In this document: positions 1 through 64,000 of the stretch, one piece after another
Layout of the letters: each line of letters opens with the position of its first letter
Numbering within the stretch: position 1 is the stretch's first letter
Source: Patescibacteria group bacterium
Lineage (GTDB): Bacteria > Patescibacteriota > Minisyncoccia > Phycocordibacterales > Phycocordibacteraceae
DNA: 64,000 bases
Assembly: GCA_013815345.1 (NCBI GenBank)
Contig: JACDGK010000001.1
Coordinates: 102,434-166,433, forward strand
Direction of reading: 5' to 3'
Notes under the pieces: model-generated
Told to the model about the DNA's origin: nothing
Seen by the model: the letters and a program-made list of their open reading frames with translations, nothing else
Database searches by the model: none
Made by a program: the position numbers and the translations under genes

Positions 1-499
1 TTAGGAGATCGAGCATCGTAAGCCCTGTGCGAGCGACCCGATCTCCGTAGAGCGGACCGATTCCCCGTCCGGTAGTGCCGATCTTTTTCCCGCCGAGAGA
101 GGCTTCTTTCAGACGATCAAATAGAAGATGCTGCGGGAGCACGACATGCGCGTCCCGTGAAATCCGCAAGTGATCAAAAGAAAGACCGTTCAACTCCAAA
201 AGATCGAACTCTTCGCACAAGATGTGCAGGTCGAGCGCGACGCCGGTACCGATGATATTCATCTTATCGTCCGAATCCCGAAGGATGCCAGACGGAATGA
301 GATGAAAGACGTGCGTGCGGTTACCGATGCAAATGGTATGACCGGCATTGGCGCCACCCGTACCACGAGCAATGATATCCGCCCACTCGGAGAGGACGTC
401 GACAAACTTTCCCTTGCCGGTGTCTCCCCACTGAACATCGATGATGGCAATCGTCGATGGCTCCTTAGGCAACCGGAGCTGTTCTGCTACTGAGGTCAT
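1..499 (-). CDS. purA: adenylosuccinate synthetase, N-terminal part; the gene continues past the window start
   Basis: The reverse translation from the ATG at 499-497 reads MTSVAEQLRLPKEPSTIAIIDVQWGDTGKGKFVD...GHTICIGN...HLIPSGIL...IGTTGRGIGP, which is the PurA P-loop and GTP-binding signature. A GGAG Shine-Dalgarno lies upstream. It is not in the ORF track because there is no stop inside the window. Confidence 0.85.
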   Translation of the reverse strand, partial: MTSVAEQLRLPKEPSTIAIIDVQWGDTGKGKFVDVLSEWADIIARGTGGANAGHTICIGNRTHVFHLIPSGILRDSDDKMNIIGTGVALDLHILCEEFDLLELNGLSFDHLRISRDAHVVLPQHLLFDRLKEASLGGKKIGTTGRGIGPLYGDRVARTGLTMLDLL

Positions 500-645
500 G
501 GCTTATCTCCCGTGCGCATGATAGTTGGGTGCTTCCCGCGCGATCATAACGTCGTGCGGATGTGATTCCCTATCGCCGGCGGAGGTGACACGGAATGGTT
601 CGGCTTTGGCAACGAGTTCGCCCAAATTGGACGCGCCGACATACC

Positions 646-2031
646 CTAGTCCGTTCTCCACTCCTCCGAGAAGTTTTTCCACCGTCTCCTGCGAGTACCG
701 GTATGAGGAATCAACGCTTCGACTCCTTCCGCTACTAACCGCCGTCCGCTCCCTTTCGTTTGACGGTATCGCTCCCGCGATCCCGCATTCTCTCGGAGAG
801 CGGCTTCGGATGCCATGCCGCGGTATTCCTTCATTCGAGCTCCCGCAACGGTAACTTCATCTCCGGGAGCTTCTTGAGCTCCTGCCAGCAAGCGACCAAG
901 AATGACGCTTTCTGCACCCAAACCAAGAGCGATTACGATGTCACCAGGATTCACGATGCCGCCATCGGCGATCACCGGAATATCTGTTCCTCGGAGAGTC
1001 TTAACGCAGTCATATACCGCAGACGCCTGGGGGCAACCAATCCCGGTAACGACACGAGTAGTGCAGATAGAACCACCTCCTTGTCCAACGATTACAGCGT
1101 CGGCGCCCGCCTCAGCGAGACGTTTTGCGGCGGTAGCTCGAGAAACGTTCCCTGCGACGATATCGATGTCAGAATAGAGTTCCTTGAGTTGTCTGATGGT
1201 GTTGTGCACATTCGCACTGTCACCATGAGCCGTATCAATAACGAAGGCATCACAGCCTTTTTCGGCCAACAATACTGCACGCACTAACGCTCCTTCACCA
1301 ACTCCGACAGCAGCAGCGACCCGAAGATGGCCTCGACTATCGATGTTATGCATGGATTCGTTGGATTTTCCCCTTTGAAGGTCGGCGAAAACATAGAGTC
1401 CGGCAATTCCTCCGTCATCATCGACAAGCGGAAGAATTTTTCTCTTTTCGCGACGCGTAATTACATACGCCTCATCAATAGACGTGCCTTTCGGCGCGGT
1501 GATGAGGTTCGCAAGAGGAGTCATGGCCTCTTCCACAAGCGTTTCGCGGTCGGGCTGGAAATCAAAATCGTTTTGCGTGAGCAATCCGACGAGCTTCCCC
1601 TCTTTAAGCACGGGGAAGCTATGAAACGACAACTGTTCCGCTTCGCGTCTAGAGAGAATGTGGGCGAGCGTTTCGCTTGCATTAGCGGTAGTAGGATGCG
1701 GAATCAGACCATTCAGATGCAGCTTTACCCGCTGCACTTTAGCAGCTTGTGCTTCCGGCGTCATGTTCTTGTGAATGACACCGATACCACCGTTGCTCGC
1801 GAGCGCGATTGCCATTGAGGACTCGGTAACGGTGTCCATAGCGGCACTAGCGAGCGGTATAAGAAGCTCAATTCTACGCGAGAAGCGAGTTCGCAAATTC
1901 ACGTCGCTCGGCATGACATTCGATAGATCCGTGTGGAAACGAAGATCAGCGTAGGTCAACTTGAGACCTTGCGTATCCATTTTGGCAAAGAACAGGTCCA
2001 TGCCGGAATTCGGCGACTTTATGTGGGTCAT
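646..2031 (-). CDS. guaB: IMP dehydrogenase
   Basis: 461 aa. It has the IMPDH catalytic loop GIGxGSICTTR, a CBS-domain pair in the middle, and a GGIG...GLGAESVILG C-terminus. Confidence 0.95.
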   Translation of the reverse strand: MTHIKSPNSGMDLFFAKMDTQGLKLTYADLRFHTDLSNVMPSDVNLRTRFSRRIELLIPLASAAMDTVTESSMAIALASNGGIGVIHKNMTPEAQAAKVQRVKLHLNGLIPHPTTANASETLAHILSRREAEQLSFHSFPVLKEGKLVGLLTQNDFDFQPDRETLVEEAMTPLANLITAPKGTSIDEAYVITRREKRKILPLVDDDGGIAGLYVFADLQRGKSNESMHNIDSRGHLRVAAAVGVGEGALVRAVLLAEKGCDAFVIDTAHGDSANVHNTIRQLKELYSDIDIVAGNVSRATAAKRLAEAGADAVIVGQGGGSICTTRVVTGIGCPQASAVYDCVKTLRGTDIPVIADGGIVNPGDIVIALGLGAESVILGRLLAGAQEAPGDEVTVAGARMKEYRGMASEAALRENAGSRERYRQTKGSGRRLVAEGVEALIPHTGTRRRRWKNFSEEWRTD

Positions 2032-2136
2032 TTATTCCTCCTTAAAGGATGGACGGAATTATCTCCGCAGATTAGGACGATACTGCCTCAACCGTATAGC
2101 ACAAAAGACCATCGAGCAAGATAGTGTTTGTATCGG

Positions 2137-2643
2137 CTATGAATGAGTATACGTGGCGTATGTCTTTGCAAACACCGAGCCATCAACAAGATACGGCTCA
2201 CCATTCGATACTCCTTCCTCATCGCAGCCATCAACAATAAAACAGTCACTGTCTCCTTTCCGCAGTGAACTCCGCTTACCTTGTATCTCAATCGGTTTTC
2301 CAAATGGATTCTTGAAAGCACGAACAAAACCGACTGCGCGATATATCCCTTCTTCAGAACCTTTTTGATATTTTACATTAAATTTTTCTTCAGGAACAAT
2401 ATATTCTTCTCCTTGCGAATTTGTTACTACCCATTCTCCCTCCTGTGCTCTGTTACTCGTTTCTTCTCTGCCGTCTACGAGTGTTGTCGTAATACGTTCT
2501 CCGGCTATAGCTGGGCGTGCTCGCACAATGCTTACTTTTTTATATATCTGAGCCTGAGCGAGACCTTCCATAATTTCTGGAGATTTTCTATCTACGTATT
2601 CAAAATGAGGAGCAGGATGCTCTGGCTTTCCTTCTAAAGACAT
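2137..2643 (-). CDS. hypothetical protein
   Basis: 168-aa ORF in good coding context. I recognise no motif. Confidence 0.5.
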   Translation of the reverse strand: MSLEGKPEHPAPHFEYVDRKSPEIMEGLAQAQIYKKVSIVRARPAIAGERITTTLVDGREETSNRAQEGEWVVTNSQGEEYIVPEEKFNVKYQKGSEEGIYRAVGFVRAFKNPFGKPIEIQGKRSSLRKGDSDCFIVDGCDEEGVSNGEPYLVDGSVFAKTYATYTHS

Positions 2644-2672
2644 CTATTTATAGTAACAGAGAGACCCGCGAG

Positions 2673-2709
2673 CGGATAAGAAAACCCCGCGCCACTTCGT
2701 GGCGCGGGG
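2673..2709 (-). terminator. rho-independent terminator downstream of purM
   Basis: Perfect GC-rich stem CCCCGCGCCA / TGGCGCGGGG with a 5-nt loop, followed on the minus strand by TTTTCTTAT. Confidence 0.6.
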
Positions 2710-2731
2710 TTGCGAAGTCAAGGTTGCAGAG

Positions 2732-3853
2732 TCAGCGAACTGCCAGTGATTCGGCGTCATATTCTAATCCTACCGGTTTGATCAGAACGCCTTTTCGGCT
2801 GCTTGCCATGATATCGCCGGCATCGATTATATCGAAGGGGTAATTTCCCTTCGCATGAATATGGCGCACGAGAGTTAGATACTTCTGCGGTACATACAGC
2901 GCGAAGCCAGCACCCATGTTCAAATTTCCGTACGCTTCATGGTCACTGACACGTCCAAATTCACGAATAAAGTCAAACACGGGCTGTGGCTTCGGCGTTA
3001 CATCAATGATATACATGAAGTTTCCGGGAGCACGCATGAGCTTTCGCCAGCCATGACCCGTAATATTCACGCCGTAGTGAATCTCTACCCCCGCGTCGAG
3101 ACAATCCTCTACAAAACCAACATAGATATGTGTTGGATCAAGAAGCGCTTCACCATAGGTGCGGTTATCAGACAATCGGGCATTGTAGCCATCAGGATGA
3201 TTCTCGGCGATCGTGCGGGCGAGTGTAAATCCGTTCGCATGGGGACCGGAACTCGTAAGCAGAATGATGCAGTCGCCGTGCTGGATATTTCCGTTAATCA
3301 GCCTCTCTTTCGGCTTTATGATTCCCATTGCCGAACCGGAAAGAACAATCGTCCCAGGAATCACAATATCTTTTAGCGTAGGCGTTTCGCCGCCACCCCA
3401 GATGCATCGCGCCAGGTTACATCCATGCTGCCAACCCCTGATAAGGTCATCAGAACGTAGCTCATCCTCGAACCAATTCGAGGACCCCACTGCGAGATGC
3501 ATTGCCACCGAGAGCGGCAACGCCCCGAGCGTGCTCATATCGTTCACGATCATGGCAACCGCATCTTGGGCGATGTGATCGTAATAGGACTTGCCGGTAA
3601 GCGCGTACATCGCGTCAGCGACAAGGTTTTTCGTACCAAGACCTTCTTCAACATGTGCGAAGTAACTCTTTGCCGCTTCGATGAGGTAAACGCTCTCTCC
3701 TCGGCTTGGCTCGAATTCTCGAAACTCGCCGCCGTTAAAGCGACTGATATTTCCTGCTGTTTTCCGTGCTGCTTGTTGAGCCCTTCGCTTGAAAGGGTCC
3801 ATGACATCATAATTGACGCCGGAATCTTTATAAGTCATACCTTGCTCAGGCAT
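2732..3853 (-). CDS. purM: phosphoribosylformylglycinamidine cyclo-ligase (AIR synthase)
   Basis: PurM-like N-terminus MTYKDSGVNYD... with AIR-synthase N and C domains. The track ORF starts at 3937, but PurM homology begins at an internal Met (3853 or 3838). Confidence 0.8.
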   Translation of the reverse strand: MPEQGMTYKDSGVNYDVMDPFKRRAQQAARKTAGNISRFNGGEFREFEPSRGESVYLIEAAKSYFAHVEEGLGTKNLVADAMYALTGKSYYDHIAQDAVAMIVNDMSTLGALPLSVAMHLAVGSSNWFEDELRSDDLIRGWQHGCNLARCIWGGGETPTLKDIVIPGTIVLSGSAMGIIKPKERLINGNIQHGDCIILLTSSGPHANGFTLARTIAENHPDGYNARLSDNRTYGEALLDPTHIYVGFVEDCLDAGVEIHYGVNITGHGWRKLMRAPGNFMYIIDVTPKPQPVFDFIREFGRVSDHEAYGNLNMGAGFALYVPQKYLTLVRHIHAKGNYPFDIIDAGDIMASSRKGVLIKPVGLEYDAESLAVR

Positions 3854-3952
3854 GGTCGTTTCCCTTTCTCTAATGATTTGACAGAGAACAAATTCGCTGA
3901 TGGTACTGTAGGCAACATTACCCCAAAACGCAACCAAGACTATAAAGAGTGC

Positions 3953-4693
3953 TCATTTAAATACATTCTGTAATGTCGCGCTGATACTTTGATACCACAG
4001 TCCGTATCCCGCATCGCTCGGATGGAAATGGTCCGCGGCATAATAGAGAGGGACGTTTTTATTGAATGGCTCATCAGCTTTGTTCTTGTAAAGGTCTACA
4101 TAGGAGATATTGGAATACTTTGTTATCTCTGTCATAAAGGTCTGACGAACCTGCAACGTGCGATTCGTATACAACCACGTAAGCGGAAATCGAAAGACGG
4201 GCGAAAGTCCTACATTTCCTGCAGTGAGCACGAGGGTATGCGTAGCATGGATAGTGGCCCATTCCAGGACACTATCCAGTCGGCTCCGGATATCCGCATA
4301 CGAAGTAAAACCGACAATATCATTCGCCCCGATCTGAATGAGTGCGACGTCGTAATGCGTAGTTGTTGGGAGTACATTCAGTTTTTCGACAAGTCCCTGC
4401 AGTTTAAGTCCATTCTTTGAAACATTCCTTATATTCGCCATCGGATACTGCGCACCCAATCTTCCTCCCGTTGAATTCTTGGAATCTCGCGTCCCGGTGC
4501 CGAAAGCCGTACTGTCTCCCGCCACAAGAAAAGACCCTGTCGCATTCACGGGATGTTGTTCATAGGGCACGGCTTCATTCATAAGTTCCTTTTCATGCTG
4601 AACTGCTTGATATATCGGATATCCGACATACACAATGTAGCTGAGCAGAATGACAACAACGATGACGCTGCTATACACAAGAGTGGTGTTCAT
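3953..4693 (-). CDS. SGNH/GDSL-family hydrolase with an N-terminal transmembrane anchor
   Basis: GDS block LVAGDSTAFGTG and a C-terminal DHFHPSD (DxxH catalytic pair). N-terminal hydrophobic helix. Confidence 0.75.
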   Translation of the reverse strand: MNTTLVYSSVIVVVILLSYIVYVGYPIYQAVQHEKELMNEAVPYEQHPVNATGSFLVAGDSTAFGTGTRDSKNSTGGRLGAQYPMANIRNVSKNGLKLQGLVEKLNVLPTTTHYDVALIQIGANDIVGFTSYADIRSRLDSVLEWATIHATHTLVLTAGNVGLSPVFRFPLTWLYTNRTLQVRQTFMTEITKYSNISYVDLYKNKADEPFNKNVPLYYAADHFHPSDAGYGLWYQSISATLQNVFK

Positions 4694-4696
4694 ATT

Positions 4697-5197
4697 CTAT
4701 TTCTCATCAAGAACAGCTCTTTTTTGAACATTTTGAATTATTTGTTCGAGCACCGCTATATACGTCGCAAGATCCGAGAGATCAATACCCTGAACCAAGG
4801 GTCGCATCACCTCTCGTACATGAATCTCCGTACTCTGGACGAACTGCTTACCTTTGGAAGTGAGACAAAGCAATTTTACGCGACTATCGTGAGCATCCTC
4901 TTTCAATTCGATAAGACTTCGCTTTTTAAGTTTCTTAATAATAAGCGTGACAAAAGGCGCTTCCACCCCAAGATCTTCGGCAACGACACTCGCCCGCACT
5001 GCTTTGGGGCGCTCATAGAGAAGACCGAGAAAGGCCCATTCAATGGTTGAAATATCGAGATGAATGAGCGCTTCCGTAGTCTGCTGTTTAAGCATGCGAT
5101 AGGCTTTTGCTTGTACAAGACCCAGATGATACGTGTTTCTGTTACGCAGTACTGCGCTTACCTTTTCGACTATTTTTTTTGGAGTGTTTTTGGACAT
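4697..5197 (-). CDS. MarR-family transcriptional regulator
   Basis: 166 aa with the winged-HTH pattern typical of MarR (…LGLLYERP…VTLIIKKLKKRSLIE…DSRVKLLCLTSKG). Confidence 0.8.
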   Translation of the reverse strand: MSKNTPKKIVEKVSAVLRNRNTYHLGLVQAKAYRMLKQQTTEALIHLDISTIEWAFLGLLYERPKAVRASVVAEDLGVEAPFVTLIIKKLKKRSLIELKEDAHDSRVKLLCLTSKGKQFVQSTEIHVREVMRPLVQGIDLSDLATYIAVLEQIIQNVQKRAVLDEK

Positions 5198-5300
5198 ATA
5201 GATATCTCTCTCGATATTCTACACTGAAGCGCGAATAGAAACTGAAAAGCCAAGACCCCTTGTCTTGGCTTTTCCCTCATCACACGAAAAGAGCCGTGAG

Positions 5301-5912
5301 CTATTTCGCAGGAAGCGTCAAGACCGAGTCAATGACAAAGGTGACGCCGTTACTTGAGATAACATCAGGCGTTTCAACCGTGGCAGTACCGTTTACGGTA
5401 ATCTGGCCGGTTGCTGATTTTCCGATCGTCAATGGCTTCCCTTCCACACTGGTAAGTACCTGGCCATCATGCAGATCGGCGGCCGTATAACGACCAGCTA
5501 CGACGTGGTAGGTCAAGATATCAGCGAGCTTCGCTTTGTTCTCAGGCTTTAGCAAGGTTTGTACCGTGCCAGCTGGAAGCTTCGCAAAAGCATCGTTGTT
5601 AGGGGCAAAGACGGTAAAAGGACCAACTCCTTCAAGCGTCGGCGCAAGACCTGCAGCGCTCACTGCTGCGACGAGTGTCGTAACATTGCTTGCATTCATT
5701 GCATTTTGCACAATGTCACGGTCAGGAGTCATGTACGCACCTCCCACTAAGACACCCTGCTGAATAGGTTGCGCTTGGGTCTGATCATAGGTACTGGATG
5801 CAGTATTGTTTGCTAGCGTTCCATTGTTGTTTGACTGCCAATACACGAGACCGATAATCGCTATGACGATAACGATAACGATAATAATTACCGTAATTGC
5901 TGTTTTATTCAT
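5301..5912 (-). CDS. fasciclin (FAS1) domain protein, membrane-anchored
   Basis: N-terminal TM helix (IIIVIVIVIAIIGLV). FAS1 motifs GPFTVFAPNNDAF and TYHVV. Confidence 0.85.
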   Translation of the reverse strand: MNKTAITVIIIVIVIVIAIIGLVYWQSNNNGTLANNTASSTYDQTQAQPIQQGVLVGGAYMTPDRDIVQNAMNASNVTTLVAAVSAAGLAPTLEGVGPFTVFAPNNDAFAKLPAGTVQTLLKPENKAKLADILTYHVVAGRYTAADLHDGQVLTSVEGKPLTIGKSATGQITVNGTATVETPDVISSNGVTFVIDSVLTLPAK

Positions 5913-6020
5913 AGAGTTGCGCTAGGTGATAATGGGTACATTACTTAACATTGTTAACTATATCCATACCCCCTGAAGTTCGGATGAAGAAGAAGTTCTG
6001 CCTTGTTGCATAGAGAGGGA

Positions 6021-6410
6021 TCAAGGAGAAAATGGAAAGTAGTAGAGAGCGAGCGTAGCCGCGATCGTTATAAGAATTCCAAGCATTAAAATGAGAGTGG
6101 CTTGAGTACGGTCTTGAGAACGTAGTTCATGCACTACGCTTTGTCGCTCGCTTGAAGTAATGCCAAAATCAAAAAATCCATTGAATCCCAAGGTTATACA
6201 AAAATGAAAGATAACTTGGAGAAAACCAAGTGTTCCAATTAATACCGGAAAAAAGATAAGCGTCCTTAGAAGTGGCGAGCTCGGAAGTATGAAACAAATG
6301 AGGATAAAAAGGAGCGAACTCGACAAGCCAATCCACCCGTAACGCCAATTACGATTGATCTCATGAGGTCCAATGTTACACATTCCCGGAATATACTGCC
6401 GATTTGCCAT
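6021..6410 (-). CDS. small integral membrane protein (hypothetical)
   Basis: 129 aa with 3-4 predicted TM helices. No recognisable motif. Confidence 0.5.
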   Translation of the reverse strand: MANRQYIPGMCNIGPHEINRNWRYGWIGLSSSLLFILICFILPSSPLLRTLIFFPVLIGTLGFLQVIFHFCITLGFNGFFDFGITSSERQSVVHELRSQDRTQATLILMLGILITIAATLALYYFPFSP

Positions 6411-6425
6411 AAAAATAAAGAAAGA

Positions 6426-7970
6426 CTATCTTGATCGCGGAATTATAGTCATGAGGAGTTCCTTTAAAGAACCGAAGTTAACTGGTTTGACGAAATGATA
6501 ATCAAATCCTGCGCCTTGCGAACGACGTTTGTCAGATTCCTGACCCCAGCCGGTAGTCGCAATGAGTATGATATGTTCTCCCCATGACTGTCGCCGAATC
6601 ATTTGTGCTAACTCAAGTCCGTTTATCTTTGGCATTCCTAAATCAAGAAGGATCACGTCAGGTTTAAAACTCTCGGCTTGCCGATACGCCTCAAAACCAT
6701 CGTATCCGATCTTCACCGCACATCCTTGGGCGCCGAGGAGCATTTTGAGGGAATCAGTAGCGTCTTTGTTATCATCCACGATCAATACGCGCAAATCAGG
6801 GGAAAGGGACTTCTTTTCTATCTCGGGCGTATCTCCCTCTGTTTCCTCGGCCGAGTCTCGTATTGGAATCTGTATGGTGAATGTTGTTCCCTTTCCTTCT
6901 TCAGACTCCACAGCAATGGTGCCGTCATGCAGCTCGACGAGCGTCTTTGCGAGCGTCAAACCAATGCCGAGTCCGCTTTTTGTGTTTTCGGTACCTGTCG
7001 GCACTTGCATAAACATTGTAAAGATTTGTGGCAGCATTTCAGGAGATATTCCTGGTCCATCATCTCTAACCGTGATAATTACTTGGTTCTTTCTGCGCTC
7101 TCCCTCGAGCCATATATGACCGCCGCCAGGAGTATATTTTGCGGCATTATTTAAGAGATTTGAAATTATCTGTGCAAGACGGATTCGATCGCCGTTGAGG
7201 TACAGCGTTCGCTGCGGCAGTGTCGCGGTAAAAGTATGTCCAGCAGAATCGAGAACCGGCTGACTTGTTTCGATAGCCATCTTAAGCACCTCGTTTAGAT
7301 TTACTCGTTCATTCCGAAGTTCGAGCCTATTGCTGCTGATACGTGCTACATCGAGAAGGTCGTCGATCAGTCGAGTCATCTGTCCTATCTGGCGATTCAT
7401 CACGGTGAGAGCCCATTCTTCTTCGGAAGTCTGTGCCGTATTTAAGTTAAGAATATCAATGGCATTACGGAGAGGGGCAAGCGGATTGCGCAATTCATGA
7501 GCAAGCACCGCAAGAAATTCATCTTTGTTTTTCGCTTCATCTTTAAGGATTTCCTCATTGTGAATTCTCTCTGAGATATCACGCGCAACTTTTGAGGCGC
7601 CCACCACAATACCTCTTTCGTTGCGTACCGGAGAAATACTAATCGAAAGGAAAACGGGCGTCCCATCTTTGTGGCGTCGCACTGTTTCAAAATGTTCAAT
7701 ATGTTCTGCTTTGTTTAATCGCTGCATGATTAGAAGCTCTTCCTCAATCCTTTCAGGCGGGATGATGAGTGCAATATGTTGTCCAATGGCTTCATCGGCA
7801 CTATAACCAAATATTCGTTCTGCACTTTTATTCCAGGTGCGAATAACGCCATCAAGCGTCTTGCTGATGATCGCGTCTTCAGAGGATTCTACGATAGCTG
7901 CGTGGAGATTCTTGAGTTGTTTGTCGCCGGCGAAAGCATCCTGAGCTCCTGGCCCAGTGTTGGTTTCCAT
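6426..7970 (-). CDS. hybrid sensor histidine kinase (PAS, HisKA, HATPase, C-terminal receiver)
   Basis: N-terminal PAS. H-box LAHELRNPLAPL. G-boxes DDGPGI and GLGIGL. C-terminal receiver LRVLIVDDNKD...DVILLDLGMP...KP. Confidence 0.9.
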   Translation of the reverse strand: METNTGPGAQDAFAGDKQLKNLHAAIVESSEDAIISKTLDGVIRTWNKSAERIFGYSADEAIGQHIALIIPPERIEEELLIMQRLNKAEHIEHFETVRRHKDGTPVFLSISISPVRNERGIVVGASKVARDISERIHNEEILKDEAKNKDEFLAVLAHELRNPLAPLRNAIDILNLNTAQTSEEEWALTVMNRQIGQMTRLIDDLLDVARISSNRLELRNERVNLNEVLKMAIETSQPVLDSAGHTFTATLPQRTLYLNGDRIRLAQIISNLLNNAAKYTPGGGHIWLEGERRKNQVIITVRDDGPGISPEMLPQIFTMFMQVPTGTENTKSGLGIGLTLAKTLVELHDGTIAVESEEGKGTTFTIQIPIRDSAEETEGDTPEIEKKSLSPDLRVLIVDDNKDATDSLKMLLGAQGCAVKIGYDGFEAYRQAESFKPDVILLDLGMPKINGLELAQMIRRQSWGEHIILIATTGWGQESDKRRSQGAGFDYHFVKPVNFGSLKELLMTIIPRSR

Positions 7971-8013
7971 AGTGCAAATAGTACCACTTATCCTTTAGTA
8001 AGCAGGGATGAGA

Positions 8014-8835
8014 TCAACGAGTATCGATTGCGACTGCTGGAATCTCGTCTTTTCTGGTAAGGCTTAGATATATAACAAGAAACAAAATCGCTGCTAAAAA
8101 GATCAAGCTGGTTAGGGTTGTTCCAAGGCCCAAACCTCCATCTCCACCCGTCTGAGAAAGATAGTCTCCGATAGAAGCGCCGAGCGGACGAGTGAGGATG
8201 TACGCAATCCAAAAGGCTAGGACGGCATAGGTGCCTGACTGACGGCGATGCCCTGCGGTCAACATCCTCTTTGCTCCAAAATACACTATGGTCACTATCG
8301 CGATAAGGCCTGCAAAGATGCCTGCGGAGAGCAAATAACCAACATTAAGCTGCTCCGCAACAAGGTCCCCTGCCGATGTTCCAAGAGCGAAAGTGAAAAG
8401 AATAGCGAGCCAATAAAAGGCTTCGCGCTTGGTCGTGAAAATGGAATGGATTGATAATGTTTTTTCGCTTGCGTACCAGACCGCAAACGTGAGTGCGAGG
8501 GCGATAGAAAATATAATAGTCGTCGTCTGCAGAGCGACCCCGAAATTATCGACGAGGTTATCGGTGATCTGCGTACCCACTACGCTTATGAGCACGACGG
8601 CGAGCCAGTAAATCGCGGGCACATACTTTTTTGCTCTGAATTGGAAAAATAGTACGACGATTAGTACGACGCTCGTTATGATAGTAGTTATGGTGAGACC
8701 GAGGTTTAGCGTCGTGCTCAAAAAGTCCGAAGCAGTTTCACCAACAGTAGTACACAGAATCTTGATAATCCAAAAGAAAATCGTGACTTCAGGTACTTTA
8801 TTTAAAAGTTGTCGTCCGACGGAAGGTATAGTCAT
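8014..8835 (-). CDS. polytopic membrane protein with an internally repeated motif
   Basis: 273 aa. The pattern aromatic-W-(I/L)-x-I-L-x-T-x-x-G-(E/T)-(T/S)-x-x-D-(F/L/Y)-L recurs three times (FFWIIKILCTTVGETASDFL, FYWLAILFTFALGTSAGDLV, AFWIAYILTRPLGASIGDYL). Confidence 0.65.
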   Translation of the reverse strand: MTIPSVGRQLLNKVPEVTIFFWIIKILCTTVGETASDFLSTTLNLGLTITTIITSVVLIVVLFFQFRAKKYVPAIYWLAVVLISVVGTQITDNLVDNFGVALQTTTIIFSIALALTFAVWYASEKTLSIHSIFTTKREAFYWLAILFTFALGTSAGDLVAEQLNVGYLLSAGIFAGLIAIVTIVYFGAKRMLTAGHRRQSGTYAVLAFWIAYILTRPLGASIGDYLSQTGGDGGLGLGTTLTSLIFLAAILFLVIYLSLTRKDEIPAVAIDTR

Positions 8836-8880
8836 AAGTATAACAAAAAAGCCAGCTTTCGCTGGCTTTTTTGTGGAATG

Positions 8881-9225
8881 TTAGTTGGCGTCTTCCACTT
8901 CGTTTGCATCAGCACCAGTACCGCTCTCTGACTCAGTAGCGTCTGCTGCTACTGTGGTCTTGCTAGAGACAGGTGAGACTGAGGCGTCATCGGCAGTCTC
9001 TCCATCAGTATTGCTAAGGTCCTGCTGGGTAGATTGAACGATAGCGCTATCGTCTGCCGTTTCTCCATCAGCGTTTGTTGGATCTTGCTGACTCGTCTGT
9101 ACTGCTGCTTGCGTTGAAGCAGGGGCTGCAGCTACACTTTGCGCGTGTACTTGGAATCCAATGGCGGTTCCAACGCCGATGATGAACACGGCGACAAGCG
9201 CGAGATAGGTTGAAGGAATTTTCAT
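8881..9225 (-). CDS. secreted acidic low-complexity repeat protein
   Basis: Signal-peptide-like N-terminus. Tandem repeat QQD(P/L)(T/S)N(A/T)DGETADD(S/A). Many D/E residues. Confidence 0.55.
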   Translation of the reverse strand: MKIPSTYLALVAVFIIGVGTAIGFQVHAQSVAAAPASTQAAVQTSQQDPTNADGETADDSAIVQSTQQDLSNTDGETADDASVSPVSSKTTVAADATESESGTGADANEVEDAN

Positions 9226-9309
9226 AGAATTTGCTTGTAAGTTAGTAAGGGAGGGCGTTTGCCCATAGACAGAGGATACGAAAACCTGTGTAAATGCTCT
9301 GTAAAGACT

Positions 9310-10320
9310 TTACACAAGTGGGAGCGTAATAACTACTCGTGTTCCTTTCTCTTTTTCACTTTGTACCGTAATGGTGCCGTTATGCTGCTCTACTATCGTC
9401 TTTACGATAGCAAGTCCAAGTCCTGTTCCCTGCTGGGAAGTCTTTATACCTTTGTAAAACGGGGTAAATATATGGGGCATATCTCTAGGATCAATACCCT
9501 TTCCCGTATCGACAATCGTTATTTTTCCGAATGAATCATTGTGAAGTAGATTGATCGTGACTACCTCTCCCGTTTCAGTATGTTCAAGACTATTTTGAAT
9601 AATATTCACCAACATCCGCGTAATCGCGTCTTCATTTCCCTGCACTACTCCAGCCATTAATTTCTCAACCGCAAGGGTTACTCCTTTTTCTGCAGCAAAT
9701 GGCTGCATTTTATCGAGAACTTTTCTAATGACGTTCTCGAGCGCGAAAGGTTCCGCTACTTTTTCGCTCGCTTGCTCAGACCGAGCCAGGGCAAGTAAGT
9801 CTTCGACCATTGCGGTCATTCCTTTCACTTCTTCTAAATTGGAAACGAGCGTGGTACGCATCTGACCTGAAGACGGTTGAACATTTCGAAGAAGTACTTC
9901 AATATCATTTCTTATGATAGTAAGCGGCGTTCGTAGCTCGTGGGATGCCTGTGCTGCAAATGTTCGCTGTGCTTCATGGGATTCTTCTACCGGACGTAAT
10001 GTTTTCCCGGCCAGCAGGTAGCTCACAATGGCTGCAATGAGGATTATGGTGAGGTCAGACGCCACGAGCGTATGCTGCAAAGAATCCGAAGCGCTTTCAA
10101 CGAAATGCTGCCGTGAGATATTTCCTGCAAAATCTTCCTCACTTGCATCAGCAAAGTTTCCAATAATAGTGTGGTACAGGAAAAGACTGAAGCCGCAGAC
10201 GATGATGGCAATGATAAGCACATAGAGCGCAGTCAGTTTAAGACGCGCTTTAAAAAAGAGATTACGGTGAGAGCCGGTAGCCGATTCCCCTAACTGTCTC
10301 GATAGTAATGCTTTCATCAT
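9310..10320 (-). CDS. sensor histidine kinase (two TM helices, HisKA, HATPase)
   Basis: H-box ASHELRTPLTII. N, G1 and G2 boxes (DTGKGI, GTGLGLAIV). The annotated start overlaps the upstream regulator gene by 59 nt; an internal GTG start at the YVLI position is possible. Confidence 0.9.
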   Translation of the reverse strand: MMKALLSRQLGESATGSHRNLFFKARLKLTALYVLIIAIIVCGFSLFLYHTIIGNFADASEEDFAGNISRQHFVESASDSLQHTLVASDLTIILIAAIVSYLLAGKTLRPVEESHEAQRTFAAQASHELRTPLTIIRNDIEVLLRNVQPSSGQMRTTLVSNLEEVKGMTAMVEDLLALARSEQASEKVAEPFALENVIRKVLDKMQPFAAEKGVTLAVEKLMAGVVQGNEDAITRMLVNIIQNSLEHTETGEVVTINLLHNDSFGKITIVDTGKGIDPRDMPHIFTPFYKGIKTSQQGTGLGLAIVKTIVEQHNGTITVQSEKEKGTRVVITLPLV

Positions 10321-10936
10321 GTTTCTGTAGCTTATTCCTTAAATTATTAATATGCACGTCCATAACGCGGCTTAGTGGATTGAAAGAGAAATCCCACAAG
10401 TGATCGATAATCTTTTGTCGTCCGAGCACTTCTCCTGGATGCTGCATAAAATACTCGAGAATTCTGAATTCTTTGAGAGTGAGTGGAATCTTTTTGCCGG
10501 CGAGATACACTTCTTGCGAAGCGGGCTTCAACGTGAGCTCACCGACGATGAGCTCAGGTGGCAATGTTTCGCGCGATCGCCGAGAGAGTGCACGAACGCG
10601 TGAAAGCAATTCCTCAAAAGAAAATGGTTTTACGAGATAATCGTCGGCACCGCTATCGAGACCTTGCACTTTGTCACTAACCGTATCTTTTGCTGTAAGC
10701 ATGATGATCGGCGTCATGACGGCACGCTCGCGAAGCGAGCGTGCTATCGAAATGCCATCTTTTCCGGGAAGCGCAATATCGAGGATCAGGAGGTCGTAAT
10801 CCATTTTTCCTAGCAAGGCGCGTTTTTCTCCCTCAATTCCATCAGGAACCGTATCTGCGGCATATCCCTCTTGTTCAAAGCCCCGCTTTAGAGATTCCGC
10901 GAGTTTTACATTGTCTTCTATGATCAGCAGGCGCAT
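10262..10936 (-). CDS. OmpR-family response regulator
   Basis: Receiver domain MRLLIIEDN...DLLILDIALPG...TAKD plus a winged-helix C-terminal domain (RVMDVHINNLRNKL). Confidence 0.9.
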   Translation of the reverse strand: MRLLIIEDNVKLAESLKRGFEQEGYAADTVPDGIEGEKRALLGKMDYDLLILDIALPGKDGISIARSLRERAVMTPIIMLTAKDTVSDKVQGLDSGADDYLVKPFSFEELLSRVRALSRRSRETLPPELIVGELTLKPASQEVYLAGKKIPLTLKEFRILEYFMQHPGEVLGRQKIIDHLWDFSFNPLSRVMDVHINNLRNKLQKHDESITIETVRGIGYRLSP

Positions 10937-10995
10937 ATAGCTACCATAGTGTAGTCATGTAAAGTTCTCGTAAAGGAGACGATAACGATAAATGT

Positions 10996-11421
10996 ATGTT
11001 TATAAGGTATGGTAAGCGAATGAAACGATTCCTGAGATATGTAGCCGTGACCCTACCAACCTTCCTGCTCGATCTGGGTTTGCTTGTCTTGCTCACACAG
11101 GTCTTTTCAGTGAATTACGTTCTTGCCACGGGAATTGCTTTTATCGTCGCAACGACAGCCAACTATTTTCTCAGTCGACGCTTCGTTTTTATGGGTTCGC
11201 ACCGTTCTTTTTCACTAGGATATGTATATTTTCTTACCATCGCACTCGTCGGCCTTTTTACCGTTACCTCTTCTATATGGGTACTCGTCGGCCTTTTACA
11301 CTTTAATTATATTTTGAGTCGCCTCCTTATAGCCTTCGTCGAAGGTATGTGGAATTACCTCATGAACCTCTACCTCAATTTCAAAGTCAGTGGGAAACCC
11401 GTTTCTGAAGTAAACGCATAA
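10996..11421 (+). CDS. GtrA-family membrane protein
   Basis: 141 aa, 4 TM helices, GtrA-like conserved region (ATGIAFIVATTANYFLSRRFVF). Confidence 0.75.
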   Translation: MFIRYGKRMKRFLRYVAVTLPTFLLDLGLLVLLTQVFSVNYVLATGIAFIVATTANYFLSRRFVFMGSHRSFSLGYVYFLTIALVGLFTVTSSIWVLVGLLHFNYILSRLLIAFVEGMWNYLMNLYLNFKVSGKPVSEVNA

Positions 11422-11444
11422 AAATGCCGAATCTCCCAAATCGT

Positions 11445-11515
11445 GTTGCGGAGGCCGGAATCGAACCGACTGTTTCGTCCCGTATTTACTAGAGTTCGAT
11501 TCCGACCCGCATCAT
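11445..11515 (-). repeat. tRNA-like fragment: a direct repeat of the 3' 27 nt of the tRNA(CAU) gene at 16012, plus a 10-bp T-loop-like hairpin
   Basis: CGTGTTGCGGAGGCCGGAATCGAACCGAC here versus CGTGTTGCGGGGGCCGGAATCGAACCGGC at 16012-16040 (27 of 29 match). The 5' half does not fold into a D-arm or anticodon arm. GGAATCGAAC and GTTCGATTCC form a 10-bp hairpin. Confidence 0.5.
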
Positions 11516-11670
11516 ATAAAGAATCTTCATCTTTTGCAGAGATTGATACCCTAGTAGTATTTATAATTCCCATAATTAAAAAGACCGCAGAGAATGCGAG
11601 GTCCGAGAATCCACGAATATTGGTAAATAATATAAAACAGCTCGCTATCTAATTTAGAAGCGAGCTGTTG

Positions 11671-12189
11671 TTAGATACTTGAAATAACATTGATCCAATC
11701 ATGCACAACAATAACGTGACTGAGCGTTTCTGTGTGATTGAATTCTTCCACTTCACTTTGCTGTGGATGAAATAGAAAGAGATTTTTGACTTTCTCGACG
11801 AAGAAATTGAGTACTTCAAGACGATCATCTACCACGATGGTCGTACCTCGATTAGTCAAAGTCTCTTGATTAATGTACTGCGTTTTGTCACGCCCTGTAG
11901 TGGAACGGATTACTCGATCTGGAGAAATTCCTGTTCGTTCGAAGAAACTGTGTGTCATGAGCCAGGCCTGAATCTTTTGCTCAGCAACATTAGTTGCATT
12001 ATATGCAACAGTAATGTTTCCGGAGAATTTATCACAGATAATACGCAAACTCTCCATTGCATTAGGAACTTCAGGGATCGCATTGTAATTAATTGTGTGA
12101 AAGTTCTCGGGGCTAGTATTTGTAAGCCAGTGGGCAATAATTACATTTCCCAAGTCCACAATAGCTCCCTCATTGATAGGTTCATACAT
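11671..12189 (-). CDS. HAD-like 5'(3')-deoxyribonucleotidase-family protein with a degenerate motif I
   Basis: The GRDKT...TIVVDD block resembles NT5C-type deoxyribonucleotidases (RDKT...LIDD). Motif I reads VDLGNV rather than DxDGV. Confidence 0.5.
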   Translation of the reverse strand: MYEPINEGAIVDLGNVIIAHWLTNTSPENFHTINYNAIPEVPNAMESLRIICDKFSGNITVAYNATNVAEQKIQAWLMTHSFFERTGISPDRVIRSTTGRDKTQYINQETLTNRGTTIVVDDRLEVLNFFVEKVKNLFLFHPQQSEVEEFNHTETLSHVIVVHDWINVISSI

Positions 12190-12247
12190 TGTCGTACCTC
12201 CAATACCAGTCTGGACTAATTATCCCATATAAATTAAAATTTGCAAC

Positions 12248-13291
12248 ATGGAATCTTCAACTGGAGATGTATCTCTGCCAATCAGTCTAGGTACAAAAAA
12301 TGGAAAAATAGTTGTGGTTATGGCACGAATTCCAAGAGTGGGTCTGCATGAACCATTTTTTATAGACTCGTTAGATGGCCGTTTTCATTTAGCCCACATA
12401 AGCAAGAGTATCGAATCAGAGCAAGACGTTTTGGTTAGACCTCTGCACTATGATGAAAATGATGATCGTATTGAATTTATTCTCATTGAAAAATTTATCT
12501 CCAAGTATTTATCGATCGAGACGGTAAGTGATAAGACTCATTTCATATTTCATATGTCTAGATGTGGTTCTACATTGGCAGCTCAAATGCTTTCTACAGT
12601 GAATAGATTTTATGTACTTTCTGAACCAACTATTATAAATGAGATATTAGATCCGAATTTAGAATTACCAAACGGTATTTCGAAGTGGGATCTTTTAAAA
12701 GGAGTCATAAATGCTATTTCCATTTTCAAGCCAGATCATTGTGAGCATCTTTTCATTAAATTCCGTAGTTGGAACATCTTTTTTCTAAGTGAAATATTAA
12801 GCCTCTATCCAGGAATCACTTGGTCATTTATTCATCGTAATGGGTTGGAAGTTATGGAATCAATATTACGCGATCAGCCTGGATGGATACGGGGGCGAGA
12901 TAGAAATATATCTTTCTTTTCAAAAGTGCTCGGCATTAGTGAAGATGAAATTCGACTAATGAGTAGCAGTGAATATTCTGCTCGCATACTTGGTGCTATA
13001 TGTAAGGAAGCCTCAATAAATAGAAGTGGTAATAGTGCTTATATTTCTTATGAAGATATTCCCAATAGATTGCCTGAATTGTTAGAGAAACCATTTAAAT
13101 TGAAACTAACTTCTGATGAGAGAGGCAGTATGATTAAGCGCTCAACATTCTACTCAAAAGACAAATTGAGTAAGAAGGTGTTCACTGAAGACAGTTTAGA
13201 GAAGCGTAGCTCTATGAGCGACTTAGATATAATTAATGCTACTCGATTTATTGAGATAGAAAGAAAGGGTATATTCACAAAAACAATATGA
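12248..13291 (+). CDS. sulfotransferase-family protein
   Basis: 347 aa. HMSRCGSTLAAQML resembles the PAPS 5'-phosphosulfate-binding loop of Stf0-type sulfotransferases (xRSGST). AT-rich codon usage. Confidence 0.65.
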   Translation: MESSTGDVSLPISLGTKNGKIVVVMARIPRVGLHEPFFIDSLDGRFHLAHISKSIESEQDVLVRPLHYDENDDRIEFILIEKFISKYLSIETVSDKTHFIFHMSRCGSTLAAQMLSTVNRFYVLSEPTIINEILDPNLELPNGISKWDLLKGVINAISIFKPDHCEHLFIKFRSWNIFFLSEILSLYPGITWSFIHRNGLEVMESILRDQPGWIRGRDRNISFFSKVLGISEDEIRLMSSSEYSARILGAICKEASINRSGNSAYISYEDIPNRLPELLEKPFKLKLTSDERGSMIKRSTFYSKDKLSKKVFTEDSLEKRSSMSDLDIINATRFIEIERKGIFTKTI

Positions 13292-13800
13292 AAGAATCTA
13301 AATTAAGTGACGAACTATACATGCAGCGTTGCATCGAACTAGCCGCAAAAGGATCAAAATCAATGGATTTCCCTTTTGGTTCCTTGTTAGTACATCATGA
13401 CTCAATTATAGCTGAGTTTCATAACGAAGCATTGCTTACTAATGAAATATACAAACACGCAGAAATGCTTGTGTTAATACACGCGCAGAAGGAACTTTCC
13501 AGTAGTCAACTTAAGAAAGCAACGCTTTATTGCACCGTCGAGCCTTGTGCGATGTGTTCTTTCGCCATACAGGAACTTGGAATTTCTAGAGTAGTATTTG
13601 GCTTGCGCTCACCAATAATGGGTGGTTATTCTAAATGGAAAATACTTCAAGATGAAGAGCTGGGGGCCACATTCCCTAATACATTTGGAAAAGCACCGGA
13701 AATATCGCCTGGCGTTCTAAGAGATTCTGTAGCAGATGGGTGGAAAAAATGGAATCCAGAGAAATGGGCGCGATTCTTAGAAAAGGGAGTCTTTACTTAA
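13288..13800 (+). CDS. cytidine/deoxycytidylate (TadA/guanine-deaminase-like) zinc deaminase
   Basis: CDA zinc motifs HAEMLVL and TVEPCAMC. The ATGA start overlaps the sulfotransferase stop, so it looks like an operon. Confidence 0.85.
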   Translation: MKESKLSDELYMQRCIELAAKGSKSMDFPFGSLLVHHDSIIAEFHNEALLTNEIYKHAEMLVLIHAQKELSSSQLKKATLYCTVEPCAMCSFAIQELGISRVVFGLRSPIMGGYSKWKILQDEELGATFPNTFGKAPEISPGVLRDSVADGWKKWNPEKWARFLEKGVFT

Positions 13801-13805
13801 ACCAA

Positions 13806-14450
13806 TTAGAATTCTCCAAAATGTGCGTGGTCATTCCAACCTAGCACATACCAGCCTGACTCATGAAGTTCGAAGGATAGGTCATATTGAATAGTCGTTA
13901 TACCAGTATTATCTGGCACAAATGTGCGCTTAACTTCATAAAACAATTCAGGCGTAATCTTATCACCAAAGATTACCAGAGCTAGAACCATTTTAAGAAT
14001 TTCACCATGTGTCACCACTAAAATATTTCTCTCTTCCTTTTTAGAGAGGAACTCAAGCATTTTCTGTGCCCTGTCTCTAATTTGAAAATAATCCTCCTCA
14101 TCTGAATGACGATTATCAGGGTCAGTAAAAGTACTTTTCACGATTTTCATAATTTCCTTCACTTCAGGCTCGGACTTACATCGCCCGCGAACTGCTGTAG
14201 GACGATTCACTTCTTCAAAAATTGGATTCTCATTTACTGCATGCCCAGTTACCAAAGATATTGCTTGCGCCGTTTGCGAAGCGCGCATCATAGGACTACT
14301 GAAAATAATATCAATCGGGATTGACTTGAATCTATTAGCCAAGACTTCAGCCTGTTTTAAACCGCGCTCAGATAATTCAATTGTAGGGAGCTGAAATTGA
14401 TCAGTCTCATTCCCTTCAGTACTCCCATGTCGCACAAAATATATATTCAT
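13806..14450 (-). CDS. histidine phosphatase (phosphoglycerate-mutase superfamily)
   Basis: N-terminal RHG motif (VRHGSTEGN) and a later H (VTHG). Confidence 0.8.
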   Translation of the reverse strand: MNIYFVRHGSTEGNETDQFQLPTIELSERGLKQAEVLANRFKSIPIDIIFSSPMMRASQTAQAISLVTGHAVNENPIFEEVNRPTAVRGRCKSEPEVKEIMKIVKSTFTDPDNRHSDEEDYFQIRDRAQKMLEFLSKKEERNILVVTHGEILKMVLALVIFGDKITPELFYEVKRTFVPDNTGITTIQYDLSFELHESGWYVLGWNDHAHFGEF

Positions 14451-14455
14451 AATTT

Positions 14456-15691
14456 TTATGCTAAATCATATCTCCCATTAATAATATTCTTGGTTGCTCC
14501 TGAAACGTCAGTAATTATCTCAGAAATTATATATTGAACCAGTACAGTATCTATAGATTCCACTGAATTTACGATAACTGACCAAGGTTCATCAATAGGC
14601 TTGTCTGTCTGACTAATAATAAAAACTTCATTGGGTGTACCTGTTTTATTATATATCTCCTGGGCTATATCCCATGCCATTACAGAATATAATTTCCCAG
14701 CGTGATATTGGGGATTTTTTCCACTCAAACCTTCTATACTAAACGGGCGACGTGACGATATAACTCCTCCTAACCGATTTCCCCGTGCGACCTGGCCTTC
14801 ATCCCCAGATTCGACACAGGAGCCAGTATAAAGCATGTAAAGAAGGTCGTCTCTTTGGCCGTCCGCAGTATTTAGCGTAAAATTTACGTTAAACATTTCA
14901 ATTTTTGAAACTACTCCACGTATTATGGAGCGAACTATTTCCAAATTCTCTTGGTATTGATCAATTGTTGCAACTTCGGTTGATATCTGAGGTACACATA
15001 ATGTAAGCATTACTTCCTGTGCATTTCTAACAGCCATTACCTTTATATCTGAGCCGAGCCAATGATATTTTTTCTTAGAAATATCAGAATTGAGTTCTCG
15101 TTCTACTTCAAGAACAAGAATCTCTAATGGAGTATAGGGAGCCCATCCACAACCCACCGCCGTATCATTCGCTACAGGTCTTATGTATTCAGGTAAATCT
15201 GTAAGTTTACCAGGACGAAATCTTGAGTATGCAGATGAACGTGCATTCGTAGAATTTATAGGCTGTAGGCCTCGTGTTGTATTTGCAGTTATCTCAATCA
15301 TTAACCTGCAATTTGTTAGAAAATCAAAGTTCTTAAGTTCAGTCTCCAAAAAATTTGCTGCAGTATCAATTAAAGCATCACGATACTGAACCTTTTTGCC
15401 TCCAACCTCTGGAGTTGCCCTGCCATTTATTAGCAACCGTATAGGTGAGACAAAGTTCCCACCACCAAAACGGACATCGCATTTCCCACCCATCAATGAT
15501 AATTTGTCGAATTGGTGCCTCAATATGGTTCCAAATTGGTCTATACAAATCTGCGAATAGGTTCGAGAAAGCAGTTCAGCCAGTTTGTCAGCGAGGGTGT
15601 CAGGGTGACCTCTTCCTTTGCGTTCAATAACTTCAAAATCAGCTTTGGACAGATCTTTTAAGTCATTTACAAATCGAATATTCGATACCAT
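14456..15691 (-). CDS. archaeal-type S-adenosylmethionine synthetase (methionine adenosyltransferase)
   Basis: Collinear with archaeal MAT: ERKGRGHPDTLAD, FGTIL.H..D...L.GG...FGGG..VSPI.LL.GRAT, ANDT.VG.G.AP, GDEGQVARGNR.G.I...RP.S.E..SGKNP.H.GK.Y. It is not the bacterial MetK fold. Confidence 0.9.
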   Translation of the reverse strand: MVSNIRFVNDLKDLSKADFEVIERKGRGHPDTLADKLAELLSRTYSQICIDQFGTILRHQFDKLSLMGGKCDVRFGGGNFVSPIRLLINGRATPEVGGKKVQYRDALIDTAANFLETELKNFDFLTNCRLMIEITANTTRGLQPINSTNARSSAYSRFRPGKLTDLPEYIRPVANDTAVGCGWAPYTPLEILVLEVERELNSDISKKKYHWLGSDIKVMAVRNAQEVMLTLCVPQISTEVATIDQYQENLEIVRSIIRGVVSKIEMFNVNFTLNTADGQRDDLLYMLYTGSCVESGDEGQVARGNRLGGVISSRRPFSIEGLSGKNPQYHAGKLYSVMAWDIAQEIYNKTGTPNEVFIISQTDKPIDEPWSVIVNSVESIDTVLVQYIISEIITDVSGATKNIINGRYDLA

Positions 15692-15910
15692 ATGTACATT
15701 CTAACAGATATTTAGATTCAAAAAATCTATCTAGATCTTAATTCACTCACATTCAGTATAATCTGAATTATGTAATCCGACCTACTAGGGTAGATAAATA
15801 TTGGTTCCAGGCATTTCGATTCCGGTCCCCGAATTCATCAGAACACAAATCATTTGTATTGGAGATAACAGGAATCGAACTGAGAATACGCTGCAAATGC
15901 TTAAGCACAG

Positions 15911-15943
15911 AAAAAGCCTGCAAGGTATTTGCAGGCTTTTTCT
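15911..15943. terminator. bidirectional hairpin terminator
   Basis: AAAAAGCCTGCAAGGTATTTGCAGGCTTTTTCT: a perfect 10-bp stem with A- and T-tracts on both sides. Confidence 0.5.
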
Positions 15944-16014
15944 GGTGAACGAGGGGCCGGTACTGTACTGGGTTTGATGCCTGTCGGTACTGGTTCCTCG
16001 TGTCACAACCGTGT

Positions 16015-16084
16015 TGCGGGGGCCGGAATCGAACCGGCGTCTGGAGGTTATGAGCCTCCCGAGGTACCTCTCCTCTACCCCGCT
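16015..16084 (-). tRNA. tRNA with a CAU anticodon (Met, fMet or Ile2; not resolved)
   Basis: Cloverleaf on the minus strand: D-arm GAGG-AGAGGTA-CCTC, anticodon arm GGAGG-CTCATAA-CCTCC, T-arm GCCGG-TTCGATT-CCGGC, acceptor GCGGGG/CCCCGC. CCA is not encoded. Base pair 1-72 is ambiguous (possible mismatch). Confidence 0.75.
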
Positions 16085-16189
16085 ATATAAATCGTAGTGA
16101 AGCTTCGCATTTACCATCCCGCCATGGAATGGCCTCAATCCTCTACCCCGCTATACTCATATACTACCTATGTTTTGCCTCAAATCAAG

Positions 16190-16516
16190 TTAGTCCAGCT
16201 CGAGGAGATGTTGAGGTGAGTTAGGTTTTATGTTGCTCCGTCGCTCAAGGGCTGAGATTCGGTGTTCGTGGTTGATTGATGCGAGCGCATCTTTTCCCTC
16301 GGCCTCAGTAAGGGCAGATAAGTTTTCTTTTATCTCCTCTAGGGAATATTCAATTTTGATTACTCGTAATTCGATGTTTCGAGTTACTTCCCAGAGATTT
16401 CGGAATTGTTCATCAATAAAAGAAAATCTTACTTCAAGCATGTCGAACAACTTCGACATGGTCTCATCGAACTTCTCATTGGTGACATGTGATGCTGCAA
16501 CCGTCATTGAAAGCAT
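16190..16516 (-). CDS. hypothetical coiled-coil protein
   Basis: 108 aa with heptad-like, E/K-rich sequence. It sits 67 nt downstream of the HEPN-like gene on the same strand. Confidence 0.5.
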   Translation of the reverse strand: MLSMTVAASHVTNEKFDETMSKLFDMLEVRFSFIDEQFRNLWEVTRNIELRVIKIEYSLEEIKENLSALTEAEGKDALASINHEHRISALERRSNIKPNSPQHLLELD

Positions 16517-16583
16517 TTTACCACGATCAATTCACAAAACTCTCAAATCTTTATAAAGTAAAGATGAAATTCTATGGAAAACA

Positions 16584-17171
16584 CTAAATTTCGTTGAATT
16601 CTCGGAAAACGTTCTCGTAGTGGCCAATGGTTCTGTATGCGAGCTGGTCAGAAAGCTTATAGGCAAAGCCCTGATGGGCTATCTCATTACGAACGCGATG
16701 GGCTTCCCAGGCATCTTGCAGCGTCCGAAAATGTGACGCATTTGCAAGTTTTAGTTTGTCACCCACACCATTGCCTAAAAGGCCGAGCTTGGAAAGAAGC
16801 TCATCGAGCATGATATCGGCTTCTATAATGGCCTGACGCCAGTCGCTTTCCTGCGGGCTCTCGATAAGTTGGCGAATGTACGCCCAGCGGGAATGTTCGA
16901 GCTGTACATCCGCGATCTCTTTAGGAATCGTTGCGTATTTTGGGTCCTCATCACGCGATATTTGGTGGAGTCGCATAGTGAAATATACAAGCAATCCTAT
17001 ACAAAAAAATGAAATCAAATAGGCGATAATCGTAACGAAAATCCATAGAGCGCTTGCGAAGTCTGCAAAGCCATTGGCTGACGATCCTCTAAAGATAAAG
17101 ATCGCGTTGTAAATGAGCTGAAAGAAATACGCAATGTTAAGGAAATCAATAGGAGGATCGGCAGGCGTCAT
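16584..17171 (-). CDS. membrane-anchored protein with a C-terminal HEPN-like domain
   Basis: Two N-terminal TM helices. The C-terminal all-helical region contains RNEIAH, which fits the HEPN Rx4-6H motif, preceded by conserved acidic residues. Confidence 0.55.
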   Translation of the reverse strand: MTPADPPIDFLNIAYFFQLIYNAIFIFRGSSANGFADFASALWIFVTIIAYLISFFCIGLLVYFTMRLHQISRDEDPKYATIPKEIADVQLEHSRWAYIRQLIESPQESDWRQAIIEADIMLDELLSKLGLLGNGVGDKLKLANASHFRTLQDAWEAHRVRNEIAHQGFAYKLSDQLAYRTIGHYENVFREFNEI

Positions 17172-17224
17172 TCTTTCTAGTATACGACATCATTTACTTA
17201 CGAGTCCGCGAGTTTAGGAAATGA

Positions 17225-18691
17225 TTAGTGCCCATGTAGTAACGTTTCTCCGGTGATTGCAGCGCCTATTGTAAACAAGAGGTCGTCCGCGCCTTTAGGC
17301 GCGGTAAAGTGTATGCCCGTCGAAAGATCCTTACCTTCTCGCATGACAGTGCCCATCGGCACAGAGATTGCTGGCATGCCCGTGAGATTGGCGGTCACCG
17401 TAAAGATATCTTCGAGGTACATAGAGACTGGGTCGCTCTTTTCACCGAATTTAAACGCAGGAGAAGGTGTTGTCGGGAACGCGATCACATCGACTTTTTC
17501 AAAGGCGTCATCATATTCTTTCGTAAGTACGGCACGCGCTGCATCTGCCTTGCGATAGTATGCATCAATATATCCGGAAGAAAGCACGAACGTTCCGAGT
17601 AAAATTCGACGCTGTACTTCTTCGCCGAAGCCTTCAGTGCGCGTTTCAACATAGTCATCGAGAAGTGTCTTTCCGCGCTTCGCGAGACCATACCGCATAC
17701 CGTCAAATCGTGAGAGATTGGTGGAGGCTTCTGCGGGCATGATGACGTAGTACACCGCGAGCGCATATGAGCTCGTTGGGAGATTCACTTCCACAATCTC
17801 ATGCCCCTGTTCCTTAATTTTTTGCAAAGCTATATCGAAGTTTGCTCGCAAATCGGGATCAATGCCAGAATCAAGAAGATGGTACGGCACACCGACGCGA
17901 AACACCTTCGGTGTTCCGCGTTTCTCATACGGCGACTCTGCAGGAATAGTCGTAGAGTCCAAAGTATCATTTCCTTGTATCGCATCGAAAAGAATTTTTG
18001 CGTCAGCAACCGTTTTCGTGAGTGGTCCGATCTGATCCAAAGAAGAACCTAGCGCCATCAGCCCTGAGCGCGAAATAGAGCCGTAGGTGGGCTTAAATCC
18101 GACTAACCCGCAATGCGCTGCCGGCTGACGAATAGAGCCACCCGTATCAGAGCCAAGAGCAGCGATGACTGTGTGGGCGGCCACAGCGGCGGCTGAGCCG
18201 CCGCTTGAGCCGCCCGGAACACGCGACACATCATGAGGATTCTTAGTGGCTCCGAATGCTGAATGCTCGGTAGAACTTCCCATTGCGAACTCGTCCATAT
18301 TGGTTCGTCCTATAAAAATCGCTCCCTCGGCTTTAAGTTTCATAATTACGGTGGCATCATACGTTGCTCGATAATTCTCAAGAATCTTCGATGACGCGCT
18401 CGCAATCCGGCCCTCAATAAGAATATTGTCTTTAATGGCCAGTGGAACGCCGCAAAGCATGGGTGCCTTCTCGCCTTCAGTATCAAGGCGTTTTTGAGCT
18501 GCATCGATCGCTGCGTCGGTTTCGGCGTCGATGAAAAACTCGCGATAGGCATTCAATTCAGAGTTTCTTGCTTCTGCTGTCGCAAAGCATGCGTCAAAGA
18601 GTTCGCGCACGCTGAATTGTCCCGAGCGCAAAACGCTCGCGGCTTCCGTTATTGAAAGCTCATTCGGTCTTTTGGCACCGGCGTCAGTCAT
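17225..18691 (-). CDS. gatA: Glu-tRNA(Gln)/Asp-tRNA(Asn) amidotransferase subunit A
   Basis: Amidase signature GGSSGGSAAAVAA and the Ser-cisSer-Lys region. 488 aa. Confidence 0.95.
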   Translation of the reverse strand: MTDAGAKRPNELSITEAASVLRSGQFSVRELFDACFATAEARNSELNAYREFFIDAETDAAIDAAQKRLDTEGEKAPMLCGVPLAIKDNILIEGRIASASSKILENYRATYDATVIMKLKAEGAIFIGRTNMDEFAMGSSTEHSAFGATKNPHDVSRVPGGSSGGSAAAVAAHTVIAALGSDTGGSIRQPAAHCGLVGFKPTYGSISRSGLMALGSSLDQIGPLTKTVADAKILFDAIQGNDTLDSTTIPAESPYEKRGTPKVFRVGVPYHLLDSGIDPDLRANFDIALQKIKEQGHEIVEVNLPTSSYALAVYYVIMPAEASTNLSRFDGMRYGLAKRGKTLLDDYVETRTEGFGEEVQRRILLGTFVLSSGYIDAYYRKADAARAVLTKEYDDAFEKVDVIAFPTTPSPAFKFGEKSDPVSMYLEDIFTVTANLTGMPAISVPMGTVMREGKDLSTGIHFTAPKGADDLLFTIGAAITGETLLHGH

Positions 18692-18971
18692 GGGAGATAA
18701 TCTGCTTCACCGAAAGTGCGTTACCTTCTCGTGCAGGGAATTGTTCGGCAAGCTTTTCTGTCCACTTCCCTTTTTCATGCGGGTCAGCATCAGCACGAAA
18801 CACATTTGTGTAGGGCAAAAGAGGCTCGCCTTTTGGCACCTGAAGCTCCTCAAGCTGACTCACATATTTTAAAATTCCATCGAATTCCTCCGCAAATCGA
18901 GTAAGTTTTCCTTCCGGCACGGAAATACGCGCGAGCGCCGCAAGTTTTTTAACGTCTTCAGAAGTTGCCAT
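18684..18971 (-). CDS. gatC: amidotransferase subunit C
   Basis: 95 aa. GatC-like LARISVPEGK...L..IL.YV.QL. Overlaps the gatA start by 8 nt. Confidence 0.85.
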   Translation of the reverse strand: MATSEDVKKLAALARISVPEGKLTRFAEEFDGILKYVSQLEELQVPKGEPLLPYTNVFRADADPHEKGKWTEKLAEQFPAREGNALSVKQIISHD

Positions 18972-19040
18972 ACCGCCACTATATCACAGTCATAATCACT
19001 CAGAAAAGTTCATAAAAAGACTTCATGATATACTTGAAAT

Positions 19041-19259
19041 ATGAAACGAGTTTTTCCTATAATTGTCGAAAAAGATGAAGATGGCTTCTTTGTCGCAACG
19101 AATCCAACACTTCCCGGTTGCTACAGCCAAGGCAAAACCATGGAAGAAGCATTAAAAAATGTGCAGGAGGTAACTGAACTTTGCCTTGAGGAACTTTCCG
19201 TTGAAGATCGAGAGATTGAGCAGGATACACAAGTCAGTGTACATCTTATTACAGCCTAA
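19041..19259 (+). CDS. hicB: HicB-family antitoxin
   Basis: UPF0150/HicB fold signature: IVEKDEDGFFVATNPTLPGCYSQGKTMEEALKNVQE. Confidence 0.8.
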   Translation: MKRVFPIIVEKDEDGFFVATNPTLPGCYSQGKTMEEALKNVQEVTELCLEELSVEDREIEQDTQVSVHLITA

Positions 19260-19261
19260 TA

Positions 19262-19477
19262 ATGCCTCGACTACCACGGCTTTCAGGAAAAGAAGTTATT
19301 AAAAAATTTGAGCATCTCGGATATTCCCAAACCCGACAACGAGGAAGTCATGTATGGCTCGAACACAACTTATTGCCTCCTACCTCTGTGCCTCTTCACA
19401 ACGTTATAGGGCCAGGACTTCTTCGCCAGATTTTGCGCGAAATTAAAGTATCCGTGAAAGAATTTATTGAACTTTAA
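19262..19477 (+). CDS. hicA: HicA-family mRNA interferase toxin
   Basis: 71 aa. The YcfA/HicA motif RGSHV is present. It starts 3 nt after hicB. Confidence 0.8.
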   Translation: MPRLPRLSGKEVIKKFEHLGYSQTRQRGSHVWLEHNLLPPTSVPLHNVIGPGLLRQILREIKVSVKEFIEL

Positions 19478-19484
19478 AGCTATC

Positions 19485-21518
<2,034 letters not shown>

Positions 21519-21563
21519 TTATGGTACTCAAAAAGAGCCCGTACTGCCACTCAATTTCAAACG

Positions 21564-22082
21564 TTAATAGTATGCCTTCTCACCGCGCTCAATACGCCCA
21601 GGATCGCTCGCATTACACGTGTTGTATCCCGTTGCATAAATGGCGGTCGAAAGAGGCCTGCCTGCGGCATCGGTAGTGGGAGGGCTGTATTTGTACACCG
21701 TAACTGTTCCTAAAATCCCTACTCCATCAGCGCAGGGTATGGAGAAAGTGCTGATACGAGGACTACTGGTCTGAGGGTCGCTATAGTTTGCGACCACTCC
21801 ATCGCATGAAACCGTGCCTGACACTGCTCCCGTAGCGAAATCAAATTCGGATATTCCCGTCTTTCCTCCGGAGTCGTAGAATACGCCGCATTCGAGCGCG
21901 GAGTCAGCATTATAGAAAGCATATTGCGACTGTCGACCTGTCGAAGAAAGAATGATTTCCTTGTATGCGACATCAAGCAGCGCTAGTCCAATAGAAAGGA
22001 CGACCGAGCTCAATATCACCGCAACGAAAAGCGTAAAGCCGCGGTGTGGTGTTTTATTCGGAGTAAAGGTAAAAGGAATCAT
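21564..22082 (-). CDS. pilin-like/pseudopilin-like protein (degenerate prepilin leader)
   Basis: RGFTLFVAVILSSVVL resembles the class III leader, but the Glu at +5 is absent. Confidence 0.5.
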   Translation of the reverse strand: MIPFTFTPNKTPHRGFTLFVAVILSSVVLSIGLALLDVAYKEIILSSTGRQSQYAFYNADSALECGVFYDSGGKTGISEFDFATGAVSGTVSCDGVVANYSDPQTSSPRISTFSIPCADGVGILGTVTVYKYSPPTTDAAGRPLSTAIYATGYNTCNASDPGRIERGEKAYY

Positions 22083-22086
22083 ACTT

Positions 22087-22725
22087 TTAATTCGTATTCT
22101 TTATGTACTCTACTATGGCCGTGGTATGCGGAACATTGTTTGTCGACCATGTAACAGTCGAAATGACTTCCTCTTCATTAGGATCCCTGACTCCTCCATA
22201 GGATACCGCTTTCAGCTGTATCCAGCGGGTAAACTTACTCCCTACATTCGTCTGACTTGCCGGTTGCTGATTATAGAGAAACGGTGTTGGATTGGAAGCC
22301 GTATAAATATTGAGCGGATCACAAGCTCGACCAAAATCACCGCCGCACTGTTGTATTCCCTGGCTCAAGGATCGCGTCGGATCCACGGTACATTTAAAAT
22401 TTGCACGGCAGTCACTTCCATTTTGACCATTCAGTCCGTAGAGCCATGACTCAGCGGGAGGCGACGCGGTGTTGTAATAGGTAAGATAATTGTTGTTCCG
22501 TATCTCACGCACATATTCAATCCCCTCCTGAGCAAGCATTGAGGCTTCAAGCTGATCTCGAGCAGTAAACGAAGCAGTGAGTGACTGTTCTACGGCATAA
22601 AAAGGCGCGACCAATGTTACGGAGATGATCGTGATCGCGACAAGTGTCTCGATCAATGTAAATCCCTTCTGTACGGAGTTCGTGCGATCCAAAGGTGTGT
22701 AATAAAAAAAAGTCTTCATACTCAA
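22087..22725 (-). CDS. prepilin-type N-terminal cleavage/methylation-domain protein (pseudopilin)
   Basis: Leader KGFTLIETLVAITIISV. Confidence 0.75.
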   Translation of the reverse strand: MSMKTFFYYTPLDRTNSVQKGFTLIETLVAITIISVTLVAPFYAVEQSLTASFTARDQLEASMLAQEGIEYVREIRNNNYLTYYNTASPPAESWLYGLNGQNGSDCRANFKCTVDPTRSLSQGIQQCGGDFGRACDPLNIYTASNPTPFLYNQQPASQTNVGSKFTRWIQLKAVSYGGVRDPNEEEVISTVTWSTNNVPHTTAIVEYIKNTN

Positions 22726-23312
22726 TGAATATCAATCGGACGCTGCGTCGCCGATGTTTGAATCGTAAATGTGCTGGTATGCTGCGAGTCAGCAACCGTC
22801 GTCCCGGTCACAGTAAACGTCACTATTGGCTGTATATTATCGCCGCCGCTCCCTAGCGCACCACCAGCATCAACACCACTCACTATAAACGTGAGATTAG
22901 AGACGGTAATACGTGCATCCGTAAGCTGCTGATCGACGATTTGCGTACAGCTCGGTGAAGCGTACTGGTTTGTCACTTTGACTCTGATATGACTTCCTCC
23001 TGTAAGAGAAAGGAGGTATTCTACGCGGCAGCCATTCGCATCAGTGAACATCAAGTGATTACAAGAGCCGTTCGGGTCGCCGGAGGCGCCAACACAACGA
23101 TACGTAGTTCCCGTACGTATCGACCGTGCCATGCTATCAAGTGCAAAGGAGAGATTGGTAAGGAGCACGCTCGTGGCACGTGTCTCACGATCAAGACTGA
23201 TGAGATTCAGATACGCCGTCGCGACGGCAACCATCACGATAGCAAAAATTGCGACCGAGACGATCATTTCTATGAGACTGAAACCGCGTGCAGAAGAGTG
23301 TTTCATACTCAT
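22722..23312 (-). CDS. prepilin-type pseudopilin
   Basis: Leader RGFSLIEMIVSVAIFAIV. Confidence 0.75.
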   Translation of the reverse strand: MSMKHSSARGFSLIEMIVSVAIFAIVMVAVATAYLNLISLDRETRATSVLLTNLSFALDSMARSIRTGTTYRCVGASGDPNGSCNHLMFTDANGCRVEYLLSLTGGSHIRVKVTNQYASPSCTQIVDQQLTDARITVSNLTFIVSGVDAGGALGSGGDNIQPIVTFTVTGTTVADSQHTSTFTIQTSATQRPIDIH

Positions 23313-24046
23313 GTACAGGTCTGCGTTACAAATACTTCACCAAGCTGATTTATTTCCACGTATCGACTCGCTTTGCCACCTGGAGCGCTGATTTGAATAC
23401 ACGCAGTGTCTGCAGACTGATAGGAGCTCTCACTCACTGCAGTTATGACCGTTTGGACATTCGGTCGTTCGAAAACGATATCGAGAGCTGTAAGGGCGTT
23501 ATTCGATGAGTCGGAACAGCCCACTTTTGTAAGGACACCGTTGGGATGGGTATAGGCGCAAAAATTGCCAATGGTAAAACCCTGATTAAAATCAAATTTT
23601 CGAACAAGCTCGCGTACCGGACCGTCATACAAACAATTTCCCGGCTTCGCTTCAACGGTATTCGGTACGCCCGTGGGACACCAGCCCGGCGTAGGAAGTC
23701 CCTTTGAAGCATCGGCAAATTGCCGGTATGAAGTAAGATCACCCACGGAGAAATCAATGCCGTATCCTGCATTGGAAACCCCCTGGAAACCTTTGCTGGA
23801 AAGACCGAGTGACTGCGTCTCACGGATAGAGAGCGCCACCGTGTACGACGTATCAGTCAAAATGATGCTTCTATTGAATGTGGATTGATTCACGAGCGTA
23901 ATCCCCGTGATAACGGTGATGATCGCGAGTACCGTGACCATCTCGATGAGCGTGAACCCACGCTGCATTACCTTTCTCCCACCAGATGAAGGCTTTGAGA
24001 AAAAGAATTTTTTTAAAAAGGCAGCGAAAGAAAGAGGGGATTCCAT
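23309..24046 (-). CDS. prepilin-type pseudopilin
   Basis: Leader RGFTLIEMVTVLAIITVI. Confidence 0.75.
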   Translation of the reverse strand: MESPLSFAAFLKKFFFSKPSSGGRKVMQRGFTLIEMVTVLAIITVITGITLVNQSTFNRSIILTDTSYTVALSIRETQSLGLSSKGFQGVSNAGYGIDFSVGDLTSYRQFADASKGLPTPGWCPTGVPNTVEAKPGNCLYDGPVRELVRKFDFNQGFTIGNFCAYTHPNGVLTKVGCSDSSNNALTALDIVFERPNVQTVITAVSESSYQSADTACIQISAPGGKASRYVEINQLGEVFVTQTCT

Positions 24047-24780
24047 TGAGTGAAAAAGGCAAGTAGGAAGCCGGCAGCCAGAAATGGCACGAACGGCACC
24101 TCAATACCCATTCTAGGCCCTCCATGCTGCAAAACCAATACCACTATGCCGATAACTGCCCCGATCCAGAAAGAAAAAAGAAGACCGGGGATTGCCGCCG
24201 AGCCCACAAGCAGAGCGAGAGCGAGAGCGACCGGCGCATCCCCGAGGCCCATTGCCCTGCCGCGAGAAAGTACGTAGAGAAGAAAAAATGCGAAACCAAT
24301 GATGAGAGCAATGCCGACAATCCAGAGAAACGCTGACATGCTTTTGAGACTCAGGAAAGCAAAAAGGAGACAGAGCACGATAAGGAGCGTCGAGCTGCCG
24401 CGAGGCACGATAGTATGCCGCAGATCATACACGACAATAAATCCAAGCACGATTAAAACGGCGAGGAAGACGACAAGGTTAAGCGTAAGACCGAGCGTAA
24501 GGTACGAGAAAACGAAAAGAACGCCGAGAGATACTTCAAAAAGCACATAGAGCCCCGGCACCTTTGCCTTACAGGTGCGACACCTACCTCGGGAGAAAAG
24601 CCACGAGAAAACTGGCACGAGATCAGGAACGCTTAATACCCTTCGGCAGGAGTTACATCGTGAACGTCCTTTGAGCCACGACTGCCCCGTGTAGATGCGT
24701 TCTGCAATAACCGTCGTGAAGCTCGCGAATATCGCACCGAGGAAGAAGAAGGCGGTTGATACGAGTACTCCAAAACTCAT
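24013..24780 (-). CDS. pilD: prepilin peptidase (A24 family)
   Basis: N-terminal tetracysteine region (CNSCRR...CRTCK) and a polytopic peptidase domain with the GLGDA Asp motif. Confidence 0.85.
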   Translation of the reverse strand: MSFGVLVSTAFFFLGAIFASFTTVIAERIYTGQSWLKGRSRCNSCRRVLSVPDLVPVFSWLFSRGRCRTCKAKVPGLYVLFEVSLGVLFVFSYLTLGLTLNLVVFLAVLIVLGFIVVYDLRHTIVPRGSSTLLIVLCLLFAFLSLKSMSAFLWIVGIALIIGFAFFLLYVLSRGRAMGLGDAPVALALALLVGSAAIPGLLFSFWIGAVIGIVVLVLQHGGPRMGIEVPFVPFLAAGFLLAFFTQWNPLFLSLPF

Positions 24781-25344
24781 TTAAGGAGGACAGCTGCTTC
24801 CACCAATTTTTTGCCTTAATTTTGTGTTAATAGTGGCGCTATCAGTATTATTATCTACACCTGCCATTGTTAGTAGGACACTATGAGTACTATCGGTACA
24901 GAAGGCTTTTGCGGGATCAGAAGAAAGATCAAATATTATAGCGTAATTAGTTTGTCCCGCGCTTGAACTGCATTGGTTTAACGTTCCTTGTGCTAAAGCG
25001 GATTTAATTATGTCAATAATTTTTTGGTCTGCCCAAATTGAATTCGGTTTCGTAGCTACAACCGCTGCTGGACAAGGCTGAGGAATACCGCTATTAGGAT
25101 AGGTGCCTGCATCACAAGTTGCCGTAGGTGAATAGCAAGAAACATTTGCGGTATGATCATTAATTTCAACCTGTTTCCTAATACCGGAAAGTGCTTGTTC
25201 GATAGCTCCATCTGAACCTCTGCTCCGAGCAACACTCAGGGCACCAAGTACGATTGAGGATAGAAGTCCGACTATGGCTATAACGACGAGGAGTTCGATG
25301 AGGGTGAAACCATTAGGAGCTTTTTTGCGAGAGATATACATCAT
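24781..25344 (-). CDS. type IV pilin (minor)
   Basis: Leader NGFTLIELLVVIAIVGLLSSIVL. Confidence 0.8.
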   Translation of the reverse strand: MMYISRKKAPNGFTLIELLVVIAIVGLLSSIVLGALSVARSRGSDGAIEQALSGIRKQVEINDHTANVSCYSPTATCDAGTYPNSGIPQPCPAAVVATKPNSIWADQKIIDIIKSALAQGTLNQCSSSAGQTNYAIIFDLSSDPAKAFCTDSTHSVLLTMAGVDNNTDSATINTKLRQKIGGSSCPP

Positions 25345-25419
25345 AAAGAGTAATGGCTAATATTCTTGACTTCTTCTTAAGACTATACCATTTGCAACAC
25401 AAGATTTTGAAAGAGCAGT

Positions 25420-25459
25420 GGATAAAAATAAAGCCCCGCAAGGGGCTTTATTTTTATCC
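25420..25459. terminator. bidirectional terminator downstream of pilA
   Basis: Perfect 40-nt palindrome GGATAAAAATAAAGCCCCGCAAGGGGCTTTATTTTTATCC. Confidence 0.6.
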
Positions 25460-25478
25460 ACTGCTTGTTTTAAGACTA

Positions 25479-25997
25479 TTATGGGCAAGCTGTCGCACTT
25501 GCTGCAAGCGCCGCAGCTTCTGGCTTTGCAACACCCGTTGAATCTACACACCAATAACTACCAGCCGCAGCAGCAGTCAGCTGAGCTTCAACAACATATG
25601 ACGAAGCCGTCACGCCCCACTGAAGCTTGTTGTTATTAGCTGATGAAGCTTGAATAAGTGCGTTCGCTGCTGCTTGGTCCTCGTTTGCCGGGGTGACTGT
25701 CAAAATTGAAGTACCAGCTGCGCCCGCTACGCCTGTTCCTGCAACCGTCCAGCCTGCCTGAGTTACGGAAGTTGTAATGGTGGTTGCAGCATATGCATTT
25801 GGAAATCCGTCATAGTCAAGAGCTGCTTGAGTTTGAATCGTGCTCAGGTCAGATTTGATCTGTGCATCAGTACCCTTCGCACGAGCCGTGTTGAGGGCGG
25901 CGAGCACAACTGCCGAGAGAATGCCGATAATTGCGATCACGACGAGGAGTTCGATGAGGGTGAAACCGCGTCGGATACGTGAGTTTGAGAGAGTCAT
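25479..25997 (-). CDS. pilA: type IV major pilin
   Basis: Leader RRGFTLIELLVVIAIIGILSAVVLAAL, an Ala/Thr-rich globular part, and a C-terminal Cys pair. Confidence 0.85.
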   Translation of the reverse strand: MTLSNSRIRRGFTLIELLVVIAIIGILSAVVLAALNTARAKGTDAQIKSDLSTIQTQAALDYDGFPNAYAATTITTSVTQAGWTVAGTGVAGAAGTSILTVTPANEDQAAANALIQASSANNNKLQWGVTASSYVVEAQLTAAAAGSYWCVDSTGVAKPEAAALAASATACP

Positions 25998-26101
25998 GGT
26001 TGTTATAAGTTGTCGTGATGCGGGCTTATGAGTAATATCCGCTTATTTCTTATTGTACGAGAAAACCAGAAAAAGAATAACGATCCTGTGGACAACTCTA
26101 T

Positions 26102-26377
26102 TTAGCCTTCTAATCGCTGTAAACGACGATGCACGTCATTGTCATTACGTTTTCCTATAAGCGGTATGAACAAGGTTGAGCCCACGACACAGTATATGAT
26201 ACGATGCTCGCCCATATCAGCGCGCCGAAAGGTCGAATTCTTAAGCTGTTTGCTGTCCGGTGGTGACGGATTCTTTTGTAGTTCGTAGAGCGTTAGAATC
26301 ACTTGCTGCGCATGCTTTTTCGGAAGCGTGCGCAGGTACTTCTCTGCTCGCTTACCGATATCAATCTTTAGCATCAA
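26102..26377 (-). CDS. RelE/ParE-family toxin
   Basis: 91 aa. RelE/ParE C-terminal block EHRIIYCVV. Confidence 0.7.
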   Translation of the reverse strand: MMLKIDIGKRAEKYLRTLPKKHAQQVILTLYELQKNPSPPDSKQLKNSTFRRADMGEHRIIYCVVGSTLFIPLIGKRNDNDVHRRLQRLEG

Positions 26378-26627
26378 TAAACTTTTTTAAAAGTGCCTCA
26401 GATTTATTGGTTCCAAGGTATCCACCCTTTTTATGGGCTGCTTCTGCGCGGGCAGCCCATAATGCGTCTTCCGTTTCTTCAAAACGCTGATAATCGTCAA
26501 GAGAAAGCAGCATCGCAACCCCCCGTCCATTTTTCGTTATCCGAACTGGTGCGCGCTGCGCTGAGTCAAGAAGCTCGCCAAAGCGGTTCTTTGCGTCGCG
26601 TGCTGAAATTTCTTTAGTATAGCTTAT
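26361..26627 (-). CDS. Phd/YefM-family antitoxin (no canonical start codon)
   Basis: The minus-strand frame reads ..YTKEISARDAKNRFGELLDSAQRAPVRITKNGRGVAMLLSLDDYQRF.., which is the Phd/YefM signature. It ends 17 nt inside the toxin gene. No ATG/GTG/TTG precedes the conserved N-terminus; only ATA/ATT codons are available. Confidence 0.6.
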   Translation of the reverse strand: MSYTKEISARDAKNRFGELLDSAQRAPVRITKNGRGVAMLLSLDDYQRFEETEDALWAARAEAAHKKGGYLGTNKSEALLKKFIDAKD

Positions 26628-26667
26628 AGAGCTATTGTAGCTACTCTGTCAATAGGGATCGCGGTGA

Positions 26668-27879
26668 CTAATTGATCGCACCGGCAAGATTATAGATAGG
26701 CACGAGCACGGAGGCGAGCAGCGAACCCACACCGAGACCGAGAAAAACGATCATGAGCGGCTCGATGAGGTCAACGAGCGTGTCGATAGAGGTGGAAACT
26801 TCACGACGATAGAATTTCGCGAGCGTGTTGAGAATGTTGCCCAGCTCTCCTGTTTCCTCACCCACCCGGATCATGGCGATCATGATACCGGGAATCTGTT
26901 CCGGGTGCCGCGCGAGCGCGTCAGAGATCGATGAGCCGCCTTTTACCGCCTCACTGGCCTCTCGCAGAAGATTTTCATAGACATTGCTGCCCGCCACGCT
27001 CGCAGTAATATCAATCATTTCCACTACCGGCACACCTGAGGCGAGCATCGTTGAGAAGTTATCGGCAATGCGCGAGAGGTAGAGTTTTTTGTAGAGATCA
27101 CCCACATACGGGACGTCGAGTTTTAACGCATCAAAGAAAAGCCTGCCGGACGCAGTTTGCAATGCGCGAAAAACAAAGAAGCCGGCGATGGCCAAAGCGA
27201 TAAGCACGAATATGCCGTAGTGAACGAGGATGTTCGAGATACCGATAACGACAGCTGTGTAGAAAGGAACCTTTTGCCCTGAGTCAACCAAAATAGCCGT
27301 GATCTTCGGAATTACGAGCGTAAGCATCAGTACCATCACCACGATGAATACGACGACGACGAATGCAGGATAGATAAGCGCATTTTGTGCTTTACTCATG
27401 ACTTCATAGGTACGATCGAGATAGTCGGCGAGATAGCCGAATGTCTCCGAAAGCTTTCCTGACTCTTCACCCGAGCGCACCATATTTACGTAAAAAGAAG
27501 TGAAGGCTTTAGGATGTTGTGCGAGTGCTTTTGATATAGGGCTCCCGCCTTGAAGGTCATCCGCCACTTGCGTCATGATTTCCGAGAGATATCTGTTATC
27601 AACTTCAGCCGCAAGGAGACGAAAGACACGGAGAGCGGAGACCTGTGCCTCAAAGAGCGTTGCTATCTGACGAGAAAGAATAACGATGTCTTTGTTGGAA
27701 ACGCGTTTGAAGATGCCGATGTCCATCGAAAGCATACCGCCCTTATCCATCGGGGCTATCGAGGAAACGATCAGATTTCGGCGTTGGAGGGTCGAGACGG
27801 CCACATCCATCGTGAGAGCCTCGATGGTTCCTTCTCTTTCGTGTCCGTCTTTATCGAGTGCGTGGTAGGAGAAAAGCAT
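26668..27879 (-). CDS. pilC: type IV pilus platform protein (GspF/PilC family)
   Basis: 403 aa with two GspF repeats, each with 3 TM helices. Confidence 0.9.
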   Translation of the reverse strand: MLFSYHALDKDGHEREGTIEALTMDVAVSTLQRRNLIVSSIAPMDKGGMLSMDIGIFKRVSNKDIVILSRQIATLFEAQVSALRVFRLLAAEVDNRYLSEIMTQVADDLQGGSPISKALAQHPKAFTSFYVNMVRSGEESGKLSETFGYLADYLDRTYEVMSKAQNALIYPAFVVVVFIVVMVLMLTLVIPKITAILVDSGQKVPFYTAVVIGISNILVHYGIFVLIALAIAGFFVFRALQTASGRLFFDALKLDVPYVGDLYKKLYLSRIADNFSTMLASGVPVVEMIDITASVAGSNVYENLLREASEAVKGGSSISDALARHPEQIPGIMIAMIRVGEETGELGNILNTLAKFYRREVSTSIDTLVDLIEPLMIVFLGLGVGSLLASVLVPIYNLAGAIN

Positions 27880-27897
27880 GGTAAATAAGTATTTGTT

Positions 27898-28965
27898 TTA
27901 TAGGTACCGCTCGAAGGTCTTCGGATCGAGGGCCCGTTCGTAGGCGTGTTCGATGGTCACCTCCCCTTTTCGGACCAGCTCCGCAAGCGAGCGATCCATG
28001 TCGATCATACCGTCCTGAGAACTCGTCTGAATGACGGTCGTGATCTCATGCGTGCGACCCTCGCGGATGAGGTTAGCGACGGCGGCGTTGTTAATGAGCA
28101 ACTCGTATGCAGGAATGAGCCCTCCTGCGATACGCGGCACGAGTCGCTGCGAGAAAATACCCGCCAAAGAACCCGCGAGCTGCACGCGCACCTGATCCTG
28201 CTGGCTCGACGGGAAAATGTCGATGATACGATCGATCGTCTGTGCCGCATTGTTCGTGTGAAGCGTTGAAAGCACGAGGTGACCGGTTTCAGCGGCTGTC
28301 ACCGCGGAAGAAACGGTTTCCTGATCGCGCATTTCGCCCACCATGATCACATTTACGTCTTCACGAAAGGCGGACTCGAGCGCACTATGGAAATCAGTCG
28401 CATCAATATGTACCTCACGCTGGTGAATGAGTGATTTCTTTGCATCAAAGATGTACTCGACCGGGTCTTCAATGGTCACGATATGCTCAGCGCGTGTTTC
28501 ATTGATACGGTCGATCATCGCGGCAAGCGTTGTCGACTTCCCTTGCCCTACCGGACCCACGACGAGAAAGAAGCCTTGCTGACGCTGAGTGAAAACTTCG
28601 AGGATAGGCGGAAGGTTGAGATTTGCAAACGTGTGAACTTCGTGGGGAATGAGACGCATGGCAAGTGCGATAGAGCCTTGTACGGTAAAGGCGTTGATAC
28701 GAAAGCGTGACTCTGACGTGTGTGCGTATGCAAAGTCGACGGACTGGTTATCAACGAATTTCTGCCAACGTGGCGCGGGCAGAATGCTTTTAAGAATAGC
28801 TTCTGTTTCGGGAGCCGTGAGGACTGGTTGCTGCAAGAGCGGCACCAAGGAGCCTGAGACACGGATGATAGGAGGGGAACCTACCGAGAGATGGAGATCA
28901 GACCCACCTTCTTTCACAACGATGTCGAAAAGTGCACCGATACGGGTAGTGGAAGTGTTGCTCAT
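27898..28965 (-). CDS. pilT: twitching-motility (retraction) ATPase
   Basis: Walker A GPVGQGKST. Asp and His boxes. AIRE-like C-terminus typical of PilT. Confidence 0.9.
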   Translation of the reverse strand: MSNTSTTRIGALFDIVVKEGGSDLHLSVGSPPIIRVSGSLVPLLQQPVLTAPETEAILKSILPAPRWQKFVDNQSVDFAYAHTSESRFRINAFTVQGSIALAMRLIPHEVHTFANLNLPPILEVFTQRQQGFFLVVGPVGQGKSTTLAAMIDRINETRAEHIVTIEDPVEYIFDAKKSLIHQREVHIDATDFHSALESAFREDVNVIMVGEMRDQETVSSAVTAAETGHLVLSTLHTNNAAQTIDRIIDIFPSSQQDQVRVQLAGSLAGIFSQRLVPRIAGGLIPAYELLINNAAVANLIREGRTHEITTVIQTSSQDGMIDMDRSLAELVRKGEVTIEHAYERALDPKTFERYL

Positions 28966-29345
28966 GCTTGTTTTTCAATAATCTTAATAGTTTCTGCGTA
29001 TACTTCGGAAGGAATTGCTGACGCCTTTATGATATAGCCCGACGCACCAAATGATTTCGCCTTTTCCACATCTGTTTCCAACCCTTGATTTGAAAGTACG
29101 ACCGTCTTCATGCCTGGCGCAAGTTTTTCCTTTTGCACCGTCTCCAGCACTTGAAATCCATCTACCTCCGGCATAACGATATCGAGAAGCATGGCATCGG
29201 GAGGTGGTTTGGTGCGGAGCGCTTCAAGCACGAACTTTCCACCGGGAAATACAGTAACTTCATGTCCTGCTGCTCGGAATTTGACCGCGTACATATCGAG
29301 GAGAAATCGATCATCATCGGTAAGATAAATGCGGTACGTGGCCAT
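28962..29345 (-). CDS. single-domain CheY-like response regulator inside the pilus operon
   Basis: Receiver motifs DDD, MLLDIVMP, VVLSN, K. Confidence 0.85.
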   Translation of the reverse strand: MATYRIYLTDDDRFLLDMYAVKFRAAGHEVTVFPGGKFVLEALRTKPPPDAMLLDIVMPEVDGFQVLETVQKEKLAPGMKTVVLSNQGLETDVEKAKSFGASGYIIKASAIPSEVYAETIKIIEKQA

Positions 29346-29350
29346 AGGTG

Positions 29351-31135
29351 CTACACAGTTGTTGGTTGTTGAGCTTGAATCTGAGCTTCAGGTTGCGGCG
29401 CGTCCTGATCGAGTAATGCGTCGCCGCCGAGGGTATTTACTTCTTCGAACGGTATCTCTCCGGCTAACGCTTTAATAATAGCATCCTCGCGCATGGTTAA
29501 CATTCCTTTTGCACGCGTTGCGGCGTATATTTTCTCTTCTACCGGGTTGGTGAGCACAATATGCTCAAGCTCCTTGTCCATGCGGAGAATTTCGAAGACT
29601 GCCAGACGTCCGCGTGTGCCATTCGGACAGTCAGGCGTTGATTTTGCCTCGTAGAGACTCTCGAAAGTGGGAATTTTTGAGCGGTATTCCGTGGGTAGGT
29701 CAGCAAATTGCTTATCTAAAAGACCGTGGATGCTTTCTGAGATTGGTATGGGTGAGCCAGCACCAGGGCACAACTTGCGCACGAGACGCTGACCTATCGC
29801 CGCGATCAGCGTCGGCGCGATGAGGTAAGGATCGATACCCATGTCGACAAGGCGTGGGATAACCCCGGTCGCAGTATTGGTATGAATCGTTGAGAAAACG
29901 AGGTGACCGGTGAGCGCGGCTTGAATAGCAAGCGACGCGGTTTCATTATCGCGAATCTCTCCCACCATAATCACATCAGGGTCTTGACGCAGAATGGAAC
30001 GCAAGCCGGAAGCAAAGGTGTAGCCGATTTCGGGACGCACTTGTGACTGCGACACGCCCGGAATCTCGTATTCGATAGGATCTTCCACTGATACAACGTT
30101 TTGCGATGCACGATCAAGTTCCGAGAGCATGGAGAAAAGCGTGGTTGATTTACCCGAACCCGTCGGACCGGAAATGAGCACAATGCCATACGGCGCTTTG
30201 ACGATGTCGCGCACGGTTGCAATATCGATTTCCGAAAGACCAAGCGATTCCAGAGTAATGATGGACTTCGCACTATCGAGAATACGCATCACGATCTTCT
30301 CACCGTACTGGGTTGGAAACGTCGAGACACGAAAATCAATACGACGACTTTCAACCGTTGCTGAGAAACGTCCATCTTGCGGTTTACGTTTTTCATCGAG
30401 ACGGAGCTGCGCAAGAATTTTAATACGGGCGATAACCGCGGCATGCACTTTGGCCGGGAGCTCGAGCGACGTGTGCAAATCACCATCCATGCGAAAACGA
30501 ATCTGCACTTTCTCCGGAGTCGGTTCGATGTGAATATCCGATGCGCCACCTTCTACGGCATAGCGCAGAATGGTCGCGACAATTTTTGTGACTGGCGCGT
30601 CCGCTTTGATAACTGGTTCTTGGTTTGGCTGAGATTGGTCTTTTTTTTCTTTGTCGTCGAGAGAGAGCGGTTCGTTGAGCTCGGAAAGTGCTTCCGTCAC
30701 TTCGCCGGTGAGACTGCCGTATTCCTCAATCACTCGATCAAAATCTCCTTGGCTTATCAAAAAAAGCTTATACGGCATGCCTACCCTGCTTGAAATAAAT
30801 TGAAGTGCGTCGAGTGCTTCAATATTATCGGGATCAACAATACCGACTTCCAGAACTTTATCGACGATCGACAGAGGAACAAATTTATAATATTCAGCAG
30901 ATTCTTGCGGTATGTATTCAAGTGCCTTGCGATCAGCCGGATCTGTCGCAGAAAGTGTGCGCGAAGGAACGCCGTATTCTTCGCTTTCAGCAGAAAGTAT
31001 CGTGTCGGCACCTACTTCATGCTTCTCAAGCACTTGTTTGATCGTGCGACCGCTCGTGCGTGCCTCTTCTTCCAAAGAAGCTTTATCTTCAGATTTGACG
31101 ACGCCCTTGCTGATAAGAAGAGTAAGAAGGTCCAT
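29351..31135 (-). CDS. pilB: type IV pilus assembly ATPase (GspE/PilB family)
   Basis: 594 aa. N1/N2 domains, Walker A GPTGSGKST, tetracysteine-like region CPGAG...CPNG. Confidence 0.95.
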   Translation of the reverse strand: MDLLTLLISKGVVKSEDKASLEEEARTSGRTIKQVLEKHEVGADTILSAESEEYGVPSRTLSATDPADRKALEYIPQESAEYYKFVPLSIVDKVLEVGIVDPDNIEALDALQFISSRVGMPYKLFLISQGDFDRVIEEYGSLTGEVTEALSELNEPLSLDDKEKKDQSQPNQEPVIKADAPVTKIVATILRYAVEGGASDIHIEPTPEKVQIRFRMDGDLHTSLELPAKVHAAVIARIKILAQLRLDEKRKPQDGRFSATVESRRIDFRVSTFPTQYGEKIVMRILDSAKSIITLESLGLSEIDIATVRDIVKAPYGIVLISGPTGSGKSTTLFSMLSELDRASQNVVSVEDPIEYEIPGVSQSQVRPEIGYTFASGLRSILRQDPDVIMVGEIRDNETASLAIQAALTGHLVFSTIHTNTATGVIPRLVDMGIDPYLIAPTLIAAIGQRLVRKLCPGAGSPIPISESIHGLLDKQFADLPTEYRSKIPTFESLYEAKSTPDCPNGTRGRLAVFEILRMDKELEHIVLTNPVEEKIYAATRAKGMLTMREDAIIKALAGEIPFEEVNTLGGDALLDQDAPQPEAQIQAQQPTTV

Positions 31136-31194
31136 TTACTAAGAGTATAATACATCCTTGCGAGAGTTTTTCATCGCGCACGTGTGAGAACATA

Positions 31195-31482
31195 TTAAAT
31201 CGGTGCGAACGGATCCTTACGGCCACTTGTTTCCGGTAGTATAGCGGTATGTATATCAACGAGGGCCATAAAACGAGGATCGGTAAAAATGGTGGTATCA
31301 AAACTAATCGGCTGAAGCTGGCTCGAGAGATTGAGGAACGTAACTTCAGCGGCACTTGTCGCTCCGCCCTCTACCGTTACTGCGGCATTAGTATTGTTGT
31401 TGTTAAACAATAGCAGATACGCCGCGCCAAGGAGAACAGCGACCACGAGCACAGCGACGATGATTTTAATGCGTGAAGACAT
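31195..31482 (-). CDS. small membrane-anchored pilus-associated protein (hypothetical)
   Basis: 95 aa with an N-terminal TM helix. It lies between pilO and pilB. Confidence 0.45.
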   Translation of the reverse strand: MSSRIKIIVAVLVVAVLLGAAYLLLFNNNNTNAAVTVEGGATSAAEVTFLNLSSQLQPISFDTTIFTDPRFMALVDIHTAILPETSGRKDPFAPI

Positions 31483-31484
31483 AA

Positions 31485-32051
31485 TTAGTGTAGCCAGTAG
31501 ATACGGTAAGTAATGGCGTAGGTATAGACCCCCGTTGCGGAGTCCGTAAGGGCAAACGAGGTTATATCCATAGGACGCAAGCTCTGTTCTGACGCGGCAA
31601 GGAAGGTGCGAAATGCGGCATAGGTTCCGGTCGCCGAAACGGTGAGGTCAAGAGAATCGGTCAGACTCGTAGACTGTACGGCCGAGGCAGTATCTTTGGT
31701 TGCTGCCGCTGCTGCCGTGACCGCGCTATTATTCGCCACATTAAAGTCAGAGAGCGTTACTCCCGAGCGAGACGCAAGCGAATTTAAATCAATGATGAGT
31801 TGTATGTTATCGACGCCGTCAGGCAGATACGATTGGAGGCGGGCAAGCTGATCAGAAGGGATCTGGTTACGCTGCGCAATAAGTTCATTTTCTTTCTGCG
31901 TAAAGTCTGCAGCCGCTTTCAGTGCGCTATTGTCACTTGCGATCTTCTGTTTAATTTCAGCAATCTGTCCGTTATAGGTCGGGTTGATATAACCAAAGAA
32001 AAGACCTATCGCAAAGAGAATCGCAAGAATGGGAAGAATGCGTGCAATCAT
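31485..32051 (-). CDS. pilO: PilO-like pilus assembly protein
   Basis: N-terminal TM helix, coiled coil, position after pilN. Confidence 0.6.
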   Translation of the reverse strand: MIARILPILAILFAIGLFFGYINPTYNGQIAEIKQKIASDNSALKAAADFTQKENELIAQRNQIPSDQLARLQSYLPDGVDNIQLIIDLNSLASRSGVTLSDFNVANNSAVTAAAAATKDTASAVQSTSLTDSLDLTVSATGTYAAFRTFLAASEQSLRPMDITSFALTDSATGVYTYAITYRIYWLH

Positions 32052-32737
32052 GGCGTTGTTGAGGCGGTAGTCGTCGTTGCCTTCGTGTTCGTGTTCGGCG
32101 AGAAAGAAGGCGCTCCTCCTGCTGGTGCAGCCGGAAGAATAACCGGTGATGTTGGTGCCGTACTCTCCACGATTAGTGCAGGATTGAGCGTGGCATTCAG
32201 CGTAAAACTTACCGTTTTATCAACATTCACTTTAATACCCGAAAAAATAGCACTCTTAACATTCTTCTCAGCCGCAAATGCCGTCGACTCTGCAGCCAGC
32301 GCATTAAAAGTCTTTGCTTGGCCGGCCATGGCCATACTAGCAGATCGATCCTCAGCTACAATCACTTTCAAAGAGTCAAAACGTATGTTTTGCAGGGTGA
32401 TGCCCTCAAGCAACGTAAAAAATTGCGTAAGTTCTACGTGCTGATTTATGAGATTTGCTGAAGCAGAGAGGCGATTACGCAGGCGTACAAACTGCTCCAC
32501 CGTATCGGGACTGATTTGAGCTTGGGCTTGAGCCAGCTGACTCATTTTTGTTTTTTCTACGCCCGTAAGGTAATTCGCATATAAAAAGGTGCCGATCGCG
32601 GCAAGAATTGCGATGCCGGCAATCACCATAGAGACAATGAGGAAGATGCTATCTCCCGCCGAATAGCGTCGCCTAGGGCCCGAGGAGATCGGCTGCTTCG
32701 GAACGAATGACGTAGGAATTGAGGGAGAAAGAGCCAC
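32048..32737 (-). CDS. pilN: PilN-like pilus assembly protein
   Basis: N-terminal TM helix and a periplasmic coiled-coil domain. It overlaps pilO by 4 nt and follows pilM. Confidence 0.6.
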   Translation of the reverse strand: MALSPSIPTSFVPKQPISSGPRRRYSAGDSIFLIVSMVIAGIAILAAIGTFLYANYLTGVEKTKMSQLAQAQAQISPDTVEQFVRLRNRLSASANLINQHVELTQFFTLLEGITLQNIRFDSLKVIVAEDRSASMAMAGQAKTFNALAAESTAFAAEKNVKSAIFSGIKVNVDKTVSFTLNATLNPALIVESTAPTSPVILPAAPAGGAPSFSPNTNTKATTTTASTTP

Positions 32738-32805
32738 GAGGTAAGTATACGCTGTTAGAGAAGAAGAAAGCGGAAGATTGAGGACGGTGATGTGTATAAC
32801 GCAAC

Positions 32806-33897
32806 TTATCCTAGGTCTTCAAGCTTACGGAGCGCAAGTCCTACCGCCACTGCAAATTCCGGACCGATCTCCGCAAGCACTGGCCGCATGAAGGCGGGCG
32901 CTTGCGTACGAGCAAAGGGATCAGCAACATGAATGTCTGCAGCAAAAAAACCTTTCGCGTACGTCGCAAGTTCTTTCGTGACACCTCCTCCTCCGGTGAG
33001 CACGATCGCTGATATAGGTGTGCGTGCCCCTACTTCATATTGCGTAAAGACTCGTTTGGATTCTTCGAATATATGCGAGAAGACTGATTCGATACTTTCG
33101 CGCGCATAGGGAGGGGCGAGCTGGGTTGAAAATCCATGTTCTTTTTTAAGTGTCTCTGCTTTTGCTATCGAGAATCCTTGGGAACTGGAAATGTTGCGCG
33201 TGACGTCCTGGCCGCCGCGCGGGATGTTATGTGAAAATGCGACCACGCCGTGTTCGACCACATACACCTTGGTCGCGGATGCACCAATATCGAGCACCAT
33301 GACCGGCTTCACTATTTCGTCTACGACCGAGCGTATCGTGCTGAAAATTTCAATTTCATAAAAACTGCTTTCGAGAGAAGCTCCTTGCACGACATTTTGT
33401 AGAAGCTTGAGCTCGTCGTTATGAACCGCGACGATAAGCACTTTCACCTTTGGAGAGAGTTCTTTACCTTCAGAAATAGGATCCGGAATAATGAACCAAT
33501 CGAGCTGCACCTCGGACACTGGCACTGGTATATATTTCCGTGCTTCGAGTTCGACGATGGTCTTTTGTTCTTCGGGAGTTTTGGCGCGAGGAAGTTCGAC
33601 CAGCGTGAGAAGTGAGCGTGAAAAAGGAATGGAGACGCCCACATCGATCGTAGTGACATTCGCCTCTCGCAAAAGATCACGGAGATTTTCTGCAATTTTG
33701 TCGGCTGGGAGATTTGTCGCTTGCCCTGCTTCGCCGCCTGCGTAGGGACCAAGTGCAAGTTCCCCGTATGTTTCAAGAACGGCAGTACCGCCTTGTCGAC
33801 GCAGCTGCACTACTTTGAGTGAGGAGGAGCCGATGTCCAAACCCATGACGCTGCTATTTTTCTTTTTAACTTTAAAAAGATTTGATAAAAAACTCAT
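32806..33897 (-). CDS. pilM: type IV pilus assembly actin-like ATPase
   Basis: Actin/FtsA-like fold motifs GLDIGSSSLKVV and DIGASATKV. Confidence 0.85.
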   Translation of the reverse strand: MSFLSNLFKVKKKNSSVMGLDIGSSSLKVVQLRRQGGTAVLETYGELALGPYAGGEAGQATNLPADKIAENLRDLLREANVTTIDVGVSIPFSRSLLTLVELPRAKTPEEQKTIVELEARKYIPVPVSEVQLDWFIIPDPISEGKELSPKVKVLIVAVHNDELKLLQNVVQGASLESSFYEIEIFSTIRSVVDEIVKPVMVLDIGASATKVYVVEHGVVAFSHNIPRGGQDVTRNISSSQGFSIAKAETLKKEHGFSTQLAPPYARESIESVFSHIFEESKRVFTQYEVGARTPISAIVLTGGGGVTKELATYAKGFFAADIHVADPFARTQAPAFMRPVLAEIGPEFAVAVGLALRKLEDLG

Positions 33898-34579
33898 GCG
33901 TCGATTGTATCATGCGCGGATGTCGTTTTTTACTCACCTTATCGACCTTATTTTTCCTCCACGAGCGAGCACAGTGCTTGTACGAAGCGCGACATTTCCA
34001 TTACTTTCCGCCCTTCTTGCCCCGAAAATCGTAATGGTTGAAAACGTCTCCGTTGTCGCTCTGCTCCCCTATCGAACGCCACTCGTGCAGGCGCTGATAG
34101 TCGCAGCGAAATATGAAAATGACCGAAAAGCGCAGGAGTTGCTCGGAGAGGTACTCGCTACCTATATAAAGGAACGTATAAAGAAATGGGGGTCGATAGT
34201 CATCGTGCCACTGCCTCTTGGGAAAGCGCGCCGAAAGGCGCGCGGCTATAACCAAGTCGAAGAAATAGCAAAGTGTACAGCACGACACATAGGAGCGGGC
34301 ACAAAGAACCTCGTACAATCGGACCTTCTCGTACGAGTGCACGAAACCGTCCCTCAGACGTCACTCGGAAGGATGGCTCGAAAAGAGAACATGCGGCACG
34401 CTTTTGCCGTTCCGGCAAGAATAGGAGAAAAAGCACATGGCTCGGGAAGCATGGATTCCTCCCTCACCTACCTTCTTTTAGATGACGTTCTCACCACAGG
34501 CGCGACCCTTGCAGCAGCTCATGCAGCTCTCCTTAAAGCCGGTGCCAAACACGTCATTGTCCTCGCATTGGCGCATTAG
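33896..34579 (+). CDS. comFC: ComF-family phosphoribosyltransferase-domain protein (ComFC)
   Basis: C-terminal PRT motif LLLDDVLTTGATL. The real start is probably the internal Met at 33896 or 33920, not the track start at 33815, which would overlap pilM. Confidence 0.75.
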   Translation: MRRLYHARMSFFTHLIDLIFPPRASTVLVRSATFPLLSALLAPKIVMVENVSVVALLPYRTPLVQALIVAAKYENDRKAQELLGEVLATYIKERIKKWGSIVIVPLPLGKARRKARGYNQVEEIAKCTARHIGAGTKNLVQSDLLVRVHETVPQTSLGRMARKENMRHAFAVPARIGEKAHGSGSMDSSLTYLLLDDVLTTGATLAAAHAALLKAGAKHVIVLALAH

Positions 34580-34605
34580 GTTTAAAGTGATAATTTGTAT
34601 GGATT

Positions 34606-34692
34606 GGAGACGTGGCTGAGTGGTCGAAAGTACCTCACTGCTAACGAGGCAGGGGTTAACGCCCCTCGAGGGTTCGAATCCCTCCGTCTCCG
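34606..34692 (+). tRNA. tRNA-Ser (anticodon GCU)
   Basis: GGAGACG acceptor, D-arm, anticodon loop CUGCUAA, a long variable arm CAGGGGTTAACGCCCCTC, T-arm GAGGG-TTCGAAT-CCCTC, acceptor CGTCTCC, discriminator G. Confidence 0.9.
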
Positions 34693-36209
34693 CAGATAGA
34701 AACTTCGAGTTCGGACAGAGCCGTGCCGCAAAGCGGCGTGGCAGAATGGGCGGACAGAAAATCCCGCCGCGTAGCGGCGAATTGGCTCGGCGTGGGGAAT
34801 CCGAAATGCGGGGATTTGTCACGAACCGAAGGGTTCGTTCCGATTTTTTGCACGAATGATTTGATTTGGTACAAATCATCCGATTGAGACAAAAAATCGG
34901 CTTGTTTCATATCCAAAATCCATTCCCGCAGGGGTTCGACCCGATTCTTTCTCCCGCGTTCAAAATCTTTCTTTTTCTCTTGCAAAGCGGCGAGAGAGCG
35001 CATGAGCACGTCCTTGCGCTTCAAGTACATCTCTTTCGGTATATCGCCATCTAGGTACGCAGATACCAGCTTTTCCATGCGCTCCTCGCTCGCTTTGATA
35101 TTGTCGGAAAGATTTTGAACCTCGCTTTGCGACACCTCAACTTCCTCGCGCTCCCATTCTTTCACTTTCGCCAACATCCAATCCGTATAGCGATCGCAAA
35201 GCGAGATTGTTTGAAGCCGTGCCTTTATTTTGTCGGCAAGGTCGGCCTCGCGGACATACGGTTGCGAGCAGCGGCCGCGTTTCTTGGAACACCGATAGTA
35301 GCGATACTTCGTACCCCAGCGATTGACCGCCCACTGCGCGGAAATCATGCCGCCGCACTCGCCACAGCGGAATAGCCCGACAAGCGGAAAATCATGCTTC
35401 ACCTTGCGCGTGCGCGGCCGCTCCTTGCCCGCCACGACCTTCTGCACGGCTTCAAACAATGCGGGAGTTAGAATCGGCTCAAAGTTTCCATCAAACCATT
35501 CCTGACCGTGCTTCACGAATCCGATATACACGCGATGCGTCAAAAGCCGTTTGATGGAAACTTTGGCAAGTGGCGTTCCGTTTGAAGTCATCACATTCAA
35601 GTCCGCCAAAAATTGCGACAACGAAACGAGAGTATGCGACCCTTTGGCGTATTCTTCGTACGCGAGGCGCACGATACGCGCGTTCGTCGGATGCGGTTCA
35701 ATATTGCGAATACGCGGGTTATTTTGATAGCCAAAGGGTGCGCGATTGAGCCACTCGCCCCGACGCAATTTTTGGCGGACGCCGCGCTTGATATTTTCGG
35801 ACAGATTGTCGCTGTAATATTTAGATTGCCCGAACGCCACTTGCAACATAAATAGTCCCTGCGGGGTCGGTTCAAACCAAAATGTCGGGAAGCGCAAAGA
35901 CACCACCTTACGCGTGTCTACGGCGTATATGATGCGCCCGCCGTCAATGCTGTTGCGAGCCAATCTATCGGGATGCCACGCCAATATGCCCACGCCGTCC
36001 ATTGATTCAATGCGGGCCATCATTTCGCCGTACACCTCGCGCCCCGGTGTCTTTGCGCTTTTCGACTCTTGAAATTCCTCAAGAATTTCAAGATTTTCTT
36101 TACGCGCGATCTCCCGCAACTCAAACAGCTGCGCCTCGATGGACATGACTTGCCGGTCATCGTCCTCAGTGCTCTTACGCGCGTATAGAAAATATTTTGG
36201 CTTGTTCAT
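34656..36209 (-). CDS. large serine recombinase (resolvase/invertase catalytic domain, recombinase domain, zinc ribbon)
   Basis: N-terminal catalytic block YARKSTEDD...SIEAQ (Ser nucleophile), recombinase domain, Cys cluster CGECGG...C. The probable start is the Met at 36209, since the track's extra 33 N-terminal codons lie in the right IR. The frame runs through the left IR and stops only inside the antisense of the tRNA. Confidence 0.85.
   Translation of the reverse strand: MNKPKYFLYARKSTEDDDRQVMSIEAQLFELREIARKENLEILEEFQESKSAKTPGREVYGEMMARIESMDGVGILAWHPDRLARNSIDGGRIIYAVDTRKVVSLRFPTFWFEPTPQGLFMLQVAFGQSKYYSDNLSENIKRGVRQKLRRGEWLNRAPFGYQNNPRIRNIEPHPTNARIVRLAYEEYAKGSHTLVSLSQFLADLNVMTSNGTPLAKVSIKRLLTHRVYIGFVKHGQEWFDGNFEPILTPALFEAVQKVVAGKERPRTRKVKHDFPLVGLFRCGECGGMISAQWAVNRWGTKYRYYRCSKKRGRCSQPYVREADLADKIKARLQTISLCDRYTDWMLAKVKEWEREEVEVSQSEVQNLSDNIKASEERMEKLVSAYLDGDIPKEMYLKRKDVLMRSLAALQEKKKDFERGRKNRVEPLREWILDMKQADFLSQSDDLYQIKSFVQKIGTNPSVRDKSPHFGFPTPSQFAATRRDFLSAHSATPLCGTALSELEVSICGDGGIRTLEGR
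34689..34819. repeat. left 131-bp terminal inverted repeat (begins with CCGCA of the tRNA-Ser 3' end)
   Basis: Direct alignment with the reverse complement of 36234-36364. Confidence 0.85.
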
Positions 36210-36233
36210 ATTAGTTTTTGGATTGAAACAAGA

Positions 36234-36364
36234 GACAAATCCCCGCATTTCGGATTCCCCACGCCGAGCCAATTCGCCGCTTCGCGGCGGCATTTCCTGC
36301 CCGCCCATTCTGCCACGCCGCTTTGCGGCGCGGCTCTGTCCGAACTCGAAGTTTCTATCTGCGG
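36234..36364. repeat. right 131-bp terminal inverted repeat
   Basis: Reverse complement of 34689-34819. It produces mirrored spurious ORFs (36139..36375+ and 34478..34879-). Confidence 0.85.
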
Positions 36365-36587
36365 TGACATATTAGCCTTTGCTCGAACTCACTTCGCACG
36401 CGCCACGTGCGTGGTGGCTTGAGATTGAAGCGTACGCTCCGATCGCGTGGCGACTCTCTGAATCTCGCCACGCGCGGAGTACCGCGCGTCCGCCCTCTCT
36501 TTTGCCGTTTCCCCATTCTTATTTTTTTGCGGGGGGGGATTGAATTTGGAATGGACGGCAGAAACGAGAGATTGGGCTTAAATCTAA

Positions 36588-36629
36588 TAATCCCATTTTG
36601 GGATTATACCATAAAAGGATATATCCTTT
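36588..36629 (+). promoter_or_regulatory. two perfect palindromes upstream of the C-protein gene (candidate C-boxes/operators)
   Basis: TAATCCCATTTTGGGATTA and AAGGATATATCCTT lie immediately upstream of the XRE gene start at 36636. Confidence 0.4.
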
Positions 36630-36635
36630 ATCCAC

Positions 36636-36857
36636 ATGAGCAAGTCCGTTTTCTCGAAAGACTATAAAGAAATCATAGAACGCTTGAAAACGGCGCGTAT
36701 TGAGGCTGGACTTGCACAGCAGGCGGTTGCGGACAAACTCGGTAAACCCCAATCTTTTATCTCAAAAATTGAATCCGGCGAAAGACGGCTTGATGTGGCG
36801 GAGATCAAAAAGTTTTCCGTAATCTACAAAAAAGATGTTTCCTTTTTCATAAAGTGA
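36636..36857 (+). CDS. XRE-family HTH regulator (restriction-modification controller-protein-like)
   Basis: 73 aa. HTH QQAVADKLGKPQSFISKIESGER. It directly precedes the nuclease gene. Confidence 0.75.
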   Translation: MSKSVFSKDYKEIIERLKTARIEAGLAQQAVADKLGKPQSFISKIESGERRLDVAEIKKFSVIYKKDVSFFIK

Positions 36858-36858
36858 T

Positions 36859-37473
36859 ATGGCTAAGAAGGTAACCAATCATCCAAAAACAAGCAAAGGA
36901 GTAGTTTGGCAAAAACTTCTCGACGCTCTTTATGCTGATATCGGCAATGTCGTTTCGAACCAGAAACTTATAAAAGTTTCTGGACAACACAACTATGCTC
37001 GTCGTGTAAGAGAATTACGAGCAGAGGGTTGGGATATTGTTTATAGCGCAAGCCCAACTGGATATATTTTGCGTTCAACTAATAAAACCGCCAAAAACGC
37101 TGATGTTTATATCAATTTTAAATTAAGACAAAAGATTTTAGAAAGGGATCAATATATTTGTCAGCTCTGTGGACATAGGGCGAATGAAAAATACGCTGAT
37201 GGTGAATCAGTAAAGCTTGAAGTTGACCACATCCTTCCTCTCAAACAAGGCGGGAAAACTGTTGAGGAAAACCTTTGGACTTTATGTACTCGTTGTAATG
37301 CTGGGAAGAAATCACTTTTGGATTATCCCGAAACGGTTAAAAATAGGATAATCTCGGTTAATCTTCCAGATGATATAAGAGGAAAACTAAGCGAGTTGTC
37401 TCTCAAGAGGGGTGAGACCATCAACAGCCTCATTTTGGACGCTATACGCAGAGGGATTAAGAAATTGAAATAA
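36859..37473 (+). CDS. HNH-family restriction endonuclease
   Basis: HNH motif CQLCGH...EVDHILP...GG...N...LCTRCN. Starts 2 nt after the C-protein stop. Confidence 0.8.
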   Translation: MAKKVTNHPKTSKGVVWQKLLDALYADIGNVVSNQKLIKVSGQHNYARRVRELRAEGWDIVYSASPTGYILRSTNKTAKNADVYINFKLRQKILERDQYICQLCGHRANEKYADGESVKLEVDHILPLKQGGKTVEENLWTLCTRCNAGKKSLLDYPETVKNRIISVNLPDDIRGKLSELSLKRGETINSLILDAIRRGIKKLK

Positions 37474-38487
37474 TTCTTTTCCTACAGCAAGGGCCAAACG
37501 GCACGGCACGGCGTTACCGATTTGTTTGGCGACTTGGACATTTGAACCCACGAAAACATAATCATCGGGAAATGTTTGTAATCGTGCCGCCTCTCGAATT
37601 GTTATAGGTCTGTGCGCTTCAGGATGCAGATAACAACCTTTCTCCGGTTTAAAAAATTCGGTTCTGATAGTGAGAGATGGTTTATCCCATTCCAATCTAC
37701 CGAAGACATCCGTGGAGCCAGTCTTTTTCCGCTTCCAACAGTCAGGTGTCAATTCCAAAGGCAAATCAAATCTATTGCCTCCAGCCGGAATTGATTTGTA
37801 TCTCTTTAAAGACGTGGGGGTAGGGTTTCTTCCAATGTGCCAATCTTTTCCGGTTGGTTCTAATGGCAAGTCTGCGATCGCATCTTTGACGGTAGCCCAA
37901 GTCTGTAGATGGGCGTTTAAAAGATTAAAATTATCAGCAGAAGTATGTGTTGGTTGAGGGTGATTAGGTATTCCAATCCTACTGCCAAAGATGATGGCCC
38001 GCTTTCGTTTTTGTGGAACTCCGTATTCGACGGCATGTAAGACTTTTTCTCTTACTTCGTATCCTAAATCCTCCGCCATTTTCTTTATGCTGGGGAATTC
38101 ATCACTTGTCAGGAGTTGGGGGACATTTTCCATCAAAAACACCTTCGGTTTAAAGAAAGCAACGAAGCGCATATATTCTCGCCACATTTGATTACGAGGG
38201 TCGTCCTTTTTTTGTTTGCCCAACCGACTGAAACCCTGACATGGCGGCCCCCCTACAATTAAATCAACTGTCCTAGTTCCAATTCGTTTTGAAAACTCTT
38301 CTAAATCCACGGATGTAATATCTCCTTCATGCACAAGCATGTCTTTATGGTTTGCGCGTAAGGTTTCGCAGCTCCAATGATCCCAATCAGTTGCAGCAAG
38401 GGGTTTAAATCCGGCTTGCTGAATTCCGATAGACAAGCCGCCAGCTCCAGCAAACAAGTCAATGAAAGTTGGTTTTTTGTTGCTCAT
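37387..38487 (-). CDS. DNA (cytosine-5)-methyltransferase
   Basis: Motif I FIDLFAGAGG, motif IV GGPPCQGFS, motif VI ENV, motif VIII QKRKRAII. Convergent with the nuclease gene, with an 87-nt 3' overlap. Confidence 0.9.
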   Translation of the reverse strand: MSNKKPTFIDLFAGAGGLSIGIQQAGFKPLAATDWDHWSCETLRANHKDMLVHEGDITSVDLEEFSKRIGTRTVDLIVGGPPCQGFSRLGKQKKDDPRNQMWREYMRFVAFFKPKVFLMENVPQLLTSDEFPSIKKMAEDLGYEVREKVLHAVEYGVPQKRKRAIIFGSRIGIPNHPQPTHTSADNFNLLNAHLQTWATVKDAIADLPLEPTGKDWHIGRNPTPTSLKRYKSIPAGGNRFDLPLELTPDCWKRKKTGSTDVFGRLEWDKPSLTIRTEFFKPEKGCYLHPEAHRPITIREAARLQTFPDDYVFVGSNVQVAKQIGNAVPCRLALAVGKELFQFLNPSAYSVQNEAVDGLTPLERQLA

Positions 38488-38514
38488 AAAATAATAATCC
38501 TATTTTAGCATATA

Positions 38515-38805
38515 TTAAAATTCACTCCTAAGTACACCGACGACCTTTCCTTGTATTTCCACATTAGTTTCATAAAAAGGCTTCATTGTATGGTTTGCCG
38601 GAACAAGTTTGATCCGATTTTTCTCTCTATAAATCTTTTTTAGCGTAACTTCATTTCTGTCCGGCATATACGCGACTGCTTTTTCTCCATCATCAACAGT
38701 CGGCTGTTCTCGCACTATCACAATATCGCCATCCGATATTCCTTCTTCAATCATACTTCTTCCAGATACCTTGAGTGCGTAGTGATTAAACCCTCGCGAA
38801 AGCAT
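38515..38805 (-). CDS. S24-family peptidase domain protein (LexA C-terminal/UmuD'-like) lacking a DNA-binding domain
   Basis: Ser-Lys dyad context KVSGRSM...GDIVIV...K. The in-frame sequence upstream (..PAGGPIEAIRDPEPIEV..) looks like a LexA/UmuD cleavage-site region but has no start codon. Confidence 0.7.
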   Translation of the reverse strand: MLSRGFNHYALKVSGRSMIEEGISDGDIVIVREQPTVDDGEKAVAYMPDRNEVTLKKIYREKNRIKLVPANHTMKPFYETNVEIQGKVVGVLRSEF

Positions 38806-39030
38806 ACTACGTGGAACTTCTATCGGTTCGGGGTCTCTGATTGCCTCAATCGGCCCTCCTGCGGGCGAGAAGACAGCCGAGGCAGAGCGAATCCTTTCCC
38901 CCAGACAGATTGTTTCGCTCTGCCGAGTCCGAATTATTAGTTTTAATCATCAGGATTTTGTCCGAAATACATTCGAACTTTGTCCAATACACACCGCCAA
39001 GAAAACTTAGTATCGGCTGACCCTAGTGCC

Positions 39031-39273
39031 TTACTCTACCTGTACATCTTTGAGCAAATCTATACGCTCAATAATGAGCATCTCCATCTTCTTTATAGAA
39101 TTACAAATGATTCTAGCGAGCTCCTTGTCTTTATCCATTTTTTGCTTCGAAAGAGACACTTCCAAAATCTGCGCGTAGCAATATATCACGCTCAGGTCAT
39201 TCCGAAGATCATGAGCGAGACGAGGGAGTCCATCAGCTTCATTCTTACCTAAATTGGATTGATCATCTTCCAT
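39031..39273 (-). CDS. HisKA-only protein (dimerisation/phosphoacceptor domain with no ATPase)
   Basis: H-box LAHDLRNDLSVI followed by a helical bundle. 80 aa with no HATPase_c. It is in frame with the upstream receiver gene across a single TAG. Confidence 0.6.
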   Translation of the reverse strand: MEDDQSNLGKNEADGLPRLAHDLRNDLSVIYCYAQILEVSLSKQKMDKDKELARIICNSIKKMEMLIIERIDLLKDVQVE

Positions 39274-39282
39274 ATATCCTAT

Positions 39283-39639
39283 CTATAAAGCGTACTCTTT
39301 CACCCTTGCTAATAAGTCATTCATTTCAAAAGGTTTTGTCATGAATGCATCAGCCCCTGCCGCTCGCGCGGAATCTTCAACATCACGGCTAGCAGAAATC
39401 ATTACGATCGGAATATGCTTTGTTGATTTATTTGCTTTAAGTTTTTTACATATTTTCTTGCCATCTTGACCTGACATCCAAATATCTAGAAGCAGAAGAT
39501 CCGGTAATTGCTCTATCATTTCCTTAACCGTTACACCTTCAGCCGTGGTCTGTACCTCATACCCTTCAAGCTCTAGGAGCATTTTTGTGGCATCCAGAAT
39601 GGCTAGGTCATCATCGGCAAGTAGTATCTTTTTAGCCAT
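39283..39639 (-). CDS. single-domain response regulator (receiver only)
   Basis: DDD, LLLLDIWMSG, MIS, K motifs. 118 aa. Confidence 0.85.
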   Translation of the reverse strand: MAKKILLADDDLAILDATKMLLELEGYEVQTTAEGVTVKEMIEQLPDLLLLDIWMSGQDGKKICKKLKANKSTKHIPIVMISASRDVEDSARAAGADAFMTKPFEMNDLLARVKEYAL

Positions 39640-39643
39640 AGGT

Positions 39644-41719
39644 TTATGCGTGTATCGCTTTCTTTATCGGGATACTAAAAGAAAAAGTCGAACCTTCTCC
39701 TTTGACGCTTTCGACCCAGATCTTACCCACTTCCCGCTTTACGATCTCACTTGAAATGTATAGACCAAGTCCGAGACCCGGGAAAGTCTCGCTTGTAGGC
39801 CCATCGACTCGGAAAAATTGCTCAAAGACCTGATCGATATTCTCTTTGGCGATGCCTAATCCGAAATCCTGAACGGAAAGAGTCGTCACTTTGCCCTTAG
39901 AGAAGGTTGAAACAATAATTTTCTTACCATTTGGGGAGTACTTTATTGCGTTTGTAATAAAATTCGTCAGAACTTGTCCCAGCCTTTCTCGGTCGCCATA
40001 TACTTTTTTCATTGAAGTGAGGACCACGATTATTTTATGTTTTTCTGACAATCGTTGCATTTCTTCCACTCTTTCGTTAACGAGTTCGTTAAAATCGAAA
40101 TAGTCTTCATGAAATTGCAATTGGCCGGAATTAATTTTGGTTACATCTAATAGATCGGCGATCAAGTCATTTAATCTGTTTATTTGAGTATCCATTTTAC
40201 TAAGCATTTCTGCCGCTTTGACGTCTCCTTTACTTTGAAAAATCTTCTCGAGGACTTGCCCATATGTCTTAATGCTCGTAACAGGAGTCTTGAGTTCATG
40301 CGATACAATACCTAGAAAACTGTCTTTCTGTTGCTCTAGTTCTTTTTGTTTCGTGATATCGCTTGCCGCACCAAACCACTCGATGATCTTTCCTTTCTTA
40401 TCAAGGATGGGTATAGCACGTGAAAATATCCATCCATACGTACCATCTACTTGCTTAATCTTGTATTCCAATTGGAAAAAGCTTTTTGTACGTATAGACT
40501 TTTTAATAGCCTCCTTGACCTGCAATTTATCGTCCGGATGTGTATATTTTTCTAACCAATTAGTAATGGGCTCCTCCGTATCGATAAGAAAATTTTTACC
40601 ACGAAGTTCCTGCATCTCTTTCCAATCAGGACTCATCCGATATACGACCTCCGACGTTGCATTAACAAGGGCACGAAAACGCTCTTCACTCTTTCTTACT
40701 TTCTCATCAGATTCTTTGCGAGCTGTAATATCACTGTAATTTATGACAATGGCTTTTACGTCCGGATCCTCCAACAAATTGGACATTACCGACTCTACCC
40801 AAATAGCGTACCCACCTTTATGCATAATCTGATATTTGGTTCGTTCTACACTTCCTGGTTTTTTAAGCAATTTTTCGAAAAGTTTGGTAACTAATTTTCG
40901 TTCATTGGGTGGCACTAATTCGAAAGGATTAGACAATTTTTTAAACTCTTCAGGTGTATAACCCATAACCTTCTTTGTCGACTCACTGGCGTGCAGGACC
41001 TTTCCTTTTCTGTCCACCAGAGCAATAGCATCTGCGTTTTTTTCAGTCAATACTCTAAATCGTTTTTCAGAAGAAGTTATTTCTTCCATAAAAAGATTGT
41101 GGTACGTGAATGCTATTTTCGAAGATAATATGTCGCAATAGCTGCCGATGATCTGGCTAAATTCGAATAAGTCTTGGGTGGAAAGTCCTTTGAGCAAACC
41201 TGTTTCTTCTAGTTTCTTCCAAATTGCTTGCTTCAAAAAAATGGTTCCATCGACCGCTTCCTCTATGGTAAGGCCATCCTTGTTCGCATCTGTTGCGACT
41301 TCTATGCCAAGATCCTGGAAGATTTTAGTCCCTTTTTCGAAATCATCAAGATTATTCGCAATGGCTCTAATCATCTTGGTATGAATCTTCCTATACTTAG
41401 TGACATGTTCTTTAGGCAGAGAATCGCCACCGATAAGATGCGTATGCTGGGAAGTAGCCGATGTTTGTATGGCGATCTCATTCGCCTTAAGAAGTTGTTT
41501 TATCTTGGTAAATTTTTTTTGCTCCTCTTTAATGCTTGGATTTGAGGTCAATTTGGACAATGCTTCTCTGGTAAATCGCCAATCGCCACGAGAACCGATC
41601 TTTACTCCATTAAGCTGGTTGGTTTTTGCCCACTTGCGTATAGTCGCAGGATTCACACCCAAAAAAGCTGCTGAGCGCTGAACATTAAGTAGCTTTGGTT
41701 CTATTTTATTTATTGACAT
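39644..41719 (-). CDS. sensor histidine kinase with an N-terminal excisionase/MerR-like HTH and tandem PAS domains
   Basis: HTH AAFLGVNPATIRKWAK, PAS repeats, H-box SHELKTPVTSI, HATPase G-boxes DFGLGI and GLGLYI. 691 aa. Confidence 0.9.
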   Translation of the reverse strand: MSINKIEPKLLNVQRSAAFLGVNPATIRKWAKTNQLNGVKIGSRGDWRFTREALSKLTSNPSIKEEQKKFTKIKQLLKANEIAIQTSATSQHTHLIGGDSLPKEHVTKYRKIHTKMIRAIANNLDDFEKGTKIFQDLGIEVATDANKDGLTIEEAVDGTIFLKQAIWKKLEETGLLKGLSTQDLFEFSQIIGSYCDILSSKIAFTYHNLFMEEITSSEKRFRVLTEKNADAIALVDRKGKVLHASESTKKVMGYTPEEFKKLSNPFELVPPNERKLVTKLFEKLLKKPGSVERTKYQIMHKGGYAIWVESVMSNLLEDPDVKAIVINYSDITARKESDEKVRKSEERFRALVNATSEVVYRMSPDWKEMQELRGKNFLIDTEEPITNWLEKYTHPDDKLQVKEAIKKSIRTKSFFQLEYKIKQVDGTYGWIFSRAIPILDKKGKIIEWFGAASDITKQKELEQQKDSFLGIVSHELKTPVTSIKTYGQVLEKIFQSKGDVKAAEMLSKMDTQINRLNDLIADLLDVTKINSGQLQFHEDYFDFNELVNERVEEMQRLSEKHKIIVVLTSMKKVYGDRERLGQVLTNFITNAIKYSPNGKKIIVSTFSKGKVTTLSVQDFGLGIAKENIDQVFEQFFRVDGPTSETFPGLGLGLYISSEIVKREVGKIWVESVKGEGSTFSFSIPIKKAIHA

Positions 41720-42078
41720 TTTATTTAATGCATATTTGCACGTATCTATAAGAAACTATCACTAACCGAGTGATTATCTGATGAAGTTATCTGAAATTAG
41801 ATTGAGCTCTCCTCACACACTTAAGATGAACAAATAGAACCTTACCTCGTCGAATGAGAACCCCTTTTCAGGAATAACACCCTTATTTTGTGTCCCATTT
41901 ATTCCAATCGTAAAAATTTCCTATTCCGACCCGGGTGCACCGCAACATATGTTTAGAAGAATCGATCGCTGCTATTTTATAAACTCAAGGAACTTTGGGT
42001 CGGGCATTGGAAATTGTGTAGCAGACACTCATGCCAGAAAACGGTAGCTTGTACGGGAATTTTATAGTAATTTAGAAT

Positions 42079-42372
42079 CTATTTAAAATAACTGATCAAC
42101 ATATCCAACCAGTCTTGTTTTGTGACCCGACCATGGGAGGTCTGGTACAGTATTCCCTGGTCATCTGGATTGTCTGATCCTGAACGGTACTGCCAGTACG
42201 TAAAACTTACGCCCTTTTGGTTAAAGAGACTTAATACGTCCCGCACATATTGCATCGCACCTGGGACCGCCGTATAAATGCCGATCTGGTTAGCGTACAC
42301 TGGCACATTATGCGCAGTCCTGAAGCTTGTCGCGCATGAAATCAAGCCACTAAGCCACGTCTGATTCATCAA
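42079..42372 (-). pseudogene. possible C-terminal remnant of a glycoside-hydrolase-like gene
   Basis: 97-aa ORF with a weak resemblance to a GH5-type C-terminus (YWQY, GILY). It has no upstream partner in frame. Confidence 0.3.
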
Positions 42373-42433
42373 AACATTGCCTCCTCTCCCAGGATAATTG
42401 CAGCTATTCGAACTGTCTCCTTGGTCGGTATAG

Positions 42434-42544
42434 GTGCCCGGATATCGTAAAGATTATTCTCCCGGATACTACGCAGCATTTGTGCATGATCTCGATGGTC
42501 ACAACATCGAAGTGGTCTTTCACGATCCCTCCCCGAGCGAGTGA
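42434..42544 (+). pseudogene. C-terminal remnant of a VOC/glyoxalase-family gene
   Basis: Short frame ..SPGYYAAFVHDLDGHNIEVVFHD.. matches a VOC C-terminus. There is a stop upstream, and a full paralog at 55828-56187. Confidence 0.4.
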
Positions 42545-42546
42545 CG

Positions 42547-42714
42547 CTACACGCCGAGATATTTACCAATCTTGAAGCCGGCCCAGATGCCAAAAAGTCC
42601 CCCGACGGCCGTGAGGATAACACCCGTAAAAGAAAAGTAGCTGCCCCAAAGATAAGGAATGGCACCTCCGACAGTCGAGCCGATAAAAAGCCCTCCCCAA
42701 ATAAAACGTTTCAT
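42547..42714 (-). CDS. small hydrophobic membrane peptide (55 aa)
   Basis: MKRFIWGGLFIGSTVGGAIPYLWGSYFSFTGVILTAVGGLFGIWAGFKIGKYLGV: two TM helices with GxxxG motifs. It is below the track's length cutoff. Confidence 0.4.
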   Translation of the reverse strand: MKRFIWGGLFIGSTVGGAIPYLWGSYFSFTGVILTAVGGLFGIWAGFKIGKYLGV

Positions 42715-42787
42715 TCTGAAAATTATAGCCTATAAAAGAACACCGGCGCAAAGCGCCGGTGTTCTTTTGAATTGAACAAATCTTAAT

Positions 42788-43315
42788 TTACCGCACTGTT
42801 GGAATTGGTCTTCCATCTGGCAAATGTCCGCGTACGTTTGGCTCGTCATACGGGCCTCCTTCCAAAATTGCTGTGGGTAAAGTGCCGGTTCGCACGCTGT
42901 GAGCAAAAATCGAGCCATCCTCATTCATCGTTCCTACGACAAATACTTGTTCACCAACCGAAAGCTGATCTGAGCTGATTGTCGTCGGGGTTGAAGACGC
43001 CGTCGCGAAATGTTGAATGGTCGTTGTCGCAGAAACGGTGACTACTTTTGTCGTATCGTCAGAGAACGTAAGGATAAATCCATTATCATTGAAGATTTCA
43101 ATCGATCCTCGTACATACCCGCTAGAATTTCCAATAGTATTTTCTTCCGAAAGATAATTTGTCGGTGCAGGAGACGTCAGAGCTTGTCCGAATCCGAGTC
43201 CTGTTGCTACCTGCGGGTTAGAAAATACATACAGTATCGCAGCCACAATGAGTAGCAGGAGAACAAGAATGCTGATAACTATCTGTGGTCTTTTCATGGT
43301 GCGAGCCACGAACAC
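42788..43315 (-). CDS. membrane-anchored hypothetical protein
   Basis: N-terminal TM helix and a Thr/Ser-rich extracellular part. Confidence 0.55.
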   Translation of the reverse strand: MFVARTMKRPQIVISILVLLLLIVAAILYVFSNPQVATGLGFGQALTSPAPTNYLSEENTIGNSSGYVRGSIEIFNDNGFILTFSDDTTKVVTVSATTTIQHFATASSTPTTISSDQLSVGEQVFVVGTMNEDGSIFAHSVRTGTLPTAILEGGPYDEPNVRGHLPDGRPIPTVR

Positions 43316-43334
43316 CCACCATTAGGAATAGTTA

Positions 43335-44006
43335 TTACGGAGTGGTAGTGCGCAGCGTTCGTACCATCATATTAACACTAGTCGCATTACTGATGTTACC
43401 TGAAGTATCCTTCACGCCCATCGCTACGATTTTCTGACCAACGGCTAGATCGTTTACGGTATCTGACTGACCGTTCTTTTTATAGATGGTTGCTCCATTT
43501 GTGGTAACCGTAACAGTCGTTGGGGTGCCTTTCTTTAGATGACGAGTAAGTGTAATGCTCGACCCATTGATGCTTGAGATAGTGCCCAGCGTAGCATTCG
43601 GAAGTTTCTGATGCGTTCTCGTGGCAGGAATACCATCGGCAATTCTTTTTGCTACTACCGAAGTCCCGGTTACCGCACCCTTTACTGCGACGGTATCATT
43701 TACGGCAATACCCGAGACGGCAAGCGGCGCTGCAGTCGTGCCGTATCCCTTTTGAATTTTCGCTTTTGAAGCGTCAACGGCATAGGTAGTGCCATCTTTC
43801 CCCGCAACCGTGAGAGAGGAGCCGTTCACCGCGGTAACGGTGCCGATAACACCGGCGCGTTTATAAAAACCTGCTTTCCTCATCTGATGACTTGGATGCT
43901 GAGTTATGGAGGGATTTGCTGTTGGGGTGTCAGCGAACGCTGGCATCGCGAGTAAAAACGAGACCGCGGCTGCACCGCCGGCGGCTAAGATTTGTTTTTT
44001 GTTCAT
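43335..44006 (-). CDS. secreted repeat protein (DUF5666-like)
   Basis: Signal peptide. Repeated unit GTVTAVNGSSLTV..DGTTY.V / GTISSINGSSITL. Confidence 0.55.
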   Translation of the reverse strand: MNKKQILAAGGAAAVSFLLAMPAFADTPTANPSITQHPSHQMRKAGFYKRAGVIGTVTAVNGSSLTVAGKDGTTYAVDASKAKIQKGYGTTAAPLAVSGIAVNDTVAVKGAVTGTSVVAKRIADGIPATRTHQKLPNATLGTISSINGSSITLTRHLKKGTPTTVTVTTNGATIYKKNGQSDTVNDLAVGQKIVAMGVKDTSGNISNATSVNMMVRTLRTTTP

Positions 44007-44126
44007 AGTGTTGAAGTTACAAAGGAATTAACAAAGAGATTAACGAGACGAGCATATAGGGCACTTTTGCCCATACCCTACTACTACGCATTGAACACGC
44101 GAAGTGGTGCATGGCATACTGGAAAT

Positions 44127-44585
44127 ATGGATGTAGACCTTAAAGAGCCTAAACGAAGGCGTTCTGCGGGAGGCGTGGTTATCGGCGACGGAGGAACTAT
44201 TGCCTTAGTTCGCAGTCACCGTGGGAAAGGATGGACCTTCCCCAAAGGGCATATTGATGGTGACGAAACAGATGAAGAAGCTGCTCTCAGGGAAATAAAA
44301 GAGGAGTGCGGTATACATGATCTCGAATTCGTCGACGATCTTGGCACCTATGAACGGTATCGTATTGGAAAAGAAGGTACGGATGATGATTTCTCTGAAT
44401 TCAAAGAAATTCATTTATTTCTTTTTGCTGCGCCCGCACATAGCGCACTCATTCCAAGCATGGAAATAGAAGAGGCAAAATGGATTCCCTTCCGGGAAGT
44501 TGCAGAAGTACTAACGCATCCGAAGGAAAAAGTGTGGTTCGCGTCAGTATTCACTCGCGTGCGCGAAGCGATTCAAAGAGATTAA
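44127..44585 (+). CDS. NUDIX hydrolase
   Basis: Nudix box GHIDGDETDEEAALREIKEECGI. The start is taken at the internal Met. Confidence 0.8.
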   Translation: MDVDLKEPKRRRSAGGVVIGDGGTIALVRSHRGKGWTFPKGHIDGDETDEEAALREIKEECGIHDLEFVDDLGTYERYRIGKEGTDDDFSEFKEIHLFLFAAPAHSALIPSMEIEEAKWIPFREVAEVLTHPKEKVWFASVFTRVREAIQRD

Positions 44586-44651
44586 TTGGAATGAGAAAAA
44601 GAAAGGTGCGTGGTTAGGAGGTCAGTATGTCGCGCTCTATACTGGAAGCAC

Positions 44652-46817
44652 ATGGGAGAGAATGATCCGATCACAAAGCATTTTACGCGCCTTCGCGCTG
44701 ACCAGAAAACGGCGCTTGCAAAGCTTGGCATCCATACAGTACGCGATCTGTTGTATCACTTTCCTGCCCGCTATGAATCAGCGGGTCCGACTGGCACTAT
44801 CGCAAGCGCGACGCCGGGCACCGATGTAACCTTATACGGAACTATTCGTAAACCAGAAACGCGCAAAGCATGGAAAAGCCGTCGGCCGATCGCTGAGGCC
44901 TGGCTTGAAGATGCATCGGGAAAAATAAAGATCATGTGGTTCAATCAGCCCTATATAGCGAAGACATTGAACGATGGCATGGTAGTACGCGCAACTGGTC
45001 GCATGGCGGGCACTGCAGAGAAAGCCTATCTAGCCAACCCGGAAATTGATCGTTCACCGATTTCCCCAGAAGATGTGCATGATTCTCTTTTTTCAAGCGC
45101 AAAAACATTTGCTGATCAAACACTGTATGCAATTTATCCTGAAAGCAAAGGGGTTTCATCGCTATGGTTCTTGCACGCGTTAAAAAAAGTATTCGAGTCA
45201 CGCGTGCACGAAACAATCGAGGATCCAATTCCTTCAGAGATTCTTGAGAGATACAACTTGCCGATACTTTCAACAGCACTTGTTTGGATGCACGCACCGA
45301 AAACGAAATCAAACGCTGATGCGGCGAGAAAACGATTCGCCTTCGAAGAAGTATTTCTCTTGCAACTCTCACTCGCAGAGTCACGACGTGAAGTTGCTCG
45401 GGAAAAAGCATTACCCGTAACGGTAAATAGGACTGAGCTCGCTGAATTCGTACGGTCATTTCCTTTTCCTCCCACAGACGCGCAGACGAAATCGATCAAT
45501 GACGTGCTCGATGATTTCGAAAAGCCGCACCCAATGCGTCGATTGCTTGAAGGCGATGTGGGCAGTGGAAAGACGGCGGTCGCTGCCGCGACCGCTTATT
45601 TAGTCGCCACGTCACGCCCGCCTAACCGGAAGTCGGGCACCCTTCAAGTCGCCTATATGTGCCCGACCGAAATACTAGCGAAGCAACATTTTTCTACCTT
45701 TGTTTCGTATTTTAAAGATCATCCTATTCCGATAGGACTTATTACCGGAAGCGAGTGCCGCAAATTTCCCTCGAAGATTAATCGTGAACTCTCAACGAAA
45801 ATTTCTCGTGCGCAGTTTAGGAAATGGGTGGCGAACGGTGAAATACCGATCGTCATCGGTACGCATGCACTTATACAAAAAACGCTCGAGTTCAAAACTC
45901 TCGCGTACGCGATCATCGATGAACAACACCGCTTCGGAAAAGTTGCGCGTCACAGCCTCGCGCAAAAAAGCGGCCTTTCACCGCACCTACTCTCCATGAC
46001 CGCCACACCGATTCCACGAACCCTTGCGCTCACTATCTACGGCGATTTGGACCTCTCCTTGCTTGACCAAATGCCCGTAGGCCGCAAGCCAATCCTCACT
46101 CAGATAGTGGGTCCGGAAAAACGCGTTGAGGCCTACGCGCGGGTACGCGAAGAATTACAGAATGGACGGCAAGCGTACGTCATCTGTCCCCGCATTGACG
46201 AACCGGATCCGACTAAAGAACTCGCCATTCAAGCAAAGTCCGTAAAGGCTGAGGCTGAGCGACTCACGAAAGAAGTTTTCCCTGAATTCTCACTCGATAT
46301 TCTCCACAGTAAAATGACACCAACGCAAAAAGAAGAAACGATGCGAGCGTTTGAAGACGGTGAGACGCAGATACTTGTCGCAACATCCGTCGTTGAGGTC
46401 GGAGTGAATGTTCCAAATGCGACCGTCATCTTAATAGAAGGCGCCGAGCGCTTCGGACTCGCGCAGCTGCATCAGCTGCGCGGGCGTGTCATTCGTTCTA
46501 ATAATCAAGCCTATTGTTTCGTACTCCCCGAAAAGCTTGGGCCAGCAACAAAAGATCGCCTCAAGGCACTCGCGACTGCTAAAAATGGCTTCGAGCTCGC
46601 CGAAGCAGATCTCCTCAACCGTGGCTCCGGAGAATTCTATGGTCGCCGGCAATGGGGCATCTCCGACATCACCATGGAAGCTATCAAGAATCTCAAGCTT
46701 GTTGAGGCTGCGCGAACTGAGTCCGCAAAGCTCATAAAAACTGATCCCGAATTAACAAAACATCCTCTTCTGAAAAAACTTATTGCGGGAAAAGCCGAAC
46801 GTATTCACATCGAGTAA
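44652..46817 (+). CDS. recG: ATP-dependent DNA helicase RecG
   Basis: Wedge domain, helicase motifs GDVGSGKT, DEQHRFG, SMTATPIPRT, QLRGRVIR. Confidence 0.9.
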   Translation: MGENDPITKHFTRLRADQKTALAKLGIHTVRDLLYHFPARYESAGPTGTIASATPGTDVTLYGTIRKPETRKAWKSRRPIAEAWLEDASGKIKIMWFNQPYIAKTLNDGMVVRATGRMAGTAEKAYLANPEIDRSPISPEDVHDSLFSSAKTFADQTLYAIYPESKGVSSLWFLHALKKVFESRVHETIEDPIPSEILERYNLPILSTALVWMHAPKTKSNADAARKRFAFEEVFLLQLSLAESRREVAREKALPVTVNRTELAEFVRSFPFPPTDAQTKSINDVLDDFEKPHPMRRLLEGDVGSGKTAVAAATAYLVATSRPPNRKSGTLQVAYMCPTEILAKQHFSTFVSYFKDHPIPIGLITGSECRKFPSKINRELSTKISRAQFRKWVANGEIPIVIGTHALIQKTLEFKTLAYAIIDEQHRFGKVARHSLAQKSGLSPHLLSMTATPIPRTLALTIYGDLDLSLLDQMPVGRKPILTQIVGPEKRVEAYARVREELQNGRQAYVICPRIDEPDPTKELAIQAKSVKAEAERLTKEVFPEFSLDILHSKMTPTQKEETMRAFEDGETQILVATSVVEVGVNVPNATVILIEGAERFGLAQLHQLRGRVIRSNNQAYCFVLPEKLGPATKDRLKALATAKNGFELAEADLLNRGSGEFYGRRQWGISDITMEAIKNLKLVEAARTESAKLIKTDPELTKHPLLKKLIAGKAERIHIE

Positions 46818-46954
46818 TAAAAAGAAAAAGTCGCAACGATCTGTTGCCGTTAACCTCTTTCAAAGTACCGTCTTCCTTTTTATTGACCAAATGGTACATT
46901 CCAGCGAGATACTTCTGCACATATCTACGATCTTTCACACTAGAGGAGACCGTC

Positions 46955-48064
46955 ATGGCCCAAGAAATCAGCGTTCCTCATTTCGATACCCATATTCACG
47001 CCCGCGTTGGCGAAGTTATGGAAACGATTCTTCCAGAGGCAGCTAAACGCATGTGCGGAGGATGTGCCGAACCGAATACAAGAAACCCTACGCTCGGAAC
47101 CCGCCATATCCTGACCTGCGACGATGCGGAAAACTATGTCGGGGATATGGATAACGTCGCTCCCGGACGTATGTGGTGTACTAGCATCTATCTGACACCA
47201 CGCACATCATTTCATGAAGTTTCGGGGGCGTTCGAACAGGGTCTCATCAGCCACGTCAAAGGATACCCTCCCCACGGCACGACTTTCGCGGATGAGAGTG
47301 TTCCGCCGGAAATGCTGCTCGATATCAACAGTGGCCCCGGCAAGCTTTTGTGCGGTCTCGCAGAACGGGGAATTCCTTACAAGAGTCACGGGGAGGTCGT
47401 TGCGATGAATGGCAAGTTCGTTCATCCGCAAAGGCGTGAGGGTCTTTGGTATCGAGATGTGCAGCCGCGTATCGATGATCTCTACCGCTCTCGTGGTTTG
47501 CGCCAGATACACGCGCACATTACTTCGAGCGAAGCGGCATCTTACATGGAATGCAATGGGAATCCTGACTCGTGCGTCTGTGAGATCACCGGCCACCACC
47601 TGATCGATGATTGGAGTCTGCAATACGACGGCGGTTTCCTCCTCCCTGATAACCACTGGCTGCCTGTCTCGAAAGACGAGGTGAACACGGAAAGTCTGCG
47701 GGCTCTACTTCGCGCTCGATATTCTTTTGTGCACGCTGGAAGCGATATGGCAGGCCATGACACCAAGCGTAAGTACGCGGCCAAGGCGTTTGGTGGTGGC
47801 TACACCTATCATTGTTCGCTGGAACTCTACGTTCAAGTGCTTGACGAGCTCGACGTATTGGATTTTGCACAGGATTTCCTGTACGGCAACGCAAAGCGTT
47901 TTCATGGCACGCTCGTTCCTCATAATCCCGAACCCTTCAGACTTGTGCGTGAAGACTGGACGGTTAACGAACGTACGAAATACGGTGGTGGCGAGATGAC
48001 GCCGTTTGGATACGACGATGATCTCAAGAAGCGTCGCGTCTTTACGTGGAAGCTGGTTGTGTGA
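46955..48064 (+). CDS. metal-dependent amidohydrolase-superfamily protein
   Basis: N-terminal HFDTHIH (HxH metal ligands) with later H and D ligands. The start is taken at the internal Met. Confidence 0.55.
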   Translation: MAQEISVPHFDTHIHARVGEVMETILPEAAKRMCGGCAEPNTRNPTLGTRHILTCDDAENYVGDMDNVAPGRMWCTSIYLTPRTSFHEVSGAFEQGLISHVKGYPPHGTTFADESVPPEMLLDINSGPGKLLCGLAERGIPYKSHGEVVAMNGKFVHPQRREGLWYRDVQPRIDDLYRSRGLRQIHAHITSSEAASYMECNGNPDSCVCEITGHHLIDDWSLQYDGGFLLPDNHWLPVSKDEVNTESLRALLRARYSFVHAGSDMAGHDTKRKYAAKAFGGGYTYHCSLELYVQVLDELDVLDFAQDFLYGNAKRFHGTLVPHNPEPFRLVREDWTVNERTKYGGGEMTPFGYDDDLKKRRVFTWKLVV

Positions 48065-48168
48065 TACGACGACGATAGTGATCCGTGTGAAGCTTTGCTT
48101 CACACGGATTTTTCATTTTTTACCATCTTGTTTACACCCGTCGTCAGGCAGGATATGGTACACACACG

Positions 48169-49041
48169 ATGGCACGTGAAAAAATAGTACGGGCAGGAAA
48201 ACATGTATGGACTGTTTTTGTCTATATTTTTGCTGCTGTGGGCTTTGTGCTGGTCGTCGGGTATTTTGCCCTCCGATTTGGATTTACAAAAGTTCCCGGT
48301 ATCATTGATCTCCAGCGTCAAGCCTTCATCGGCAGCGCAACGACCTCAACCGCTGCGGTTATTAACCAAGCTCCTGAATATCCAAAGGGTACTCCCTGGC
48401 AAGATACCCAAGAGTGGCAGGTTCTTTCTGCAGCTATTACAAAAGATACGTCAGTTATAAACCAAGCAGCCACCACGTCGGGAGTACCTGCACGCCTCAT
48501 TGTGGCGAACCTCATCGTTGAGCAACTGCGTCTCTTTTTCACCGAACGCGGTTTCTACGAACAGTTCTTTGCACCATTAAAGATTCTTGGCTCGCAGACA
48601 CAATTCTCCTGGGGCGTTATGGGTATGAAAGAAGCGACTGCGGTGCAAGTTGAAAACAATCTCAAGAATCCAACCTCTCCCTACTATCTCGGTCCGCAGT
48701 ACGAACATCTTCTTGATCTTAGTGCCACTGCGACGACCTCTATCGAGCAGCAGCGGTTCATCCGAATGACTGACCAACACCAGCATTACTATAACTATCT
48801 CTATGCCGGCCTCTACATACGAGAAATAGAAAATCAGTGGCAGAATGCTGGCTTCCCTATTACAAACAGACCTGATGTTATTTCCACGCTCTACAATATC
48901 GGATTTGAACATTCGATGCCAAATGCAAACCCGCAGGTGGGAGGCGCTGCGATTGTCATCAATGGTGTCACGTATAGTTTCGGCGGTCTCGCGAATCAGT
49001 TCTACCAATCCGACCTGCTCACAAATATCTTCCCGAAATAG
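48169..49041 (+). CDS. membrane-anchored hypothetical protein
   Basis: N-terminal TM helix. No known motif. Confidence 0.5.
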   Translation: MAREKIVRAGKHVWTVFVYIFAAVGFVLVVGYFALRFGFTKVPGIIDLQRQAFIGSATTSTAAVINQAPEYPKGTPWQDTQEWQVLSAAITKDTSVINQAATTSGVPARLIVANLIVEQLRLFFTERGFYEQFFAPLKILGSQTQFSWGVMGMKEATAVQVENNLKNPTSPYYLGPQYEHLLDLSATATTSIEQQRFIRMTDQHQHYYNYLYAGLYIREIENQWQNAGFPITNRPDVISTLYNIGFEHSMPNANPQVGGAAIVINGVTYSFGGLANQFYQSDLLTNIFPK

Positions 49042-49084
49042 AATCGATTGAAAGGCGTCATCTTTTACGTTAAGCTCGAAGAAA

Positions 49085-49158
49085 CCATCCTTAGCTCAGT
49101 TGGTTAGAGCATCGAGCTTATACCTCGAGGGTCCCTGGTTCGAGTCCAGGAGGATGGA
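49085..49158 (+). tRNA. tRNA-Ile with a UAU anticodon
   Basis: CCATCCT acceptor, D-arm GCTC-AGTTGGTTA-GAGC, anticodon arm TCGAG-CTTATAC-CTCGA, T-arm CCTGG-TTCGAGT-CCAGG, discriminator A. Confidence 0.8.
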
Positions 49159-49182
49159 CTACGAAAGTGACGTGTGTGAAAA

Positions 49183-49209
49183 TGGGCCGGAGTCAGCATG
49201 ACTCCGGCC
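49183..49209. terminator. bidirectional hairpin terminator
   Basis: GGGCCGGAGTCAGCATGACTCCGGCCC: an 11-bp stem. Confidence 0.6.
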
Positions 49210-49233
49210 CATTGTGTCTGTTTGGAAAAGTTC

Positions 49234-49740
49234 CTATGCGAACTCTCGAGCGGCGAGAAGGCCGCATTCAACGAGCATGTCGACATGTTTGCGCATGAAG
49301 CCACCACCCATGACGCTTGCACGAAAATTTTCCACCGTGAAAAACTCTGGCTGCTCGCCTTCATTTTCCGTATGACTTGAGTGCATTCCGGCGGCCTCAC
49401 TCTTGGTGAGATTCGCAGTGAAGAGAATATCTACATAGGGACCATTCGGCCCCTTTCGATCCCACTTGCCGGCAAATTCAAAGCGAGCGGTGGGCAACAA
49501 GATACCCGTCTCACCGGTGAACTCCCTTTGGGCCGTTTGAAGAGGGTCTTCGCCGGGCTGCTTATGGCCAGCCGCCATTTTATATTTTGGATCGCGTCGC
49601 GAAGGTTCGATCACAAAAATATAGCCTACCGGCAAGGCACTAGTAGGGATTTCTCCGTCAGGATATACCCGAGCGAACGTCATCCCGCACCACTCGTCGA
49701 GCGGCCAGATATCGTGCTCTCTAAAATCAAATACTGGCAC
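49234..49740 (-). CDS. NUDIX-family hydrolase
   Basis: Nudix-like box GHKQPGEDPLQTAQREFTGETGI. Confidence 0.7.
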   Translation of the reverse strand: MPVFDFREHDIWPLDEWCGMTFARVYPDGEIPTSALPVGYIFVIEPSRRDPKYKMAAGHKQPGEDPLQTAQREFTGETGILLPTARFEFAGKWDRKGPNGPYVDILFTANLTKSEAAGMHSSHTENEGEQPEFFTVENFRASVMGGGFMRKHVDMLVECGLLAAREFA

Positions 49741-49835
49741 TTCACGCTTCCCTATTTGCAGAATTGAAGCACCGTGTTGGAACTCCTATTTATATTGTAT
49801 AGTATTTATTATAAAAGTCAACTGCTCAAAAAATC

Positions 49836-51887
49836 CTACCCCACGATTACCGCTCCCTCAGAATAGGTCTCGTCTTTTACTTTCGGGGTAATGCCGTTTG
49901 CGATCAAGAGCTTTTCAAAATCTTCGCGTTCAAGTGTTTCTACTTCCACAAGTCGGAGAGCAATGGCGTCAAGTGCGCCGCGGTGTTTGGTGATGACCTC
50001 GGTTGCGGTCTTTTTTCCTTTCTCCACAATCTGTGCGACTTCGCTGTCGATCTTGGCTGCAAGATCTTGAGAATACGACTCCGGTCCAAATGCGCGGTCT
50101 GAGGCAAAAGCCGCCGGGCCGATCGTGTCACTCATACCATAGCGAGCGACCATGTCGCGAGCGACTGCGGTAGCAACGGCGAGATCATTTGAAGGTCCTG
50201 TTGTCACATCATCAAATATCATCGTTTCAGCAGCGTATCCTCCGAGCATGGTCGCGATGTCATCGATAAATTCTTTTTTGGATGGCATTTTCTTATCTTC
50301 AAACGGAAGTTTCAAAGTGTACCCCCCAGCGCGTCCGCGACTGATGATAGAAACTTTATGGACAGGGTCTGCGTATGGAAGCACTGAAGAGACAAGCGCA
50401 TGGCCCGCTTCATGATATGCCGTGATGCGTTTTTCTTTCGGTGAAAGGAGATGCGACTTGCGTTCAGGACCAAGCATGACCTTCTCGATCGAACGTATGA
50501 GATCATACTGGGTGATTTCCGTGCGGCTTTCACGCGCAGCAAGGATTGCTGCTTCATTCATGAGTGAGTAGAGCTCAGCTCCAGAGAAACCAGGCGTGCG
50601 TTCAGCGATAACATCAAAGTTTATGTCCGGGCCAAACGGCTTCTTGCGAGCGTGCACAGAAAGTATCTCGAGGCGGTCTTTGCGATCGGGTAGATCGATA
50701 GTCACGCGTCGGTCAAAACGACCGGGGCGCAAAAGCGCAGGATCGAGTACATCAGGACGGTTTGTTGCGGCCATTACGATCACCTTCTCTGTTGGCTCAA
50801 ATCCATCCATCTCGACGAGAATCTGGTTGAGTGTCTGTTCGCGTTCATCGTTACCTCCACCAACACCAGAGCCACGCACTCGACCCACCGCATCGATCTC
50901 ATCGACAAAAATGATGGCCGGTGCTGAACGTTTCGCCATCTGGAAGAGATCGCGGACACGGCTTGCGCCGACACCCACGAACATTTCAACGAATTCAGAA
51001 CCTGAGATGGAATAAAAAGGAACACCCGCTTCTCCTGCTACCGCGCGAGCGAGCAACGTCTTTCCTGTGCCTGGAGCTCCCATGAGAAGAATGCCTTTCG
51101 GAATGCGCGCACCGATATCCAGGAATTTTTTAGGATTCTTTAAGAAATCCACTATTTCAAGCAGTTCTTCTTTCGCTTCTTTGGCGCCCGCAACGTCTGC
51201 AAATGTCACGCGCTGATTCGTATCTGCGGGATCGATCATGCGTGCTTTAGATTGTCCAAACGTAAATGCTTGCATGCCCGCACCTTTTACCTGGCGCGCG
51301 AGAAACCAGAACAACACCGCGAGAAGGATCGTCGGCAAAATAAGTGGTCCCAGCGTGATCAGCCAATACGTAAACCCGGACTCGTTCGCAATCGTGATTG
51401 CAACTTTCGAGAGCTGGTCAGGTGTTACACCATACGGTACAAGTGTTTCAGGAAGACCTGAGTTAGGATCTTTCATCGAAGTCTTTTCACTCTTGTCGTT
51501 ATACGTAAGCGTCAGGTCATTTCCTGAAACCTTGATGGTGCTTATTGTTCCTGCCTTTATGTCATTAGCTACCTGCGAAAGTGAAATGATCGGCTTCGCT
51601 TTCGTCCCCGTAACGATAAGCGTGTAGGCACTCATCAAAAGAAGAAAGATGAGAATGATCGAGATAAGATTGCCGGTAAAGCCGCCTCCAGACGTAAAGA
51701 GACGACCGGGTCCTCGCCCTTTAGGACCGTTCGGCAACTTCTTGCCGTGCCTGTTCCCCTTTTGATCCTTTCGGTTCTTGGGTCCCTGAGGCTCCGGCGG
51801 TAGTTGCGGAGGTATTGGATTGCGGATAGGAGCCATGACTTCGACACTATACAATAATATGTATAGTAATGAAACAACATCGTTCAC
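49836..51887 (-). CDS. ftsH: ATP-dependent zinc metalloprotease FtsH
   Basis: Walker [12 protein letters not shown] region, zinc motif HEAGHAL. Confidence 0.95.
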
Positions 51888-51900
51888 TTAGAAGTTCGGT

Positions 51901-52344
51901 ATGAATTTACTCGAAAATAAAAAAGTCAGACTACGCTTTTCCCTACTCGAATCCTTCCAGGCGGGCATGGAGCTTTCGGGTGGCGAAGTAAAGGCGCTGC
52001 GCAACAAACTTGGCAGCTTGGAGGGTTCGCGCGTACTCGTGCGAGGTGGAGAAGCATACCTTGTTGGTTCAACGATACCGCCGTACCAAACTGCAAACAC
52101 TACAACGACCTATGACCCGGAACGAACGCGTCGACTACTCCTTTCGAAGAAAGAAATCGCAGAACTTGCTGAAGCAGAATCACGTAAAGGCTTGACAGTA
52201 GTGCCTTTAGAAGTGTATAATGCGGGCAGGTATATTAAGCTACGCGTAGCGATTGCGCGCGGCAAAGGCAAAGAGGACAAGCGTGAAGATTTAAAGAAAA
52301 AAGATGCCGACCGCGAGAGCGCACGTCTCTTGAGAAAGAAATAA
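51901..52344 (+). CDS. smpB: SsrA-binding protein
   Basis: SmpB fold signature GGEVKALRNK...YDPER.RRLLL.K.EI. Confidence 0.9.
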   Translation: MNLLENKKVRLRFSLLESFQAGMELSGGEVKALRNKLGSLEGSRVLVRGGEAYLVGSTIPPYQTANTTTTYDPERTRRLLLSKKEIAELAEAESRKGLTVVPLEVYNAGRYIKLRVAIARGKGKEDKREDLKKKDADRESARLLRKK

Positions 52345-52432
52345 TGTTCGACGTCGTCGTTACTAAGAGACAGTTTTGAATAGATATCGGCCAGTCGCGG
52401 GCTCGATTGCTTCTCCTGAAGCAATCGAGCCC

Positions 52433-52849
52433 GGGGGTGACCGGTTTTGACGGTCTGCCCTTTGAGAAACGTGCGACGCGATGGAATCTTGCTGACCATC
52501 TGAATCTCGCAAGCACCCAATACCTGCCGACAAAACTGTTGCAGGCGCAAAGGTATCTCCGTACTTTACGGCAAAGAACTTTGCGTTCGCTTACGTGTAA
52601 GCTTGAGCCTCGGCTCGTTTAGCGTAACGACGTTCACTCTTCCCGGGTTCTCATAGCCGGTCGAATGGGCGAAATCTTCTATGGGATCGATAGCCGTGCG
52701 CCCACACGTGCTGTTCAGACTTCGGGCGTAGACAGAAAAGGTTTCGCTGACATTTCTACTTTTCTGTTGAAACACTAATAGCAGCTACGTGTCGTAGACT
52801 CGTTCTCAAAGCCAGATTCGGACGGGGGATCATACCCCCCACCTCCACC
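52433..52849 (+). ncRNA. ssrA: tmRNA (transfer-messenger RNA)
   Basis: It starts immediately 3' of smpB. 5' GGGGGTGACCGG... pairs with 3' ...CCCCCCACCTCCACC. The acceptor has a G3:U70 wobble. The T-arm-like stem is GGGGG-ATCATAC-CCCCC. Confidence 0.75.
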
Positions 52850-52884
52850 GATATAGAACTATATGGAAACATATAGAACATTAA

Positions 52885-52911
52885 GGCCACTCAAAGGAGT
52901 GGTCTTTTGTT
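52885..52911 (+). terminator. rho-independent terminator downstream of the tmRNA
   Basis: GGCCACTCAAAGGAGTGGTC followed by TTTTGTTT. Confidence 0.55.
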
Positions 52912-53002
52912 TAGTATGAAAATGAAGAAGCCCCGAGAGAGACTGAGGCTCTTCGGGACTCGATAGGCTAATCATTACTGTGAGAGTTTAGAACTTTCTG
53001 AA

Positions 53003-53467
53003 TTATGCGCTCGTTGAAATTGAGATGTCTGCATAACGATCCAGATAGTGAATGGCGATAGTTGGAAACTCAACTTTTAAAAGAGCTTCTCTTTTCGTAG
53101 CGGTTGCTCTCCAACGCTCTGTATCCTCAATACCAAAAATGACATTGTTGGGCTGAAGTATCGACAGAATATCTGGATGAGACGTGTCTATATCTGAGAT
53201 AAAAACACGATCAACACATCGTAACGATTCCACCATTTGTGCTCGATATTTCTCCGAGACAATTGGCCTCCTTGAGCCTTTATACGATGCAACATTTATA
53301 TCTGATAGAACACATGCGACTAAGACAGCTCCAAGCTTCTTTGAGCGCTCGAGCAAATGAACATGTCCGACGTGCAGAAGATCAAAGCTGCCACCCACCA
53401 ACGTTACCGACTTTCCTTGACGTACCGAGTCTTTTACCGCTTGAGCGGACATAAAAACTTTACCCAC
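53003..53467 (-). CDS. cytidylyltransferase-like nucleotidyltransferase
   Basis: HxGH motif GGSFDLLHVGHVHLL. 154 aa. Confidence 0.75.
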   Translation of the reverse strand: MGKVFMSAQAVKDSVRQGKSVTLVGGSFDLLHVGHVHLLERSKKLGAVLVACVLSDINVASYKGSRRPIVSEKYRAQMVESLRCVDRVFISDIDTSHPDILSILQPNNVIFGIEDTERWRATATKREALLKVEFPTIAIHYLDRYADISISTSA

Positions 53468-53588
53468 GACATTCTCCTTCCAAACTCATGATTCTAAAAA
53501 TACTATACAATATAAGTATAATATAAGCAACACATGCACATAATTTATGAGCGGTAGTGCATGCACATTAAAATGCTACGATTACTCT

Positions 53589-54059
53589 ATGCCCAAGAAA
53601 TATACTGATGAGGAGTACGCTGCCCTACTCCCCAAAAAACAAGTTGGGACTGCAGTACTGCTTTTTAATACCAAGGGCGAATTGCTTATTGTAAAACCAG
53701 ACTATAAGGACGGGTGGCTCGTCCCCGGAGGTTCCGCTGATGAAAACGAATCTCCTCTTCATTGTGCTCTGCGAGAGACGAAAGAAGAGCTCGGACTTGA
53801 GCTCACTACGTTGCAGCTAGTAGGAGTATATTATGCTCCCAAAAAAGGAGTATATACAGATTCACTTAAGTTTATATATTTCGGTGGAGTCTTAAACGAG
53901 GATAAAATAGCAACGATAATGTTGGAGACCGAAGAACTCGAGGAATATACCTTTACTGCCACAGAAGATGCGTTGCCGCTTTTATCTTCGAGCTTACAAA
54001 AGAGCTTACCAAAAAGCCTTGAGGCTATAAAAAATAATACTGTTGCCTATATTGAGTAA
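53589..54059 (+). CDS. NUDIX hydrolase
   Basis: Nudix box GGSADENESPLHCALRETKEELGL. Confidence 0.8.
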   Translation: MPKKYTDEEYAALLPKKQVGTAVLLFNTKGELLIVKPDYKDGWLVPGGSADENESPLHCALRETKEELGLELTTLQLVGVYYAPKKGVYTDSLKFIYFGGVLNEDKIATIMLETEELEEYTFTATEDALPLLSSSLQKSLPKSLEAIKNNTVAYIE

Positions 54060-54119
54060 AAGGAAATCCGGGACGACTCGCATGTGCGAATAATCCCGGA
54101 TTACAAGTTTGAATCTGCT

Positions 54120-54686
54120 TTAGTCTTCATAGTCTTTTGACCAAGGGAAAGAGTAGCTACCTCGGGGAAGAATAGAGAAATCAGGTTTCCTGCTTGCGAC
54201 GTACGCAAGCGTAGATACTTTTATCTCCTCAGCGCCCGATGCGGTTAGATATTCAATCGCCACGTCAATCGTTGCTCCAGTATGTAGAGAATCATCTACA
54301 ATTAATACCTTTTTACCGGAAACATTCCCATTGCTTTGCGCCGAGACCACAGGCTTTACAGTCTGGAACAAGTAATGGTGATACATACTCATAATCCAGC
54401 GCAGAGGTATTGGATCAAGGCTATACCTGCGTGCGATGGTAATATTTCGACGAACAAGCAGATGCAGCACTGGAATATCTAACGTTTCTCCGATTCGTTC
54501 ACCAGGCACTGACCCTCCCGTATCTATGGCAATGACCATATCAGGGTTGTAGCTTTTCTTAAGCTCTTGTGCGAGCGCGTCGCAATACGCAAACACTTCT
54601 TGCCGAGAGATTCTTACTCTTGTTCTATCCGCGAGCAGATCTTGCACTATTCTTAGAAACAAAGGACTCTTCATTTCGCACCTCAT
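54120..54686 (-). CDS. type I phosphoribosyltransferase
   Basis: PRPP-binding motif VLIVDDSLHTGAT. Confidence 0.8.
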   Translation of the reverse strand: MRCEMKSPLFLRIVQDLLADRTRVRISRQEVFAYCDALAQELKKSYNPDMVIAIDTGGSVPGERIGETLDIPVLHLLVRRNITIARRYSLDPIPLRWIMSMYHHYLFQTVKPVVSAQSNGNVSGKKVLIVDDSLHTGATIDVAIEYLTASGAEEIKVSTLAYVASRKPDFSILPRGSYSFPWSKDYED

Positions 54687-55116
54687 TTTGATATAGACAA
54701 AAAGCTTTCAAGAGCACCATACCACATAATCAGATTCTGTCATCCTACTAACAGGTAACGGATTGATTCAAGGTTCTAATCTCTCATCCTAGTTTTGAGC
54801 ACTCTGTAGGCACATATTGGCTTTCGTGTACTCATTTTGATACCCACTCATCCACCACTCGTAGGAAATACGAGGAGCTGTTTTGCATCAGCGAGGTTCT
54901 AACCTGGAATAACCAATTCCACTAATAAATAGAGCGGCCGCCTTCTTAGGCGGTTTTCGCTTATTAGTGGAAGTGGAAGAAGCGAACTACTTCGCTTCTG
55001 TGGGGTATGACCGGCCGGAGCATGTGCGAGTCATCGAGCAAGCGAGGCGAGGTCGAGAGCACTTAACGAGTCTTCGAGTTTAGTGACTCATGACTCAATC
55101 CCCCACCTCCACAAAT

Positions 55117-55143
55117 GTAAAAATCGCTTAAAGCGATTTTTAC
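55117..55143. terminator. perfect palindromic terminator downstream of the flavoprotein gene
   Basis: GTAAAAATCGCTT-A-AAGCGATTTTTAC. Confidence 0.55.
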
Positions 55144-55155
55144 GCAACCTTCGTA

Positions 55156-55821
55156 CTACTCCTTCTCACTTTTACTTACTTTCTTTGCTTCTTCAGTGAG
55201 CTCATTCAAATTTGTAGGTATAGGGTTTTTTTTCAGAAGATTCGCCATGTACGTCAGGTTATAGACCATGTGACGAAGCGTTTTGTTGGTATAGAGTGCT
55301 TTTTCTCCACCGGCTTCAAGATAGCTGGGGCCAGGACCTGCGCTTCCAACCCAGTAGGTGTTCGACGTAGGAGGGAGCGTACAACCGAGCTCATTTAATG
55401 CCCATGCCACGCGTGCAACAACGGCATGTGCGCCATCCTCGTTTCCGGTAACGATAACTCCAGCAACTTTTCCATACATAATGGTCTGACCAGTTTCAGA
55501 ATCCATAAGTTCTTTCTCATGGAATACGGCATCCAGACGTTCAATGACACGTTGAGCCAATGAGCCCGTGAAGCCAACCCATATTGGCGTCGCAATAATA
55601 AATATGTCGCATTCTTTTACTTTAACGAGAAGTTCCGGCCACTGATCTCCGTCACCCTCATCTGAACTTGTGCCTGGTTGCACGGTATAATCGGCTATAC
55701 GTAAAACTTCTGTTTGCACATTGAGGATTGAAAACTGTTCGGCTACTTTATGAATAAGCGCATCTGTATTAGAGATAGCGGGCGATTTTTTAAGTGTGCA
55801 ATTGAATATAAGCGCTTTCAT
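55156..55821 (-). CDS. flavodoxin-like NAD(P)H-dependent FMN reductase
   Basis: Flavodoxin-like fold motifs (MKALIFNCTLKKS..., IFIIATPIWVGF). Confidence 0.8.
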   Translation of the reverse strand: MKALIFNCTLKKSPAISNTDALIHKVAEQFSILNVQTEVLRIADYTVQPGTSSDEGDGDQWPELLVKVKECDIFIIATPIWVGFTGSLAQRVIERLDAVFHEKELMDSETGQTIMYGKVAGVIVTGNEDGAHAVVARVAWALNELGCTLPPTSNTYWVGSAGPGPSYLEAGGEKALYTNKTLRHMVYNLTYMANLLKKNPIPTNLNELTEEAKKVSKSEKE

Positions 55822-55827
55822 AAGTAT

Positions 55828-56187
55828 TTATGCAGGTTGCCAAAGTTCAATAGGATTTCCCTCTGGATCCTGTACCCGCGCGAACTTTCCCATCTCTGGC
55901 GATGCGTTCCATTCATCACGTACCTCTACCTCCACACCCTTTCCCTTGAGGTCTGCGATTAGGCCTTCCAGATCGGATACGCGGAAATTGATCATCCACT
56001 GCTTTTCGAGCGAGAAATAATCCGAATCCTTCGGAAACGGTTCGAGTACCGTAGGGCCTGCTGCTTGTTGCCATACAAATTCGCTGATAACTATACCGAG
56101 CACGTCGGTATACCACTTCTTAAGCGCCACTGGGTCATTGGCACGAAAGAATAGTCCGCCTATCCCTAAGATTTTGCTCATGGGCAT
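55828..56187 (-). CDS. VOC (glyoxalase/bleomycin-resistance) family protein
   Basis: 119 aa with a paired beta-alpha-beta-beta-beta signature and a DPEGNPIEL C-terminus. Confidence 0.8.
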   Translation of the reverse strand: MPMSKILGIGGLFFRANDPVALKKWYTDVLGIVISEFVWQQAAGPTVLEPFPKDSDYFSLEKQWMINFRVSDLEGLIADLKGKGVEVEVRDEWNASPEMGKFARVQDPEGNPIELWQPA

Positions 56188-56254
56188 AATTATACGCTAG
56201 TACCGCTGACCATTTTCGGGTTGAGTCTACTTGCGAAACCTATAAGATGAGCAC

Positions 56255-57079
56255 ATGGATCATTACACTTCTATAAAAAAGGTCGTTGAGCACATCGTGG
56301 AGAATAAATTACAGGCTCGCTCTCTTGAGGAAATCGCCGCATCCATGCAGATGAGTCCTGGCTACCTTCAAAAACTCTTTACAGAGTGGGTCGGCATTAC
56401 CCCCAAACAATTTGGAAGATATTTAAGCGTAGAATACGCTAAGGAACTCCTGAGGCAGAATCAGAATACTATGCAAGCGACTATTCATTCGGGGTTGAGC
56501 AGTAGCGGCAGACTCCACGACCTTTTTGTCGACATCGAGGCCATGACGCCGGGTGAGTATCAAAAACGAGGAGCTACTCTCACCATTAACTATTCAACAT
56601 TCGAAACCAAGTTTGGTTTGTGTTTGGTCGCTTCGACCGAGCGCGGTATCTGCAATATTCTTTTCTTCGAAAATCCAAAAGATGGCCTCCGAGAGCTTAC
56701 CTCTTTATGGCCAAAGGCGAATATCGTACATAAAATTGAACCTCTCCACGAGGCACTACGAGATTATTTCTCAAACCTAACATCTCAGTCAAAAATCAAA
56801 CTCCATCTGCAAGGAACGAATTTTCAGATCAAAGTATGGGAGGCACTTCTATCCATTCCGGAGGGCACCATTGCAACGTACGGTGAGATCGCTCGAAAGC
56901 TCGGCTCTCCCAATCAATCAAGAGCAGTAGGTGCTGCGGTTGGTGATAATCCAATCAGCTATCTTATTCCCTGCCACCGTGTACTTAAGTCGACTGGTGA
57001 GATAAGCGGGTACCGATGGGGCGTAAGCAGGAAGCGAGTCATGTTGGCATACGAAGCGATGCAGAAAGAAACGGCGTGA
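56255..57079 (+). CDS. Ada-like bifunctional protein: AraC-type HTH plus methylated-DNA-protein-cysteine methyltransferase
   Basis: C-terminal MGMT active site IPCHRV with an HTH_AraC region upstream. Confidence 0.85.
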   Translation: MDHYTSIKKVVEHIVENKLQARSLEEIAASMQMSPGYLQKLFTEWVGITPKQFGRYLSVEYAKELLRQNQNTMQATIHSGLSSSGRLHDLFVDIEAMTPGEYQKRGATLTINYSTFETKFGLCLVASTERGICNILFFENPKDGLRELTSLWPKANIVHKIEPLHEALRDYFSNLTSQSKIKLHLQGTNFQIKVWEALLSIPEGTIATYGEIARKLGSPNQSRAVGAAVGDNPISYLIPCHRVLKSTGEISGYRWGVSRKRVMLAYEAMQKETA

Positions 57080-57184
57080 GCGCGGCCGCTGAGTGGGTAG
57101 CTGAATAAAAAGAATGCCTTGTTCAGTACCTCGCTACAGTGGTATAGTCCCGTCAGACGTGATTTTTGATGAGGGAAACCACTT

Positions 57185-58264
57185 ATGGACAGGAATGCAG
57201 TGTTCCTTCCTGGTTCCGTCATAGGAATTTTGGGAGGTGGACAACTGGGCAAGATGACAGCGTTAGCCGCTTATCAGCTCGGCTATAAGGTGATCGTTTG
57301 GTGCCAAAGTGCGGAAGAGCCCGCGGCACAGATAGCGACCTATAAAGTCATCGCGCCCTTTGATGATCTTGAGGCGCGACAAAAGTTTCTCATGTACGCC
57401 GATGTCGTGACGTACGAGTTCGAGAATGTGTCTCACTCGCTTGCGGTTGCCATCGAGAAGACACGAGTACTGCGATCATCCGCAAGCATCCTCGCGATTA
57501 CCCAAAACCGCTGGGAGGAAAAAAGTTTCCTAAAACGCATCGGGATTCCGACGGTTCGCACGATGCCAATTCGTACCTATGCAGAAATGCAGGCATGTAA
57601 GATTTTTGCCGTTCCTTCAATACTCAAGACCGCCCAAAATGGGTACGATGGGAAGGGCCAGGTGCTTATTCGTACACACCAAGAACTCGAGACGAAGTGG
57701 CACCTTTTCAAAGGGGTGCCTTGCACACTCGAGGAAAAAGCAGCAGTCGAGTACGAAATATCAGTGATCGTCGCTCGAGATACACGTGGCCTCATCGAGA
57801 TGTATTCTCCGATCGAGAATGTGCATGTAGAGGGTATTCTTGATCGATCATATTATCCTGGTGATCACGCGTCTCCTGCCATTGAAGCGACTGCTCGCGC
57901 TATTGCCCAAACCATAGCAGAGCGCCTTCATCTTAATGGCCTTCTCGCAGTTGAAATGTTCGTTCTGAAAAATGGGCGGGTGCTCGTGAATGAGATTGCT
58001 CCGCGGCCACATAATTCGGGTCATTTAACGATCGAGGCGTGTCGCACCAGTCAATTTGAGCAACATGTGCGGGCGGTGTGTAATTTGCCGCTCGGCTCTA
58101 CGCACATGCGTCCCGGCACATGGGCCATGCAAAACTTGATCAACGTGGACGAGAAAGAGTGTGGTCGTTATTTCGGCAACGAGTGCGCAAGCGTTCATTG
58201 GTATGGGAAGAAAGAACCGCGCATTGGCCGTAAAATGGGTCACGTGACGTTTGGTCCCAAGTGA
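57185..58264 (+). CDS. purK: N5-carboxyaminoimidazole ribonucleotide synthase
   Basis: ATP-grasp fold. PurK-like N-terminus GILGGGQLGKM. Confidence 0.85.
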   Translation: MDRNAVFLPGSVIGILGGGQLGKMTALAAYQLGYKVIVWCQSAEEPAAQIATYKVIAPFDDLEARQKFLMYADVVTYEFENVSHSLAVAIEKTRVLRSSASILAITQNRWEEKSFLKRIGIPTVRTMPIRTYAEMQACKIFAVPSILKTAQNGYDGKGQVLIRTHQELETKWHLFKGVPCTLEEKAAVEYEISVIVARDTRGLIEMYSPIENVHVEGILDRSYYPGDHASPAIEATARAIAQTIAERLHLNGLLAVEMFVLKNGRVLVNEIAPRPHNSGHLTIEACRTSQFEQHVRAVCNLPLGSTHMRPGTWAMQNLINVDEKECGRYFGNECASVHWYGKKEPRIGRKMGHVTFGPK

Positions 58265-58334
58265 GTTCAAGCCGTTTCTTTCCTTCGGGATTGGGATGGC
58301 TTTTCTTTTTTATATTCCTCCGTATGCTGCTTTT

Positions 58335-58892
58335 ATGAAACGACTTCTGCAGTCATGGTTTGTTGGTGACGCTGTTGCGCTCGCGCCAAAGTTACTCGGC
58401 AAAATTATAAAGTATCGCGACTGTTCCGGTATCATCGTGGAAACTGAAGCATATACAACTGACCCTGCTTCGCACGGCTACCGCATTACGCCGAGAAGTC
58501 AGATCATGCGCGACACGTACGGAAAGTGGTATGTGTATTTCACCTATGGGATGCATTTCTGTGCGAACATAACGACCAACAAGGGTGGTATCGGTGCAGT
58601 GCTTATCCGTGCGGTCGAGCCGCTCGTTGGAACAGAAAAAATGGAAGAGCGACGCGGTATTTTTGAGGTGCAGAATCTCACGAACGGACCTGCAAAATTT
58701 TGTAAAGCATTCGGCATCACAAAAGCTGAAAATGGGCTACCGATCGCGGGTGATTTTTCGATCTATGATGCTCCAGAGCTTTCTGCTCAGGAAATAGGTA
58801 TTTCATCCAGGATCGGCATCAGCCAGGGAATCGATCTTCCGTGGCGTTTTTACATAAAGGGAAACCCGTTCGTAAGCCGCAAATCAAATTGA
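58335..58892 (+). CDS. DNA-3-methyladenine glycosylase (Mpg/AAG family)
   Basis: MPG-family conserved blocks (ETEAY, FTYGMHFC). The start is taken at an internal Met. Confidence 0.8.
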   Translation: MKRLLQSWFVGDAVALAPKLLGKIIKYRDCSGIIVETEAYTTDPASHGYRITPRSQIMRDTYGKWYVYFTYGMHFCANITTNKGGIGAVLIRAVEPLVGTEKMEERRGIFEVQNLTNGPAKFCKAFGITKAENGLPIAGDFSIYDAPELSAQEIGISSRIGISQGIDLPWRFYIKGNPFVSRKSN

Positions 58893-58899
58893 AATAAAT

Positions 58900-59160
58900 T
58901 TATCCGTACAATTCACTATGCGTACCAATGAGAGCAAAAATAATAATCGACTCATCTTGAAGAAAATACAATGCTCGTACGTCCCCGTTGACGTTGATAC
59001 TCCAGTATCCCCCATACCTACCTTTGAGTGGATGATTTCTTAATTGGGGACTTGCTGGATCCACAAGAAAAAGTTTTAGCTTTTCAATAAATTGTCTTTG
59101 AAATTTTTTAGAGAGCTTCTTATATTGCTTTTTAAAGTTGGGATGATACTCGACCTCCAT
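58900..59160 (-). CDS. YafQ/RelE-family toxin
   Basis: 86 aa with a RelE/YafQ-type C-terminus. Confidence 0.7.
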   Translation of the reverse strand: MEVEYHPNFKKQYKKLSKKFQRQFIEKLKLFLVDPASPQLRNHPLKGRYGGYWSINVNGDVRALYFLQDESIIIFALIGTHSELYG

Positions 59161-59166
59161 ATCAAG

Positions 59167-59436
59167 CTATGTATTAAGGTCCGCTATAAAATCATCAGCA
59201 TTCGTAAACCCTTTGCTGACCTTTCCACTCCTGATATCGGCGTCAATTTCCGCAATAAGTGCTTCAAGTTTTGGAGTCATCTGCTCAGGGGCATAAAGCT
59301 CAATACGCCTTGTCGCGACAATTTGTCGCAGATACGCATTCACAAGGGTGCTTAGAGAGATACCAGCACTTTCTGCAACCTCTTGTGCTGATTCCTTAAC
59401 ATCTTTGTCGATTCGTACGCTTATGACAGTATTCAT
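59167..59436 (-). CDS. DinJ/RelB-family antitoxin
   Basis: Ribbon-helix-helix region VISVRIDKDVKESAQEVAESAGISLSTLVNAYLRQI. Confidence 0.7.
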   Translation of the reverse strand: MNTVISVRIDKDVKESAQEVAESAGISLSTLVNAYLRQIVATRRIELYAPEQMTPKLEALIAEIDADIRSGKVSKGFTNADDFIADLNT

Positions 59437-59524
59437 ACTACAAAGTATATACATTGTAACCATAGTGTCAATCTCTTTTTGTGTAGCAAGAGAGCCATAT
59501 TTGTGCTATAGTGGCCTTTCATTC

Positions 59525-60115
59525 ATTGCTTTGAGTACCCTCGAAAAGACGCGAATAAATAAGGAGATACGCGCAGCGGAGCTGCGCGTCATCGGTGCAC
59601 AGGGTGAAAACCTTGGGCTGCTTTCTTTTGCTGATGCCCTCAAGGCTGCCCAAGACGCTGGATTGGACCTTATAGAAATATCGCCAAACGCCGTACCGCC
59701 AGTTGCGAAAATCATGGATTATGGTAAATATGAATACGAGCGAAGCAAGAAAGAAAGCGCCGCCCGAGCGAAAGCCAAGGTCTCCGAAACCAAGGAAGTC
59801 CAGATAAAAGTCGGTACGGGAGAGAACGATATGCGCCTCAAGGCCAAAAAGGCAGCCGAATGGCTCGCTGAAGGGCACCGAGTGCGTATGGAACTTTTCC
59901 TTAAGGGTCGGTATAAAGGCATGGAGGAAGCATTTCTCAAAACCCGCCTCGAGAAATTCATGCTCCTCATCCCCCATGCCTACAAAATAGCTGAACCGGT
60001 CGCCCGTGCACCAAAAGGATTCGCCGCGATCATCGAACGCGACACGAAAGTCGTCACTCCAAAAGACAGTTCGACAAAAAACACTGAGGCACCAAAAGAA
60101 AACCATGAAAACTAA
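59525..60115 (+). CDS. infC: translation initiation factor IF-3
   Basis: N and C domains: INKEIRAAELRVIG...LDLIEISPNAVPPVAKIMDYGK. The track start at 59348 overlaps the antitoxin, and IF-3 homology begins at about 59525. The candidate start is an AUU at 59525 or a TTG at 59531. Confidence 0.85.
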   Translation: MALSTLEKTRINKEIRAAELRVIGAQGENLGLLSFADALKAAQDAGLDLIEISPNAVPPVAKIMDYGKYEYERSKKESAARAKAKVSETKEVQIKVGTGENDMRLKAKKAAEWLAEGHRVRMELFLKGRYKGMEEAFLKTRLEKFMLLIPHAYKIAEPVARAPKGFAAIIERDTKVVTPKDSSTKNTEAPKENHEN

Positions 60116-60311
60116 CAAAGCATTCACCAAGCGCATTAAAGTTACCCGCAATGGGAAGCTTGTTTCGCGCAAGCCAGGACAGGACCATTACAATGCCCTG
60201 GAATCTGGTCGTGAGAAGGGTCACAAGGGCGGTACGCAGAATCTCACCATCACGAGCCGTAGTCGTCGACGTTTTCTTCCTGGTCATGGAGGAAAAACGC
60301 TGAACGCATAA
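60105..60311 (+). CDS. rpmI: 50S ribosomal protein L35
   Basis: MKTNKAFTKRIKVTRNGKL...R...HG. 68 aa from the internal Met. Overlaps the infC 3' end. Confidence 0.85.
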   Translation: MKTNKAFTKRIKVTRNGKLVSRKPGQDHYNALESGREKGHKGGTQNLTITSRSRRRFLPGHGGKTLNA

Positions 60312-60351
60312 TTTTAATACTGTTTAATCCTAGCCATTTAATTTACCTGGT

Positions 60352-60702
60352 ATGTCACGAGTCAAAGGAGGAGTCATCTCACTAAAGCGACGCCGCAACG
60401 TGCTCAAGCGCGCGAAGGGATATCGTCATGGCCGCAGCACCAAGGAACGCGCAGCGAAAGAATCTCTCGTACATGCAGGACAAAATTCCTTTGCCCATCG
60501 CAAAGACAACAAAAGCAATTACCGCAGCCTCTGGATCGTGCGGCTCAACGCCGCTATCCGCGAGAACGGCTTCAAGTCATACAGCACTTTCATCGCCAAC
60601 ATGAAGAAACAGAATATCGAACTCGACCGCAAAGTACTCTCCGAGTTCGCTCAGAAAGAACCAGAAGTATTCACGCGAATTGCGAAACAAGTAGAAGCGT
60701 AG
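60352..60702 (+). CDS. rplT: 50S ribosomal protein L20
   Basis: MSRVKGGV...RRRNVLKRAKGYRHGR. Confidence 0.95.
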   Translation: MSRVKGGVISLKRRRNVLKRAKGYRHGRSTKERAAKESLVHAGQNSFAHRKDNKSNYRSLWIVRLNAAIRENGFKSYSTFIANMKKQNIELDRKVLSEFAQKEPEVFTRIAKQVEA

Positions 60703-60811
60703 CAAACAAAATAAGAAATAATTCATATTCTTTCCAGGTTTTCTTGATCTAGTCTTTTATATACTTCGTTTACTTGACCAATTATTCAACTAAGAAGATA
60801 CTGTCATAACT

Positions 60812-61225
60812 ATGATCACTTTGGAGCAACTTGATGCGACGCTCGATAAGAAATTAGGGCAACTGAGTTTGACTTTCGATAGCAAATTAGGAAATCTTGA
60901 GAAGAAATTTGAGCTAATGGGTGAAACTCTTGACGCGAGATTTGGGTCAATTGATGCAAGATTTGAGTTAATGAGTGAGACTTTCGACAAGAAGTTGGTG
61001 AAACTTAATGAGAAGCTTGATACAAAATTTGCAGAACAGTATGATGACCTCGCCGGAATGATGGCTCGAGGTTTGACTGAGTTACGCAACGAATTTAAAG
61101 AAGACTTAACTGCCACAACAAATAAATGGGAGTTGATGCTCGATACCCATATTGATGCGTTTCGTAAGGACTATAATGAGCTTGCGCCGCGGGTGAAGAA
61201 TCTTGAGCTCGCTATCAAATTCTAG
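60812..61225 (+). CDS. coiled-coil repeat protein (hypothetical)
   Basis: Repeating 11-mers of the form LDxKFExLxET. Confidence 0.5.
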   Translation: MITLEQLDATLDKKLGQLSLTFDSKLGNLEKKFELMGETLDARFGSIDARFELMSETFDKKLVKLNEKLDTKFAEQYDDLAGMMARGLTELRNEFKEDLTATTNKWELMLDTHIDAFRKDYNELAPRVKNLELAIKF

Positions 61226-62612
61226 CTATCTTCTCCTTTGTTATTTCGAAACTATCACCTTGGATGGGGACGATGGCATTGGCACCAAGATAGTCGTGGA
61301 TGCGCTGGGCGAGGAAACGGGCAGCGGAGGGCTCGCCGAGGGCCACGAAGAAGTTTTTGGTGCGACCGTCTGATTGCGGGAGTGCCGCTTCCGCAAATTT
61401 CAAAAGTTCATCCCTGTCGGCGTGAGCTGACCACCCCACAAAGGTCTCTATTTTGGCCCGTACGCGTACGTCCTCTCCACCGAGACGTACATGGGGCGAA
61501 CCGTCCTGGAGCAAGCGTCCTGGGCTTCCTGGTGCTTGATATCCCACAATGATAAGCGTGGTAGAAGGGTCGGGGAGATACTTCTGCTCCCAGCGGCCGA
61601 TACGGCCGCCATGACTCATACCAGCGCCAGCCATAATGATCTTCGGATTTGGTGCCTCAAGGATCTTCGAAGAATCCTGCCGTGAGGGAGTCATCGTGAG
61701 AAATGGAAATTTGAAAAGGTCGTGTCGCTGCCGTAGCTCGTCTTCTGCTTCTTTTTTAAAATATTCTCTTCCCCACTTTTCATAGACTTCTGTTGCATTG
61801 ATAGCAAGGGGAGAATCGAGAAATACAGGAATATGCGGAAGCTCGCCTGACTCCATCAGTTTTGAAAATTCATACAGCATGAGCTGTGTGCGCTCTATCG
61901 AAAATGCAGGAATGAGAATGACGCCACCTCGTGCTACCGCACGCTTGATCGTGTCGCGCAAAAGCACGACACGATTCCCTTTGTCCATATTTACGCGGTC
62001 GCCGTACACACTTTCCATGAGCACGGCGTCTGCGTCCGGAATCGGTTCCCAATCCGGAAGATACGGCGACGGTGAGTTACCGATATCACCAGTGAGTGCC
62101 AGCGTCGTGCCATCTTCATCTTTCACCCGCACGCTCGCTGATCCGAGAATGTGGCCGGTGTTACGCAGATACACTGAAAGTCCCGGAGCAACTTCTCTTT
62201 CTTCGTGATAGTTCACGAGCTGCACAAGCGACATGAGCTTGGTGACGTCTTCATCAGTATAAAGAAGCGGAAGTCCGTGCTGACGCGACGTTTCGGCAAG
62301 AATGTCAACGGTATCACGCAACATGAGTTCCATGAGATCTTTTGTCGGCGGCGTGACAAAGACCTGTCCTTTAAACCCTTCTTTTACCAACTTCGGTGCA
62401 CGACCGATGTGATCAAGATGCGCGTGCGTGATGACGAGAGCGTCGATCGAAGGCACGTCATAGGGAAAAGGCGCATACATATCTTTCTCAACGAAATCCC
62501 TTCCTTGTTCTAAACCACAATCTATAAGAATCTTTCCACGAGTTCCCTCGACCATGAAGTTTGAACCCGTGACCGTTTCCGCGCCACCGTAGCAGGTGAG
62601 TTTTAATGCCAT
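61215..62612 (-). CDS. MBL-fold metallo-hydrolase of the beta-CASP ribonuclease family
   Basis: HxHxDH motif ITHAHLDHIG plus downstream D and H ligands and a beta-CASP insertion. 465 aa. Confidence 0.8.
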   Translation of the reverse strand: MALKLTCYGGAETVTGSNFMVEGTRGKILIDCGLEQGRDFVEKDMYAPFPYDVPSIDALVITHAHLDHIGRAPKLVKEGFKGQVFVTPPTKDLMELMLRDTVDILAETSRQHGLPLLYTDEDVTKLMSLVQLVNYHEEREVAPGLSVYLRNTGHILGSASVRVKDEDGTTLALTGDIGNSPSPYLPDWEPIPDADAVLMESVYGDRVNMDKGNRVVLLRDTIKRAVARGGVILIPAFSIERTQLMLYEFSKLMESGELPHIPVFLDSPLAINATEVYEKWGREYFKKEAEDELRQRHDLFKFPFLTMTPSRQDSSKILEAPNPKIIMAGAGMSHGGRIGRWEQKYLPDPSTTLIIVGYQAPGSPGRLLQDGSPHVRLGGEDVRVRAKIETFVGWSAHADRDELLKFAEAALPQSDGRTKNFFVALGEPSAARFLAQRIHDYLGANAIVPIQGDSFEITKEKIARI

Positions 62613-62625
62613 GTGAAAACTTTAG

Positions 62626-62661
62626 CACAATAAAACCCAGCCGAAGCTGGGTTTTATTGTG
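62626..62661. terminator. palindromic terminator downstream of ndk
   Basis: CACAATAAAACCCAGC-CGAA-GCTGGGTTTTATTGTG: a perfect 16-bp stem. Confidence 0.6.
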
Positions 62662-62811
62662 GAACCATCCGCAATGTGGCAACTTTTAAATGCCACGTGG
62701 GTGTCCGCACCGCGCTCATCGTTCCCGAAGGACACCAGAACACGTAGATATAAGACTCCCGAGATATATGCAAGTTGCGTTTTTAACGGATGGCTCCGTA
62801 TTGATTATGAG

Positions 62812-63426
62812 CTAGTCGAGAATGCCGTCAAGGTTCGCATCGTAGATGATTTGCTCGTTCACGAGACGATAATCAATAATCTCACTTGGGATAAACCAGT
62901 GCTTGATTTCCATATCTGCTTCCTCGGGAGAACCGGAAGCATGTATGACGTTACGGACGGCTCGATTATCAGTATCGGACATCTGGTATGAATCGAGAAC
63001 GTAATCACCGCGAATCGTCCCGACGTCAGAGGTAAGGGGCTCGGTACCGCCAGTGAGCTTGCGAACAATCTTTACTGCGTGCGCTCCTTGCCACACCATC
63101 ATTACCACAGGACCTGCAGTCATATAAGTCTTGAGATTCGCGAGAATAACGGCTGTGATCTCAAGGGGATCTTCCGAGGGAGGGGTCATCCCTTTCTTTT
63201 TGTAGCTCTCGATCGTCTTCTCGCCGGTAACGGTCCGCCAATTCGGATCGAGTGTGTAATGCTGCTCAATTTTCTCAGGAGTTGGTACGCCAATCTTAAC
63301 TCCTACAAGTTTTAGGCCAACATTTTCGTATCGTTTAATCACTTCTCCGATGAGGCCGCGCTGCACTCCGTCGGGCTTTATCATGACCAGTGTGCGCTCA
63401 GTGCTTGGATGCGGTGTTGTTGCCAT
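62812..63426 (-). CDS. ndk: nucleoside-diphosphate kinase (with an insertion)
   Basis: ERTLVMIKPDGVQRGLIGEVI and NVIHASGS (the NxxHxSD active-site histidine). Confidence 0.85.
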   Translation of the reverse strand: MATTPHPSTERTLVMIKPDGVQRGLIGEVIKRYENVGLKLVGVKIGVPTPEKIEQHYTLDPNWRTVTGEKTIESYKKKGMTPPSEDPLEITAVILANLKTYMTAGPVVMMVWQGAHAVKIVRKLTGGTEPLTSDVGTIRGDYVLDSYQMSDTDNRAVRNVIHASGSPEEADMEIKHWFIPSEIIDYRLVNEQIIYDANLDGILD

Positions 63427-63501
63427 AGATGATTGTTTTAAAAGTAAAAATCGCCAAGGGCGTTTGTATAAAAGAAGTATAGACGAAATCGAACCTAAAC
63501 G

Positions 63502-64000
63502 CTACTCATGCGGGCGACGCGTCAAAACGATAGTTTTATTTTTCTCAACGAGAATGGTGTGCTCAAAATGCGCCGACATCGAGCCGTCTTTGCTTTTATA
63601 GGTAAAGCCATCGGGTGCTACAAAAACGCTTGCCTTGCCTGCATTTGCTATCGGTTCAAGTGCGAGCACCATTCCTTCGACTATTTCAGGACCCATTCCC
63701 GGATGCCCTACGTTCGGAATGAATGGTTCCTCGTGCACAGAATTTCCCACACCATGACCGCCGAGAACTTTTACGATCGAGAAACCACTGCCTTTAAAGG
63801 TTTCTTCGACAGCATGCGAAATATCCCCGACCCGCGCGCCAGGGCGCGCGACCGCTATCGCTTCCTCAAGTGATTCTTGCGTAACATTCAGAAGTTCTTG
63901 AACTTCCTTTGCTATCTTTCCTACCGGCACCGTGAGTGCAGAATCCATTACATATCCGTCATGGATAAGTCCGAGATCGAGACTCACGATATCGCCTTCT
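63502..64000 (-). CDS. map: type I methionine aminopeptidase, C-terminal part; the gene continues past the window end
   Basis: GHGVG, EGMVLALEP and HFEHTILV metal-ligand motifs. The frame continues upstream of the annotated Met (..EGDIVSLDLG..). Confidence 0.85.
   Translation of the reverse strand, partial: EGDIVSLDLGLIHDGYVMDSALTVPVGKIAKEVQELLNVTQESLEEAIAVARPGARVGDISHAVEETFKGSGFSIVKVLGGHGVGNSVHEEPFIPNVGHPGMGPEIVEGMVLALEPIANAGKASVFVAPDGFTYKSKDGSMSAHFEHTILVEKNKTIVLTRRPHE

Follow-up and report, generated by a model that had tools for sequence, protein, structure and literature searches.

Introduction

In the 64,000-nt stretch of Patescibacteria DNA analysed here (the window), a sensor kinase gene is followed by a gene for a lone receiver and by an 80-codon frame that encodes only the phospho-acceptor hairpin of a histidine kinase. 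An in-frame TAG separates the last two. The locus therefore raises the question of whether the small frame encodes a protein of its own that handles the phosphate of the receiver, or whether it is a piece of a broken fusion or of a decayed kinase.

The three genes and the architecture of the kinase

On the sequence evidence, the three frames are genuine genes that make up a signalling module conserved in bacteria of the candidate phyla radiation (CPR). The preliminary description of the three genes and their domains held up, its coordinates being exact to the base when compared with the ORF list and its domains agreeing with Pfam (Table 1).

Table 1. Coordinates of the module and its parts in the window
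Feature	Position	Strand	Basis or remark
Small DHp-only (HisKA-only) protein, 80 aa	39031..39273	-	Pfam HisKA; H21 codon 39211-39213
9-nt spacer ATAGGATAT	39274..39282	-	Read from sequence
TAG stop of receiver gene	39283..39285	-	In frame with next ATG (39273-39271)
Stand-alone receiver, 118 aa	39283..39639	-	Pfam Response_reg, 80.9 bits
Sensor histidine kinase, 691 aa	39644..41719	-	HTH_17 / globin-like helical domain / PAS / PAS / HisKA / HATPase_c
Kinase core: HisKA (aa 465-532), HATPase_c (aa 575-686)	39662..40327	-	Pfam
Two PAS domains (~aa 220-336, 345-451)	40367..41062	-	Pfam PAS_9/PAS_4/PAS and PAS_3
All-helical domain (aa 61-219)	41063..41539	-	No hit in Pfam; model suggests a globin-like sensor fold
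N-terminal winged HTH, excisionase/MerR-like (aa 10-56)	41552..41692	-	Pfam HTH_17
Upstream region of kinase gene	41720..42078	-	AT-rich, GC 0.365; presumed promoter

The kinase scored 29.9 bits for HTH_17 (PF12728; cut-off 27), 54.5 for HisKA and 84 for HATPase_c and contains two PAS regions; its phospho-acceptor is H474, within SHELKTP. The N-terminal fragment alone raised the HTH_17 score to 32.4 bits, and the fold of this domain in the AF2 model matched BldC, Xis and RacA in Foldseek. Full-length orthologues are 56-74% identical. A DNA-binding kinase of this kind had been described as unusual; the HTH_17-PAS-HisKA-HATPase arrangement is in fact a large family in Patescibacteria metagenomes, accounting for 46 of the best 120 relatives. 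Our literature searches found no description of HTH_17 kinases in CPR.

The helical domain at residues 61-219 was modelled with a pLDDT of 90, and its best Foldseek matches were the globins of globin-coupled sensors (TM 0.65, target-normalised; prob 1.0; E ~0.03). No sequence-level match was found in Pfam or the PDB, and the middle helices, where the haem ligand is expected, carry no conserved His, the invariant His residues being H92 and H207. As modelled, this segment may be a globin-like sensor domain. The kinase N-terminus would then resemble globin-coupled kinases (e.g., AfGcHK) joined to a BldC/Xis-type HTH, since the model places an HTH before a sensor-globin-like domain. It differs from those kinases in having no sequence-level similarity to them, no conserved His at the haem-ligand site, and two intervening PAS domains. 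Literature searches turned up no account of a globin-coupled kinase that carries an HTH.

The receiver ATG lies 4 nt past the kinase stop, and in every locus the receiver is encoded immediately downstream of the kinase. Its key residues are D9-D11, D52, S82, F99 and K102; D10/D11, D52, S82 and K102 are invariant in 7 orthologues (54-67% identical), position 99 is an aromatic F/Y, and the protein is thus a regular member of PF00072. We rejected its assignment to the FATGUY shuttle type because M-I-S-A-S-R-D occupies β4 and the following loop, where an FxSGY-like motif is expected. The FATGUY motif marks the intermediary receivers CckA-Rec, MrrA and SdrG; its absence speaks against a relay through this receiver but is not decisive, since ShkA-Rec has no such motif and Spo0F is treated as a shuttle receiver (PMC9981736).

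As noted in the preliminary description, no response regulator with an output domain adjoins the module; the nearest in the window lies at 10262-10936, and no terminal regulator is conserved beside the module here or in the related loci examined. The region upstream of the kinase gene is a possible target of the kinase's own HTH. A single consensus-level promoter-like site (minus strand, 42087-42059) straddles the upper edge of this region, and the number of such sites showed no excess over shuffles.

The 80-aa protein and its relatives

The 80-aa frame scored 30.3 bits against HisKA (PF00512; cut-off 26.9), and the relatives P0145, P0141 and P0169 reached 29-31 bits. Its H box, AHDLRND at residues 20-26, contains H21-D22-L-R24-N25 and fits H-E/D-x-x-T/N. 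Pfam detected no HATPase_c (CA) domain in the frame, which ends after helix 2 and is thus not a complete class I transmitter. These results bear out the earlier view of the third gene as a HisKA protein with a phospho-acceptor His and no ATPase. The Hpt profile (PF01627) was unmatched, and a Pfam scan at E<=0.1 gave only HisKA and SPOB_a. The AF2 monomer model is a helical hairpin (helices 15-43 and 47-79) with a pLDDT of 83.7, rising above 90 over residues 21-70. Foldseek with this model returned only generic Rop-like hairpins, none of them significant, as the fold is too simple to discriminate. A sequence profile search of the PDB gave weak DHp matches to bacteriophytochrome kinases (E 3e-3).

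A profile search retrieved 24 clusters of relatives of the small protein, all of 60-97 aa, and phmmer, run exhaustively over 1.84 billion proteins, yielded 43 matches at E<=1e-3, 39 of which are stand-alone proteins of 63-97 aa. Among 60 small members, the His and the Asn at H+4 are present in all (60/60 each) and the Asp at H+1 in 59/60. Pro at H+5 occurs in none of the 56 members matching the H-box pattern, whereas the partner kinases have HELKTP. These comparisons place the 80-aa protein in an undescribed family of about 60 stand-alone, "phospho-acceptor only" proteins of 60–97 aa. NCBI and NR label its relatives only as "hypothetical protein", and literature searches found no description of natural DHp-only proteins. 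It had been suggested that the frame, if not conserved, would be a chance ORF or a pseudogene fragment. The roughly 60 relatives with invariant His and Asn contradict this, and because homologues of the same size with an invariant H box occur at the same position, the frame is more than a chance ORF.

Wherever its context was examined, the small gene comes immediately after the receiver of an orthologous kinase. It directly follows a separate receiver gene in eight loci (the window, L004, L006, L007, L029, L031, L032 and L033). It follows a kinase-receiver hybrid at L012, L025 and L027 and in the P0144 context, the fused state occurring in 4–5 loci. The gene slot after a hybrid kinase is the classical HPt position. 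Receiver and small gene are spaced -17 to +9 nt apart. Some genomes have kinase and receiver joined in one protein, and one genome may have the receiver joined to the small protein; such fusions argue that the three proteins act together. At the close orthologous loci L003, L005, L011, L016 and L019, kinase and receiver persist but the small gene is missing or disrupted, and L001/L002 retain only a remnant of it. This repeated loss is more in keeping with an accessory modulator than with an obligatory relay, unless a copy exists elsewhere in the genome.

The TAG between the receiver and the small gene

The receiver TAG and the HisKA ATG do lie in one frame, 9 nt apart. The junction reads GCT TTA TAG, then ATAGGATAT, then ATG GAA, and AGGA at 39280-39277, 3 nt ahead of the ATG, is a possible ribosome-binding site for the small gene. 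This arrangement could mean that receiver and HisKA are one gene split by a nonsense mutation, a sequencing error or a read-through TAG, or that the 80-aa frame is a pseudogene fragment of a kinase. The shared frame and short spacing favour such an explanation, a similar H box is found in some REC-HisKA-HATPase kinases, and one relative, P0156, encodes REC-DHp in 193 aa. However, P0156 was the single case obtained in the search for fused REC-HisKA homologues. It is a one-member cluster on a 1.9-kb contig, its junction lies in poly-A runs (A8, A6), and with one more A in either run a TAA stop reappears 4 nt ahead of the ATG. In the other relatives with a fusion, the receiver joins the upstream kinase and not the small protein.

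The wider comparison also stands against a single gene. Eight independent loci keep receiver and small gene apart, at four different spacings, and the two share a frame in 2 of 11 independent loci, approximately as expected by chance. The small gene has its own ATG with the AGGA ahead of it, and nearly all relatives from the exhaustive search stand alone. No HATPase remnant lies downstream, where an S24 peptidase gene follows 38 nt on. TAG is a normal stop in the window, ending 14 of the 44 long frames (TAA 16, TGA 14). A look-up of the exact 80-aa sequence in a contig index, which could have given a second assembly for comparing the TAG, found no match. We regard the one-gene explanation as extremely improbable. 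Readthrough or a recent nonsense mutation, as had been proposed, is not supported by the conserved split, the chance-level frame agreement or the stop usage. Read from the letters and their comparison, the TAG is an ordinary stop and not a broken fusion, and in annotation it needs no recoding or pseudogene flag.

Genomic neighbourhood

The module had been described as AT-rich and as lying in the same acquired region as the restriction-modification (R-M) module. Its AT-richness was confirmed (GC 0.398 vs 0.47-0.48 in the rest of the window), but a shared acquisition was not, since orthologous modules lie amid housekeeping genes elsewhere. Those modules are also slightly AT-richer than their flanks. 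The window and the orthologous loci have an S24 peptidase, a DUF5666 protein and a photolyase as common neighbours, and the recombinase and R-M part alone has the look of an insertion. A tRNA-Ser direct repeat delimiting an island was sought, and only chance-level short matches were obtained; a plasmid search with the module returned only PAS-domain pieces, on haloarchaeal plasmids.

The segment at 38806-39030 is 83% identical to L003 and was considered as a conserved non-coding RNA. This was rejected, as translation showed the segment to be the 5' portion of an S24 peptidase gene with a frameshift; Rfam gave nothing at gathering or E<=1, and folding z-scores were -1.0 and -1.7.

Possible role of the small protein

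Our proposal, which we hold tentatively and with slightly less than even confidence, is that the locus is a conserved three-gene operon of Patescibacteria (CPR) in which the small DHp protein relays or drains the phosphate of the receiver. Most likely, the small protein would act as a CA-less DHp dimer that takes the phosphoryl group of the receiver, in a Spo0B/ChpT-like transfer or as a phosphatase. The parts would be a cytoplasmic HTH / globin-like / PAS / PAS / DHp / CA kinase, a single-domain receiver and an 80-residue protein consisting only of the DHp hairpin. Going by how such domains normally work, the kinase should autophosphorylate at H474 and then phosphorylate D52 of the receiver. 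The small protein may dimerise into a four-helix bundle with the phosphorylated receiver docking on helix 1, and H21 would take the phosphoryl group, as Spo0B does from Spo0F and ChpT from the CckA receiver. Alternatively, the small protein might simply hydrolyse receiver~P, because N25, the phosphatase residue of HisKA at H+4, is invariant as well. By either route, the receiver phosphate would be drained or relayed without any ATPase domain. The receiver and small genes would be translationally coupled neighbours; for the final acceptor, which is not encoded nearby, we consider either an orphan regulator in another part of the genome or control of the HTH that the kinase itself carries.

Spo0B of Bacillus subtilis is a dimeric four-helix bundle built from two subunits that receives phosphate from the receiver Spo0F (PMC3433190). 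The small protein resembles it as a DHp-like hairpin His protein without kinase activity, presumably fed by a single-domain receiver that a kinase has charged. With a conserved CA-less DHp protein encoded next after a lone receiver, phosphotransfer of the Spo0B kind is a reasonable reading, and this part of the earlier Spo0B-type assignment stands. Membership of the Spo0B family does not: SPOB_a scored 14.8 bits, below its cut-off of 28.1, whereas HisKA exceeded its own, and the protein has only 80 aa and two helices, with no C-terminal domain. Unlike Spo0B, the module also has no linked terminal regulator of the Spo0A kind. Sequence and fold searches gave no particular link of the small protein to Spo0B or ChpT.

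ChpT of Caulobacter and PhyT of Sphingomonas are degenerate histidine kinases that only shuttle phosphate (PMC3433190, PMC5898713). ChpT takes its phosphate from the receiver of the hybrid kinase CckA, a situation like that of the loci with a kinase-receiver fusion (L012, L025, L027), and PhyT takes it from the single-domain receiver SdrG (PMC5898713). Both keep a degenerate CA/ATPase-like domain, whereas the small protein has no CA domain at all and so falls outside their type. ChpT has a Pro at H+5 (Pro38), which the small-protein family never has; PhyT is membrane-anchored and of the HisKA_2 type; and the terminal regulators of both are known, unlike that of this module.

The small protein could instead be a dedicated receiver phosphatase or phosphate sink, a hairpin dimer that binds receiver~P and hydrolyses it through N25 and hands no phosphate on, with output from the receiver or the kinase HTH, a possibility that we consider rather unlikely. 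The DHp of EnvZ or NtrB alone suffices for phosphatase activity on the cognate regulator, with the motif H-E/D-x-x-T/N; the H+4 residue is needed exclusively for this HisKA activity, and the phospho-acceptor His is not required (PMC3510030). In size and motif, the small protein is a natural equivalent of these isolated DHp domains, although those are laboratory fragments of full kinases and it is a separately encoded, conserved family. The invariant Asn at H+4, the lack of a linked terminal regulator and the repeated gene loss with kinase and receiver persisting, as fits a dispensable tuning factor, all agree with a phosphatase. However, the gene occupies the classical HPt position after hybrid kinases, and the Asp at H+1, tied to the chemistry of His phosphorylation, is nearly invariant. 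The His is also invariant, though unneeded for phosphatase activity (PMC3510030).

A further possibility is that the small hairpin heterodimerises with a kinase DHp, either from the HTH-PAS kinase or from a different one such as that at 6426-7970, and blocks or re-tunes autophosphorylation in the style of RetS-GacS. DHp-DHp cross-talk between kinases is known (PMC5992135), and the RetS-GacS DHp complex 7n0e appeared at rank 31 of the structural neighbours. The family profile scored 16.9 bits against the DHp of the other hybrid kinase in the window, as compared with 3.8 for the cognate DHp. Nevertheless, an inhibitor would not need the invariant catalytic H, D and N of the H box, the gene is linked to the receiver, always directly downstream, and not to the kinase DHp, and the sequences give no sign that it pairs with the cognate DHp. 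We judge such a modulator markedly improbable. A helix 1 shared with the cognate kinase as a common receiver-docking surface was also considered and rejected (BLOSUM scores 35, 37 and 26), as helix 1 of the small protein is no more similar to the cognate kinase than to another kinase in the window.

Returning to transfer through H21, a stronger form of the proposal would make the HDLRN proteins of 60-97 aa, as CA-less DHp dimers, the smallest natural histidine phosphotransferases. With the HTH-globin-PAS kinase and its receiver they would make up a self-contained CPR phosphorelay whose transcriptional output is the kinase's own DNA-binding domain and not a classical response regulator. This form is doubtful and, in our view, unlikely to hold in full.

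Significance

ORFs with HisKA alone are usually written off as pieces of kinases; in this case one defines a conserved family, strictly linked to the receivers of a single kinase family, in bacteria whose genomes are very small. The module offers a compact set of three soluble proteins with which to study how receiver and DHp recognise each other, and its kinase combines a DNA-binding domain of its own with what may be a globin-type sensor. If the small protein does shuttle or remove phosphate, the ATPase remnant of Spo0B, ChpT and PhyT would be dispensable for DHp-type phosphotransfer, and tools for the census of two-component systems should then count DHp-only proteins.

Organization of the kinase-receiver-DHp module

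The preliminary description of three minus-strand ORFs, their domains, and the frame and spacing of the receiver stop and the next start was borne out by an ORF and Pfam check (see the table). The 80-aa ORF, labelled 'hypothetical protein' in the source annotation of this Patescibacteria-group MAG, carries AHDLRND at residues 20–26, and the Pfam scan found no ATPase domain in it. The junction upstream of it reads GCT TTA TAG ATA GGA TAT ATG, with the receiver TAG (39285–39283) and the next ATG (39273–39271) in the same frame and 9 nt between them. Among the other two-component genes of the window, the hybrid kinase has a DHp (LAHELRNPL) that the small-DHp profile matches better than it does the DHp of the kinase in the small protein's own operon.

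Signalling genes and neighbouring features in the window
Feature	Position	Strand	Remarks
Hybrid kinase, 514 aa	6426–7970	−	PAS-HisKA-HATPase-REC; no HPt gene adjoins
Classical HisKA-HATPase kinase and OmpR-type regulator	9310–10936	−	
Lone receiver, 127 aa	28962–29345	−	
tRNA-Ser	34606–34693		
Inverted repeat, 135 nt	34686–34820 and 36234–36368		96% complementary; around large serine recombinase gene
Controller-type HTH_3	36636–36857	+	
HNH endonuclease	36859–37473	+	
C5 cytosine methylase	37387–38487	−	
S24 peptidase gene, 158 aa	38515–38992	−	LexA C-terminal/UmuD-like; start GTG 38992
Small HisKA-only ORF, 80 aa	39031–39273	−	Pfam HisKA 30.3 bits (cut-off 26.9)
Receiver ORF, 118 aa	39283–39639	−	Pfam Response_reg 80.9 bits
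Kinase ORF, 691 aa	39644–41719	−	Pfam HTH_17 29.9 bits, two PAS regions, HisKA, HATPase_c
97-aa ORF	42079–42372	−	No Pfam match; just upstream of kinase promoter region; may be a gene remnant
Two DUF5666 paralogues	42788–44006	−	Next to the 97-aa ORF

The small DHp-only protein family

Kinase orthologues (56–74% identical over their full length) were traced to their own contigs for neighbourhood comparison, and a receiver of 117–129 aa accompanied the kinase at all of them. At loci L004, L006 and L007, an 80–81-aa homologue of the small ORF lies directly 3' of the receiver; the L004 protein is 46% identical to that of the window across 54 residues (E 2e-15). A profile search of a 5.8-billion-protein collection gave 24 clusters, every one of 60–97 aa, and phmmer, run exhaustively against 1.84 billion representatives, gave 43 matches at E ≤ 1e-3, 39 of them 63–97 aa long. 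A metagenome scan added L029–L033, again in the order kinase, receiver, small gene. Judged by these comparisons, the 80-aa ORF is a real gene, kept as a stand-alone family of 60–97 aa, and not a chance ORF. The phospho-acceptor His and the Asn at H+4 are present in 60/60 small members and the Asp at H+1 in 59/60. Pro at H+5 occurs in none of the 56 members whose sequence fits the H-box pattern, whereas all partner kinases have SHELKTP. The phmmer search also returned P0182, a sensor-like protein of 513 aa with a hydrophobic N-terminal segment, which ends right after HisKA (residues 449–509) and lacks a HATPase. P0182 is either a candidate for a naturally CA-less DHp protein, perhaps bound to the membrane, or a truncated gene call.

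AlphaFold2 with the family alignment modelled the small protein as a helical hairpin (H15–43 and H47–79; mean pLDDT 83.7, core >90 throughout), which is predicted to be half of one DHp four-helix bundle. In Foldseek, the bare hairpin was too simple to discriminate.

The small gene is missing in L003, L005, L011, L016 and L019, where the kinase and receiver are kept. In the closest relative, L002 (kinase 74% identical), it is cut to about 19 codons, MQNTQSDSHTHEMSEIHCFA (2490–2680), and likewise in L001 and L008, with the kinase and receiver kept in L001 and L002. The L002 remnant runs into the first 12 codons of the S24 gene in inverted orientation, beyond which lies sequence resembling window positions 36361–36413, just outside the right repeat arm of the recombinase. 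A rearrangement may therefore have destroyed both L002 genes, possibly with the same mobile unit as the window's recombinase.

The in-frame TAG

Readthrough or a recent nonsense mutation at the TAG had been proposed to yield a REC-HisKA fusion. Between the receiver-encoding gene and the small one, the frame offset is 0 for the window and L006, and 1 or 2 for L004, L007, L012, L025, L027, L029, L031, L032 and L033, so 2/11 loci are in frame, near chance expectation. The spacings, −17 to +9 nt, are typical of translational coupling. TAG ends 14 of the window's long reading frames (TAA 16, TGA 14) and is therefore an ordinary stop there. The receivers of relatives fuse to the upstream kinase instead: kinases of 569–702 aa with a C-terminal Response_reg precede the small gene at L012, L025, L027 and the P0144 contig. 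The sole exception was P0156, a 193-aa REC-DHp fusion that is alone in its cluster and comes from just one contig, of 1.9 kb (L028). Its junction sits in A8 and A6 runs, and one more A in either gives a TAA stop 4 nt ahead of the ATG. P0156 may be genuine, in which case it would count as a third Rosetta-stone arrangement, but it is no basis for calling the window TAG a recent lesion or readthrough site. Given the frame counts, the ordinary use of TAG and the receiver-kinase fusions, that proposal is not supported; the in-frame TAG is a coincidence.

At L028, an OmpR-type response regulator (REC and Trans_reg_C, 231 aa; 977–1672, minus strand) converges on the fusion gene with a 32-nt 3' overlap. 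It was the only output regulator seen beside any member of the module.

The N-terminal region of the kinase

The kinase had been called an unusual DNA-binding kinase. However, PF12728 was present in 46 of its best 120 relatives, some of which JGI names 'PAS domain S-box-containing protein/excisionase family DNA binding protein', so the HTH_17-PAS-HisKA-HATPase architecture is not rare. Residues 57–215 had no Pfam match, and the family's most conserved motifs fall within them. The AlphaFold2 model of residues 1–220 (pLDDT 90) shows a winged HTH like those of BldC, Xis and RacA, followed by an all-helical domain (residues 61–219; window 41063–41539, minus strand). The best PDB neighbours of this domain in Foldseek were globin-coupled-sensor globins (BpeGReg, AfGcHK, DosC), phycobiliproteins and pXO1-118 (prob 1.0, TM about 0.65 normalised by target, E about 0.03). 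Sequence-level support for a globin identity was not found, and the sole invariant histidines, H92 and H207, are both outside the central helices. The domain is thus a globin-like sensor by its modelled fold, and a candidate haem binder at most.

Genomic neighbourhood

Beyond tRNA-Ser, the order is large serine recombinase, controller HTH, HNH endonuclease, C5-methylase, frameshifted S24 peptidase gene and signalling module. The left arm of the recombinase repeat begins within the last 8 nt of tRNA-Ser, and the probable true start of the recombinase is ATG 36209 (MNKPKYF). This unit is GC-rich (0.54) relative to its surroundings and could be IS-like, invertible or an assembly artefact. The endonuclease and methylase genes converge with an 87-nt overlap in a compact R-M cassette (36636–38487). 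The 96-aa 'S24 peptidase' ORF covers just the 3' part of the 158-aa gene, whose frame is shifted by +1 at a run of five Gs (38898–38902) and whose start is 38 nt after the small DHp gene. In L003 the homologue has four Gs and its frame is open, and removing one G from the window's run gave a Peptidase_S24 match (profile positions 8–116); the frameshift is either a sequencing error or the mark of a pseudogene.

The module had been described as AT-rich and part of the same acquired region as the R-M genes. Its GC content is indeed 0.398, compared with about 0.47–0.48 in the remaining window, but orthologous modules elsewhere are also 0–5 points under their own flanks, and they sit amid housekeeping genes. 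Some neighbours recur, namely S24 peptidase (window, L003, L006, L025), DUF5666 (window, L006) and photolyase (L003, L006). From these shared features, the module is probably resident CPR gene content that has been shuffled, and only the recombinase and R-M genes next to it look inserted.

Proposed role of the small protein

Judging from the domain families, the kinase would autophosphorylate on H474 and pass the phosphoryl group to receiver D52. The small protein would then dock the phosphorylated receiver and take the group, as suggested by its strict receiver linkage, its position after hybrid kinases in some relatives, the variable fusions among the parts and the invariant His. The position after a hybrid kinase is the normal one for an HPt protein. 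This step is modelled on Spo0B, ChpT and PhyT, which take up the phosphoryl group of a receiver (PMC3433190, PMC5898713).

Loss of the small gene where the kinase and receiver are kept, together with the lack of a linked terminal regulator in any module locus examined (the L028 gene adjoins only the P0156 fusion), argues against an obligatory relay step. The Asn at H+4 is as invariant as the His, and this residue is required only for the phosphatase activity of HisKA proteins; in EnvZ and NtrB, the DHp domain by itself acts as a phosphatase (PMC3510030). A pure receiver phosphatase or phosphate sink is therefore a serious rival to phosphotransfer, and the small protein may do both. Inhibition of the kinase through a DHp-DHp heterodimer, as in RetS-GacS (PMC5992135), is less likely because it would have no need of a catalytic H box. 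The likeness of helix 1 to that of the cognate kinase was not distinctive, and the FATGUY motif (PMC9981736) was absent from the receiver.

The small protein passes the HisKA profile and H-box tests and fails the HPt test. A Spo0B-like phosphotransfer role, as first proposed, is plausible, but the protein fails the tests for the Spo0B family: its SPOB_a score is below threshold and, unlike Spo0B, it has no C-terminal domain. It also lacks the CA-like domain of ChpT and PhyT. Literature searches found no description of such a CA-less stand-alone DHp family. We infer that the small protein is a CA-less, separately encoded variant of a DHp-type phosphotransferase or DHp phosphatase.
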